The notes under the pieces are model-generated. The model was not told where the DNA came from. It saw only the letters and a program-made list of their open reading frames with translations, and searched no databases. From Pachysolen tannophilus NRRL Y-2460 (taxonomy: Eukaryota), in NCBI GenBank assembly GCA_001661245.1, contig KV454011.1, positions 461,498 through 525,497 of the forward strand: 64,000 bases of DNA, read 5' to 3'. Below are positions 1 to 64,000 of this stretch, piece after piece. The first letter of the stretch is position 1; each line of letters opens with the position of its first letter. The translations under genes and the position numbers were made by a program.

Positions 1-100
1 AAAAAAAAAAAAAAAAAAAAATTCTTTTTCCTTTTTTTTTTTTTTTCTTTTAGCTTGTTCACCAGTTGCTAACAGAGTTGATTTTTTTTTTTCTCTATAG
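1..100 (+). other. 3' part of a spliceosomal intron of RCO1
   Basis: Branch-like TGCTAAC at 67-73, T-tract, and TAG acceptor at 98-100. The exon resumes in the frame of the 281..1261 ORF. Confidence 0.8.
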
Positions 101-1261
101 GATAATGATGATTTTTGTTCGGCTTGCGGTGGTTCTGGTATTTTTTTATGCTGTGAATCGTGTCCCAAATCTTTCCATTTCCTTTGCTGTGATCCACCTT
201 TTGATGATGCAACATTACCTGAAGGAAGTTGGTATTGTAACGAGTGCAAAGCTAAATATTCTAAACCAAAGAAATATAAAGTGGGAATTTTTTCTAAATT
301 GTTAAATCAGTGTGAATTAAGAAATCCTAGAAGATTTCAATTACCAAGAAAATTGAGAGAATCTACTTTTGAAAATATAACAACTGGTAAATTTGGAGAA
401 TATCGGGATAATTCCATGAAACCTGAGAAACAGGTCAAGATAGGTAAATTGGAAGAATCTGATCCTATAAATATATATGATAAGAATGGAGCACCACTAT
501 TATGTTATAAGTGTGGTAAATCGGGTTTAGAAAAACAAATTGTGAAATGTGAATATTGTGATTTATCTTGGCATTTGGACTGTTTAACACCACCATTACC
601 TGCTATTAAAACATTAGGTACAAAGTGGAAATGTCCAAATCATTCAGATGATTTATCACTTCCACATGGAAGGAGGTTTAAAAAATCAAAAATTTTAGAT
701 GTTTCATTATTGAGGGGTTTTAAAAATAATGGCGATGTTGAAATTTTAAATCTTGAAGATGAAGATTATGAAAATGTTGTTCAATTACCAACACCAGACT
801 ATTTTAATAGCTATTATAAAGCAGGTGAAATTCATGCTCCGGTATGTGAAGAATTAGAAAAAATTGTAACAATGAACAATATTGTTTATAGAATTCCAGA
901 AAGAGGAATTATATTGGATTTCATTGATAATGCCAAGATTAGGAAAGTTCAAGAGCTTGAAAAAATGGAAAAATCAAATCATGAAATCATCCAGAAAATC
1001 GGTAACGATGAAACAAAGAAAAACTACATAGCAAGTCTCGCTGAATTCAAGAAACAGCAAAGAGTACAACTGGATTTTGAAGAATTGGTAAATATCTCAA
1101 TTGCAGAATTAGAGAAAAATGCTAAAACTCTGGATAAAGCAAAGCAAATCAACAGTATCAAAGATTTCAATGATAACGAATTGAAAGAATTGATCAACAT
1201 TAAAAAGTTAATTGAACTAAAAGGTAAAGATAGATTATTGGAGTTCTTGATAAAAGAATGA
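101..1261 (+). CDS. RCO1: Rpd3S subunit Rco1-like double-PHD-finger protein, 3' exon (5' exon lies outside the window)
   Basis: From 101 it reads DNDDFCSACGGSGIFLCCESCPKSFHFLCCDPP (PHD1). A second PHD follows (CYKCGK..CEYCDLSWHLDCLTPP..KWKCPNH), with the NPRRFQLP motif between them. Confidence 0.88.
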   Translation, partial: DNDDFCSACGGSGIFLCCESCPKSFHFLCCDPPFDDATLPEGSWYCNECKAKYSKPKKYKVGIFSKLLNQCELRNPRRFQLPRKLRESTFENITTGKFGEYRDNSMKPEKQVKIGKLEESDPINIYDKNGAPLLCYKCGKSGLEKQIVKCEYCDLSWHLDCLTPPLPAIKTLGTKWKCPNHSDDLSLPHGRRFKKSKILDVSLLRGFKNNGDVEILNLEDEDYENVVQLPTPDYFNSYYKAGEIHAPVCEELEKIVTMNNIVYRIPERGIILDFIDNAKIRKVQELEKMEKSNHEIIQKIGNDETKKNYIASLAEFKKQQRVQLDFEELVNISIAELEKNAKTLDKAKQINSIKDFNDNELKELINIKKLIELKGKDRLLEFLIKE

Positions 1262-1559
1262 TAACAAACACTACTACATTGTCATATACATTATATAAAC
1301 TGTATTTATCTAAAACACTTGTATCATCCATTCCCCCCCTACATATATACGGACATACATACATCCATCCATCTATCCATCTATCCATACTAAACCCAGA
1401 TATTGTAGTAACATTTGTAAGTAGTGCGTATAGACACCAACAATTCTTTTCGGAATACAACAAAAGCTGTGCAACACGTAGAATCTGCCATTTTCAGATA
1501 TGTTTAGCATTTATAAAGAAAAAGTTCGCGTCCCTTTTGTTTTCTCTCATACAAATAAA

Positions 1560-1655
1560 AACAAAAGGAAAAGTAAAAGTAAAAGCAAAAGCAAAAGCAA
1601 AAGCAAAAGCAAAAGCAAAAGCAAAAGCAAAAACAAAGGTAAAGGTAAAGGTAAA
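1560..1655 (+). repeat. (GCAAAA)n / (GTAAAR)n hexamer microsatellite upstream of SGS1
   Basis: Directly visible tandem hexamers. Confidence 0.9.
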
Positions 1656-1752
1656 TAGAAGGAAGTATAGGAGGAGGTGTATACGGGTATTGAGTCTCCT
1701 TAGCGGTTGGTTTATAAACTTGATCAAGAGTTTTTTAGAATTATATATTGCG

Positions 1753-2984
1753 ATGGCTAAGACGAATATCGAGTATCATAGGGCCTGGATAACAACAGAG
1801 AAACCGCATATACCAGCAAATTTTGAAATGCCCGATTTCCATGTAAATAGTAATACTTCTACTGTTGCGCCTACGGCGGTACCGCTATCAGTGAATAATT
1901 CAATCATCAATAGACATATTAATAACATTAACAACAAACTGCTGACATCTATACTGAAATTAAATGGAATACCGAGTGGTGGTAGTTATCATCATGAACC
2001 GATGATAACATCTTCCGCGACTACAATAGCAACAGCTACAGCAACATCTCTGCGCTCGATAGTACTGGGAGATAAGATAACAACTGCCAGTTTTCAAAAT
2101 TTGGCACCAATGGTGAAAATTTCACAAAATGAGCAACAACATTTACTAAATAGCATTGAACCTGTAAAGAGAACAAGCGGTATTGGGTTGATGAGTACTA
2201 AATCTCGAACTCCATCTAATTCATCTGCCAATTTAAGTACTTGGAATAGTCCAAGTAATAGAAGCAATGGAAATAGTGATGTTGGGAAAGAAGTTCCAAT
2301 GGAACACTCGGGCGAAAGAATAGCTAATGGTACAAGAAAACTTAATACTAGAAACCAGGATATTCATAACTTATTATCTACCAACGTCAGAAGTAAAGGT
2401 GAACCAACAATGATTGACTTAACAAATGATGCCGTAATTGATAAGGATCAGGAAGAGGAAACAGTTTTGAAAAATAATAACAAAAGACAAGCCTTAGATG
2501 GAAACTCTTCACTGCAACCTTTGTCGTCAAAGAAACAAAAGTTGAATAATGTTTCAAATATAACCACATCTTCTTCTTCTACCAGGCTTCCCAAAAATTT
2601 CAATGGTATTCATCCTGAATTTGATGAAGATTTGAGTCTAGAGGAGCTATTAAAGAAAAATAATAACAAGGATTTAGGTGATTTAGGAATAAAAAATACA
2701 TTAAATATTAACAATACAGCGCTGTTAAAGAAATATGTTGTACTGCAATCTAAATATATTTCATTCTGTGAAAACAAGGTAAAGTTATTACAAGAAAAAA
2801 TTGATATAATGGAGTCTACTGCAGTCTCTGACGATAGAAAGAGAATGGAAAAAAATGCCTTAAATTTGAAAATGATAGAAAATGATAGAGAAAGCTTGCC
2901 GCTAAAAAGACAATTGATAAGTTTTAACCTTGCTCAAATATTAGCAGAAGACGGCAATAATAAAAACAACAACAACAATAGTAA

Positions 2985-3025
<41 letters not shown>

Positions 3026-6000
3026 GTATTAATAATTACTCAATTATAGAAGCACATTCATCTCCAAAAAAACTAAATGGTTTTGCGGTCCCAGTACCTC
3101 CTGTGTCGCAGCAACAATCAGCACACATTTCTCAAAGACAACATCATACTTCAAACTCTTCTCTTTTACAAGATTTCTCCACTTCAGATTTTGATGTAAC
3201 TGAAGATGACCATTTGAATAATGGTAATGGCAACACAGAATTCAAAACCCCTGTTACAGTAGATGACCGATTTTTAGAGGTTGATTCAGAGGATGAAAAT
3301 ATTCAGATAATAAACGTCACGAATGAGTTACCTCGCAAGTTTACTGCTGAGAATGGAAATACCAACTCTCATGTACGTTCTAATTTACAAGAGGCTCGCG
3401 ATTATATTGAATCCAGAAAAGTTGCAAAAGTAAACAATTCAAATAACATAAACAACGGGGTCTCTGACTCAGAACCTGAGGATGTCTTCGGGTCCGAAGG
3501 TCTTATAACGGACGACGAGTTGAATCATATGAATACAACTGAGATCAACGAGTTGAATGAATTCATAGTTGATCAACTTTCTGACGACCATGATTCTTCA
3601 TTTAGAGAAAGTGCAATCGAGGAAGATGATAATGATAGCAGATATGAACTTCACGACGAGATTAATGATATTGCAAAAGAAATTGAAGATTTGAAGAATT
3701 CCTCAGAAGAAGAAGACGATAAAATTGAGGACAGCTTACAAGATCACAACATGAATGTTTCATCGCGAAACTTAGTGGAGTCAATAGACTCTTTTGATGA
3801 TGAACTCGATGAAGGCGTAGAGTATATGACTCAATTAAACCAAGAAAGAGAGTTGATCAACCTTGCATCTGATGATGATGTATTTGATGATGATGATGCT
3901 GCAATTATTGAACTAACAACGAATAAACACAACAGTGACAGTATAGTGCGTTCACTACCAAGTTCACCATTGATGAACGCTAATTTTAACGATAATGGTG
4001 AGGATGATATTCAAGAAATTGAACCTTTCCCTGATAACTCTGATAAGTTCAAAAATAAAACATACCCTTGGACTGAAGACGTTAAAAGTGCTCTTAACAA
4101 GGTCTTTAAACTTAGTTCGTTTAGACCTAATCAGCTAGAGGCTGTTAATGGTACTTTAGCTGGTGAGGATGTATTTGTTTTAATGCCAACAGGAGGCGGT
4201 AAATCTTTGTGTTATCAATTACCTGCTTTAGTTAACTCTGGTAAAACAAAGGGAACTACTATTGTTATTTCTCCTTTGATTTCATTAATGGAAGACCAGG
4301 TGGATCATTTGTTAAAACGAGGCATTCATGCAGGAATGATTAATTCTAAATCGTCGGAAAATAGAAAACAGATGTTCCAATTATTTAATCAAGGTTTGTT
4401 GCAACTTGTATATCTATCTCCAGAAATGATTAGTGCTAGTAATCAAGCCAGGAATACTATAAAAAAATTACATCAAAAAGGACAATTAGCAAGAATCGTT
4501 GTTGATGAGGCCCATTGTGTTTCTTCCTGGGGGCATGATTTCAGGCCAGATTATAAAAGTCTTACCTTCTTCAAAAAAGAATACCCAGATATTCCTATTA
4601 TGGCTTTAACGGCAACTGCAAATGAGCATGTCAGAATGGATATTGTACATAATTTGAATATGAATGATCCCCAGTTTTTCAAGCAGAGCTTCAACAGAAC
4701 CAATTTGTTTTATAAAGTTTCTTTTAAAACCAAAACGCATATAGAAGATATTTGTGATTTAATTTCATCTACTTACAGAAATTGCTCTGGAATTATTTAC
4801 TGCCATTCAAAAAACCTATGTGAACAGACTTCCGAAAAGTTATTGAATTTTGGAATTAAGGCTTCGTTTTATCATGCCGGGATGACAGCAGATGACAGGT
4901 CGGGAGTACAAAGAATGTGGCAAAATGGTACAATACAGGTTATTTGTGCCACTATTGCTTTTGGTATGGGTATTGATAAACCTGATGTTAGATTTGTCAT
5001 ACATTTGACCATTCCAAGAACTTTAGAAGGCTATTATCAAGAAACAGGTAGGGCTGGTAGAGATGGTAATCCTTCTGAATGTATAATGTATTACAGTTAT
5101 AAAGATGCCAGAGCTTTGCAATCTATGATACAAAAAGATAAGGAATTAGACAAGGATGGTAAGGAAAAACATTTGAACAAGCTTAGGCAGGTAGTTCAGT
5201 ACTGTGAAAATACTACAGATTGCCGTAGACAACAAGTTTTACAATACTTTAACGAATCTTTCAAAAGGGCAGACTGTCATAAACAGTGTGATAACTGTGC
5301 AAAAGGAACTACGGAGGCATTGATGCAAAAAGATGTTACTGAGTACGCTAAAGACATGATCAAATTAGTGCATTCTCTTCAAGATGAAAAAGTCACTCTT
5401 TTATATTGTCAAGATGTCTTCAAAGGGTCGAAATCCAATAAGATTATTGTTGCTCAGCATGACCAGAATCCTTATCATGGAAGAGGAAAGGATTTAGATA
5501 AATTATCGATAGAGAGAATTTTCTTTCATCTTATTTATGAGCAAATTCTACAAGAATACTCGGTGATGAACAATGCTGGATTTGCACTAAATTATATTAA
5601 AGTTGGCAAATTTTCGAATTTAGTTTTGTCTGGCAAAAAGAAAATAATAATTTCTTTCAACGTTGAAGATAAGGCTACAAATAACAACAATAATAACAGT
5701 AACAATAAACCGATTTCAAGAAATACTCTGGCCCAGCAACCTCCCGAAAATTTAAACACTTTTAGATTTGATGAAAATGTTCCGATGAGTCACTTCGTTC
5801 CTGCTACCAATGAATTAAAAAGGCAACAATCTTTTAATGGTACACCACATATTAATTTACCGCGCAGGAAGTTTTCATTTGAACAAGAAAAATTTATTAA
5901 CAAATCTTATGGTGCATTAAATGATGTGAGAATGCGAAAAATGAGTGAACTTGGAATTACAATTTCTTCGCATATTGCGTCTGACGCTGTATTAAGAGAG

Positions 6001-6585
6001 CTTGCGATTTTGTTACCTACCACCTCTAAGGATTTCAAAAAGATTCCTGGTATTACTGGTAAGGAAGCCATGAATTTTTCTACTTTCAAAAGCACATTGA
6101 TCAAATTACGTAAGGAGAGAGAATCAGGCAATTTATTCAATTTTGAAATTCCACCTTCTTCTTTGAATTCTGCTACACAAACTAATGTCTTAACCCAGAA
6201 TAATAACCATAATAATAATAATAATAATAATAACAGTAATACATCTCCTTATTTCAATAATTTTGAATCGACAGATGAGGATGTTTTAACAAAATTAAAA
6301 GAGATTCATTCGTCACAATTATCTGGAAGAAGTCCTGATCTACAGAGAACTAAAAGAATACCTTCTTCACAGAAGTCAAGAAGAGGTGGTTATAGAAAAC
6401 GAGGTGGGCGCGCTTCTGGTAATATTGGTCACGGTAATTATAAGAATAATAACAGAACGGATTCAACTAGGACTGCAAAAAGGTCGGCAGGGTCCTCTAA
6501 AAATAATAATTGGACAACAGCGTCGTCTTTGAACAAAAGCCAAAATGCAAAGAAACCTTTAGTGCCAAGAAGTTTGCAGTTGTAG
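1753..6585 (+). CDS. SGS1: RecQ-family DNA helicase Sgs1 (likely start MAKTNIEYH at 1753)
   Basis: MPTGGGKSLCYQLP, DEAHCVSSWGHDFRPDY, ATIAFGMGIDKPDVRFV, YYQETGRAGRDG, the RQC Cys cluster and an HRDC-like region. The N-terminus resembles the Top3-binding Sgs1 start. Confidence 0.95.
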
Positions 6586-6979
6586 GTTGATTTGGAGTTA
6601 GAAAACAAGGCATTCTATTTCATGAGATACGATTATAATAGATATATATTTTTATGATTAGTTTACAATTACCTTTTGTTAATGTTTAGAAACGTTTTTA
6701 TATTCGTGTAGTATCAAGAAGTTTTCAGGGTCAGTCGATCGATTATCTACTCAAATAATTAATAAATAACAGTAAGTGCTAAATAATTACAAATAATAAC
6801 AAAAAAAAACATTACATTTAAAAAAGAGGATTATTAGGGGGTATCAAATATGCAACCATGAAAACCTTGAAATTTATATCTAGCAATAAACAAGTAATAA
6901 AACAATGTACTAAAAGAAAAAAATAGAAAAAAAAAAGAAAAATAAAAAAAAATTTCATCAACTCAAGTTAAGAAAGAGA

Positions 6980-9900
6980 CTACTCCGATTCTTCCTCATA
7001 TCCGTCTTGTTCACTTTCACTCCCATCTTCCACATTATAGTTAATTTTCTTAGTAGAGCGGCTGGATTTTCGAGTCGGTTCGGCAGGTACATTGGCATCA
7101 TATTTTCTGAACTTTTTCGAAGACTTCCTGTTAGTTAGATTATAGTTTTCTTTGTCGCCGTCAACATCTCTAGAAGCTAACTTTACTTTTTTGGTAAGAT
7201 TAGGTTTCAGCAGCTGCAGCTGAAGTTGCAGTAATTGTTTAGGCCTCTTGACTCCGCTGCTTGAGCCCGTGTTTTGATGATGACTTGTGATGGTACCTAC
7301 TTTTACTTTAATTAATGTATTCAACCTTTTTGAGATCACCTCAGGAATGAAAACATTACTAACAACATACTGAGCTTCTTTTAATGATTTTGTTGGTTTA
7401 AACAAATCAGCTGAAAGCTGGAACTTTCCGGGATACGTTGAAATTATCCAGTTTTTAATAGAAGATAATTCCTTGATAGACAGTTGACATAATTCCGCTA
7501 TTCTGTATATGTTTAAACAAATATGCTTTTGAGAATTTGTGCTGTTATCTGCGTTCTCCTGGGTTGAGTAAAAACTTTCATAGACTTCGTCAGGAATAAA
7601 ATTATCCCTGTATTGCTTCAATCTTGAAGCAAAATAATATAACAAAGAAATGTTTTCTTGAGTACCAACAATTTCTAAATAAAAGCAAATATATTCTAAT
7701 GCAAAAGAATACGCTTGAAGTGAGGTTTCCCCATTAGGATCATTTTCAAAAGATTCTTCAATCAATTCCACAAATTCTTGATGATGCGAAACCATGTGAA
7801 GTAGCCTAACCAATGACCTTTCGTAAACAATATTGTTATTATTGTTGATGCAACCACCTGCAGTTTGATTCTTTTTAGAATTCAACTTTCTGTTGAAAGA
7901 TGACTTTATCCATGTTTTTACATCTTTCTTGAGATCCTCATTTGGTTCGTGAGCAATAAAAAAAACCAAGGGCAAAAATCTTTCGCTGATTAGATCATCG
8001 TTCAAATACTTCTCTAATTTTGAAATTATCCGTTGTCTGATTGACAAATTTTCATCTTGAATTAAAAAGATTAAGCTATTCAAAGAAGCAGTCTTTAGCA
8101 TACCATTGTAAACAGGATATTTTGAAAGTTTCAATAGCGATACACCAGCCTGTAGTCTCAAACGCGACTGGTAATGTTTTGGAGTCGGATATGTTTTACT
8201 CTTGGGTGATACAATCTCACCACCATTGCCTATTAAAGAGACTAATAATTTTAAAACAGGTTCGGCTAAGACCTGAATTTTTTTCACTTCTTCACCATCT
8301 AACTCATCGCTATTTGGACTGATCGAAATCAATCTATTAACAAAAATCTTCAAGGTCAATAACTTAGCATAACATTCTTTGTGTTCAACTTTTTCCAAAT
8401 CCACATCATCTACCCATTCTGGATCATTATCAGTGGCAAGTTTTCTATTTTTCAACAATATTTCTTTAATTAAATAAGTTGTTATTTCTGATGCCTTAGA
8501 TTCGACTACAGAATTATCTTCAGTTTTCAAAAACAATTCGGCTATAACAGCTAGATCTGTAACGAAGTTTTGTTTGTTCAGATCCAAAGGATAGATTTTG
8601 GACATAATTTCCTCTGAGTACGAATATTTATGATTTGACAACAATAAAATTCTAATTGCATAACGAGCCTCCAATGGCATACCGTATAATGATATTTTAG
8701 ACAAATTCTCATAAACCCCACTGCTGTCAACTAAATCAAAGTCAGGAAATTTTTTGATAAAGTGATATACTGTCTTCAAAGAATTGGTTAAACTTTCTCT
8801 ATTACTATCATCATTATCGTAATTCGAGATTAAGTTGGTCAATTCGTGAATTTCAGATTTAAAAACCCCGGGAGTCTGGTTTGAAATAACTTCCAAAAGA
8901 TCCTGAGCAGATTTGTTCAAACTATGAGATGTATCTTTGGCAATTTTTAAAATTATAGAAACATTACTTTTGTTAACAAATAAGACCGATGACCTGTATA
9001 ATAAGAGTTTAAAAACCAATGACATTTCATGCAAGCTTATGGAGTTCAATTCATTGTCTAATTTGATCGTTTTCAGATCTGAAATTTTATTGAAAAACTC
9101 TTTCAAAGAATTTCTAATAGTTTCGTAATCGCTCTCCACAGAAAGACATAATTTAACCAACTTGTAAAATCTTCTATTATTTAAATACAAAAACCTTTTT
9201 AGGCACTCTTTTGAGTTAATATTATCTGGTAAGCTATTGCATAGCCAATCTATTATTCTTTGTAATTTTTTCTCCAAGTCGGCATCTTTATTGCTGCCCC
9301 CATTGAACAACTCACAGAAGTTTATAAATTGAAGTAACACGTCACTTAACTGTTGTTGTCTTCTAATAATAGCGACAAAAGAAGACTTTGGTTTTGGACT
9401 CAAACTCTGTAAAATTGTTAGCAATCTATGAACTCTTTTAACCGTATTATTTTCAATCGGTAAGATTTGTTCAAAAATACATAAATCTACCACCGAATTA
9501 ATATTTTTATCATTGATGTAAATCAAGCTTAGAATATGATCTGGAATCCATGATAAAAGTTTGTCCAACAGTTCATCACCTTTATAAAGATCATCAAAAA
9601 TTTCATTGTACAAATACCCCAATAAGCTAATAATTTTATTTCTAATATCAGCATGCTTTTCTCTAATTAATTGACCCAAGGTATTCATAATATTAAGGTT
9701 TGCTAGTTTTTTAATAAAGATATTAGGATGTAGCTCTGAAATTTTTTTGCACGCCATATATCTGACTCTTTCGTCTGAATCTAATAAGGATTTTGTTAAA
9801 CCGTTACGTATATCATTTAATATTGAAATTTCTGATCTGGAATTCAAAATTAGTACAGAAGTTTCAACCCACTTACACCGAACTTGAGGTGAAATATCTA

Positions 9901-11019
9901 AAGTCTTCTTTAGCCAAATGGTCAATGAATCAGAATGGTCTTTCAAAAAATTTATTCTTGAGGGTTGAACTGCAATGATCTTTCCAATAGTTTCAGTAGC
10001 AAGTACTCTTATATGAACATCTTCTGCTTCTAATTCGTTATCAATTAACCCCATTACTGAGGACAAAACTTCGGGAACAGTTTTCCAAATCTCCAAAGTT
10101 AATCTATGTATTTTCTGTACTTGTTCAGCAATTTTGCTTTTTACCTCATGCAGTTCTTTACCGTCTTCAATCGTGTTAGAACTTTCATAAATAATTTCTG
10201 AAAAAAATTGAGTGATCTGCCTGGACATTCTATCAGTATTTGTCTTGCAGATACTTAGGGTAAAATTCAATCCTGGATTTGAAACATTTGATAACTGAGT
10301 TGAGGAAGGTGTTGATAAAAATTTGTTCAAGATTAATTTTAAAACAGAATGAGGTATGAAATCACTTTCAGATATAACTTCGGATAAGATATCACAAATA
10401 AGTGGTTCTAGTTTTGTTGGGAAATCATTTTGGTTAGCTAGGTCGTAAAAAGTTCGAAAAAGTAATTCTATTAATTTTTCTGAATCTGGTAAATCAGTTA
10501 TTAGGATAACTGATCTAACTTCTGCTAACCTCTGTAACAAATATAAATATTGTTGAAAATATCCATTCGTTTCCTGTTCATTCAAATGCCTGAACTGATG
10601 AAAAAAAAGTTTAAAAATATCTGTTAACTGTGAAGCAGTGAAGGGAGCATCTGGTGCATAAATTCTTAATATATCAGATAAACAACAAGCAACATAGGCC
10701 TGAATTCCCAAATTGCTGTTTTTTAATAACTTCTTATGACCTAACTGATCCTTAATATTATCCAACGACAGAGTATCTATTTTTTCCAGATCAATTGAAG
10801 AGATTTCATTAGACAAGTCCTAGAGGGGGAGGAAAAAAAAAAGTCAAACGTTAGTATGATACTCAACTAAATAAAACCAAACAAAAGGGAAACAAAGTTG
10901 GAATTAAAAATGCTTACTTTTAATCTAGCTAACAAATCTTTGTTAGATATTGACTCCTTAACACTTGGTACAATAGTCTTGTTAAACTTCAACTGCTGTA
11001 GATGCTTATTCTTAACCAT
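6980..11019 (-). CDS. PDS5: Cohesin regulator Pds5; exons 11019-10918 and 10819-6980
   Basis: VACCLSDILRIYAPDAPFT motif and HEAT-like body. Intron 10917-10820 has GTAAGC donor, TACTAAC and TAG. Splicing joins ...LLARLK|DLSNEIS in frame. Confidence 0.93.
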
Positions 11020-11142
11020 ATCCTAGAGTTAGAGATACCAGCCTTTGATGATTTGAAATTAAGTAACGTATTTGTTTTAGTAATGCGTTTTGTTTTCATT
11101 TTAACATTTTTAAATTTAAAAAAAAAAAGAAAAAAAAAAAAA

Positions 11143-11148
11143 ACGCGT
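11143..11148. promoter_or_regulatory. MCB element (ACGCGT) upstream of PDS5
   Basis: Exact ACGCGT next to poly-A, about 125 bp upstream of the ATG. PDS5 is a typical G1/S gene. Confidence 0.6.
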
Positions 11149-11596
11149 TAAATAATTGTAGCGTTTGCACGACCCCTATTTTTATCCCAACTCTATTATG
11201 AGTAGTAATTATTTCCCAACTTTAACTAACTGTATGGATATTATTTTTTTGAAAAATCTCTCCCACTACAATAGAAGAAATGAATGGTAATATTCTTTTG
11301 TCATTCTATTCAATAAATACTTACAGATCTCATGGATTCGTGATTGTTTAAATATTCGGGAAAGAAAAGGTAAGTTTCCATATTCAGTTACAACATTCAC
11401 GATGTTGAGTTGCCTCATTCGGAAAACACAATACTTATATGCACAATCTTGTTACATCATATAATACTCATTTGGTAAATCTATCTTGAAATATGTAATT
11501 TTAATGATGTAATTATAGTTCAAAATATTTTTTTGAAAAGTCTAATTCAGAAAAAAGTACATTAATATTGTATTTCTATATAATTTGTACCAAACA

Positions 11597-12358
11597 TTAT
11601 CTGTTTTTAAGACAGAAACATAACAAACCAAGGAATAATTCTACTAAAACTCCATTTTTCTTTGATGGTTGTTGTTGCTGCTGTTGTTGGTAGTATGTAT
11701 TTTGTTGTGGTTGGTAATTCATATTGTAGTGCAGTTGTGGTTGCTGTTGCTGTTGATATGTATTTCCTGGACCCAATGCCGTTGGACTTGAAATATTGAT
11801 CCAGTTATTCGGTATGTTGGCATTACTCAACTCTATAACTAATACACCCGAATTATGTTTCTGAATATAAGTTTTCAATTTAGCATCTGCACATAGTTTT
11901 TCAATAGCTGGTTTCAATTTAGCAACTCCATTGACACTGTGTAATCCTTTCCCAACTATGACTTCCAATTTGGATTCGTGTCTATTTATCCCAGCAATAA
12001 TTCTTTGTTTCAATATATATTCTGCTTCTTTCACATATAACCCATGAAGGTCAATTTGATCCGATTGACTGTCGGCATTGTTTTCAACAAAAACATATTC
12101 AGCAGCTTTTGCATTATAATCCTCAGCTATTTGAGCTTGCTTTTTAGCTTGTAATGATAGTTCATGGGCTTGAGATTTGTCCCCAGCTTTATAGGCGTTT
12201 TGAGATTTATGGGATAATTCCTGTCTCCTATGAGCAGCTTGATCTGCTAACTTTCTAAACTGATGATATTCCTTATCAGTAGCATGATTATAATCCTTTT
12301 CATGCGTAGATAAAAAGGCCCCACGATCCAAAAAACCAGTTGAAGCACCTGCACTCAT
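11597..12358 (-). CDS. Smr-domain protein (DUF1771+Smr, YPL199C-like)
   Basis: SQNAYKAGDKSQAHELS, IDLHGLYVKEA and VIVGKGLHS motifs. Confidence 0.85.
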   Translation of the reverse strand: MSAGASTGFLDRGAFLSTHEKDYNHATDKEYHQFRKLADQAAHRRQELSHKSQNAYKAGDKSQAHELSLQAKKQAQIAEDYNAKAAEYVFVENNADSQSDQIDLHGLYVKEAEYILKQRIIAGINRHESKLEVIVGKGLHSVNGVAKLKPAIEKLCADAKLKTYIQKHNSGVLVIELSNANIPNNWINISSPTALGPGNTYQQQQQPQLHYNMNYQPQQNTYYQQQQQQQPSKKNGVLVELFLGLLCFCLKNR

Positions 12359-12560
12359 TGGTAATTATATCGGTTCAAAATGAAAATATTATCGTAATTA
12401 CTGTTAAATAATGATAATAATAATAATAATAATAATAAGAATAATATGTATTCGCATGTATGTACAGCAGAAGCAGGAGCGGCCAAAGGAAACCAACCCA
12501 ACCGAGTTCCCATTATAGGCAGGTAGCAAAAACAGGTACATCAGTACACCACCATAAGTA

Positions 12561-12576
12561 TAGGGTTCAGCCCTAA
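12561..12576. promoter_or_regulatory. Inverted TAGGG..CCCTAA dyad in the RPL7 promoter (Tbf1-like site)
   Basis: TAGGGTTCAGCCCTAA resembles the Tbf1 dyad of Candida ribosomal-protein promoters. An RRPE-like AAAATTTTTCA lies at about 12661. Confidence 0.5.
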
Positions 12577-12793
12577 TTATTTTGGCTATTATTTACACTC
12601 CAATTCACACTTAAAAAAATTTTTTATCTGCCAATTTTCACTGCAAAAAAAAAAAAAAAAAAAATTTTTCACTCTGCGGTAGAGCTTCCAGTGCAATACA
12701 ATATTTTTCATAATTTTCAAGTTTTATATTATAATATTTTATATTAACAATATTTTATTAGATTAGTTGAAAACATCAAATATCATATCAAAG

Positions 12794-14842
12794 ATGGTTG
12801 CGTAAGTGACAGATTCATTAGAGTATTGAAAGATACTTTATCTTCAAAATATGACTTTGAATTCTTTTTTCAGTATTTGAAATAGATATTTCGAAAGACA
12901 TAAGGAAAGTTCATATTAGAGGATAACTTGGGATTTGTTCATCAATCTTTTTCTTTTTCTTGTTTTTTTTTTTATGTTCTTCTTCTTTTAAATGACATGA
13001 AAAGCAGCAATGAGATAAATTATTCTAAGAAAAAAAAAGAAAGGTTCTTTAGTTTTCAGGACTAAAGGTTATGGGATCACTGAATGTATGGAACTAAGTT
13101 TCAATCGTTTACTTTTCCCAACTTCTACCCTTGAGTTTTTCATAATGTTTTTTAAAAAATTTTCAGTTTTTTTGGAAAGCTTTTTCTACAGTTTTCAGAA
13201 GTTTTTTTTTGGTATCATTGGATTTTTCAACTCGTTATATACCGTAATCCGTTTTGACTACCTTTGGGGAAACCTTGAGGTATAGGATATGGTTAGAATA
13301 GAATAAAATCCATAAAAAAAAGAAGAAAAACTGAAATAAAAGCTTTCTGGTTAAATTCTGTTTAACTTTCTTATTCTTTGAATAAGGTTTTGTGACTTAT
13401 GTTGATCCAAAGATTATTCACTGATTTTTTGGATTGACTGTCACTAAAAACATTCCATGGGAGAATTAGATTATAACCATTGCAAAAAGAAAGAATAGAA
13501 TCAAAAAGAACCAATACAATGGATTTTTTCTAAAATTATATGAAGCCATTACTTTTGAATTCCCCGGTCTGGGGATCGAAAGTAACATAATATAATGGAC
13601 TGAAATCTATTTTCCTCTGAACTTTTTTTAAAATTGTTTTTTGAAATTCTTTTTTTCTCTTTTACAAGAAAAAAGAATTTAAAAAGCATTATTATTTTTT
13701 GAAGCATTTTTTAATAATAGAATGATTGTGGCAAATCAGTTCTATTGTTAAGATCTTCATATGTAATAATGGATATTTTTGAAAGATTAATTATCTTCAA
13801 AAGTATCATTTTACTAACATTTCTGTAATTATTATAGTCCAATTCAAAAACCAGAAACCTTAGTTAAGAAGGAAAAGGCTCAAGAAAAAAACAGCAAAGA
13901 AGCTGCTGAACAAAAAGAGCTCAGACAAAAGGTACGTTATTATTTTAAAAAATGATCAGCAAAAGAAACTAAAAAGAAATGGATAAACTAGTTGTAACCT
14001 GTATTGTTTTATTTAACTTAAGTGATGATAACCATATTTCTATCGACTAGCTTCATTGCGATGTTGTCGTTCAGTTAACCATCTTTCGGGGCTGAAAAAG
14101 TCGAATTTTGCATTGTTTCAATTGTTTTCCATTTTCTTTGATCTGCAAAGATTTTTTTAATAAACAAGGTATCTTAATAATACTAACTTAATTTTTTTGT
14201 TAATAATTATAGGCTAACAAATTGAAGCGTGAAGAACTGTACGCCAGAATTGAAGCTTACACCAAAGAGTACCATGCTGCTGAACGTGCTGTCATTGACG
14301 CTAAACGTGAAGCTAAAGCCAACGGTTCTTACTACGTTGAAGCTCAACCAAAATTAGTCTTTGTTGTCAGAATTAAGGGTGTTAACAAAATCCCACCAAA
14401 GCCAAGAAAGGTCTTACAATTATTAAGATTATTACAAATTAACGCTGGTGTCTTTGTTAGAGTCACCAAGGCTACTTCTGAATTATTAAGATTAGTTGAA
14501 CCATATGTTGCTTATGGTTATCCATCTTTGTCAACCATTAGACAATTGGTTTACAAGAGAGGTTACGGTAAGGTCAACAAACAAAGAATTGCTTTATCAA
14601 GCAACGAAATTGTTGAAGCTAACTTGGGTCAATACGGTATCTTCACCCTTGATGATTTGATCCACGAAATTTACACTGTTGGTCCAAACTTCAAGAAGGC
14701 TAACAACTTTTTATGGCCATTCAAATTATCTAACCCATCAGGAGGTTGGAGCACCAAGAGAAAGTTCAACCACTTCATCCAAGGTGGTGCTTTCGGTAAT
14801 CACGAAGAACACCTTAACACCTTAGTTAAGAAGATGATCTAA
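12794..14842 (+). CDS. RPL7: 60S ribosomal protein L7 (uL30); exons 12794-12801, 13838-13931, 14213-14842 (243 aa)
   Basis: [27 protein letters not shown] and [11 protein letters not shown]. Both introns have GT donors, TACTAAC and TAG, and the exon phases sum in frame. Confidence 0.96.
14022..14095 (+). ncRNA. Intronic box C/D snoRNA, snR39/snR39b family
   Basis: C box GTGATGA at 14022 and D box CTGA at 14092. The guide ACCATCTTTCGGG is complementary to the conserved 25S rRNA sequence CCCGAAAGAUGGU. RPL7 introns are established hosts of this family. Confidence 0.88.
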
Positions 14843-15003
14843 GTCTTTTAATGAACATTTAATCTTTTTGTATAGTGTTTAAAAGGCTGTGTTATTCTGG
14901 TTGTATTTGTGTGTTAACTCTTTTTATTTTTTTTCTTTTTTTGAGTATATATCTATTATATAAAAAAAGAATCTAATATAGAAAAAAAAAAATCTATATA
15001 TCA

Positions 15004-15999
15004 TTAAATGTTGTAAGAAGATTGAGAGAATTCATGTTCCTGCAGTTTTGTAATAACCATTCCATTTAATTCTTTTTCAATTATTGTAACCAATTCATTT
15101 AATATGTTGTCATTTAGAATTCTTCCAGTAACACTGACTGTATTTGAATCTTTATGTGGATAACATCCCAATTTAATATCAATTTGATTAAATCGATCAT
15201 TTTTAATCAATTTGTTCAATATAGGAGCAATTCTAGACTCTGGGAATTTAGTGTTAACATAATAAGATTTGAATTTTAAATTTGGATCCAATCTTTTAGC
15301 AATTGCAGGATCGATACCTTCTAATAACATACGTTCAAATAATCTAGGTATACCGGGTAAAATATTTAATTTATTATTAATGTTAACAATAGGGACCCAT
15401 AAATCTTGAGTATAAAAAGTTTGAACATTAGAACCATGCGGTAAAGTAACCATTCTTAAATTAGCTTCTTTTTGTTCTTTGTTAAAATTTTTAATTAATT
15501 CCGAGTGATGAGTTTCTAATTTTTCCCTAGCAAACAAATCTATCTCTAGTGGTAAATTGAATGCCTTAGCAATTGAAGAATAAGTAATATCATCATGCGT
15601 TGGACCAATGCCTCCACTTGTTACAATAAAATCAAATTTTTTATCAAATTCCAAGACTGTATTTTTAATTTCTAATTCATCATCACCAATAATTGAAATT
15701 TTTTTCAAATCAATACCTTTTCCAAAACAATATTTTGCAAAAAATTGAGAATTTGTATCTCTAATCTTTGAATTCAAGACTTCATCTCCAATTACCTAAT
15801 TATAAAAAGCAATATGTTAGTATTAGTTGGGAATCTAATTTTAAAAAAAATCTTATTTTCCTACTAATCACACCATACATACTATACATCCGGCTGTTTT
15901 AATTGGAGTTAAATATGTTGATGAAAATCTAACAAGAAATCCACTTAACAAATAATTGCAATTTTTCTTCGTTAATTTATGAAACATAACTTGAAACAT
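15004..15999 (-). CDS. Molybdopterin-binding/CinA-like FAD pyrophosphatase (YMR178W/FPY1-like); exons 15999-15883 and 15795-15004
   Basis: Spliced KTAGCI|VIGDEVLNSKIRDTNS, plus TSGGIGPTHDDIT and ILPGIP motifs. Intron 15882-15796 has GTATGT/TACTAAC/TAG. The N-terminus is basic and presequence-like. Confidence 0.88.
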
Positions 16000-17979
16000 T
16001 ATAGTATTTTTAGTGTGAAAACTTCATAGGGATACTTGTTACAATATATATATATAAATATATATATAAATATATACTTAATTGTAATTTTGAGGGGATG
16101 AAAAAAGAAAATATAATAAACAATTAGAATAAATCCGATCAATTTTTAATACAACAAATATCATCTTAAAAATCAATTAATACTTACTCAAATACATTTA
16201 ATTATTCATAAAGGTCCATCTAGTTAATAAATAATAGATAGTTTCTTCTTGAATGCAGAATTTCTATTAAAAACACAAAAAGCAAAAAAAAAAAAAAGGT
16301 CCTTGTCAATTGAGCACGATAATTTTTTAACAAACTATAATATATCTATGATTGATCTATCTATCTATCTATCGCTATCACTAAACTAGACTACAGGGCT
16401 ATTGTGAATTTTGACTAACTAGTCATTCATTTTGATTTACAATGAGGTAATGTCTTTACAGAAAACTGAGTAAGTAAATATATTGCTCTCTTGATGTGAC
16501 CATTATTTGAGCAAAGTACTATTTCATTATTGTTCCAGAAAAGTTTACTATCTCTAGCTCTAACTCTAGCTCTAGTTCTAGCTTTAACTTTGGATTCAAG
16601 AGGCAGTATCAGTAAAGAACTAGGCTATAAAAAAAGATGAAAGGTTTTTATCTAATGCTGAAAATACATAATCTTTTAAAACTGCAAGCAATCCTTTTTT
16701 TTTCCTTACTTTGTTCATTGTCTTTTGTTTTTCGTTATTATTACCCCTGATTTTCATTATGCAAGCGCGCGACCACGATATCGCGCTTTGCTGGCTATGA
16801 ACTATATGAACTATTTACTAGTTTATCCGATAAGCTGATATACTTTATATAATTGCGAAAAGGCGATGAAGATAGAAAAGAAAAGACCAAATGGACCTTT
16901 CTATGATTTATGATCTATGATCTTCCTTAAGACGCCTTTTATTAATTATGTCCCAATTTTTTTTTTCTTACTCTTTTTTTATTTTTAGGTACAACAATGT
17001 TTTTTTTTAAAGTTTTACTATTACTACTATGCTCACGAAACAGCTGTTCCGTGACTTAAAAAATAAAAGAAAAAGAAAATTGGAACTAATTATTCACTTA
17101 GCAATTATTTTAGCTAACATTATTGATAAAAAAGAAAGAACATATATTGTCATTTTTTGATCCAATCTTTTATCCCTGATGGATGGCAGATGATTGAAAA
17201 TTCGTTTCTTTCCAAAAGCAACTCACCCATTTTAATATTTTTCCTGCCACTGGGCTTAAAGTGTGTATGTAGTATTTAATATTTTTATATTTCCTCTTTT
17301 GGTAAATTACCACCATTTTCCAAGTCGCATCTGGTTCTGTGCCTTTTATGCCCCTGCCCTTTTTTCATAAAATAATGTTTAAACGAGTGATATTAAGACT
17401 AGAGGTAGTTAGATAACAGGTAAATAGTAGTAATTAATATTTTTGGCGCGTCATAATAATTCATAAATTACCAGCGAAAGAAGAAGAAGAAAAAGCCAAA
17501 AAAAAAGGGAATGAGTTAATAACAGTTAAATTTCTGAAACAAAATGCAAAAAAAAAAAATTTTTTTTACTTAATTTTGCTGGAAAAAAAAAAGTGTAAGG
17601 AACGAAAAAAGAAATTTTTTTTTTTTTTTAAATCAAACCAACGGCTTTGCCCTTGCCCCTTTATTAGATCTGTAGGAGGTTCAATTAAACTATTAAAGAA
17701 GTATTAATATAAAACTCAAGTACTAAATATAAAATACACAAAATTTTTTTCGTTCTCAAATGGTGTCATCACTTTCAAAATTTTTTAGATATCTATAAAT
17801 AAAAGCTGATATCTTATAAGTCATAAATTTGGAAAAATTAGTTGCTTTATTAAAGGAAAGGAAGTTGATACATTGTACAACTTTAGTATTTTGTTTGTTG
17901 GTGTCGGTTTTTTTTTTATTATTATTTTATAACTCTGATTGATCCACCCATTTTTTCCCGTTGCCTTTTTTAAATTTTT

Positions 17980-18017
<38 letters not shown>

Positions 18018-18108
18018 GTACTTAAAGCATCCAAAACTCTTTTTCTTCAGAAGGCGGGTATTATTACTTTATTTTATTAATTCAGAGATTTAAATCATAT
18101 TGCAAAAA

Positions 18109-18801
18109 ATGGTTGTTCCTCCACCATATGATCCGGTTTTATTGAGAGAACATGCTTTTTATGATTCGCATTTAAGATCGTTGGTAATACCACCAACTAA
18201 TACGCCGGCTAGTGGTTTCAAGTCGATTTCCGAATCAGGTTTGGGATTATTTAATTATTATTTTGCTAGAAATTATGAAGTTGATAGAGTTGAAGGTTCA
18301 TATATTTTTAAGAATTTTCTAGAAAAATATGGTTTTTTGGTTTTCATATTTTTGATGTATTTCATCTATAACAAATATGTTACAATGAAAAATTTCAAGA
18401 GTCATCGTCAATATGAAGCAACAAAAAATATTCCAAAACTGTTGTTATCACCATTCTTACATGCTACAACTACGGTGAAAAAACTGAGAAACAAGATTCA
18501 AGAAACAAATGGTAGAATGGATGATATAGAATCATCACCTATCTTGGATGGGTACCCATCGGACCTTGAGTTGGAACCAATTTCTTCGGAAACCCCAGGA
18601 TCAATTTTATCTCTTGGTTCACCACCACCTTTATCACATTCACCTTACTCTCCGGAAGAATTAAGAGAAGAAAGATATTTGGTTCCTAATAATGATAAAT
18701 TTTTAAATACTTCATCTTTCTTGAAATTTTCAGATATAAATTTGAAAATTAACAATGCCGATCTTGGAAGTAACAGTTTTGGCCGTCTCAAGACGGAATA
18801 A
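18109..18801 (+). CDS. Uncharacterised single-TM protein
   Basis: 230-codon ORF from ATG 18109 with one hydrophobic stretch (YGFLVFIFLMYFIY) and a Ser/Pro-rich tail. Family not recognised. Confidence 0.7.
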   Translation: MVVPPPYDPVLLREHAFYDSHLRSLVIPPTNTPASGFKSISESGLGLFNYYFARNYEVDRVEGSYIFKNFLEKYGFLVFIFLMYFIYNKYVTMKNFKSHRQYEATKNIPKLLLSPFLHATTTVKKLRNKIQETNGRMDDIESSPILDGYPSDLELEPISSETPGSILSLGSPPPLSHSPYSPEELREERYLVPNNDKFLNTSSFLKFSDINLKINNADLGSNSFGRLKTE

Positions 18802-19925
18802 ATGATATGTACCACCGCTTATCTGGGATAAGTCAGTTTCAAACATAGTCACGTACATATATAATCGTCATTCGTGTGGTTATTTGGTATCATTTTCGTT
18901 GCATTTTTTTTCCCCCTTTTTTCCTTTTTTGTCATTTTTGTTACTTTTTGGAGCTTTATTATTAACGTTTGCATCTCATTTTCAACGTTCGTTATTTTCA
19001 CGTCTCATAGGATACTCAATTATATGGTTGTTGTTTTATCTGACAAGAGAAAAGCAAAAACAAAAAAAAAAAAATAGGTTTGAGAAAAGAAGGAAAAAAA
19101 AAAAATTTTTCATTTTGTTTTCTTATTTTTGTTGTTTTTGCTGTGCATTTTTGGTACAATTTTTGGTTACATTCAGCTGTTTATTTTCATTATTTTGTTG
19201 GTTTAGTGGAACCAGTATAACTGAGTCTCTTCTTTTTTTTATTTTTATTTTTTTTTTTTTAAAAAAAAAAGTCATTTCTATATACATTTTTTTTTTATCT
19301 CTACATACGTTTAATTTAAAAGTCATTCACTTATATTTCTTCTTATCACCGTAAAGGTTTCCCAGTGTACTGTTAATTAATTTAACTTTTCTTCATTCCT
19401 ACTTTCATTCACCTCTTCAAAAAATTTGACCTCTTTCCGCTATATGCAACTTTATGCATAAAATGAAAAAACATATTCTACTTGTAAATGGCGATTTGTA
19501 TTTGTTCAACTTTTATATTCAAAATCTAATTCTGATCATTAAAACTAATCCTCTAATCTACATTATTACTATTTTCTTCTCCATTTGCTCTTGAATTTGA
19601 AAGTTTGCTAGATATAAATCGCAATTGAAAAATCGCCAAATATATGCCATGCTGCATGGTAGAAAAGATAATATGCAAGTAATTTTACACCTTTTTTTTC
19701 GCAAAAAAAAATAAAAAAAAACAAGATGCGTGATTATATAAGCATATATTACATATAGAAGAAATGACGTTGGAATTTAAATGCGTTTATTATTAACTAT
19801 AACTAATTAACAACCCGCCTTTTTTTTCTTTTCTTTTCTATATGCCTCAAAATACGAAATACGAAATACAAAAAAATACAAAATACGAAAAAAAAGAAAA
19901 TAGCTATGCAAATACAATACAGATC

Positions 19926-21242
19926 TTAATTACTTTCCTTGATTAGTTCGTTAATACTTCTCATTTTATCATCGCACTCCATGAGGACTTCTTTTAAGTT
20001 TCGTAATTCAGATCTACCAAATAAGTAACAAATCATTCCATTAGCAGTACCAGTAACTGCTAAGACAATTCCAAATAAACACAATAGCACTGCAGACCAT
20101 GGTGCAATTACAGCTGGAAATGTAATTGCAACTAATACTCCAATGATTAATAGATAAGAAATGAAAAAATGAAGCATTCTCCAATTTTTTTGAAATGGTA
20201 CTGTTTTATTAATGTAATTTGTTATTTCTAATTTGATATCTAAGTATAATTTTTTTTTCAAATTTAAAATATCAGAATTTACATTTATCTCATTATTAGT
20301 ATTAGTGATTGGTAATACTTCCAAAGTGGTTGTGTAAGCAAAATGATCAGAATAAGATCCAATATTGGGTATTTTCTCAGTAAAGACGACTTTTGCATCA
20401 ATTGGTTTTAATTTCTTATCATCTATAAAAGCATAATCCAACCTACATGCTTCATCTGGTTTTCTATCTGCTCTCCAAGTGTTTAAAAGTGAATCACATG
20501 TAGTTCCACCAACTTCAATTTGTAATTCCGCTGGCATTTCTTTTATTTCATTTAAATCTTGTACACCATTAATCAATTCCCAACTATCTTTAACACCACT
20601 TTCAGCTTGGAAAATTCTAAAAGGTAAAGATCCAGGTTTCGAATTTAAATCACCAACAATGATAACTGCATATCCTGCTTTAGATAATGTGGATGCAATC
20701 TCTGCAAAATCCCAAGCTTGACAAGTTCTATGAGTTGAATAAGCAGCATCTCCAACTAATGAATAAGGAGCATGCATATGAGAATTTAATATTGCCACTG
20801 GTGATGAATTTTTAGTCAATGGTTTCAATTTAGCCACTGCAATGGATTTACCAACATACCAATCACCTCTGAAAAATGCAGATGGCCTACCATTAATTGG
20901 GAACCTATATAAAAAAGTAGATTCAATTGGAATCTTGGACAATATAGCTAAACCTGGTCCTGCTATAATTCCTGAAGAAAACCATCTCCGATAAGGAAAT
21001 AAACTTGTACATAGCTTATCAATAAGTTCCCAATCTTCAGCACACCATATCTCTTGTAACGCAACAACATCATAATTATCGGATTCACTTGTTGGATTCG
21101 ATAACCTTTCTGCTAGAGCGGTTAACCTTTGCTTCCGAAATTTCGAAACATACTTCAACCCCCACGTATTAAACGTCAATAACTTGACCTTGGGATTGCC
21201 CATTGAAGAAATCAAAGTATTTGCCGATAACGTATCATTCAT
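19926..21242 (-). CDS. ISC1: Inositol phosphosphingolipid phospholipase C
   Basis: LLTFNTWGLKYVSK, ALQEIW, FPINGRPSAFFRGDWYVGKS, GDLNS, SDHF, and two C-terminal TM segments. Confidence 0.93.
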   Translation of the reverse strand: MNDTLSANTLISSMGNPKVKLLTFNTWGLKYVSKFRKQRLTALAERLSNPTSESDNYDVVALQEIWCAEDWELIDKLCTSLFPYRRWFSSGIIAGPGLAILSKIPIESTFLYRFPINGRPSAFFRGDWYVGKSIAVAKLKPLTKNSSPVAILNSHMHAPYSLVGDAAYSTHRTCQAWDFAEIASTLSKAGYAVIIVGDLNSKPGSLPFRIFQAESGVKDSWELINGVQDLNEIKEMPAELQIEVGGTTCDSLLNTWRADRKPDEACRLDYAFIDDKKLKPIDAKVVFTEKIPNIGSYSDHFAYTTTLEVLPITNTNNEINVNSDILNLKKKLYLDIKLEITNYINKTVPFQKNWRMLHFFISYLLIIGVLVAITFPAVIAPWSAVLLCLFGIVLAVTGTANGMICYLFGRSELRNLKEVLMECDDKMRSINELIKESN

Positions 21243-21461
21243 CTTCCCACTTTATATATATATTAATATATCTATATATATATATATATATCATTATTAT
21301 CGTCATCATCACCTTGAACATGCTACAGTTTCAGTTTTGCACATTTTTTTGTATTTGACATTATCTGTTTTTTGATATATGAAACACGACTCTTTGTTTC
21401 TGTTTCTTTTTTGAAGTAAGCGCGTTTAATTATTTGATGTTTACATTTTATTATATTTGTT

Positions 21462-21503
<42 letters not shown>

Positions 21504-21528
21504 AATATTCAAGATCAAGAGGTTGAAG

Positions 21529-22266
21529 ATGAGTTCTGCGGCAGCTAATGAGAATGGTCATGTGTCTGGTAGTTTTGGTAGAGACTATAGTATTTCTGCG
21601 TTGGATGAATTTAATAGTGATTTAAAAACTCAAATGAATAGTTTTTTAAGTTTGTTTAATAAAAAAATTAATGATTCCAAAAATGAATTAGTATCTAATA
21701 ATTATATTATGATAATAAATGATTTGAAACAACAACAACAAGATTTGTTGAAGCAGATAGATACTTTGACTAAGGTGAAAGAAGAGTTGGAATTTGAAAA
21801 TGCAAGTGAATTAAAAGAGTTGGAAAATTTATCTAAAAAAAATTTGGAGTTATCTAATCAGCAGGCTTTATATGATAACAAAAAGATGGAATTAGAAGAT
21901 TCTATTAATAAATTAAATGAATCTATATTGAATAAAGAAGAAACTATAAAACTGCTTGATTCGAAATTAGCTAAGAATAGGAAATTGGATGTAACAGAGT
22001 TAACTAAATTTGAAACTTATCTTGGATTAAAAATTGATGCTTTAAGAGAAGATTTATTAAAATTTACATTTAGAAATATTGATTTAAATGATTATAATAA
22101 AGAATATTCATTTCAATTGGATCTTCTGAATGAAAATTACAAAATTGTGCAAACATCTCCAGTAATAAATGAAACTGATTTGGCTAAAATTGAAAATCAT
22201 TTCAATACTCATAGAGAATTAGGAAAATTCTTGAGAGAAATTAGATCATATTTCCGTTCACTTTAG
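21529..22266 (+). CDS. SPC25: Ndc80-complex kinetochore subunit Spc25-like
   Basis: Long coiled coil followed by FETYLGLKI..LKFTFRNID..FLREIRSYF (RWD-like C-terminus). Confidence 0.75.
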   Translation: MSSAAANENGHVSGSFGRDYSISALDEFNSDLKTQMNSFLSLFNKKINDSKNELVSNNYIMIINDLKQQQQDLLKQIDTLTKVKEELEFENASELKELENLSKKNLELSNQQALYDNKKMELEDSINKLNESILNKEETIKLLDSKLAKNRKLDVTELTKFETYLGLKIDALREDLLKFTFRNIDLNDYNKEYSFQLDLLNENYKIVQTSPVINETDLAKIENHFNTHRELGKFLREIRSYFRSL

Positions 22267-22450
22267 GTAAGGCCTTTTTTTTTTTAGTTTATTGGAACTC
22301 TTTTTTCTTTTTCTTTGTTACGGTTTGTTTTACTTTTTTTTTTCAATTACAATAAAAATAACTACATAATAATAAACGTTAATAAAAAAAAAAATAATAA
22401 TAAAAAAAAAAAGTACAATTAAAATGACCAAACTTGAATAATATTTTCAT

Positions 22451-23785
22451 TTATTTTTTAGCTGGGGGTGGAGGATGTAATGGAGGAGCCAGGTTTCCAT
22501 TTGTAGTTTCTGACTTTTTGTTTCCAGAATTAGCGTCAAGTTCTTTAGACCTCTTAGTTTCTTCGTCAAAATAAGAACTTAAATCACTTATGGTATTATT
22601 ATACTTATTTGAAGTTTTTCTAGTCGCATGGTTATGTTGATGCGACGAAACTGGTCCACGCAGAGCTAATTGCGCACCTTCTAACGGTACGTATTGCTCG
22701 TTCCCGTTACTTGGAGGATTAGTTGCATCAGGAGAAGTTTCCGTAGTAAGATTAGTAGAATTAGTCAAAGGAGATTTCGATGGCAGCAGCAGTGCCGGTA
22801 TGAAAACGTTACGATTATCATAATTCTCAGTACTGTCAAATAAAGCTTTCCCAGGACCCAAATCAAAATCTCCTTCTTCTAAAAGTTGTTCATCTTTAAA
22901 AATGTCATTGAATCGATCATCTCCTTCTCCTGATAAAATCTCACTACTTCCATATTTTCCTATAACTTCAGGTAGTCTATGTAAAAGGCCATAACCAACA
23001 TCACAACCAAGCATTCCTTTTCCTCCCCATAATGTATTTGGTTTTAAAGTAACTGGTCTTATAACATCAAAATCATGGTTGTAAACGTATAATATAATTG
23101 TAGAATTAGAACCATTTCTCAGATGTAATGATGACACGACCCGCGACAACAAATCTTCTCCACCTGTTGCTAACAATCCATCTTGTGCTCCAACAATATA
23201 ATCCGATTGCGGTAATAATCCAGCCTGGTAAGCAGGAGAATTTTGATGGACAGAGAGAACATGCCATACAAAAGTTGACGTTATTAGAGGTGTTAATTGA
23301 ATGGATAACCCAATTTTTTTAAACAAGTTGTTAACTAATACATTATCGCTTGGATTTGCTGACGTAGTAGTAGTTGGTAATGATGGCTTATCTAGATTCA
23401 CATCTTCTAATTCACCTTCTTTCGGAAGAAATTCCTTATATGAAATAGTAACTACTCTTCTAATCCCTCCTTTGGCATTCCAGGTAATAAATCTAAGATC
23501 CTGATTATTCAGAATCAAATCGCTTAAAAATTGAGTAAATCTATTCAAATCAATTTTAATAGTATCATTACTCGCACGCTCATAAAATATTGATATTTCA
23601 TAATTGTTTATTCCTAAAATATAATCAAACCAACTTTCAAATTTCTTATTGGAAGCTATAGAATCAGGTTTCACTGCAAGCACACGAAGACCAAACTCTT
23701 CATCGCGAGCATTTTGAAAATACTTATCATTAGAACTTGATTGCAATTCAATTGTTGAAACCAATTTTTTTGCAAAAGCAAACAT
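22451..23785 (-). CDS. GRH1: GRASP55/65 homologue
   Basis: MFAFAKKL N-terminus, ESWFDYILGIN, WHVLSVHQNSPAYQAGL, WGGKGMLGCDVGYGLLHRLP. Confidence 0.92.
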   Translation of the reverse strand: MFAFAKKLVSTIELQSSSNDKYFQNARDEEFGLRVLAVKPDSIASNKKFESWFDYILGINNYEISIFYERASNDTIKIDLNRFTQFLSDLILNNQDLRFITWNAKGGIRRVVTISYKEFLPKEGELEDVNLDKPSLPTTTTSANPSDNVLVNNLFKKIGLSIQLTPLITSTFVWHVLSVHQNSPAYQAGLLPQSDYIVGAQDGLLATGGEDLLSRVVSSLHLRNGSNSTIILYVYNHDFDVIRPVTLKPNTLWGGKGMLGCDVGYGLLHRLPEVIGKYGSSEILSGEGDDRFNDIFKDEQLLEEGDFDLGPGKALFDSTENYDNRNVFIPALLLPSKSPLTNSTNLTTETSPDATNPPSNGNEQYVPLEGAQLALRGPVSSHQHNHATRKTSNKYNNTISDLSSYFDEETKRSKELDANSGNKKSETTNGNLAPPLHPPPPAKK

Positions 23786-24026
23786 CTTTTAAAAAATCAA
23801 ATAAATTTCTACTTCTTCTCTTGATGAAAAAAATGACTTAATATTTTCAATTCGATAAATATCCAATATATATAACTATATATCCATCTATATATATATT
23901 ATATATATTATATAGTAATATCGATACCATCTCAAACCAAGATGGAGGAAAGTTTTGATCCTTTATACACTCCTTTATAATGTCCTCCTCCAAACTACCA
24001 GTTGGTCAATTGAGACAATTGAGACT

Positions 24027-25865
24027 TCACAATTCACTTTCATCATCAGCAGCAACTTCTTCTGTATGATTTCCAATTCTTTGTAAAAAATCTGCTTCGT
24101 CTTTCCCTCTTTGTAAATCTAACATCTCCAATATTGGTAAACTTATGATTAATACAATCCACAAAAACCAAAAACAATGTCTAATATTATGTGTCTTATC
24201 AGTGATTAATGCCACAACCAATGGCCCAATAATTGAGCTACCTTTATCTGTTATTTGGAAAAGAGCAAAATACATACTTTCTTTCCCCTTTGGAATTAAC
24301 ATTGAAAATAAGGATCTTGAAACGGCTGCAATACCACCTAGAGAAACTCCATACCATACTGCTAATATGAAAATTTCAAAATTATGTTTTAATCCAAAAC
24401 TTTGAAAGAAAAACCCTAAAATACCATATAATGGAATTAATGAAGACCATATAATAATAATTTGTAATAATTTTTTCAATGAAAGTTTTAAAAAAGGTTG
24501 AATATAGTTTGGAATCACATAAGCACCTACTATAGCACTTAACATTGTTAATGTACCTACTACTGCTAATTGTAAAGTACTCATCGATAATTCTGTTTTT
24601 GCAAATAATATTGCTGTTGAATTTATTGTTGTTAATGAGTCAGATATGATGAACCATGAAGTTAAGAAAATAACTATATCTTTCAAGCCTGATGCTTGTC
24701 GAATGGTCTTACTTAAAGTTGACCAACCATATATTATATACTCATATGAGATTTTTAAATTATTCAAAATTGTTAATACAGTACTTTGGGATAATAACTT
24801 CAGAAGTAAATAATTTCCTTGAAAATGTTTGTTAATGGTTTGTGAAGTTATAGGTTTAACAACTAATTCTTCGTTTGCTCTTTTAGATCTTAAAAGTATT
24901 AACACTGGAATTTGGAAAATAAGCCACCAAAATCCAACAAAACATATAGCAACTTGAATTGGCCATATAGATTCTTCTGAAGAATTTGAAGATGAAGATG
25001 ATTTTCTTTTAAATTTAAGAATTACAAACATTGTTGCTAATTGTACTAATAAGGCACTTATGTAACCAGCAGAAGCACCATCACCACTAATTTTAGAAGA
25101 TATTTGACCCCTCAATAAGCCATTATCATCATTATTTGACTTTAAAGAAGGGTGACCATTTGCCAATATAGGTAAATAAGAATTACCACAAACATTTACC
25201 ACTCCAAAAAATGCATTAGTAACAATAGATAATAACGAAGAAGTATAATACATCTGTTCATCAATTAATATGAACATCATTGTTAACAATCCACCTATTA
25301 CTGCTCCACCAACTAACAACTGTTTTTTATAATGGCCTTTATCCGAAGCACCAGTTATACTTATCACAACAATAGTTTGAATAAAAACACTTATAGCAAA
25401 AGTGTATAATGCAAATGAAGAAGTATCCACATATATTGTTCCATTGAACATTGGCAAGACACATTTTTTCCATTTCTTATTAATTGGCATTGGTTGCGTT
25501 GGGGGCACTGGATCTGGTGGTTGTTCCAGTTTTGAATTACAAGTAATTGAATGATCTAATAATTTAACACCATTATCTCTTGCAATTTGTTCTAATAATA
25601 AAGGAACATAAGTACCTATACAACTTACAATAAAAGGTTCACAAGCCCAAGCATAAGCACACCAACCCAATATATCTGATTTAGTAGTATAATCTTGTTT
25701 ACCATTATGATTGATAATTTCAATCTGTTCCCTCAAAAGTGAAGATGCATTAACTCCATTATCTGGAATATGTGCTAAAAAAGGTTGATGCTCGTCAACC
25801 TCGTAACCTTCTTCCCCATATCCCCATTCATTATTTGAAGTATCAGAAGGTAAATTGACGGTCAT
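24027..25865 (-). CDS. ATG22: Vacuolar amino-acid effluxer Atg22 (MFS)
   Basis: GWCAYAWACEPFIVS, SRSLFSMLIPKGKE..FALFQITDKGSS, multiple TM segments. Confidence 0.92.
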   Translation of the reverse strand: MTVNLPSDTSNNEWGYGEEGYEVDEHQPFLAHIPDNGVNASSLLREQIEIINHNGKQDYTTKSDILGWCAYAWACEPFIVSCIGTYVPLLLEQIARDNGVKLLDHSITCNSKLEQPPDPVPPTQPMPINKKWKKCVLPMFNGTIYVDTSSFALYTFAISVFIQTIVVISITGASDKGHYKKQLLVGGAVIGGLLTMMFILIDEQMYYTSSLLSIVTNAFFGVVNVCGNSYLPILANGHPSLKSNNDDNGLLRGQISSKISGDGASAGYISALLVQLATMFVILKFKRKSSSSSNSSEESIWPIQVAICFVGFWWLIFQIPVLILLRSKRANEELVVKPITSQTINKHFQGNYLLLKLLSQSTVLTILNNLKISYEYIIYGWSTLSKTIRQASGLKDIVIFLTSWFIISDSLTTINSTAILFAKTELSMSTLQLAVVGTLTMLSAIVGAYVIPNYIQPFLKLSLKKLLQIIIIWSSLIPLYGILGFFFQSFGLKHNFEIFILAVWYGVSLGGIAAVSRSLFSMLIPKGKESMYFALFQITDKGSSIIGPLVVALITDKTHNIRHCFWFLWIVLIISLPILEMLDLQRGKDEADFLQRIGNHTEEVAADDESEL

Positions 25866-26970
25866 AATACATTCTATAATGAACCTATTAATTTGAAAAG
25901 AAATATAACGCGTACTTCTATTAAGGTCATATTATGGTAATTACAAAAACAATTAATTAGTAAATATATTTTTATATAGAACAGAGTAATTTTTACAAAT
26001 AGTAGGTAGTCTGCTAAATATCAAAATATCAACTATCATTTAACACATGGGACATAATGATTTAAAAGAGAAGAGCTAAAGCAGAGAAGAGAAGAGCAAA
26101 GAAAACTAATAATAACTCTAGAAAGACCATTGCTAAGATTAATATTAGAATTTTCATGGATTAAACATAGTTATGCCACGTTATCTTTAGTGGTGCTATT
26201 ATTATTTTATTTCTTAACTTGAGCTGGAATAATGGATATTCCTGAGGGGTATTTTTATTTCTTTTTTTTTTCCCCCTTGTATAGACAGACTTTACACAAT
26301 AAAAATTAGTTAATTTCATTCTTCGCCTTTTTTTTCCCTTTTCTTGAATTTATTTTTATTTCATTTGAAAGTGTAATAAGATCTTTCTTTTTTTTATGTG
26401 TGTGTGTTTTCAGCCAATTCAAAATCTCGACCTGGTCTCATTCTGCTTTCATTTCATTTTTTTTGCTTTTCTTTTACTTTTTTTTGGTAAAACATTTATA
26501 GTGTAATAGCCGCAGAGTATACGTCATTAAAACTCCCCTAATTCGAGGAAATAGGGGGCGTGCGGCTGGAATTTGTTAGTTTTTTTTTTTTTTTTTTAAT
26601 TCGAATCTTATTACTTAATATGTTGATGACTTCAAGTGCTGAAACGTTTGAATTGTGTTTAATTCAATAAAGTCAGAAGATATAGTCAACGAGCGGGTGT
26701 TAATTGTTTGAAAGTAAAGAATTGAAAATTAGTAATTTTATATTTGTTAACCGGTACGGTACCCAATCTTTTTTTTTTATTTTTTTTACCTCAATAGAGC
26801 AAAATGTAGTTTCCCCTCATTTAGTGAAAAAAGGTGAGACTTAATAACTTGATGAAAACAACTTTAATATATTACATAAATACATCTTTTTTATAATTCT
26901 TTAATAAAGATTTATTTTTTCTTTTTCTTTTTCTTATTTTTTTATTTTTGATAGGCTATTGTTGAATTCA

Positions 26971-26982
26971 TAATTTGTGGGG
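26971..26982 (+). promoter_or_regulatory. Mig1/CreA-like site (AT box + GTGGGG) upstream of the acetoin reductase gene
   Basis: TAATTTGTGGGG about 300 bp upstream of the ATG. Confidence 0.4.
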
Positions 26983-27284
26983 TTTTAACAATTTTACAAA
27001 AAAACATTAATACCGATAAATCATAGATACTAGGTTGAATTAATAATAATTATGTGTAACTTGATAGGGCTACAATTTAAACTTTTAATTAAGAAAAATG
27101 AATGATCAAGTCTCGGATCAAGTCTCGGCCAATTGTTTGACAAAAATAACATAAATAGGTTAGATCTTTCGTTGAATTTGATGTTTTTTTCTTTCTTGTA
27201 TCATCTATAACATTCTTATAGAAATTCAACTTTTATTATAAATATATTTTTTATTTTTTCATTTACGTTATTTTTTTTCAAAAC

Positions 27285-28070
27285 ATGTCAGGTATTGCTA
27301 GATCGGTTTTAGTTACAGGTGCAGCACAAGGAATTGGTAGAGGAATTGCTCTTCAACTAGCAAAAGATGGATTTAATGTAACTGTAGCAGATTTACTGAG
27401 ACAAGAATCTAAGGCAGCGGTTGTTGTTAAAGAAATTGAAAAATTAGGTGTTAAAAGTCATTTTGTACCAACAGATACTTCCAAAAAGAGTCAAATTGTT
27501 AATGCGGTTGAAGAAACTTATTCCAAATTTGGTAGTTTTAACGCTATAGTTAATAATGCAGGAATTTGTCAAATTAAACCATTACTTGAAGCTACTAAAG
27601 AAGAAGCTGATATTATTTATGATATCAACATTAATGGTGTCATGTACGGTATTCAAGCTGCAGCAAATAAATTTTTAGAATTGAAACAACCGGGTAAAAT
27701 TATTAATGCTTGTTCTATTGTTGCTCACAAAGCATTCCCTATCTTGGGATTATATTCAGCTTCAAAATTTGCAGTTAGAGGCTTAACTCAAGTTGCAGCT
27801 CAAGAACTTGCACCAAAAAAAATCACTGTTAATTCTTACTGTCCTGGAATTGTTCTTACACCAATGTGGGATTTAATAGATGAAAAATTAGCAGAAGTTA
27901 ATAATGTTCCAAAAGGAGAACCTATTAAGAAATATTTGGATACTATTGCCTTAGGTAGAGGTGAAACTCCAGATGATGTTGCTGGTTTGGTTTCATTCTT
28001 AGCCAGTGAAAAGTCCGACTACATGACTGGACAAAATCTTTTAGTCGATGGAGGTATGTTCCTAATCTAA
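27285..28070 (+). CDS. SDR-family acetoin/diacetyl reductase (BudC/ButA-like 2,3-butanediol dehydrogenase)
   Basis: [67 protein letters not shown]. Confidence 0.88.
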
Positions 28071-29840
28071 TATGAGCTTTATCATATATCTATATCTATA
28101 TATATATATATATATTGTTTGTTATAATCAGAAACGTAGTGTAAGTTCACTTAAAATTGAATTTTTTTGGTCATTACCATGTTAAAAAAGCGCTCATTTT
28201 TAAAGCGTGTTTTTTTTTAATAAAAAAAAAAACTCAAAAATTGAAGCTGATTTATCAAGATTAAAGAAAAAAAAACTAGAAACGGAACGAAATTTCTTCT
28301 AAATATCTATCTATCTATTTTAACTATGTATGTAAAATCCAAAACCAACTAAATAATTAATTTAAGATGTTGGTTTTGGAAAATGCAGAAGAGAACGGTG
28401 AAGAACGGCCAAAAAGAAAAATAAAAAAAAAAAAAAAAAAAGTCCCTTCCGCGATACTTTTTTTATATTTCTCATATAAACAACAACACCCTACCTACTT
28501 AGCATAGCTAGCATAGCTAGCATAGCGGTATTCTTAACTAGTTCCCCTAAGAAAGTAGGAGGGGTACTAGCATAACTTCCTGCGGCACCCCAATAGAAAA
28601 TCACGGTGTAACATTATTGTTTAGGAGTTAAGCGTTTTCAAATTCCATACATCTATTAGTAGAAAATATTAAAGATTCCGGTAGTTTACGTAGGTAATAG
28701 GAAAAAACAAAAGAAAAGAAAAGAAAAAAAGCGTTTTGCTTTGCTTATTAAAAGTGTGTGAAATTTCACATACAAAATAAACTAAAATTATATTATTATA
28801 CATGGAATAATAAATAGGAGGACGGAAAAAAAAAAAACAACGATCATCAATTATTTTAAAATGATCTGTCAACTGGATTTCGGTGAACAGATTCATAACT
28901 GTTTACTTCAATAATAACAATAATAATAACATCAACAACAAAAAGTACAATAATAATATAATAATAATAATATTTATTATTATTATTATTATTATTTATA
29001 TGTAAAATCCTGGAGTTTGCATCTATAGAAAGACAAAGAATTTTCTTTAAGAATACGGAGAAGGATGAAATTTATCAGCCGATTTCCATATTTAGACGTT
29101 TAGTACCAATCATAAATAATATTAAATAATAAATAATATTAAATAATAAAATAAGGGACTCACTTAAAGTCGTGTATATGTGCCTATGCATCTTTCAGCT
29201 AATATTAGGCGGGAAGATCAATTTGATCCGAACCTACCCGCCCATTTTCTTTCCCCAGCAACCTTCTGCACCAAATGCTAAAAACAAAGAAAGAATCTTT
29301 GAGGCCCTAGCAAAAAAAACATAAAAAAAAAAAAAACAAAAAAAAAAAAGAAAGCACAATTTGCGTTCCGTGGAAAGACATAATGCAATAATGCAATAAT
29401 GCACAAAAAACTGCTTACTCGAGGTCTCTCTTATTAAAGTTTCTCTGTTTAAACTATTACACTGATATTTCGTTAATATATAAAAATTTATATGTTTTCA
29501 TATATATACATAAATATATACATATATATATATATATATGTATGAATATAATATATATATATATGTATATTAATCCGTTTTCTTTTCGAAAAAAAAAAGA
29601 GAGTCGTAGTTTCATATATATTATTACTTATTATTTATTATAGTTCCTATTTATTTTATTGTCTATTTCGGGAACAGTTTTATTATTATCCCCAAATAGA
29701 AAAGACAGTATATTTAATTACGGAAAAATCACCGACAAGAGAATAACAAAAACCAAAAAAAAAAAAAAATTTAATAGTACAAGTTTTTTTTTTTCATATG
29801 ATCTCAGTTTTTAATGTGTTAAGAATATAATGGAGTCAAT

Positions 29841-32458
29841 ATGTCAACCGCTGACCATATAACTAACAACAACAGTAAGTACTTTTATTTCTATTCTTAA
29901 AAAGTGATGTGTGTTTCTTAAGTTTTCCCCTAGTCGCCGAAAAATTTTTTTTTTTTTTTTTTTTGGGTTTTTCCTTTTTCTGTATTTGTGAAGTATATAT
30001 AAAACTAACTTTTTACCCAATTTTTAACAATTTTTTTAAAAAATAATTAGTTGACAAACTTCATAATAATAGTAATAAATGTCATCATACAGCCAATGGA
30101 AGGCCAATACATAATATTCTTCATGGAACTACAACCGGCACAACCAATTATAGAATACAAAAGTTTCCTCATCCAATTTTAAAACGTCCGGTTACGAATC
30201 ATTCACAAGATCCCATGTCAATTTCTAGAAAGCCCCCCAGCTGTAATAATCTTCAAGTTTCCGCCGGCGCGAGCGCCCTCGCTTCGCGGAATACGACCAG
30301 TCATAATGGTGGTACTCGTGCTCATGCTCATATTGCTCACGCCGCCCACACCGCCAATATTTCACCGGCGGCCGCTGTGTCCGCCGCCTTGGCTCTTTCA
30401 GAAAAAAAACAAATGAATCAAAAGGATAGTAATGACAGCTCATCAATAACAATTAAGACAAGTAAAAAATGGGTTTTACCACCAAGGCCAAAACCAGGTA
30501 GAAAGCCGCTTTTGGGTGCACATTCTAGTAGTTCGACGTCACCGTCGCCATTGTCGTCGCTGTCACTGTTGTCACTGTCGCCGGCCGTATCTTCTCCTGT
30601 TTTGTCTGCAAATACAAATACAAATACAAATAAATCAAAACTGCAAAAGCAAACTCAAAAGCAAAAACAAGCACAAGCACAAACACAATCACAAAATGCT
30701 GAAAGTAGTACTGGAACAGGCTATGCAGAGCAGCTGAAAAGGAATATAGTCAAACAGGAGAATGTTCCTATTGCTCCTGCTCCTGCTCCTATTCATACTC
30801 ATACTCATACTTCTACATCTACTCCTACTCCTACTTCTAATTCTACACTTGCTTCTGCTTCTGCGTCTGTTTCTGCATCTGTTTCTGATAAGAATATGTC
30901 CAGATCTATTTCTTCTTCAAAGTCACCTGTGAAAGTACCAATTCCATCATATTCACCAGCACTGGAAACACAAAGAGTGCAACCTCAAAAAAATCAGTCT
31001 CCACTGCCATTGATTCTGGATACTGTGAAATCAAAAATCACCACAGTAAAACCTAAAGCTACATGTGGTGCAAAAAGAGGAAGAAAACCATCAAGTCTGA
31101 AAAATAAAGCAATTCAAGAACTGGTGAAAAGCAACCCATTAAAACAAGCAATTTTAAAAGTTAATGAGGAAAATTATTATTTGAAATTGGAAGTTATTAA
31201 ATTGGTGTCAGATTTGAAAAGTTTGAAAAATGAAGTCCAGGAGCAACAAAGACAGAAATCACAAGGTTTAGAAGGAAGTCCAGGCGATGATATAAATATG
31301 ACTATTACTAATCCTCAGAATCAAGTGTTGGATTCAGTTCCAATGGTTGGGAAGAGTAGTTCTAATCTCACTGAAAATAATATGACAATTTATAAACTTC
31401 ATGAATCAAATGATGGAAGTGTTGAAAAGGGAAAACAACAACAGCAACAACCACAAGAGTCACAAGAATCACAACAATTGCAAGAACAAAATTTACAAGA
31501 AGTAAGAAAAAGTAGGAAAAGAGTTCATGATGAAGATATAAATGATTTGATTGTTTCGTTGATAGATCTCAACCATTCTCAAAAACTACAAAAGAATGAA
31601 TTGAAAAATCAAGAAATACAACCTGTTTCACCTTTTACAAAAACACCTATTGATCAGAATCAAATGGGAGAGGAAGTTTTAATTGATCAGGCGCAAAATC
31701 TTAATGCTTCCCTTCAGAAAAATGTTGAAACTGTTGAAAATTTTAACAATGCTTCTAAAAGGCTGAAAGAAACTTTTAAACAGCCATTCACAAGAAATAT
31801 TCAGGAATCTACTCCAATGACGATTGACGGTACATTTGAAAATATTGCTAGTTCTCCAAATGATTTTGAGCACCTGCATATACGTGACGATGATTCAGCT
31901 GAAATTGAGTCATTGACTCCAAATTCATTACTTTCTTTGTCAAAGACAAATTCTACAATAGAAGATTTAGAGTTGGGTGAAAGTTATCACTATGGCCACT
32001 TACATGAGTCGTTATTAGGCAATGGTGATGACAACAAGAATAGGTTCAATAATTTGAAATTGTTAGACATACCTGAACTTGTAAAATTTGATTTAGACAA
32101 TGCAGCTCAAGGGGAGCAACAACAAGAGCAACTGAACTTACAAAAACAACCTAATGGAGTTAACGAAGGCGTTAATAATTTTGACTCAGATTTCACATTT
32201 TGGAAAGATGATTTATTGGGTGCAGCAGGTAGCACAAGCTCATCAAAAATTAAAAATAATTTGGTTTTTAATACCACTTCTACATTAGACGAATTAATTA
32301 TGAAAAGACAAAAGGAGAGAGAAGAAGAATTACTAAGATATGATGACCAAATTAATGATTTTTTAGATTTTAACAACAATAATGATAGTAATGACTTTTT
32401 GATTAATGATGATTGGACTTTAGATGAGTTTGACACAGAAAGTACATTCCTTATTTAA
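29841..32458 (+). CDS. Hap4/Hap41-like CCAAT-complex activator; predicted exons 29841-29874 and 30051-32458
   Basis: Hap4L motif TIKTSKKWVLPPRPKPGRKP, degenerate leucine-zipper segment, acidic tail, and no Cys clusters (so not HapX-type). The frame is open upstream of 30215 to a TAG acceptor at 30050, with GTAAGT donor at 29875 and AACTAAC branch at 30003. Confidence 0.8.
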
Positions 32459-33041
32459 AATTAGGATTTTGTCCTATTGTTATTTATATATATATCTGTA
32501 TATATATATATTTATTTATTTCCCGACTACTTATATTCTTGACGTTGATTATTTATGCCATTTGGATTTTTATTGTTTTTTATTTTTATTTTATTTTGGA
32601 TGTTTACTATATTACGTTTTGTATAGATATAATGATTAACGCTATAGAAAAAAGCTCTTTGTTACATCTACACTAACCATACTATTTGTAAGATATGTAA
32701 TAACATCATGGTAATTTAAGGACTAATTGAATACCAAGTTAAAATTTGATTAACCGGACGAGACTTTACCTCTAATTTACCGATTGAACCTAATTAAAGA
32801 CTAAATGTATCTCAAGATATATATGATTTACAGGTGTAATCTAGATTTTTCAACTACTTCATAAAATATTCGGATCAATAACGATTTTGTATACATATGT
32901 ATCTATTTAGTGATTGTTTCAAGTTTATTCTGTTGTTTTCATCTTCAAAAATTTTGGTAGTTAACCGATATGATCATTTAATACATTATTTTTTTTTTTT
33001 TTTTTTTTTTTTCGTTTTATTATTTCCTTAGTCAACTCTGC

Positions 33042-34361
33042 TTATTTCTGGAAGAGAAAGAGGATAACAAATATGAACCATGACACAACTACGGTAACGT
33101 TTGATGCAACGTAAACCCATGAGTTAGTGATTTCCCAACTTCTCTGATACTCATCATTTGCCAAATGGCGAACAGTTACAACTTTTCTATCTTCAATATA
33201 GCTTAAACCTGACCTTTTATAATTGGTATAGAAAGTGAACATGCCGTGTTGATCTGGCAATTTGAAAGATCCTGTAGTGTAAACTTGTGACTCATTTATT
33301 TCACTTTTTGGTTGTAAAGTTATTCTGTAATATGGATCAAGCATTCTAAGTTCAACTTGGACATCGTCTGCAATATAAGGAACCCATTCTTCACCATTCC
33401 ATTCAGTGATACCGATATCGTATACAACATCATCAGTTATCTTGTAAATTTCTTGGTTCGATTTATCATTCGAGTGATAATGTTCGACAAATGTTGATTT
33501 AATGACACCTTTTGCTTGGAAACACCAATCTATTATATCATTAATAAGTTTACCATTTGTTTGGTAAAATTTGTCTGATAAGAAATCTGAACTACCTAAC
33601 CACACAGTACGAGCATTATTACGAGATTGTAAGCCAACAACGAAAAAACTTTGAGTACCCGAACTCCAAATGCTTTTGGCTTCAAATTCACCATCTTTGT
33701 TTATAGTATACGATGTTGAAGGAGCCTCTACAATTGGAACCAATAATTGACCATTACTCAAGAGAGCTGATGATCCTGAATAAAGTAATTCATTAACATC
33801 TTCTGAAACAATGAGTTCATTTTTAATATTCTGTTTTGCAAGTTTCAATACATCATGAGTTTTTGAGCCTAATTTTGAATCAAAGTTAAAATGATCAACT
33901 GTTTTGTAATTACGGGGACTTGGATAAATACCTATCTGGTTAAGGTAAATATTTACATCATCTTGTAGTCCGTCAGGAGAAGTAATAACCATAATGTTAC
34001 CACCTTCATTCAGAAACTCAATTATTTCAGCTGCAGAGACTTCTTTACCAAGTGTCTTCATTTTTGATGGGAAAATTATTAAATTTTGATATAATCTTTC
34101 ACTGTTGACAAATAATTTCAAATTTTCAGACCTGGATTCTTCACCCAAGTTGAAATAGTTCAATTTATACTCCTTGGATTCTAAATCCTCTAAAAATTTT
34201 GAATATTCATCTTGTAACGAGTTTATTATTCTATCATCATAAATGATCAAAGTAGATTTGTCTGGTAAAACTGATTTCCTCAAACCATAGACAAAACTGT
34301 TTGACATTAATAGAAACAACACCACTAATGGGCTTATTACACTCTTAATTGACTTAATCAT
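33042..34361 (-). CDS. WBP1: Oligosaccharyltransferase beta subunit
   Basis: Signal peptide, QSRNNARTVWLGS, DDVQVELRMLDPYYR, LPDQHGMFTF, VRHLANDEYQRSWEITNSWVY, C-terminal TM. Confidence 0.95.
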   Translation of the reverse strand: MIKSIKSVISPLVVLFLLMSNSFVYGLRKSVLPDKSTLIIYDDRIINSLQDEYSKFLEDLESKEYKLNYFNLGEESRSENLKLFVNSERLYQNLIIFPSKMKTLGKEVSAAEIIEFLNEGGNIMVITSPDGLQDDVNIYLNQIGIYPSPRNYKTVDHFNFDSKLGSKTHDVLKLAKQNIKNELIVSEDVNELLYSGSSALLSNGQLLVPIVEAPSTSYTINKDGEFEAKSIWSSGTQSFFVVGLQSRNNARTVWLGSSDFLSDKFYQTNGKLINDIIDWCFQAKGVIKSTFVEHYHSNDKSNQEIYKITDDVVYDIGITEWNGEEWVPYIADDVQVELRMLDPYYRITLQPKSEINESQVYTTGSFKLPDQHGMFTFYTNYKRSGLSYIEDRKVVTVRHLANDEYQRSWEITNSWVYVASNVTVVVSWFIFVILFLFQK

Positions 34362-34458
34362 GTTCTTTAGTCTCTCTCCAGTTGCCTTAATTGATCAAGA
34401 TTCTTTTTTTTTCAATTCAGTTATATTTCATCCATTAAAGAAACTTCACTGACGAAGT

Positions 34459-34466
34459 TGACGTGT
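34459..34466. promoter_or_regulatory. UPRE/CRE-like TGACGTGT in the WBP1 promoter
   Basis: Motif about 100 bp upstream of an ER glycosylation gene. Confidence 0.4.
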
Positions 34467-34706
34467 TTACTTAAAGGCGCACTGGTGAAAAATTGGTTGA
34501 GTGTCCGCACACGACTGTTTTTTTTTCACACAAGCGAAGAACAACAGTTTACGACCGACGAGAACAGTTCAAAACCGACGAGGAACCGATGAGGAACAGT
34601 TGAAGAGAAAGATGAAAGGCAGGAGTGAATTACGAGTTAAATCCCCACTAGTTGAGTTTTATTCTCTTTCTATATAAAAAAGTATATACCACAATGCAAT
34701 TGAATA

Positions 34707-36350
34707 TCAAGAAATAGTACAGTCAATTAATCCTAATCCATACATGATCTTATCAACATCTTTTTCTATAAGACTCCAATCTGACCTTCTAGTAACAAAC
34801 TCGTAAATCTCTTCTTGATTGAAAATTCCATTTTCTCTACCGAGTTTGATAATCAACTTCCCGATATCTTTTGAATTCTCGCTATCAATCAAATATAGCT
34901 GTGCAATGGATTTTAAAACATTGAAATAGTTCAACACAGGTTTAATTTTCAAATCTGCGAAAAACTTGTAGTAATAGTTTAAATCTGATATAAGTATTAT
35001 TGCACCGGTATTAGAAATTATTAATTTCTTGGTTATTAACTTGACCAATATTGAAAAAAATCGTTCACCAATTTCTTGTTGAAACACTTCCACTATTGCT
35101 TTATCAATGGATCCAGTTAACAAATTCATGTGGTTACTTAACAATTCAACAATCTTAAAAGCAGCTTTTGAAGGAACACCTAATTCTATTTTTTTCTGTA
35201 AAATATCCTTTTCGGTTAAATTATAGTCACTTTCATTCAAATTAGTTACAATCACATACCCAACTTCGTTGATTAATACATCTATAGATACATTTAAGCC
35301 ATCTGCAACGTAATTATCCAAGATATTTTCAAATTTCTTGATAGACTTCTCACATTTGTTTATCAGCAAGAAATCTTTCTTTGTTTTATTTTCTCTTCTA
35401 ATAATACTGGAATTAATAAGCTCTTCACGGTAAAAGACTGAAATCATTTGTTGTACTAAATCACCAACATTGACTAGCTCTATAAAATTAATCAATGGTT
35501 CAACGGTGGTGTTTGATTTTTTAAATTCAGAAGGATTATAATCTTTTAATCTCAGTATAGCGTTATCAAAACCAAATTTAATATGTTCATCCATTAAAAC
35601 ATTTAACATATCATTGAACATTTCCTGGCAAACTAAATTAACTCTACGGATTAAACCATTGTTAATATAACTTGATGAAGGAGGACTATATTCCCCAACT
35701 TTCTTTTTCTTTGTATTTTTTTCTACGTCAGCATGATGAGTTAAACTTATTAAAAGTTGAATATTTTCTTTCAAAAGTTTCAATATAGTAATAGATAAAT
35801 CTAAAGAAATTAAAGATTTAATATTATTCAAATTTGCTGTTAAAATTTTCAAATTAGCTTCACTTTTTGTTAAAGTTTTATTGTTGCTGCCATTACTTCC
35901 AGTAATATTACTTGAAGTTGTAGAACTAGTAGCACTATTTTTGCCCACTTTGAAAATTTTGTTGAATCCATTAAATATATCCAAGTTTAAAAAATTTTTG
36001 TTGTTTTTATCACTATCTCTATTAACAGAACTCAAAATGTCCACTGTTTGACTCATTTCATGTTGTCTTTGAGCTTTTTTCCAATTTTCAATCAATGAAA
36101 TAAAACTTGAATGGCATTGAGTAGGCAAATTATCTATAAACTCAGAAAGAAATTGTTCATAGTAAAAATCTACCAACTCAATTACCAATTTTCGATAGTC
36201 TATCACTGCTGGTTTAGATAAGTTTAATAAATTATCATTACTGGGATCAGGCAGTTGCATTGGTATTTCGGTAAGCGGATAAGACAATTTTTCAAAAGTG
36301 GTGACAATTTTTCTATAAAGATATGGAACCATTTGAAAATACAAATCCAC

Positions 36351-36395
<45 letters not shown>

Positions 36396-37643
36396 TTCAT
36401 CATGTTTTTCTTCAATTCCTTTAGTCCTATTTTCCGGCTTAATCTCCTCTTTTTGTTCCTTTTCAGTCTCTGTTGCAAGCTTGTTCCATTCGCTAGACTC
36501 TTCAGGTAATGCAACAACATTATTATCATTATTATCAATGTTATTATTACTGAAGTTAATATCAATATTTTTGAAACTTTCATTTAACTTTGCATTATCC
36601 ACAAAAGCATTAGCATTTTGAAGTAATAATGCATCTGTAGATTCGTCAAGCATTTTTGATTTTGATATTAATTCTTCAGTAAATTTGCCTATCAAGAAAT
36701 TTTGTAAGAAATTCTCTATTATTTTCAATATAATTGAAACTTCATTTATATCGTCATCTTTTGAAGCTAGGTATCCTGAATTCGATGGGAAAATAGAAGC
36801 AATTTCATTTAACTGATTATTCAAAGTATTTGAAATTTGTAGGAAAATATCATCCAATTTCGAATAATTTATCCTTGCCTTTTCTTTGTCAAATATAAAA
36901 CAACTATCCACTAATGATTCAGAGGTTATGAATTCAAAATCATCCATATATTTGTTAATGAAAAATTCCAAAATTAATTCTAAACTATCATTGAAAATTT
37001 TCGGCCCATTAACATCATCAGTGATATCTTTTAAATTATTCAACACTTTTATGAATCTAAAACAATTTTCATAATTTTTATCGTCAAAACTGATTTCAAT
37101 TTCTTTCAACACAGAATTTATGAAAATTTCTACTATAGTGTTTAAACGTATTATATAGTTTTTATAATCATCTGAGTGATCAAATAATTTTACAAAAACC
37201 ATTAAATTGTTGAAAATAGTTGATTGTGATTCAGGATCTTTAAACTGCTTGAATATTTTACAATTAGTGAAATTGGAATAGTTCACTATGATTATATCTT
37301 TGAAAACCGGATAAAGTTGAATATATATAGCCTTGAATTGTAAATATGCCAATTCGCAATTGTATATCGTTAGCTTCTCATCAAGACAATTTAAGACATT
37401 GTAACTGTTTAAAATGTCCCGCGTCTTGTGCTTATCACCCAAAGTATTGTAATTATATTTATTCCAAACTTTCAACCTCTTCAATAAGTTAATCCACACT
37501 GTGTTTTGATTATTAAAAACCGATTTGTGACCATTTTTATTTATCAAGCTAAAATTTAAAATATCTTTCAAATCCCTTAGATTCTGAGCTATCTTAACAG
37601 CAATTGATACCGGAAGCTCCTTCTCATTGCTAGAATCATTCAT
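34707..37643 (-). CDS. RCY1: F-box/Sec10-like recyclin Rcy1 (ATG 37643)
   Basis: N-terminal F-box-like LPVSIAVKIAQNL, VEPLINFIELVNVGDLVQQMI, VFQQEIGERFF, EEIYEFVTRRSDW..IMYGLGLIDCTIS (CaaX-like end). Confidence 0.9.
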
Positions 37644-37803
37644 ATCGGCCGCAACATCAACAAATTTTAATAAAATAAATTCCAAATATACTTCAATTTT
37701 GTTTATTTAATGTATTTTTAAAATCATTTTCCAAATCTGTATGTAAAGTTTTCATTTTATTTTTTTTGCATTTTGTAAAAGAGAAAGCTTTCAAAAAGTC
37801 TTT

Positions 37804-38271
37804 TTAAAAATCATCAAATTTTATAACGCCAATAAACATTTTTAAAGATAATTTTTGTAATCTGGAAATCTTATCATTAGTAACATCTGTATCTTGTTCT
37901 TGGAAATCATCTCTATAAATCAACGATTCTAATTTTTTAAATAAATATTCACCAACAAGTAGACTTAATAATATGTATTTCTTCTTCAAAGAAAGTTTAT
38001 TATGATTTTTATTGGTATCAGCATCAGCCATCACTAGTCTTGACAATATTAAACCATAAGAAGAATTTTTATCATATATCGTCAATTTAAATAGTATCAA
38101 TTTTAATATCAATTTTAATTCATCGTTATTCTTTACTTTTAAATCAGATATTCTCTTGGGTAAATTCTTGACATTGAAACAATCAATTAATGTCTGATAA
38201 AGTAATTCAAAGAGCTCATTATCAAGCAAGCGCGAGTCCAATTGACTAACCCTATTTTTCGGGTTTATCAT
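37804..38271 (-). CDS. PEX2: Peroxin Pex2, N-terminal half only
   Basis: RVSQLDSRLLDNEL, ELKLILKLILFKLTIYD..SSYG and KKYILLSLLVGEYLFKKL are Pex2 N-terminal motifs. It ends shortly after with FIGVIKFDDF*. Confidence 0.85.
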   Translation of the reverse strand: MINPKNRVSQLDSRLLDNELFELLYQTLIDCFNVKNLPKRISDLKVKNNDELKLILKLILFKLTIYDKNSSYGLILSRLVMADADTNKNHNKLSLKKKYILLSLLVGEYLFKKLESLIYRDDFQEQDTDVTNDKISRLQKLSLKMFIGVIKFDDF

Positions 38272-38887
38272 TTTCTTATTTCTTCTAATAATGAGTATCT
38301 AGTTATGTTTTAATTTAAATATATCAAAAAAAAAAATTGTTAAAACTAGTAAAATTTTGTAAAATTAAAATTATTAAAAAAGAATATGATTAGTTTGATA
38401 CCAATTTATAAATGGATTACAAGATAAAACTACAGGATATATATGTCAGCGTAAAGGATATTTAATATACGATATTGAAAATTATCAAATTCATTTCTTT
38501 CTTTCTAAATATTATAGACAAATCATTTATACCTGGTATCTATCTACACTTGAGTTAAAACATCAAAACATCAAAAACATTCATTATAGTTAAGTTCAAA
38601 CATGATCATTTAGTGGTGTCATTTAAAAACCTCTTCTTGACCAATTCGTTCAATGAATGGCCTTCTTCTCTACCAACTCTCTTCTCATACGCATAGTAGG
38701 AAAAAACACCTACTGAAATACCAAATAATGGATCAATATACCTATTTCATTCAAATGGAGTTAGTTTCTCTTAGTTTTTTTTTCTTTCTTTCTTTCTTTC
38801 TTTCTTTGTCTTGCAAGACTCTGAATCAACTTACTTGGAAATAAGATAAGGATAAGATGCCATCTCGTCTATGAATGATATATAAAA

Positions 38888-39712
38888 ATGATATTACCAA
38901 ACATTTCAAAGGTTTATTCAATACTGATGTTGGTAAATTTTTTACAATTTTTAATAGATGGGAATTATCCTACAATAGCATTCAGATTCTCCAACATTAA
39001 ATTAAAACCTTCTCCAGGCTCTTCATCAACGGCGCTAAATAGCCCAGAAAACATTTCCTACGAATTTCAAAATAGACAATTGGTTTGGAATACTTTAACA
39101 GAATTTTTGCTATTCACATTACCAATTTTGAAATTACCTAAATTTTCTACTAGATTAATCAACCTTGTTATGGGTAAAAATAGAAATTTGAAAACTGATT
39201 CTGCAACTGCTGAAATCTCTGCTTATGGCAATACCTCGTTGAAAGAATGTGCCATTTGCTTATTGCAAGAAGGCAATAATGCAACTATTGGTAACAATAA
39301 TGATCACTCGGGTTTGACTTCAGGTAATCATAATTTGATCACAAATCCATATATAACGAATTGTGGCCATTGTTATTGTTATATATGTATATTATCAAAA
39401 TTGGAACAATATCGTGGAGAAAAAGATCATTGGAAATGTTTAAGATGTGGACAGGATGTTAAATGGTGCAAGAAATTTGATGATGTTGATACAAAATACA
39501 TCATTTGCAATATTACAACAATTGGAAAACAATCATCGGAAAACATTGAAAAGCGAAACGAACAGGATAATACAGAAGCGAATGCCGCAGAATTCATCAA
39601 TAACACCACAGAGGACGAAGATGAACCTGAAAATGAACCTGAAAATGACACTGGAGATGACGCTGAAGATGACACTGAACCTGCTAATAATGGCGGCTTC
39701 TTTGTCCAGTAG
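38888..39712 (+). CDS. PEX2: Peroxin Pex2, C-terminal half with RING finger
   Basis: LVNFLQFLIDGNYPT, ISYEFQNRQLVWNTLTEFL, CAIC..NPYITNCGHCYCYICI..WKCLRCG, acidic tail. Confidence 0.9.
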   Translation: MILPNISKVYSILMLVNFLQFLIDGNYPTIAFRFSNIKLKPSPGSSSTALNSPENISYEFQNRQLVWNTLTEFLLFTLPILKLPKFSTRLINLVMGKNRNLKTDSATAEISAYGNTSLKECAICLLQEGNNATIGNNNDHSGLTSGNHNLITNPYITNCGHCYCYICILSKLEQYRGEKDHWKCLRCGQDVKWCKKFDDVDTKYIICNITTIGKQSSENIEKRNEQDNTEANAAEFINNTTEDEDEPENEPENDTGDDAEDDTEPANNGGFFVQ

Positions 39713-40081
39713 TAAACGCCGGTTTTTGATCGATCGTGCACTACCCGATGGATCTGCTGATCTCACCTGATCGCATGATTGTGCATCCAGCACCAAAAGG
39801 TCAGTCAGTTTCATCTAATAAAAGTTTGCTTCTCGTATAAGTATATAAGCCGTGTTAATTTTTCCAAGAAGTATGAAAGAACGATAGTGTGAAATTTGAT
39901 TTAGCTGGAGGTATATTATTATAAAATTTAATCTGATCAGTTGTATTATAAGAAGAAAAAGTTATCGAAACTGTTTTACTTTATCTTGAGGCGTTTACTA
40001 TTGAAGTTGAAGAAATCAATTAAATATATAATTGTTTTCGGATTAATCATATTATATTTGATTTATTACTATAAATTATTT

Positions 40082-41521
40082 ATGAAAGAAAGCATGCCAA
40101 GTGCGGTAGTTGTAGGTTCTGGATTTGCTGGTTTATCGACTACGTATCATCTTTTGAATAATGGATTTAAAGTAACGTTATTGGAGAAGACACCTGTAGT
40201 AGGTTTCCACTCGAATTCGAATAAGGCATCATCAGGTATAAATGGTGCAGAAACGAGATTTCAGCGTCTGCAAGGGGTTTCTGATGATTCAGCAGATTTA
40301 TTCTATAGAGACTCTTTGCATTCAGCAAAAGATTCAGCAAGACCAGATTTGTTGAAAGTGTTAACTTTTAGATCAAACGAAATTATTGAATGGCTTTCGA
40401 ACGATTTACAAATTGATTTGTCTACTGTTAGTCAATTGGGAGGTCATTCCAAGCCAAGAACTCATAGGGGAAGTAGTGGACTACCTCCAGGTTATGCAAT
40501 TATTAGTCAATTGGTCAAATTCGTTAAAAATCAAGAGAATTTAACTGTATTAAGCTCTTCCAGAGCTATTAAACTTTTAACTGATGATGGAGAAAGGAAA
40601 AAAATTATTGGATTAGAGTATCAAGATGAGTCTGGGACTTTATCTAATCCTGCAATAACTAAAAAAATTAATACGAATGTTGTTGTTTTGGCCACTGGAG
40701 GATACTCTGCCGATTTTACTTCACAAAATTCCTTACTATCACAATATCGTAGGGACTTAATTAAACTACCTTCTACAAATGGTCAACAAACCACCGGTGA
40801 TGGTATTAAATTAGCTCTGGATATAGGTGCACGATTAGTAGATATGGATAAAGTTCAGCTTCATCCAACTGGTTTTGTTGATCCTCAAGATCCAAATAAT
40901 AAATGGAAAATCTTAGCTGGTGAAGTCTTGAGAGGTTGTGGAGGAATCTTGTTAAATCAACACGGACATCGTTTTGTTGATGAATTACAAACAAGAGATT
41001 TAGTTGCAGAAGCTATTCGTAGTTCCGAGAATAGTCAAGTTATAAGTCATGTAACTTTAGTCATTTCAGGAAATTCTTACAATGAAATCAAAACTCATTT
41101 AGATTTTTATATATCAAAAGGATTAGTGTTTAAGGCTACTTTGAAAGAATTATCTGAGAGACTCAATATACCATTATTGGATTTGGTTCATCAATTACAA
41201 TCATACAATATTCACCGTTTAAACAAGACACCGGATGAATTTGGTAGAACAATTTTTGGTGAACCATTTGGAATCGATGCAGATTCCATAATTTATTATG
41301 GTACTATAACACCAGTTTTGCATTTCACCATGGGTGGCGTTGAGATTGATGAGCATTCTAGAGTATACGATAATAATAATGAAATCATTGATGGATTATA
41401 CGCTGTAGGAGAGGTTAGTGGCGGTGTTCATGGTGCTAATAGATTAGGTGGTAGTTCTCTATTGGAAAGTGGAGTATTTAGCAAAGTTGCCAGTGAGGAT
41501 ATCATTGAAAAATTTTCTTAA
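40082..41521 (+). CDS. Soluble flavocytochrome-type fumarate reductase (Frd1/Osm1 family)
   Basis: VVVGSGFAGL, NSNKASSGING, QLGGHSKPRTHR, VQLHPTGF, LHFTMGGV, GGVHGANRLGGSSLLE. Start uncertain (ATG 40082 or 40094, or TTG 39941). Confidence 0.92.
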   Translation: MKESMPSAVVVGSGFAGLSTTYHLLNNGFKVTLLEKTPVVGFHSNSNKASSGINGAETRFQRLQGVSDDSADLFYRDSLHSAKDSARPDLLKVLTFRSNEIIEWLSNDLQIDLSTVSQLGGHSKPRTHRGSSGLPPGYAIISQLVKFVKNQENLTVLSSSRAIKLLTDDGERKKIIGLEYQDESGTLSNPAITKKINTNVVVLATGGYSADFTSQNSLLSQYRRDLIKLPSTNGQQTTGDGIKLALDIGARLVDMDKVQLHPTGFVDPQDPNNKWKILAGEVLRGCGGILLNQHGHRFVDELQTRDLVAEAIRSSENSQVISHVTLVISGNSYNEIKTHLDFYISKGLVFKATLKELSERLNIPLLDLVHQLQSYNIHRLNKTPDEFGRTIFGEPFGIDADSIIYYGTITPVLHFTMGGVEIDEHSRVYDNNNEIIDGLYAVGEVSGGVHGANRLGGSSLLESGVFSKVASEDIIEKFS

Positions 41522-42089
41522 TAGAAATCAATTTTTTTTTAAAAATATACTCTAAGGCTATGTTATTACGATCATTGACTCTTAATTTTTTTTTCTTTTT
41601 TTTTTTGCTTTCGTTTTCTACTTTTGCTTTTTTTAGTATACGATAAGGCCAAGTATTGGTCTTGGTCTTAGTCTTTGCCCTCTGTCGTTCACTTTGAACC
41701 TGATTTAGCAAACTAATAAAAAAAAGACCAAAAAAAAAAAAACAATTGTACTTTCTAACATTAAACAATTGCTTGACCTCGTGGTGAGTGAGTAATACCT
41801 AAAACCCTGTTAATGAGTTAGGTCATATACTCTTTATGTCCGCTAATGACTATTGTTATCATACTTCTAGAACACTATATGTGCGGCTCATCAATTTTCT
41901 ATTGTACGGAGATAAAGTAGCGAAAATGTGGTTGTGAAAAATTATGGAACTAACAGTTATGGCTGTTTGGCTGTCTGGCTGTTTGTCTGTTTGCCAGTTT
42001 ATCTATCTTACACAATTTTTATCAAATTTATAAAAGAATTAAAATTTTTGGTTTTCTCTTTTTTTCTATTTTTTTTTTTCTTTTATGAA

Positions 42090-43162
42090 ATGAAATATTA
42101 TCGACAATTTTTGATATTATCAACTATTGTATTAATTATATCTATTGGATTTCAGTATTCAGCAATTAAAAATAAGTTATCGAAAATTTATCAAAAAAAT
42201 AGAATGACTGTTTCTTTAAATTCATTGACTCCAAATTTTACATTATCTTCTGGGAATAAGATTCCAGCTATTGCTTATGGTTCTGGTACTAAATGGCAGC
42301 AGATTAAAAAAGGTAGAGATGAAGATATAAGATATAACACTTTATTGGAAGATTTAGTTGAATCTACATCGCAAGCTTTGAAAAGTGGATTTAGACATTT
42401 GGATACAGCAGAGATCTATACAACACATCCTGAAATTGGTGAAGCTATCAAGAGATCAGGTATTGCAAGAAATGAGATTTTTCTTACTGATAAGTTTGCT
42501 TCTTTTGCAGCACCATTCTTGAGAGAATCTACAGGACCTTATCAATCTTGCCTATATGCATTGGAAGAATTGGATGTTGAATATTTGGATTTATACCTTT
42601 TACATACACCAGAATTGAAAAGAAATATTTCATTAGAAGATGCATGGTTGGAATTAGAAAAATTATTAGATGAAGGTAAAGTTAAAAATATTGGTGTTTC
42701 AAATTTTGACGTTGAACATTTAGAAAAAATCATTCTGATTGGTAAGTATAAACCTGTTGTAAATCAAATTGAATTTAATGCTTATCTACAAGAACAAACT
42801 CCGGGAATCATTGAATTTTGTGGCAAAAATGATATTTTAATTGAAGCATATGCTCCATTAGGTCCATTATTAAAAGGTAGTCCAGGTCCATTGGATAATG
42901 TCTTGGCTGATTTAGCTACAAAATACAACAAGACACAATCTCAAATCTTATTACGTTGGACATATCAGAATGGTATATTACCAGTGACAACATCTTCCAA
43001 AATTGAAAGACTTGTTGATGCTTTAAATATATTCACTTTTGAATTAAATGACAAAGATTTTAAATTAATCACAAAAACCGGTAAAAAAAATTCCAACGTG
43101 ATTTCTTCAAAGAAGCTTACACAAAATATGACGATATCTTAAAAAAGAAACTTGACTTATAA
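42090..43162 (+). CDS. Aldo-keto reductase (YDL124W-like); probable 1-nt frameshift at the A8 tract 43083-43090
   Basis: IPAIAYGSGTKW, GFRHLDTAEIY, YLDLYLLHTP, GKVKNIGVSNF, VVNQIEF. The frame as written stops at 43142; the -1 frame ends at 43162. Confidence 0.88.
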
Positions 43163-43437
43163 AATCAAAAAACAACAAGAATATTGATTAATTGTCATCA
43201 TCTTCATCATCTTCATCATCTTCATCATCATCATTTTATAGAACTTATGATAGGCCAAAAAGTTGTGTAAATAGCGAAAAGGTTTCCCTTTGTGGCGAAT
43301 GTGGTTTAATGATTGCGATCGATGATGACAAATATTTTTTTTTTTAACCTTGAGAGCATTATGGAAATAGTGTTGATCCTTTAATATATATATATATATA
43401 TATATTTAATTTATTTTTTTATTTAATTGATATTGTT

Positions 43438-43977
43438 ATGTCTTTTATATTTCGTAGATTATTCAATTCAACTACAATGGTGTCTGAAGCAACGGTCTCA
43501 AAAGTTCAAGATTTAATTAAGCAACACCCGGTTTTCGTTGCATCGAAAACGTAAGTGTTTTTTTGAGGGTGAGGGTCAATAAATTTAATGATATTCACTT
43601 GTTTTAAGATTATACTAACAGAAGATTATATTTAGATACTGTCCATATTGTTCAGCAACAAAACTGACATTAAAGGAATTTGGTGTTGATGCCTATATTA
43701 TAGAGTTGGATACTAGGGGTATGTAAAAAAAAAAAAAAAAAAAAAATATTTATACTAACATATGGTTGCGTTTTGAAATGTGGATCATTTCATGTTTTGT
43801 TTTGTTTTTTTTTTAGATGATGGAAGTGAAATTCAACTGGCGTTACATCAATTAACAGGTCAAAATACAGTTCCGTTTGTTTTCTTGGGCGGTAAATTTA
43901 TTGGAGGTAATTCGGATTTACAAGCATTGAACAAAAGCGGTAAATTGAAAGATGAATTAAAAGCTCTTAAATTATAG
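43438..43977 (+). CDS. Dithiol glutaredoxin (Grx1/Grx2 type); exons 43438-43550, 43636-43718, 43817-43977
   Basis: Spliced VFVASKT|YCPYC..ELDTR|DDGSEIQ..GQNTVPFVFLGGKFIGGNSDL. Both introns have GT donor, TACTAAC and TAG. Second in-frame ATG at 43477. Confidence 0.93.
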
Positions 43978-44447
43978 GTATTTGGAGCCCATGGAGAGTC
44001 TTTTAATTAGTTTGAAGAAATAATATGCTAGTAGCTTGATAGAAAGGTCTTTAAGGCATATAATTTTTTTTAAACTAATATGTTTTAATTATGCTTTTAC
44101 CTATATATATATATATATATTCTAACTTTTTTTTTTATATATCTCTGTGGCTTAAATGTAGATTAAACTCTATCCAACTATCCACTAATTGAGTCCTAAA
44201 AGTTGTTTCTATTTGCTCTTCTTCACTTTAACTTGTTGTCATTATCGTCGTTATCTCTCTCAACAGTGGCATTGTAGAGTCGTTCTCACAAGATCAAAAT
44301 TAGTCAAATTTAGTCAAATTTAGTATGGGGAGATGATAGATAACGAACGGGACCCTTTTTCAATCATGACATAACATTCAAGATAATAATTGAATTGTTA
44401 TTTATAAAAAAAAAACATAAAAAAGTTAAGTTATTTTGATATTGGAG

Positions 44448-45785
44448 ATGGGGTTTTTTTCATCTGACCGTCCTTACTCAGCTGTTACAGCTACTATTAA
44501 TAGAATTATTGATAATCATTCTGGTAGAGAAGATGATGGTAGTATGGAATTACAACTTGCAGAATTATTAGAATCTATTCGTTTACAACATTCTGGTCCA
44601 ACTGAAGCAGCAAGAGCAATACGTAAGAAATTGAAACATGGGACTACTAAGCAACAGAGAAGTTCATTGAAGCTTTTAGAGTTGTTAGTGGCAAATGGGA
44701 ATCAAAAATTGACTGAATTATATAACGATACTAGATTATTGGAATGTTTACGCACAAAAGCTGGTGGTGTTAATACAGATCCAAAGATTAGAAAATTAAT
44801 TGTCCTGTACATAGTAGGTTGGCATAGAGAATATAGCCGTGATAAGACTTATCATGGTTTAGCTCATTTGTATGACCAAGTGCATGTTAAGAGCGGTAGA
44901 TCTTCTCAATCTCGATCACAGTCTCAGTCTCAATCGCATCTGCAAAGACATTTAGCAAGAAGGCAATCAAATGTTCCTGACTTTATGAACGATGAAGCAG
45001 ATGAATTTACACCATTTGAAGTAATTGGTAGTGAGCCAAGTGATACAGACACAGACACTGAAACTGAAACTGAAGTTGACAATCACCAAAACGGTAATAA
45101 TGAAAATAGAAGATCAACAGCTCTGAAACAAAAAATGCAAAGAAAGATTAAAACAAATGCTGAAATTGATAGAGAATATGTTATACCGAGAATTAATTAT
45201 GTTAAAGAAAGACCAAAAATTGAAAAAATCATTGCTGATGCTTCATCAAGTTCAATCAGGTTATTAAATACTTTACAAGCTTTAAAACCAGGTGAATTGC
45301 CCTATGAAAATCAGAAATCTGTTACTGAATTTGATTCTTGTAGAGCCATCAGAAGAAGAGTATTACGGTACTTGCAATTGGTTAGTCATGAAGAATTCTT
45401 AGGTCCTTTAATACATGCAAACGAAGAACTAGTGAAAGCATTGAAAATGTATTCTGTATTATCAGAGCCTAGTGATGATGAGGATGAGGATGAGGACGAA
45501 GATGAAGACGAAGAAGAAGATGAAGAAGATAGTATGTCGGCATACACTAGAAGTACTGATGTTACTTATGACGACACATCAGACGAAGAAGATGAATCCG
45601 TTACTCATTCAGTCGAAAATTTGCATCTTTCAAAAAAAGCTCCACCGCCAATTCCACCAAAATCAGCTTCTCTAAGAAGCTCAGGGTCAAAGAATAACTC
45701 ACCTAGACCAATTGCAGTTGAATCGACAGACAATGATCCCTTTGGTGATGGTAATAAAACCGAATTCCCTGCAAAATGGAGTTGA
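44448..45785 (+). CDS. LSB5: VHS/GAT adaptor Lsb5-like
   Basis: GPTEAARAIRKKLKHG, LLELLVANG, IRRRVLRYLQLV..LGPLIHANEELVKAL, PPPIPPK and DPF motifs. Confidence 0.8.
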   Translation: MGFFSSDRPYSAVTATINRIIDNHSGREDDGSMELQLAELLESIRLQHSGPTEAARAIRKKLKHGTTKQQRSSLKLLELLVANGNQKLTELYNDTRLLECLRTKAGGVNTDPKIRKLIVLYIVGWHREYSRDKTYHGLAHLYDQVHVKSGRSSQSRSQSQSQSHLQRHLARRQSNVPDFMNDEADEFTPFEVIGSEPSDTDTDTETETEVDNHQNGNNENRRSTALKQKMQRKIKTNAEIDREYVIPRINYVKERPKIEKIIADASSSSIRLLNTLQALKPGELPYENQKSVTEFDSCRAIRRRVLRYLQLVSHEEFLGPLIHANEELVKALKMYSVLSEPSDDEDEDEDEDEDEEEDEEDSMSAYTRSTDVTYDDTSDEEDESVTHSVENLHLSKKAPPPIPPKSASLRSSGSKNNSPRPIAVESTDNDPFGDGNKTEFPAKWS

Positions 45786-46168
45786 TTAATCTTCTCTCTC
45801 TCTTTCTTTTTTTTTTTTTTTTTTCCCCATACATTTGATACTATTTTACTTTACTTCAATAATACAATAATTCCTACTAAATCATATAGAACATACACAA
45901 TGACTTTGCTTGCTTTTGTAGTTATCGTCGTTGTTGTCGCTGATATCTTCCAACTAAAGGAAAGACCGGGCACCTGCTAACTTTTAATTTCCTATTCGGG
46001 AAATATCACCGACTTCTTTTTTTAATTTTTTTACTGTTTTTGGAAATCTTTTTTTTTTTCCAGAAGAATGTCTCATTTTAATATAAAATGAGTTTATATT
46101 GAAGAAGAAGAGTGGTATGGTAATTATATAAATTGCTATTGTTTTCCCAAATTAAATCAAATTAATGA

Positions 46169-47212
46169 ATGGTCAGTAGGCTTTTGAGTATCAATTTCAA
46201 TTCACCAAGGAGATTTTTGCTTAATTCAATAAGAACAATGGCTACTATTGATAATTCTTTCAAGACAAATCATACATGTTTGCGTGTTAAAGATCCTCAG
46301 ATTTCAACCAAATTTTATGAGGATAATTTTGGTTTAAAGATTTATAGAACTTTCCCATTTCCTCAATTCAATTTTTCATTGTATATGTTATGTTATAATA
46401 ATCCAAGTTCTCCTTATTATAACAACATGTGGGCTGATAGGGAAGGTATCTTGGAATTGACACATAATTATGGGACTGAATCTGATCCGAATTATACAAT
46501 TAATAATGGTAATGTTGAACCACATAGAGGTTTTGGACATATTTGTTTTTCAGTTGACAATATTGAAGAAGCTTGTAATAGGTTAGAGAAAAATGGTGTC
46601 AAATTTCAGAAGAAATTGACTGATGGAAGACAAAAAGATATTGCATTTGCTCTTGATCCAGATGGATATTGGATTGAATTAATTGAGCATGGTATTAATA
46701 AAAACATTGGTAAAACCGATTTAACAACTTATAGATTGAATCATACTATGATTAGAGTTAAGGATCCAAAGAAATCTTTACAATTTTATAAAGATGTCTT
46801 GGGAATGAAATTATTTTCTACACGTGTACATGAAGGTGCTAAATTTACTTTATATTTCTTGGGTTATGATCATGATTCAAATTTTGTTGAAAATGAAGAA
46901 AGTAAAGTGAATCAGGCAAAGAGACAAAGTGTTTTAGAATTGACTCATAATTGGGGTACTGAATCAGATCCAAATTTTAAAGGTTATCATAATGGTAACC
47001 TGCAACCACAAGGTTATGGTCATATTTGTATTAGTATGCAAAATGCTGAGAAATTTTGTAACGAAATTGAAGAGAAATTCGGTGATGAATTGAACTGGAG
47101 TGTCAAGTTTAACAAAGGTGGTTTAAAGAACTTGGCTTTTATTAAAGATCCGGATGGATATTCAATTGAAATCATTCCTTCATGGATATTTGATGGTGAA
47201 AACAAATCTTAA
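46169..47212 (+). CDS. GLO1: Glyoxalase I (two-domain lactoylglutathione lyase)
   Basis: NHTCLRVKDP, LELTHNYGTE, GFGHICF, NHTMIRVKDP, KDPDGYSIE. Presequence-like N-terminus before a second ATG at 46238. Confidence 0.96.
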   Translation: MVSRLLSINFNSPRRFLLNSIRTMATIDNSFKTNHTCLRVKDPQISTKFYEDNFGLKIYRTFPFPQFNFSLYMLCYNNPSSPYYNNMWADREGILELTHNYGTESDPNYTINNGNVEPHRGFGHICFSVDNIEEACNRLEKNGVKFQKKLTDGRQKDIAFALDPDGYWIELIEHGINKNIGKTDLTTYRLNHTMIRVKDPKKSLQFYKDVLGMKLFSTRVHEGAKFTLYFLGYDHDSNFVENEESKVNQAKRQSVLELTHNWGTESDPNFKGYHNGNLQPQGYGHICISMQNAEKFCNEIEEKFGDELNWSVKFNKGGLKNLAFIKDPDGYSIEIIPSWIFDGENKS

Positions 47213-47274
47213 AAAAAGAGAAAAAAATTTACAATTACTTTGTTGTTGTAAGTTTGTGTTATTTATTATATACT

Positions 47275-47802
47275 TTATTTTTTATCTTGACTTTGAAATT
47301 TTAAACTAATACTATTAACACAATGTCTTTCGTCAGTAGGAGTATCAAAACCTTCCCCTTTGAAAACGTGTCCCAAATGTGATCCACATTTGGAGCATTC
47401 AATCTCAATTCTTTGCATTCCAAATGAATTATCCTCTTTGGAATTGATGGCCCCAGGTATAGCATCAAAAAATGCAGGCCAGCCGCAATGAGCATTAAAT
47501 TTTGTAGAAGAACGATATAACGGCTGATCACATCCCAGACAATGATAAGTCCCATCATCATAAAGACTTGTATATTTCCCCATAAATGCCCTCTCTGTTC
47601 CCTTTTCCCTCAATACGTAATATTCTTCTGGTGAAAGCTTAGCTTTCCATTCTGATTCACTTGTTGGAATCTTTGATGATGATGACATCTTGCGAAATTG
47701 TCTTTTTGTTTCTCTTGTTGTTCCTCTTGTTGATACAGTTAATATACCTCCTAATTTCAATGAATTTACCAGTCTTGTCGAAATCAACAATGAACGATTC
47801 AT
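47275..47802 (-). CDS. MXR2: Methionine-R-sulfoxide reductase MsrB
   Basis: VLREKGTERAF, KFNAHCGWPAF, CGSHLGHVFKGEG, RHCVNSISL. ATG at 47802, second ATG at 47688. Confidence 0.95.
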   Translation of the reverse strand: MNRSLLISTRLVNSLKLGGILTVSTRGTTRETKRQFRKMSSSSKIPTSESEWKAKLSPEEYYVLREKGTERAFMGKYTSLYDDGTYHCLGCDQPLYRSSTKFNAHCGWPAFFDAIPGAINSKEDNSFGMQRIEIECSKCGSHLGHVFKGEGFDTPTDERHCVNSISLKFQSQDKK

Positions 47803-48058
47803 ACCTTTCAATAAAGAGAACCCATTAATAAAGTATTATTATTATTAAACAAACACTTTTAATTGCTCTCTCTCTCTTTTAAAAGTAATTTCTTCTTAGT
47901 ATAAAATCAAACGCACGACTAGGCCAAAAAAAAAAGAAATTGGAAAATTATCAATTTCAAAATGAAGAAAAATTGAATCAAAAATCAATTAGAATAATAT
48001 TTATATCTTTTTAATTAAAGGAAAAATAAATAAAGTAGAGTCAACAAACTGGAAGGAA

Positions 48059-48618
48059 ATGTTTGGGTTGGGAGACAAATCGTCGCTGAGCCAGCAACAG
48101 AATGGTATTGATGATGATGGAGGTTTAAAAGATGTTATAGATATCTTTCAGGATGCTGCTAAAGATGATGAAGCTGAAAAAATTCGACTTTTAAAGAGAG
48201 ATCGAAAATCAAAACAGATTGAAGATTCTTCTTTGGATAAGTTCCCAGTAAGTATAATATAATGGTTTTCCAAAATTACTTCAAATGGAGTTTTTGCTAA
48301 CTTTTATGGGGTTTCAAATTTTTTTTTTTTTTTTTTTTCTTTGCCTTTACCTTCATATAGAAAGAAATGTCTTGTCTCACAGCGATGGATGAGCTTTTAC
48401 AATGTTTTTCTCTGGGAGGACAGTTAAGAAATTACTATAGATATGGTGATTTTAGTCTCTGTGAAAGACATTATGACAAATTAAAATTTTGTATGAAGGT
48501 TAATCTTTTACCTTCTGAAAGTGAAAAGGAATACAAGATTGCAAATTATTATAAAGAGAGATTGATCAAGGATAGTAAGAAGGGAAGTAGTGAAGACATT
48601 TGGGATGCTAGAGAATAA
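48059..48618 (+). CDS. EMI1: Emi1-like twin-Cys protein; exons 48059-48247 and 48361-48618
   Basis: Spliced ..KFP|KEMSCLTAMDELLQCFSLGGQLRNYYRYG..KGSSEDIWDAR. Intron has GTAAGT/TGCTAAC/TAG. Confidence 0.88.
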
Positions 48619-49078
48619 TTTAAACGCAATATAGATAGTATTGGATAAAAAACTTCATTTTGGAATTTGTACATAGAAATAAATCAAGATAATTCAAAAA
48701 GTTATTAATTAATTTAAATAGCTCAAAACGACAGAATTGAGTAACGCATTTGAAATCATTATAAATGGTAATACTTTAAAAAAGAATATTCAAAACTAAA
48801 CTAAAAGAATAGAAAAGAAAAAGAAAATAAAAATAAACAAAATGGCAATCTTTAACAGAGATTGAAAACTATAACACATAAAAATAAATATATAGGCTTA
48901 TTTAATAAAAGATTAGACAGTAACATTAAACATCAGTAAACCAACAAACAAACAAACAAAACAAACAACGATGGTAAAAAGAATTAAGAATTAAGAATAA
49001 TAGTAATGATAACTAAAAATAAAAAAAAAAAAAAGATAAAATTTGGTTTCTCTCTTTCTCTCTCTTTTTTTTTTTCTT

Positions 49079-50638
49079 TTAAAACTTACGAGCCAACTTG
49101 GATTTGCTTCTGATTTTAGGACCCATAAAGTAAAGTAAATAAATCAATGCAACAATACCCAAACTAATAAAGGCCAAAGTAGCAAAACCCCATGTAGTTG
49201 ACATATTGTCAAACATGGCAACACCAGCATGGGCCAATGCTGCAGCAATGGCAAAAGATGGGATAGTAAAAGCAGCAATGGCAGAACCAGTAACATCTGG
49301 GTAAGAATCAGTGATATAGTTCAACATTGCTAACCATAACAATGGATCACTGAAACCTAATAAAGCACCTGCAACAATACATGACCAGTAATTAACTGAA
49401 CCATCTGAAGTAAATGCAAACCAGAATAATGAGATTGGGAACCCCCAAACAGTAACCAAGGAAGTAATGAAACGGTATTCAGGTTGACCAACACCTCCAT
49501 TCTTTGCCTTAGCTCTCTTATAGAAATAAGTTTGTACTGGAACAAAACAAAACATTATAACGACACCAACGACAAAATTCAAGTAAGTCAAGTCTGCACC
49601 AACATAAGATAATCCATTGTTGTAAACAAAGACGCTGAAAACACCATCCAAGTATAAGAACAATAAACCATAAGCAAACCCATTATATAAACCTAAAAAT
49701 AAAACTACTGGTTCTGTGACTAAAATTTTTAAAGCCATAATAAATACAAAAGAAATTTCTTGGAAAACATTTGCTTCAACCTTAACAACTGCTTCTGGGT
49801 CTTCACCTTCTTTTTTCAATTCTCTTGAAATAACAACTCTTGGTAATGTTTCTGGAAGGAAACACAAGATAATTGCAAAGAATCCAGCAAAGATAACATT
49901 AATCCAGAAAATCCAAGGTAATCCCATATGTTCATTATCACCAATCCATTCACCAATTGGAGAACCAATAGAAGGACCAACATTTGCAGACATAACAAAG
50001 ATGGCCATTGGTTGTGAAGCAGAATCAGAATTAACAAACAAGTCACCAATAGTACCTGCAACATTGGACAATGCAGTTGAACCTGCAGCACCAGCCATAA
50101 ACATAAAGATTGCAAGCATAGCCATATTTCTTGGAAGAGCACAACCAATATTAATTAACAAGTAAAAAATCATTGAACCAACATAAACCCATTTTCTTCC
50201 TGAAACATCAGATAATGGACCAAGAAAAGCTGGACCTACAGCGGTACCAAGAATAAACATAGATTGTCCTAAAGTAGCAACTTGAGCACCAACATTAAAC
50301 TTCTCTTCAACAATCCATTCAACACCAACATATGTAGTTGAAGTTAAAGTAACAAAAACTTGTAACATACAATAAACCACTACAATTCCATATTTTTGCC
50401 ATACAGGCCAATGATATGGATGATGAGGATTATCAATAGACATATCTACACCAAGCAGACCAAGATCTCCAGTTTGTAATGCATCTGTCAAAGAAACTGT
50501 AGCTGTTAAATGGTTCTCAAGACCATTGTTGGTCAATGGTTTTTCTTCTTCATCAACTGATTGAAAAGTTTCAGACTTCACCTTAGCTTCATCAGAACTT
50601 GTATCCGAAACGGCACGGTCCGTACCAATATGCGACAT
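49079..50638 (-). CDS. MFS DHA1-family transporter (possibly Bsu1-like vitamin B6 transporter)
   Basis: NPHHPYHWPVWQK, GPLSDVSGRKWVY, LPETLP, PEYRF, about 12 TM segments. Substrate is an inference. Confidence 0.85.
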   Translation of the reverse strand: MSHIGTDRAVSDTSSDEAKVKSETFQSVDEEEKPLTNNGLENHLTATVSLTDALQTGDLGLLGVDMSIDNPHHPYHWPVWQKYGIVVVYCMLQVFVTLTSTTYVGVEWIVEEKFNVGAQVATLGQSMFILGTAVGPAFLGPLSDVSGRKWVYVGSMIFYLLINIGCALPRNMAMLAIFMFMAGAAGSTALSNVAGTIGDLFVNSDSASQPMAIFVMSANVGPSIGSPIGEWIGDNEHMGLPWIFWINVIFAGFFAIILCFLPETLPRVVISRELKKEGEDPEAVVKVEANVFQEISFVFIMALKILVTEPVVLFLGLYNGFAYGLLFLYLDGVFSVFVYNNGLSYVGADLTYLNFVVGVVIMFCFVPVQTYFYKRAKAKNGGVGQPEYRFITSLVTVWGFPISLFWFAFTSDGSVNYWSCIVAGALLGFSDPLLWLAMLNYITDSYPDVTGSAIAAFTIPSFAIAAALAHAGVAMFDNMSTTWGFATLAFISLGIVALIYLLYFMGPKIRSKSKLARKF

Positions 50639-52080
50639 TATCAATAGTACCCTATTTGAAAAATTAACTACAACTTCTCTAAACAAGAATATCAATATAT
50701 ATATATACAAAGATATATCTTATTCAGTTGCTGAGTATGTGATATGATAATAGAAAAAAAAATTTTCTTTTTTTTTTTTTTTAACTTATCAATCACCCTT
50801 ATATATATATATATGTATACATTATACATATACATAATATTTCAAGGAAAAAATTTTTTCCAAAGGTATTAATATACAAGTCAAGATAAGTACCGAAGAG
50901 ATAAAGAAGTCAAAATAAAAAAAGAAATAAAAAAAAAAAAAAAACGGACGTCCAAATAGTTAAAACTTTGTTCATGTAAACTCTTTAGTACCAAAGTACC
51001 AAAGTAACAACTTATTAATCCCAAATTGTACAGTTTGTACTATTAATTCAATGTCTCGTCTGCTGTTACCATAAGTAGAGCCCAGGAAATTCGCTAATCT
51101 AATTCCGCATATTATGTCCGTTTAATCAAATTTTCGGGTATTTCCAACTAAAAGTTTCGCGCGTTGCAGATTGAAAACATACTTTTTTTTTACAGTTTAC
51201 GGATGTGCTTTAATCTTTTTTTTTTCTTTTTTTGCTTTTTTCTTTTCTTTTTACTATTTTTTTGGTCATTTGCATTTGCATTCGCGAAACCCTTTAAACG
51301 ATTATTAGACTTGAGACTTGAGACTTGAGTGAGACTCGGAGGTATAGTATATAAAAAAAAATTGAACTATTAACTGTTAACTATTATTGTTAATCTATTG
51401 AAAATCATGAAATTAATTGAATCATAACTTGAACATATAAAATAAAATACAATTTTTTTTTTTTTTTTTTTCGAGGGTGATGCTGCAAACTGTTATCTTT
51501 GCGCCGTTACTTTTTTCTTTTTTCTTTTTTTTTTAAAAAAAAAAAAAAGAAAAAGCTGAATTAAACGCTCTTCCCCATTTAACCCGCTCTCCTCATTTGT
51601 TGCTTATTCGTTGCTTGCAGCTTTTAGTAATGCGATACTCATCTTTTTCTCTTTTTCTCTCTTTTTTTTATTTTTTTTAGAGTTAGAAATAGAAGATGCA
51701 TATTCTGTGCGCTAAGATTGGATGTAGAAAAATATAATAAAGGAAGAAGTCAAAAAAAAAATATGATAAATTTGAACGGTTCCGCGGATCTCGCGCTCCT
51801 TTTTCTGTGTTTTTCTCTGTATTTCTCTGTTTTTCTTTGTTTTTTTGTTTTTGATAAGTGTGTCACTACCCGTTATCAGTACGGAACTAATTCAGTTATC
51901 AATATGTTTAACTTGTCTAGCCTAAGTACCATCTACTGTATATACCAGTCAATTTGATCTTGTCCTTCCTCGGTAAGTCAGAAAGCGATAACGGACAACT
52001 CCAAAATTCTCAAAAAGAGAAAAAATAAAAAAAATAAAAACTGATTACGTTTTCAGGTGTTTTTTTTTTTAAAAAAAAAA

Positions 52081-52731
52081 TCATGAAAAAAATCTAGCCA
52101 AGGAACTCAATTGGCTACTGTTATCATTTTGATATATGTATTCCATTGAATTTCTCAAAGAGTATTGTAAAAGATCTGCATTTGTTTCAAATAAGTACAT
52201 CACTATTCCCCAAGTTAAAGTTGAATAAACTATCCAAGAATAGTTTTCAATTTTTAATTGAGTCTGTTTTTGTTGTATTGATCCATTCAAATTTCTTTGA
52301 CCTAACTTCTTAGCAACCAATTTCCCCAACGCCAACATAACTCTTGCTCCACAATATAGAGTTATCTGCTGTGCTATAGCACCATCAAAATGTGTTGACA
52401 CTCCACTATATATTAAGAATCCACCTATAGCTCCACTAATTAATTCTTTTAAACCTTTTTGTTTCAAGATTTTAACATTTCCACGGCTCACATAGTTATT
52501 CAAAAATAATAAAAGCAACTTATACACTCCGGCAAAGCAAAATAATAGTTCAGCATGCTTCTTAGTACTTCTTATTATAGTCCTTATCCTCTTCGATAAT
52601 GGCGCATTTGGCTTAAACATTAATGATACAACTAAAGAATGCGCAAACCTCAATCGAGATCCATATATCAACCCATTTTTAGAACTCTGGAAAGCACGAT
52701 ACAATATCCTCTCAATTGGTTCTATATCCAT
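52081..52731 (-). CDS. Peroxisomal membrane protein 4 (PXMP4/PMP24, Tim17 family)
   Basis: KNGLIYGSRLRFAHSLVVSLMF, IAQQITLYCGARV, LTWGIVMYLFE..LQYSLRNSMEYIY. Confidence 0.85.
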   Translation of the reverse strand: MDIEPIERILYRAFQSSKNGLIYGSRLRFAHSLVVSLMFKPNAPLSKRIRTIIRSTKKHAELLFCFAGVYKLLLLFLNNYVSRGNVKILKQKGLKELISGAIGGFLIYSGVSTHFDGAIAQQITLYCGARVMLALGKLVAKKLGQRNLNGSIQQKQTQLKIENYSWIVYSTLTWGIVMYLFETNADLLQYSLRNSMEYIYQNDNSSQLSSLARFFS

Positions 52732-53171
52732 TTCTTTATCCCCTCCGCCAAAGAAAATTTACACAATTATTCCTCTTATAAAATCGTATTTTGTGTTTTT
52801 GTAATTATTCCTGTTTTCTTGTTTGTTTTTTTGGGTTTTTGAAATTGATTTTTTTGGGTTATGCGCAGAGCAAAGCACAAGTGCGTGCCAATGTAGCGCA
52901 CAATATGAGCTATCTGCGCAAGATAGCTGCTTCCGCTTTGTAGGTACACTTACGTACGCTTTTGTGTGCGCAATGTTAAAGGCGCAATTGCGTTTTTATA
53001 TGTAGCCGCAAGTGCGTAACGCACATAACGCGCTCGTGTGTGTGTGTGTGTGTCTTGGAACTTAATGTTGTGGTAACTAAAAAAAAAAGCCAGAAAGATA
53101 TGATGACGACAAAAACAAGATGAAGGAGATCTTCTTTGAAGATGATAGATTTTATGTTTTTTTAATCTTAA

Positions 53172-54287
53172 ATGTCATCAATATCGACAGCAACTACCCG
53201 GACCTCGGCCACTTCTGTATTAGCATCACGGAAAACAAGGGAAAGTATAGATTGCAAATTTAGGAAACATCATCAATTAATTGATTTACCATTAGAAATC
53301 AATTTAAAGATTTATCTGCTTTTATCAATAAAAGATTTACAAAATTATTCTTTAACTAATAAATATCATAATTCCAAGTTAAAATTCAAAATTTTTGAAA
53401 GAATTCAAACAAATTGGTTGAATTTATTTCAATTTATAAGAGAATTTAACGATTATTTAAAGTTTGTTTATAAAATTTTAATTAAAAATGAAACTAATAA
53501 TATAGTGAATGAATGGAATACAGATTTAAATAATGTATTCCGTAATTGTTATAATTTGAAAATTTTAGAAATTCATCTTTTAAATTCATCAAATTGTTTA
53601 AAATATCAAACCATAAATAATAATAATAATAATATTACTGTTTTAAAATTACATACATGTTCAACAAATGCTAATTTTTCATTAAATCATATTAAATCTT
53701 TTACAAAAATAACCAGTATAATATTAGTCAATTTTAACATATTCAAAGAGATAGAGGAATCTGGTTTCGAACAACAATTTTGTTTATCACAACTAAAAGC
53801 ATTAACCTTAATAAATTGTCATTGGCATTGGCCATTTGATTTAAATTACTTTAATTTCCATGAAAATCATCAAAAATTAGAAAAACTTTCATTAACTTAC
53901 AATGCAGATAATTCATTCATATTCGGTGAAAGGTTCAAAGATTTCTTATGCAATTATAAAAATAATGATTTAATTGAATTAAACATTACCATCTCTGGTA
54001 AAAACCAAAGTAATAATAATTTATTTCCTTCATTAAGTTTAATCAATGTTTCTAATTTCCAAAATTTACAAAAAATTTCATTAATCGGATTTAAAAATAA
54101 TTTCAATTTAAATGGGTTTTTGGAAAAAATTAAGGAAAATTTGATAAATTTAAAATATTTGAACTTGCAATTGATAAATAACTATGAAAAGAATAGAATT
54201 GAAAATAAAATTGAAAAATTTACTGATTACCCAATTTTTTCCATCTTGCAACGAAAACTTAAAACTATTAATATTGCATTTTTATGA
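53172..54287 (+). CDS. F-box protein with LRR-like C-terminus
   Basis: LIDLPLEINLKIYLLLSIKDLQNYSLTNK F-box, then repeated LxxLxL segments. Confidence 0.75.
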   Translation: MSSISTATTRTSATSVLASRKTRESIDCKFRKHHQLIDLPLEINLKIYLLLSIKDLQNYSLTNKYHNSKLKFKIFERIQTNWLNLFQFIREFNDYLKFVYKILIKNETNNIVNEWNTDLNNVFRNCYNLKILEIHLLNSSNCLKYQTINNNNNNITVLKLHTCSTNANFSLNHIKSFTKITSIILVNFNIFKEIEESGFEQQFCLSQLKALTLINCHWHWPFDLNYFNFHENHQKLEKLSLTYNADNSFIFGERFKDFLCNYKNNDLIELNITISGKNQSNNNLFPSLSLINVSNFQNLQKISLIGFKNNFNLNGFLEKIKENLINLKYLNLQLINNYEKNRIENKIEKFTDYPIFSILQRKLKTINIAFL

Positions 54288-54315
54288 TTTTTTTTATTTT
54301 TTTTTCTTCTTGCTC

Positions 54316-54720
54316 TTACTCATGAATTATGTTTGAAACATTTAACCACTCTTCAATTAAATTTTCACTTTCACCGTTAAATTCCATACCGTTGTCAAAT
54401 ATTACCAATTTTTCAAATTCTCCAATATTGACAAATTTCTTTCCGTTAATCTCCTTTTCTTGCTCTTCATCTTTCTCTACTTGCTGTCTTAATATATATC
54501 CTTTATAATTTGAATCTAACGTCACTAAATTTCCTTGAAGTAACCTGCCTCTGAAATAAGTAGTTACCTTATTATCCTGATCCTGTGTAACTTCCCAATA
54601 TCCAGTTTCCGGTTTCAACAATGGAGATTGTACTTCTCCTGTATATTTTATACGACATGGCAACACATTACAATGATATTTATGACTCTCGTCACTGTTA
54701 TTATTTATTTCTATCTTCAT
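54316..54720 (-). CDS. RNH203: RNase H2 subunit C
   Basis: CNVLPCRIKYTG, TYFRGRLLQG, IEEWLNVSNIIH. MCB ACGCGT at 54817-54822 upstream. Confidence 0.88.
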   Translation of the reverse strand: MKIEINNNSDESHKYHCNVLPCRIKYTGEVQSPLLKPETGYWEVTQDQDNKVTTYFRGRLLQGNLVTLDSNYKGYILRQQVEKDEEQEKEINGKKFVNIGEFEKLVIFDNGMEFNGESENLIEEWLNVSNIIHE

Positions 54721-55098
54721 TTTACTATCTATAGTTAACACTAAAATCCTTATAATTTAACAAATAGTAATATAAAAAGATTTGTGTTTTTATTTTTTTT
54801 TTTTTTTTTTCACTTAACGCGTCGTATACTAAGTGAAAAATCTATTTTTCAAAAACAGATTTAATTGATAGTTCTACTCTTTAATTTAATACTATTATAT
54901 TTGACATTATTAACGCTAACTCGGTATCCAGATATAAAATAAAACGAAAATTGAAAAAAAAAAAATGAAAAAAAAAAATGAACGAGTGACTAAAATCAAA
55001 ATGAAAGTCCAGATTTCAAATGAAAACTATAGTATATATTTTATATTTTATATTTATGTATTCTTCCTTAATATTTGGTATATTTACCATATATGAAT

Positions 55099-56904
55099 TT
55101 AAGAAAGGAGATCCATTTTTTCTTCGTAAAATTTTGTCAATTTTTCCACTTTTTTACCTCTAATAACTGGTTTTTTGTGATTTAAATTCAGTTCAGAGTA
55201 ATAACCACTGGAAGTAGTACTTGTGGTTGAAGATAAAGAAACATGTCTACTTCCTCCTCTCAATGTAGGTTTTTGGAAATCGAGACCTAATGAGTCTTCG
55301 TCCTGTTCGAAATTGTCATCAAAATCGACATCATTGGAGTCAAATTCATAAAAATCTGTCATAGCATTATCTACTTCTATGATATTTAAATTTGATGAAG
55401 TTAATTCATCTAATGCAATTCTTCTATCATTATTATTATCTTTATTTTTATTTTGGAAATCTGAAATTGATCTAAATCTATGAAGGTATAATTCACGATT
55501 ATTTATAGACGATTTTTTAGTTTTTAATAAAGATTTTCCATTATTGTTATTATTATATGTATTAGTATTATCATCCTTTGATAAATCAATAAGATCTGAT
55601 GAATTATTATTTAATTCTGTAATATTAAACTCTATCATTTCATCTTCATCAATTTTTGGGGTTCTTGAAATTGGTAATTGATGAATGCTATCCAAGAGAT
55701 GAAACCCATCTAATAATAATTTTTTCATTATGTGATAAAAAATTTTAAAATTTGAAGAAACATCACCTTCAATGTTTCCATTTATATTGAATAATCTTTT
55801 AGAAATTTCTAAAATTAATAATTGTTTTTCATTTTCTGAATTAGAACTATAATTAATTAATGAATGGAAAATTTTGAAAACTTTAACTATAATATATTTA
55901 TTATTGTAAAAAGTTGTATAATTGTTGTTGTTGTTGTTGTTGTTGTTGTTACTATTATTTTCATTTTTACCATTGAATAAAGATGAAGTTGAAGAAATAT
56001 TATTTTGATTATTATAATATTGATGATTTAACAATTTATTAACCAATTCACTTAAATCATCATTCCCATTTTTTTCAAATTCCACAAAATAATCAATTAA
56101 TAATAATGGTTCATCAATTTCATTTAAATCACTTAAAAATTTTAATAAAATTTGGAAAATATCATTAAATTTCCAATCTGATAAATTTAATAATTGATTT
56201 CTCTTTATACAATCTTTTAAAATTTTAAATGATAAAAGTTTAGAATTATCATTATCATTTATTGATAAATTTTTAATTAAAGATTGTATACTAAAATTTC
56301 CTTGATCTAAATAATCAACCAATTTATTTAAAATTTTTTTAAAAATTGTTAAAGTTTGTGGATTTAAATTTGTAATTGAATTTTGGAAAATTTTATCTAA
56401 ATGTATTGGAACAATAATATTATTTTCCAAAGTATAATCATATAAATAAACAAAAAGTGAAATGTTTAATTTTGTAATATCTAAATATCTTGATAAATTT
56501 GAAATATTTTGACAATGAATTATAATTAAATTATTACCTCTATTTTGTTTCATCATAAAATTATTTAAAAGATCTAAAATCGATTTAATTAACCAATTAT
56601 GATGTACAATATAAACTTTTATTAAAAATTCTTTCTTATCATTAGGAATCAATTTAAATAACCTAACCAATTTTAATGGTAATAAATCATCAGTACTATT
56701 TTTAAATCCAGAACTAAACATTATTAAAACAAATTTCCCATCAATCTTATCCAACAACGTCTCTAAAAGTAATATATCACCATTGTTATCATTACCATCC
56801 AAAAATGTTGGCGGCAAAAAATTAGAATCAAATATATAGATCGGAAGACCAGTTTCTGGCTCATAAGTATCAGATCGGTACAATATACGTGAACTGGAAC
56901 TCAT
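55099..56904 (-). CDS. Ecm25-like protein (BCH/CRAL-TRIO-like N-terminus, degenerate RhoGAP-like region)
   Basis: GLPIYIFDSNFLP, KVYIVHHNWLIKSI, LSRYLDITKLNISLFVYLYD, C-terminal PVIRGKKVEKLTKFYEE. Confidence 0.7.
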   Translation of the reverse strand: MSSSSRILYRSDTYEPETGLPIYIFDSNFLPPTFLDGNDNNGDILLLETLLDKIDGKFVLIMFSSGFKNSTDDLLPLKLVRLFKLIPNDKKEFLIKVYIVHHNWLIKSILDLLNNFMMKQNRGNNLIIIHCQNISNLSRYLDITKLNISLFVYLYDYTLENNIIVPIHLDKIFQNSITNLNPQTLTIFKKILNKLVDYLDQGNFSIQSLIKNLSINDNDNSKLLSFKILKDCIKRNQLLNLSDWKFNDIFQILLKFLSDLNEIDEPLLLIDYFVEFEKNGNDDLSELVNKLLNHQYYNNQNNISSTSSLFNGKNENNSNNNNNNNNNNYTTFYNNKYIIVKVFKIFHSLINYSSNSENEKQLLILEISKRLFNINGNIEGDVSSNFKIFYHIMKKLLLDGFHLLDSIHQLPISRTPKIDEDEMIEFNITELNNNSSDLIDLSKDDNTNTYNNNNNGKSLLKTKKSSINNRELYLHRFRSISDFQNKNKDNNNDRRIALDELTSSNLNIIEVDNAMTDFYEFDSNDVDFDDNFEQDEDSLGLDFQKPTLRGGSRHVSLSSTTSTTSSGYYSELNLNHKKPVIRGKKVEKLTKFYEEKMDLLS

Positions 56905-57800
56905 AATACAATCAACACCAGAATTCAAAACAAATACCCCCTCCTGAAAAAAAAAAAAAAAAATTAACCTCTTCTCTCTATAGATCACACTATCCTTCCA
57001 AAAAACAAAAAAACTCTTCAAAATCTGATTTAATCTATTGATTTAACAGTATTATTTATTATTTTGTATCTATTTTGTTTAGAATTTTCCCTTCTAAAAA
57101 AAAAAATAAAAATTTTTGTTTACCTTTTGGGCTTCCTCGGTAAACGGTATTAAAAACAGTTTAAACGCGGTAACTTCCAAGAGCAAATAACAATTACAAG
57201 ATTAGATCAGGATCAATACAAGAGAAAAGAAAAGAAAAGATTTCAGAAGGATAATGTATAAATAATAGAGTAGAGTACGGATTTTGCAGTTGAAAAAAAA
57301 AAAGTAAAAAAAAAATAAATGAAACGTTCTAAGTCATCTTGTTGAAATAAAGGGATCCGAAAGGGGACTTAAAGGACAATTTTGTAAAACTAAACTTTTT
57401 ACTCCATTTTCTCTTTCTTTTATAAGTAAAAGCTTATTGTAAATTTGGTATAATCAAAAAAATGAAAAAGTAAAACACATAAAAGTTCACATCTGATTCT
57501 CCCCCTGATAATTTGGAGACTCTTTCTTTTGTTTTGTTTGTTGTTTTTGTATGACCATTTTAATTTATCATTTACAATCTTTTGTGGGTAAAAAAACACA
57601 CCACCGAAATTTCCTATTCTGCGCAGAGGGTTAAAAAGCTAAGATCTTGCACAACTTGCAATAGATTTCTTTTATAAATATATATCAATAAAATAAATAA
57701 ATAAATAAATATATGAATATATATGGATATTTATATTTTTAGTTGGCATTAGTGTGGGCGCTGGTAGGAAAGGTATTTGTATTGTTTTCTTAATAAGAAA

Positions 57801-59663
57801 ATGTCGGTGATATCGAGAGTGACTATGGGAACAACAGGAAATAATACTACTTTGCAGCCATATATTGACCCTATAATATCCCTTGTTAAGGATCCGGATC
57901 TTAATAGAGATAAGGCTAAATCGAACCAACTTTTGGATATTATCAATGGTTTTGCACCGGATGATAGGGATGTGAAGAAGAATTGTATATTAGGGTTTCA
58001 AGTGCTTAGAGATTTGGAGAAATTGGAGATGAGAACTTTACAACATTGGGAATTTAAATCTTTACATTATTCGATTACATTAACTGATAGAATTAATAAA
58101 GATTTAATTAAAAAAATTTTAAATAATTGTGTTGAAACTAATGAATTTTTAGCAAATATTTCTGAAGAAATTAATGAATTAAATGGTTTTTTAAAAAAAT
58201 TAGATATTTTCCAATATTTAAGTGATCTGGGAACTTTATTAACACTGTTAACTTTAAGAATTATTGATTTAAAAAATAAAATTAATGATTTTATATCTGT
58301 AAATTATGCAAAGGCAAGATTGATTAATATTGGAATAGATTTAGAAGAATTAGTAATTTCAAATAATAAAGAAAATGGTGGCAATGGTAATTCAAATCAT
58401 ACATTATTAAACGAATCCACTATAAATTCTTACAAGTCATTCATTGGTCAATTATTAAAACAGTTAAATAATTCAATTGAATCAAATGATAATATAGGAA
58501 TAATGGAATGTATTCAAATCATTAACGATGTTGAACAAATGTTTCATTCGATGAGTTCACTGGCAATCGAAGGAAATAAAGATTCTAATCTCGCTATAAC
58601 ACAAAATGAAACCCAAATCAATAAAGAAGAAGAAAATCAAGAAGATCAAGAAGATCAAGAAGATGATGATGATGAAGAAGTGCATCCATATACCCCAGGA
58701 CATCTACATGCTCCTGTTGGACATTCTCTGCTGAAACTTAAAAGAAGATCATCATTGTCATCGATATCAAGTGTCAATTCGTTGACAAAGACAACTTTGA
58801 AAGAAGAAATGCCAAATTTATTATCTGCTTTCCAAAATGCAGCAAAAGTTGAAACTGAATTAAGAGATATAGTTTCATCAAATTCAAATGATGATCACCA
58901 ACAATATAATCAACGTCGCTCAAGATTAAGTTCTCCTACACCAACTAGTGCAGAAACTACTAGAAGTAGTAGCCTTTCTCCAGAACTTGCAACTTCAAGT
59001 GCAAGTATTGATGAATCATATTATGATTTACATTATGATGATCAACATTCTGATTACAAGCATAATTCCAATTCATTATCTAGATCTATTAGCATGAAAA
59101 AGAAAGAACATGATAATATTAATGGTAAGAAAAAATTACCTTATTTTGGTCCACAATTACCACCAAATTTTTTGAAAAATCCAGTTTCTTCAAGACCATT
59201 AACTTCATCTATATATTCTTCTAATATTCCTTCAAATTTTGTACAAACAGAAGTTAATGGTATTAACGGCATTAGAAGCAATTATATATTAGATAATAAT
59301 AAATCCTTCTTAACAAGGATGGGAATACGACCTCAAGTTATAGATGTTCCCGTTTCTTCATCCAATACATTTCATACATCTAATGTATCAACAGGTGATA
59401 GACTTTCTCAATCAATGTTTTTACCAAGCTCAAAAAAAATTAAAGATGGTAAAAAATTATCAAATTCTATGTATGTCGAAAATGGGAATACAAATACTTT
59501 AACTGAGAAAAATTTGAATAAATTAAATCAATTAAAACTGGTTAACAGTAATGATAACAATGTTGGCAAAAGTAAGTTGAATAATTTAGTAAGCAGTGCT
59601 CATGAAGATTTAAACCAAGAAAGTGAAGATTTTGAAGAAGAAGAAGATGATGAAGTAGATTAA
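57801..59663 (+). CDS. Uncharacterised protein (helical N-half, Ser-rich disordered C-half)
   Basis: 620-codon ORF from ATG 57801. Family not recognised. Confidence 0.8.
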   Translation: MSVISRVTMGTTGNNTTLQPYIDPIISLVKDPDLNRDKAKSNQLLDIINGFAPDDRDVKKNCILGFQVLRDLEKLEMRTLQHWEFKSLHYSITLTDRINKDLIKKILNNCVETNEFLANISEEINELNGFLKKLDIFQYLSDLGTLLTLLTLRIIDLKNKINDFISVNYAKARLINIGIDLEELVISNNKENGGNGNSNHTLLNESTINSYKSFIGQLLKQLNNSIESNDNIGIMECIQIINDVEQMFHSMSSLAIEGNKDSNLAITQNETQINKEEENQEDQEDQEDDDDEEVHPYTPGHLHAPVGHSLLKLKRRSSLSSISSVNSLTKTTLKEEMPNLLSAFQNAAKVETELRDIVSSNSNDDHQQYNQRRSRLSSPTPTSAETTRSSSLSPELATSSASIDESYYDLHYDDQHSDYKHNSNSLSRSISMKKKEHDNINGKKKLPYFGPQLPPNFLKNPVSSRPLTSSIYSSNIPSNFVQTEVNGINGIRSNYILDNNKSFLTRMGIRPQVIDVPVSSSNTFHTSNVSTGDRLSQSMFLPSSKKIKDGKKLSNSMYVENGNTNTLTEKNLNKLNQLKLVNSNDNNVGKSKLNNLVSSAHEDLNQESEDFEEEEDDEVD

Positions 59664-59847
59664 AAGCATTCTTAATGATTATAATGAAAGAAAGCATACA
59701 TATATATATATATATACATATATCATTTTTTTAATATTCCTAATGAAAAAGAAAGAAAAAAATAAATAAATTCAAGCATCGATTTTTGTATATCTATATA
59801 CATGAACATAATAACTCATTTAACAATAAAAAAAAAAAATTTTCTTT

Positions 59848-60292
59848 TCAGTTTTTTGAATTCACCCTATCAATAGCACCCAATACATTTAATTTTTTAT
59901 CATCTGGAACTCTGAAAAGGTTTGATCTAATAATACGAGGATCATTTCTTAATGATCTCAATATTTCATTCGACACAGAATTAGACGAATCGAAAAGCAT
60001 TATAAAATGTGATCCCCTGAAATGCTTCTCCTGTTGCTTTGTCAAAATCCTAGGTAACGGTCTAACCCCTAAATTATATATTTTCCTTATCACTCCTCTA
60101 TTCTGTAGTATTAATTTACCAATTGTAGACACAACACTGAATAAATAAAAAAAAAATGAAAAATAAAAAAATAGTTAGTACTTCACCACCATCTTTTATT
60201 TAAAAAAATTAAATTAAAACATACGCTTTGGCTTCATTATTTAAAACTTCTCCTGAAGTTATACGAGCAATACCAACTAATTCATACAACAT
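59848..60292 (-). CDS. MRP17: Mitochondrial ribosomal protein bS6m; exons 60292-60225 and 60136-59848
   Basis: MLYELVGIAR..IGKLILQNRGVIR..HFIMLFDS..DPRIIRS. Intron has GTATGT/TACTAAC/CAG. Confidence 0.92.
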
Positions 60293-60439
60293 GATCCAAC
60301 TAACTTTTATCTCTTTTTTTCTTTTGAGTTTGGCTTTGACTAATAATTAATTCAATATATAAAGATATAAAAATGGTTTAACCGCCGTTGAATTCGAAAT
60401 TTTTCACCAAAAACATCACCTTCTTGATGACACGTGAAT

Positions 60440-60561
60440 TTGGCAGAGGACTCGGCCGGAAAACTTGGGCGGAGAGTTTTGGCCGGCGAGCTTGGCCGGA
60501 GTTTGGGGCGGGAAACCTGGGCGGAAAAACCTGGGCGGAAAAACCTGGGCAAAGAGTTTTG
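60440..60561 (+). repeat. GC-rich degenerate ~14-15 bp tandem array (TGGGCGGAAAAACC-like)
   Basis: About 8 visible copies, with a CACGTG E-box at 60431-60436. Confidence 0.85.
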
Positions 60562-60886
60562 GAATTTTTCATTTGTTAGCTTTATATGAGTTATTGAAGT
60601 TGTTAATGGGCTTCAAGTGGAATATATAGCTTCTTTATATTTTTCCTTTCTTGGCCTCTGACTTTTTTAATCTGCTATGAGCTGTTGTTGGTGCTGTTAT
60701 CTCTATGATTTACTCGTGGTGTAAAGAAATGACTGCCAAAAAAGAAGTCGTGTGTGTTTTTAGTCTGTTTTTAGTCTGTTTTTAGTATATGTGGTTTATC
60801 AGTTGGGCATATCAGTAAGTTAACTATATATATATATATATATATATAAATATATAATTGAATATATATATTTGAGATAGGTTATC

Positions 60887-61630
60887 ATGAATCTATTTGA
60901 ATGGGCTTTTGGTAAGAAGTTGTCTCCTCAGGAGAAGCTTCGGAAAAATCAAAGGATGTTGGATAGAACAGCTAGAGAGTTGGATAGGGAAAATATTAAA
61001 CTTCAAAAACAAGAGAAACAGCTTATTAACGATATTAAAAAATCTGTTAAATCAAATCAAGTGAAACTGGCAAAGATTCAAGCTAAAGATCTTATTCGGA
61101 CTAGAAAGAATGTGGAGAAGTTTTCAAGGATGAAGGTTCAAATTCAAGCAATTTCATTAAGAATTCAAAGTGTTCGATCTTCAGAACAAATGGCTCAATC
61201 AATGAGATCTGCTACAACTCTTTTGAATTCAATGAATAGGTCTATGAATTTACCACAATTATCTCGTATTGCCATGGAATTCCAAAAAGAAAACGATATA
61301 ATGGACCAGAGGCAAGAATACATGGATGAGACAATGGATGACTTGATGGATGATGAACTAGATGAAGATGATGAAGAAGAAGCAGATGAAGTATTGAATA
61401 GAGTGATGGATGAAATTGGTATCGATTTGAAAGCTAACCTACAAGATGCTGCACCAACAGGGAACTTGGCTGCAGATAAAGACGAGTTGCTCGTTCCTGG
61501 AGGAAAAATAGCACAGGCCGTTGGTGGTGGTGGTGGTGGTGGTAATACAACTAGTAGTACAGGAAATAATACTAATGGAATAGATGAATTAGAAGCTCGA
61601 CTAAATACACTAAAGAAGAACGATAACTAA
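60887..61630 (+). CDS. DID4: ESCRT-III subunit Did4/Vps2 (CHMP2)
   Basis: MNLFEWAFGKKLSPQEKLRKNQR, IQAKDLIRTR, QAISLRIQSVRS, ELEARLNTLK. Confidence 0.95.
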   Translation: MNLFEWAFGKKLSPQEKLRKNQRMLDRTARELDRENIKLQKQEKQLINDIKKSVKSNQVKLAKIQAKDLIRTRKNVEKFSRMKVQIQAISLRIQSVRSSEQMAQSMRSATTLLNSMNRSMNLPQLSRIAMEFQKENDIMDQRQEYMDETMDDLMDDELDEDDEEEADEVLNRVMDEIGIDLKANLQDAAPTGNLAADKDELLVPGGKIAQAVGGGGGGGNTTSSTGNNTNGIDELEARLNTLKKNDN

Positions 61631-61802
61631 AGTGTTTTCTTTCTTTTGTCTCCACTTCATTACTTTATTTCTGGATTTTCTGTCTCTTTGCTTTTTTTTA
61701 ATATATATATTTATTTTGTTCTGTTTGCAAGATTTATGTTTTTTTTTTCTTTTTTTTCTTATTATTTTTTTTTAGTAAAAAAAAGTAGTAGTACCATCAA
61801 TT

Positions 61803-61834
<32 letters not shown>

Positions 61835-61869
61835 GTTAATGCTAGTGATACAAATATTGTGTTGAAGTA

Positions 61870-64000
61870 ATGTCATGCGGTAGAGCTAATGGTTCAAAAG
61901 AAGCTAATCTGGAATTAGGCAACTTTCCAAAATCGAACGGTGATGGTGAAAGACTATCTCAAGAACTCAAGTATGACGATTATGAATTTTTTATAGGGCT
62001 ATCAAAGTTACTTCAAATTTCAATAAGTGATTATGATTTACAAAAATCTATAAATATGGCCACTCAAGTATTGCAATGTGGTAATTTTCTCAATAGTGAG
62101 GCTAGGATTGATATTGGTAAAACTGATTTTTTTAACTCAAAAATGAAACCTCTGGAAGGTGATGATTTAATTAAAAAATACCCTATAATTCAATTTTTTG
62201 CTAATATACTTGATGAACCTATACCGAAAGTTTTACAATTACTTTCTGAAATGTCTCCATCTCAGTTGATTGAAAAAAAAATTAATGTTAATAATAGTAC
62301 AACAATAGAACTTACAAATATAAATCATTCAAATGATTTTTTTTTGAAAAAAAAAATATTATCCAAATATACATTTATAAATAATTTAAATAATGGGAAA
62401 AATTTTTTAAACAAATTATATGATTTAGTAGATGGAAATGAAGGTTTCTTGATTGTTATTACAAGTTTATGGCTATGTCGTTCTCTATTCAATACTTTCC
62501 CACAAACTAGTGAAGAAATAAGTGAAAGGAATAATGAAGAACAAGTTTTTTCAAATTCAACAAAAAAAATGGATAATTCAGAATCTGGAAAAATCAAAAA
62601 CGTTAAATCCAACGAAATTGCAGAACTTTCCAACAAATCGTATTCTCCCACAATTTCTAAATTGTCTGAAATGTTTTCACACCTTTCACTAAGTAAAATC
62701 CGTGAAACTGTACAAGAAGTTAATGGAGACTTGGATAAAGCTGTAGATTTACTTTTAAACGAAGATGCTGTCAGATTTGCTCAAAACACAAAGCAAAGCT
62801 CTCTGCTTCCAGAGACTACTGGTGTGGTATCAGAAAATTTGTGCGACTATGATTTTTCCAATGAAAACGTTCAAGACCCAACAATGTTTAAAGAGAATTT
62901 TGTATTTTTAAAAGAAATGTTCCCTAATATACCTCTGAGAGATATTGGTGATACTTTGGTAAAAACTGGAAACAATACCGTTTCATCAATTGAAATATTA
63001 TTAAATTATAAAAATTTTAAAAGGGAAATTTCTAATTACGATTCACAACAGATGATAAAATTGTCATTAAAGAATTCTTCAACTACAACTTCTACGAAAA
63101 CATGGGCTAAAATAGATGAAGAAGCAAAACAAGTTGTATCATTAACTGGAATTCCATTTGAAATAGCTAAAAGGTATTACCATGAAAATGACACCAATAT
63201 TATAAAAACTATTATTTCAATAATTGAAACCTATAAATCAGTTGAAGTTGAAGATGAAGCTAATGATATACAGCTGTTGAAAGCTGGAGGGAAGGTAAAA
63301 GGCCGAGTTCAAAGAGAAGTTCCACGAATGAGCTCCAAAATGTTTAAATTCGAAAATTTTCTGCTGCCACTGCTGCCACTGCCACTACTGCTGCTGCTGC
63401 TGCTGTCGCCCTTGTTACAGAAAAAGAAACATATCTATAAATATGATCCTGAAAGTAATGAATCCCAGGTATTGGGTCTTTCGAAACACGAAAATCCTAT
63501 ATTATTCACTGTTTCTGATAAGTTTTACGAAAGAGCAATGGAATTTTTCAATGGCAATATAAAGAAAGTTATTTCCGTTGCTACATTAATTTGTGAACAA
63601 AATTGTCAAGAATTAACTTTTGAAAGCCAAAGAGTTGGGAATACGGGAAAAAATGAAAATTCTATGAACTTTAATAATGCAGAAATTGAAAAAGAAAATA
63701 ACTTTACAAAACAAGAAAAGTCGGAGCCCAGTATAAACAATAATTCAAATACCAATTTGGATATCAACCCAATTTTAACAGCCGATAATTATTTTGCTAG
63801 AGCTCAGAATTATACTCAAATGGCAAGATCTTCACAATCGTCTGCAATCAAACATCATTATAATCAATTGGCTGCAGAAAATAAAAAAAAAGGCATAGAA
63901 TGTAAAAATTCTGAGCAAGGAGGACTACAAGAAGAACGATTACTTATTGCTAAACAAACATCGACTTTAGATTTGCATGGCTTGAGTGTTGAAGTTGCAT
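61870..64000 (+). CDS. CUE + Smr domain protein (Cue2-like), runs off the window end; absent from the ORF track
   Basis: Same frame from ATG 61870 to the end. CUE-like LSEMFS..NGDLDKAVDLLL and LKEMFPNI; start of an Smr domain TLDLHGLSVEVA at 63961. Confidence 0.8.
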   Translation, partial: MSCGRANGSKEANLELGNFPKSNGDGERLSQELKYDDYEFFIGLSKLLQISISDYDLQKSINMATQVLQCGNFLNSEARIDIGKTDFFNSKMKPLEGDDLIKKYPIIQFFANILDEPIPKVLQLLSEMSPSQLIEKKINVNNSTTIELTNINHSNDFFLKKKILSKYTFINNLNNGKNFLNKLYDLVDGNEGFLIVITSLWLCRSLFNTFPQTSEEISERNNEEQVFSNSTKKMDNSESGKIKNVKSNEIAELSNKSYSPTISKLSEMFSHLSLSKIRETVQEVNGDLDKAVDLLLNEDAVRFAQNTKQSSLLPETTGVVSENLCDYDFSNENVQDPTMFKENFVFLKEMFPNIPLRDIGDTLVKTGNNTVSSIEILLNYKNFKREISNYDSQQMIKLSLKNSSTTTSTKTWAKIDEEAKQVVSLTGIPFEIAKRYYHENDTNIIKTIISIIETYKSVEVEDEANDIQLLKAGGKVKGRVQREVPRMSSKMFKFENFLLPLLPLPLLLLLLLSPLLQKKKHIYKYDPESNESQVLGLSKHENPILFTVSDKFYERAMEFFNGNIKKVISVATLICEQNCQELTFESQRVGNTGKNENSMNFNNAEIEKENNFTKQEKSEPSINNNSNTNLDINPILTADNYFARAQNYTQMARSSQSSAIKHHYNQLAAENKKKGIECKNSEQGGLQEERLLIAKQTSTLDLHGLSVEVA

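What the first reader, a model, noticed from the sequence alone, without database searches (positions are those of the whole stretch)
37804..39712. PEX2 split into two divergent intact ORFs by a ~1.05 kb inversion bounded by an 8-bp inverted repeat
Seen: the N-terminal Pex2 motifs are on the minus strand (38271-37804). The rest, including the RING, is on the plus strand (38888-39712), head-to-head across 616 bp. CATTTTTA at 37837-37844 and TAAAAATG at 38883-38890 form an inverted repeat. Flipping 37837-38890 gives a seamless in-frame ...ISRLQKLSLKM-ILPNISKVYS... full-length Pex2. An alternative junction a few nt away, LKMFI-KMILP, is also in frame. Neither half has a disabling mutation, the C-half opens on an ATG in good context (AAAATG), and the break follows a variable acidic loop between membrane segments. 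Known: Pex2 is normally one polypeptide of the Pex2/10/12 RING ligase needed for peroxisomal import. Inferred options: (a) a natural gene fission expressed as two subunits from the former RCY1/PEX2 bidirectional promoter; (b) a reversible flip/flop switch for peroxisome biogenesis that also swaps the RCY1 upstream region; (c) a strain-specific lesion; (d) a misassembly.
Basis: partly seen in the sequence, partly recalled or inferred. Interest (0 to 1): 0.9.

Follow-up and report, generated by a model that had tools for sequence, protein, structure and literature searches.

The report
PEX2 split is assembly-private inversion
The yeast peroxisome gene PEX2 looks cut in two in this assembly because a 1 kb piece lies back to front, but contigs built from the public sequencing reads of two samples carry it the other way round, with one ordinary intact gene.

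Summary
A Pex2 N-half ORF lies on the minus strand (37804-38271) and a Pex2 C-half with RING on the plus strand (38888-39712). Their Pfam PF04757 coordinates are complementary, 1-121 and 125-210 of 214. The inversion is absent from contigs built from public reads. In 4 of 4 runs laid (2 samples, 2 studies, word depth 15-187), the contigs join 37835 to the reverse complement of 38882, and the reverse complement of 37836 to 38883. No contig follows the window across either junction. Turning 37836-38882 round gives one 421-aa PEX2 ORF. It aligns in a single piece with 14 of 14 full-length homologues, with no gap at the seam. It also gives a normal layout: RCY1-like gene, 211 nt, NCE101, 334 nt, PEX2. 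The "8-bp inverted repeat" is really two copies of a tandem TTAAAAATG (LKM-LKM) inside the intact gene, separated by the breakpoint. The true junctions share 1 nt. In 11 of 11 strongly matching relatives' loci, PEX2 is contiguous. Verdict: an assembly or finishing artefact (about 0.75), or a lesion private to the sequenced isolate (about 0.2). It is neither a gene fission nor a switch.

The parts
37836..38882 (.). The 1047-bp segment that lies inverted in the window relative to the contigs built from reads. There is 1 nt of ambiguity, so 37835-38883 is equivalent.
   Evidence: tables 5 and 8. 'Opposite strands' joints at 37835|38882 and 37836|38883 (37834|38883 and 37835|38884 in X4) appear in X1, X2, X4 and X5. 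No record runs colinear with the window across either junction.
37804..38271 (-). Pex2 N-half ORF (155 aa). Residues 1-145 and the first base of codon 146 (38271 down to 37836) are genuine PEX2. The tail FIGVIKFDDF-stop (37835-37804) is read-through into what is really RCY1-NCE101 intergenic DNA.
   Evidence: ORF; PF04757 positions 1-121 of 214, E 2.3e-14; junction.
38888..39712 (+). Pex2 C-half ORF (274 aa) with the end of the Pex2_Pex12 domain and the RING finger. Its ATG is the internal Met148 of the intact 421-aa protein.
   Evidence: PF04757 positions 125-210, E 6.8e-16; RING models at 21-22 bits, below their cut-offs; invariant Cys/His columns C121 C124 C159 H161 C167 C184 C187, with C164 nearly invariant.
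38606..38863 (-). NCE101 gene with one intron. Exon 1 is 38863-38835. The intron is 38834-38742 (GTAAGT ... AACTAAC ... TAG). Exon 2 is 38741-38606. It lies inside the inverted segment.
   Evidence: sequence and splice signals read directly; exon 2 matches PF11654 NCE101, E 1.3e-18, 66.9 bits against a cut-off of 24.
37837..37844 (.). In the intact gene it is the first copy of a tandem TTAAAAATG x2.
38883..38890 (.). Right arm (TAAAAATG). In the intact gene it is the second copy of the tandem repeat. It lies outside the inverted segment.
34707..37643 (-). In the read-supported form its ATG lies 211 nt from the NCE101 ATG, and the two genes are divergent.
   Evidence: (PF07393 Sec10_HB, E 2.7e-40).
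38326..38336 (.). A-run of 11 in the window. Contigs of all 4 runs carry two more A here.
   Evidence: count, table 4 ('put in behind 38325: AA' in X1, X2, X4 and X5).

Best explanation
The split PEX2 is not a property of the organism. In the genome as its sequencing reads show it, segment 37836-38882 lies the other way round. The locus is then ordinary: an RCY1-like gene (minus strand), a 211-nt divergent promoter region, NCE101 (plus strand, one intron), 334 nt, and a single intact 421-aa PEX2 (plus strand). The window's orientation is most likely an assembly or finishing artefact, a roughly 1-kb piece inserted back to front. The two 'intact' ORFs follow trivially. The N half runs on for 10 codons into intergenic DNA until a stop. 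The C half begins at an internal Met that happens to sit 5 nt after the breakpoint. That the intact form exists and is the only form in contigs from 2 samples is shown. That the window's form arose in assembly rather than in a cell is inferred.
For: (1): contigs of 4 of 4 runs laid carry the flipped junctions, and none carries the window's. The runs are X1, X2 and X4 (one sample, study P1) and X5 (another sample, study P2), at word depth 15-187. Up to 255 or more letters lie on the shorter side of a joint. Over the 3401 bases there are 0 other-letter differences, so these are essentially the same strain as the window.
(2): all 5 holders share 0.97 of the sampled words. This is roughly what the loss of the words across two junctions and one indel would give (my estimate).
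(3): flipping 37836-38882 gives one 421-aa ORF with no internal stop.
(4): that ORF gives a single BLASTP alignment across the seam with 14 of 14 full-length homologues. The best is P0002, covering query residues 1-420 at E 1e-88. The multiple alignment has no gap in ...LSLKMLKMILPNISKVYS....
(5): in the window's orientation the NCE101 ATG (38863) and the C-half ATG (38888) are 24 nt apart, back to back, so each would need a promoter inside the other's coding sequence. In the flipped form every gene has a normal upstream region.
(6), table 4: the window also differs from all 4 runs by a homopolymer length (11 A against 13 A). This is a typical consensus error.
(7): 11 of 11 strongly matching metagenome loci (L001-L011) have the N half directly upstream of the C half on the same strand.
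Against: I could not establish that the window was assembled from the sample behind X1-X4. A real inversion in the particular culture or clone sequenced would look the same.

The junctions are blunt (1 nt shared). That fits two-break end joining in a cell at least as well as an assembler error, and I found no obvious assembler trigger (no long repeat) at either junction.

The rest of the window shows no sign of poor assembly. None of the other ORFs of 110 aa or more that I scanned is split: 25 and 2 neighbours. The PDS5 case is a normal intron.

Contigs drop rare variants, so a minority of cells with the window's form is not excluded (caveat).
Confidence: 0.75

Rival explanations
1. A real but private inversion. 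In the isolate, subculture or clone used for this assembly, two double-strand breaks were rejoined with the 1047-bp piece reversed. One break was in the RCY1-NCE101 intergenic region and one in codon 146 of PEX2. This would knock out PEX2 and displace the NCE101 promoter. It would be a recent loss-of-function lesion, not an adaptation.
For: The junctions are blunt with 1 nt of ambiguity, as expected of end joining (column 'both' = 1). No long repeat that would mislead an assembler lies at the junctions. Consensus quality elsewhere in the window looks good. Neither half has acquired any further mutation: 0 other letters against the read contigs. This fits a very recent event.
Against: The inversion is absent from all 4 runs of 2 samples, which are otherwise identical to the window over 3.4 kb. 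The window also carries a homopolymer discrepancy against all 4 runs, which suggests that errors arose in the assembly (table 4).
Confidence: 0.2
2. A reversible flip-flop switch. The segment inverts back and forth in the population, turning PEX2 on and off and swapping the RCY1 and NCE101 upstream regions.
For: Two orientations exist in public data if the window is taken at face value: the window. Contigs cannot exclude a minor subpopulation (caveat).
Against: Only one orientation appears in the contigs of 4 runs, and the contigs run straight through both junctions without a branch. The true junctions share 1 nt and there are no flanking inverted repeats. The 8-bp 'repeat' is a tandem direct repeat in the intact gene, with one copy inside and one outside the segment. 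No recombinase or integrase family was found among the 29 window ORFs scanned.
Confidence: 0.02
3. A natural gene fission. The species expresses Pex2 as two polypeptides that assemble with Pex10 and Pex12.
For: Both ORFs are open in the window, and the C half begins with ATG in an A-rich context.
Against: Reads of the same strain show an unsplit gene. Relatives are unsplit in 11 of 11 loci. Of the 57 non-self hits, 54 are 313-478 aa long. The 3 shorter ones (225-248 aa) include 2 on contigs under 1.4 kb. The C half has 24 nt of upstream sequence before the neighbouring gene's start codon. The halves show no divergence from the intact allele.
Confidence: 0.02

Closest known systems
Local inversion (misorientation) errors in draft or finished genome assemblies
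   Same: A short segment is reversed relative to the reads, and an otherwise conserved gene is broken exactly at the segment's edge. The segment is otherwise identical in sequence to the reads. A homopolymer-length discrepancy lies nearby.
   Different: No long inverted repeat or gap (N run) marks the junctions. The usual trigger for such an error is therefore not visible, and a real private inversion cannot be ruled out.
Peroxin-2 (Pex2) of budding yeasts, e.g. the Komagataella phaffii protein named 'Peroxin and E3 ubiquitin ligase' (P0002)
   Same: The read-supported 421-aa protein aligns with P0002 over residues 1-420 at 36% identity, E 1e-88. It has the Pex2_Pex12 N-terminal region and a C-terminal RING with conserved Cys/His columns.
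   Different: Only the window's assembly presents it as two ORFs. The protein has a tandem LKM-LKM and an acidic C-terminal tail that are not conserved in relatives.
Invertible DNA switches (site-specific inversion between inverted recombination sites, such as bacterial invertons or FLP/FRT of the yeast 2-micron plasmid; named from general knowledge)
   Same: A DNA segment is found in two orientations, and gene expression would depend on which one is present.
   Different: There are no inverted recombination sites at the true junctions (1 nt shared). No recombinase gene is in the window. Only one orientation is seen in the read contigs.

Membership tests
Pex2 (peroxin-2, RING subunit of the Pex2/Pex10/Pex12 ligase) | Pex2_Pex12 amino-terminal (membrane) region, PF04757 | tested here: met
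   N half matches profile positions 1-121 (54.1 bits) and C half positions 125-210 (59.1 bits). Both exceed the 25.1-bit cut-off. Together they cover the 214-position profile.
Pex2 (peroxin-2, RING subunit of the Pex2/Pex10/Pex12 ligase) | C-terminal RING zinc finger with its Cys/His ligands | tested here: met
   zf-RING_UBOX scores 21.6 bits and zf-C3HC4_2 21.2 bits, both below their curated cut-offs of 25.2 and 27. C121, C124, C159, H161, C167, C184 and C187 are invariant in 13 sequences, and C164 is nearly invariant.
Pex2 (peroxin-2, RING subunit of the Pex2/Pex10/Pex12 ligase) | One continuous polypeptide | tested here: met
   Not met in the window as assembled. Met in the contigs built from reads of 4 of 4 runs, which give a 421-aa ORF colinear with 14 of 14 homologues.
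Invertible DNA switch | Inverted repeats or recombination sites at both junctions | tested here: not met
   the joints share 1 nt; the 8-bp repeat is a tandem direct repeat in the intact form; the 8-mer is no more frequent than chance.
Invertible DNA switch | Both orientations coexist in a population | tested here: not met
   only the intact orientation appears in contigs of 4 runs. Contigs can hide rare variants, so a minority is not excluded.
Invertible DNA switch | A dedicated recombinase | tested here: not met
   no recombinase or integrase family among 29 ORFs of the 64-kb window. The rest of the genome could not be searched.
Natural gene fission (split gene encoding two subunits) | The split is fixed in the organism and shared with, or derived relative to, its relatives | tested here: not met
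   unsplit in reads; 11 of 11 relatives' loci contiguous; 54 of 57 non-self hits are 313-478 aa.
Natural gene fission (split gene encoding two subunits) | Each half is transcribed and translated on its own | not testable with these tools
   No RNA run was listed. The sequence shows only 24 nt between the C-half ATG and the NCE101 ATG.

The most novel reading that the evidence does not exclude
The window's orientation is real and coexists at low frequency with the intact one in cultures of this yeast. That would be a recurrent or reversible 1-kb inversion that switches off PEX2, and so peroxisomal matrix import, while re-wiring the NCE101 and RCY1 upstream regions. Contigs would hide such a minority form.
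Probability: 0.03. Interest if true: 0.6.

Novelty: not a real feature. Interest (0 to 1): 0.07.

Why it matters
Taken at face value, a split RING peroxin or an invertible peroxisome switch would have been remarkable. The reads show neither. The practical value is curation. This assembly carries a 1047-bp misoriented (or isolate-private) segment that breaks PEX2 and displaces NCE101. Gene callers have already turned the C half into a 274-aa 'protein' in public collections (P0001). Anyone inferring loss or fission of PEX2 in this yeast from the assembly would be misled.

Tried and rejected
- A whole-genome search for a second PEX2 copy was not possible, because no genome is held for this window.
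- No RNA holder was listed among the sequencing runs, so expression of either form could not be examined.
- Earlier notes of this scan returned nothing for this genome.
- I looked for an intact same-species PEX2 protein in the protein collection. The C-half search (150-480 aa) returned the window's own 274-aa ORF and then only relatives at 28-44% identity, so it gave no independent protein-level confirmation.
- I looked for conserved NCE101-PEX2 synteny in relatives. NCE101 was found next to PEX2 in only 1 of 11 strong loci (L008), downstream on the opposite strand. Synteny is therefore uninformative about orientation.
- Five further loci (L012-L016) matched only a short piece of the C half (E about 1e-4) and showed no N-half match at E 0.01. 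I left them out of the 11-locus count as too distant or fragmentary.
- I looked for other assembly damage in the window. The PDS5-like ORF that seemed to lack its N-terminus has a canonical 5' intron, and no other split gene was seen.
- A paper search for 'Pex2' plus 'gene fission' gave 1 unrelated paper, seen as a listing only.
- The tandem 18-nt form of the junction is absent from the window, as expected.
- In one search I labelled the seam as residues 144|145. The correct position is within codon 146 (recount). The printed alignment covers it and the conclusion is unchanged.

Full report
**What is in the window.**

The region belongs to an AT-rich budding yeast, about 28-33% G+C across the window. 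The best PEX2 relatives are in Komagataella, Brettanomyces and allied yeasts.

- ORF 37804-38271 on the minus strand (155 aa) matches the Pfam Pex2_Pex12 profile at positions 1-121 of 214.
- ORF 38888-39712 on the plus strand (274 aa) matches positions 125-210, followed by a RING finger.

The 8-mer CATTTTTA (37837-37844) and its complement (38883-38890) are also there.

It holds a small gene on the minus strand with a canonical yeast intron:
- exon 1: 38863-38835
- intron: GTAAGT ... AACTAAC ... TAG
- exon 2: 38741-38606

Exon 2 matches Pfam NCE101 at E 1.3e-18. The NCE101 start codon is only 24 nt from the start codon of the PEX2 C half, back to back. As assembled, each gene would need its promoter inside the other's coding sequence.

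**Is the repeat more than chance?**

No. The 8-mer occurs 14 times in the window against 17.7 expected from shuffles. The 2-kb region 37400-39400 holds 206 inverted pairs of 8 nt or more.

**The decisive test.**

The stretch 36800-40200 is held by five public runs, each with 0.97 of the sampled words. I laid the read-derived contigs of four of them:
- X1, X2 and X4, from one sample and one study
- X5, from a second sample and a second study

In 4 of 4 runs the contigs show "opposite strands" joints (tables 5 and 8). Position 37835 is joined to the reverse complement of 38882, and the reverse complement of 37836 is joined to 38883. In X4 the numbers shift by one, because one base fits either side.

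No contig in any run follows the window across either junction. Contig word depths are 15-187. Up to 255 or more letters lie on the shorter side of a joint.

Apart from this, the contigs are identical to the window over all 3401 bases (0 other letters). The one exception is two extra A in the A-run at 38326-38336, in all four runs (table 4).

So the reads of what is essentially the same strain carry segment 37836-38882 in the opposite orientation.

**What the read-supported form encodes.**

I built that form by coordinates in a script. It gives a single 421-aa ORF without an internal stop.

The seam falls in codon 146 and the protein reads ...LSLKM-LKM-ILPN.... The intact gene contains a tandem TTAAAAATG x2, and the breakpoint lies between the two copies. 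His reconstruction, which merged them, is 3 residues short.

The 421-aa protein gives one BLASTP alignment spanning the seam with 14 of 14 full-length homologues. The best is P0002, covering residues 1-420 at E 1e-88. The multiple alignment has no gap at the seam.

The FIGVIKFDDF tail of the N-half ORF is read-through into intergenic DNA. The "good-context ATG" of the C half is internal Met148.

The locus layout becomes ordinary:
- the RCY1-like gene (Sec10_HB domain) on the minus strand
- 211 nt of divergent upstream region
- NCE101 on the plus strand
- 334 nt
- PEX2 on the plus strand

**Relatives.**

Of the 57 non-self hits to the C half, 54 are 313-478 aa, which is full length. The 3 shorter ones are 225-248 aa, and 2 of those sit on contigs under 1.4 kb.

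Sixteen metagenome loci encoding relatives were fetched. The 11 strong ones (L001-L011) all have the N half immediately upstream on the same strand. The 5 weak ones (L012-L016) matched only a short piece and were left out. NCE101 neighbours PEX2 in only one locus (L008), in a different arrangement.

**Interpretation.**

It is shown that an intact PEX2 exists and is the only form in contigs from two samples. Why the window differs is inferred.

I favour an assembly or finishing artefact, at about 0.75. Three things support this:
- the runs are otherwise identical to the window
- one sample was sequenced repeatedly and always shows the intact form
- the window also carries a homopolymer-length discrepancy typical of consensus error

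A real inversion private to the sequenced culture or clone remains possible, at about 0.2:
- the junctions are blunt, which suits two-break end joining
- I see no repeat that would mislead an assembler
- the rest of the window looks clean: 29 ORFs were scanned, and the only apparent truncation, in a PDS5-like gene, is a normal 5' intron

A flip-flop switch and a natural fission each get about 0.02. Only one orientation is seen. There are no recombination sites at the true junctions. There is no recombinase in the window. Relatives are unsplit, and the halves show no divergence from the intact allele. Contigs can hide rare variants, so a minority form is not formally excluded.

**Comparison with what is known.**

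The gene is an ordinary member of the Pex2 family. The Pex2_Pex12 region and the RING ligands are present, and the polypeptide is continuous in the reads.

The "feature" belongs with local misorientation errors in assemblies. It fails the defining tests for an invertible switch and for a gene fission.

A full-text search for Pex2 together with "gene fission" found one unrelated paper, seen as a listing only.

**Limits.**

- No whole genome is held for this window.
- No RNA run was listed.
- No more reads could be laid, so I could not look at raw reads or at other parts of the assembly.
- I did not establish whether the window was assembled from the sample behind X1-X4.

Noticed in passing
window 38606-38863 (-): An NCE101 gene with one intron (GTAAGT / AACTAAC / TAG) lies between the two PEX2 halves. 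In the read-supported orientation it is divergent from the RCY1-like gene, with 211 nt between their ATGs, and in tandem with PEX2.
   Followed up: yes
window 38326-38336: The A-run is 11 long in the window. Contigs of all 4 runs laid have 13 A. This is either a homopolymer-length error in the assembly or a private length variant. It is intergenic and has no coding effect.
   Followed up: partly
window 38767-38817: A (CTTT)n microsatellite lies inside the NCE101 intron. The read contigs of all runs break there, and the laying tool skipped it.
   Followed up: no
window 6980-11019 (-): The ATG-to-stop ORF of a PDS5-like gene lacks the first ~198 profile positions. The gene is nevertheless intact, with a short first exon (ATG at 11019, ending 10918) and a canonical intron (GTAAGC ... 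TACTAAC ... TAG, 10917-10820).
   Followed up: yes
window 416-1261 (+) and 1258-6585 (+): A 281-aa PHD-finger ORF ends 4 nt inside the start of a 1775-aa RecQ/Sgs1-type helicase ORF in another frame. The two may be separate genes, the helicase start may be misjudged, or there may be a frameshift. This was not resolved.
   Followed up: no
L008 5007-5120 (-): In one metagenome relative, an NCE101 homologue (55% identity over 38 aa) lies just downstream of PEX2 on the opposite strand. NCE101-PEX2 adjacency therefore recurs in a different arrangement.
   Followed up: no
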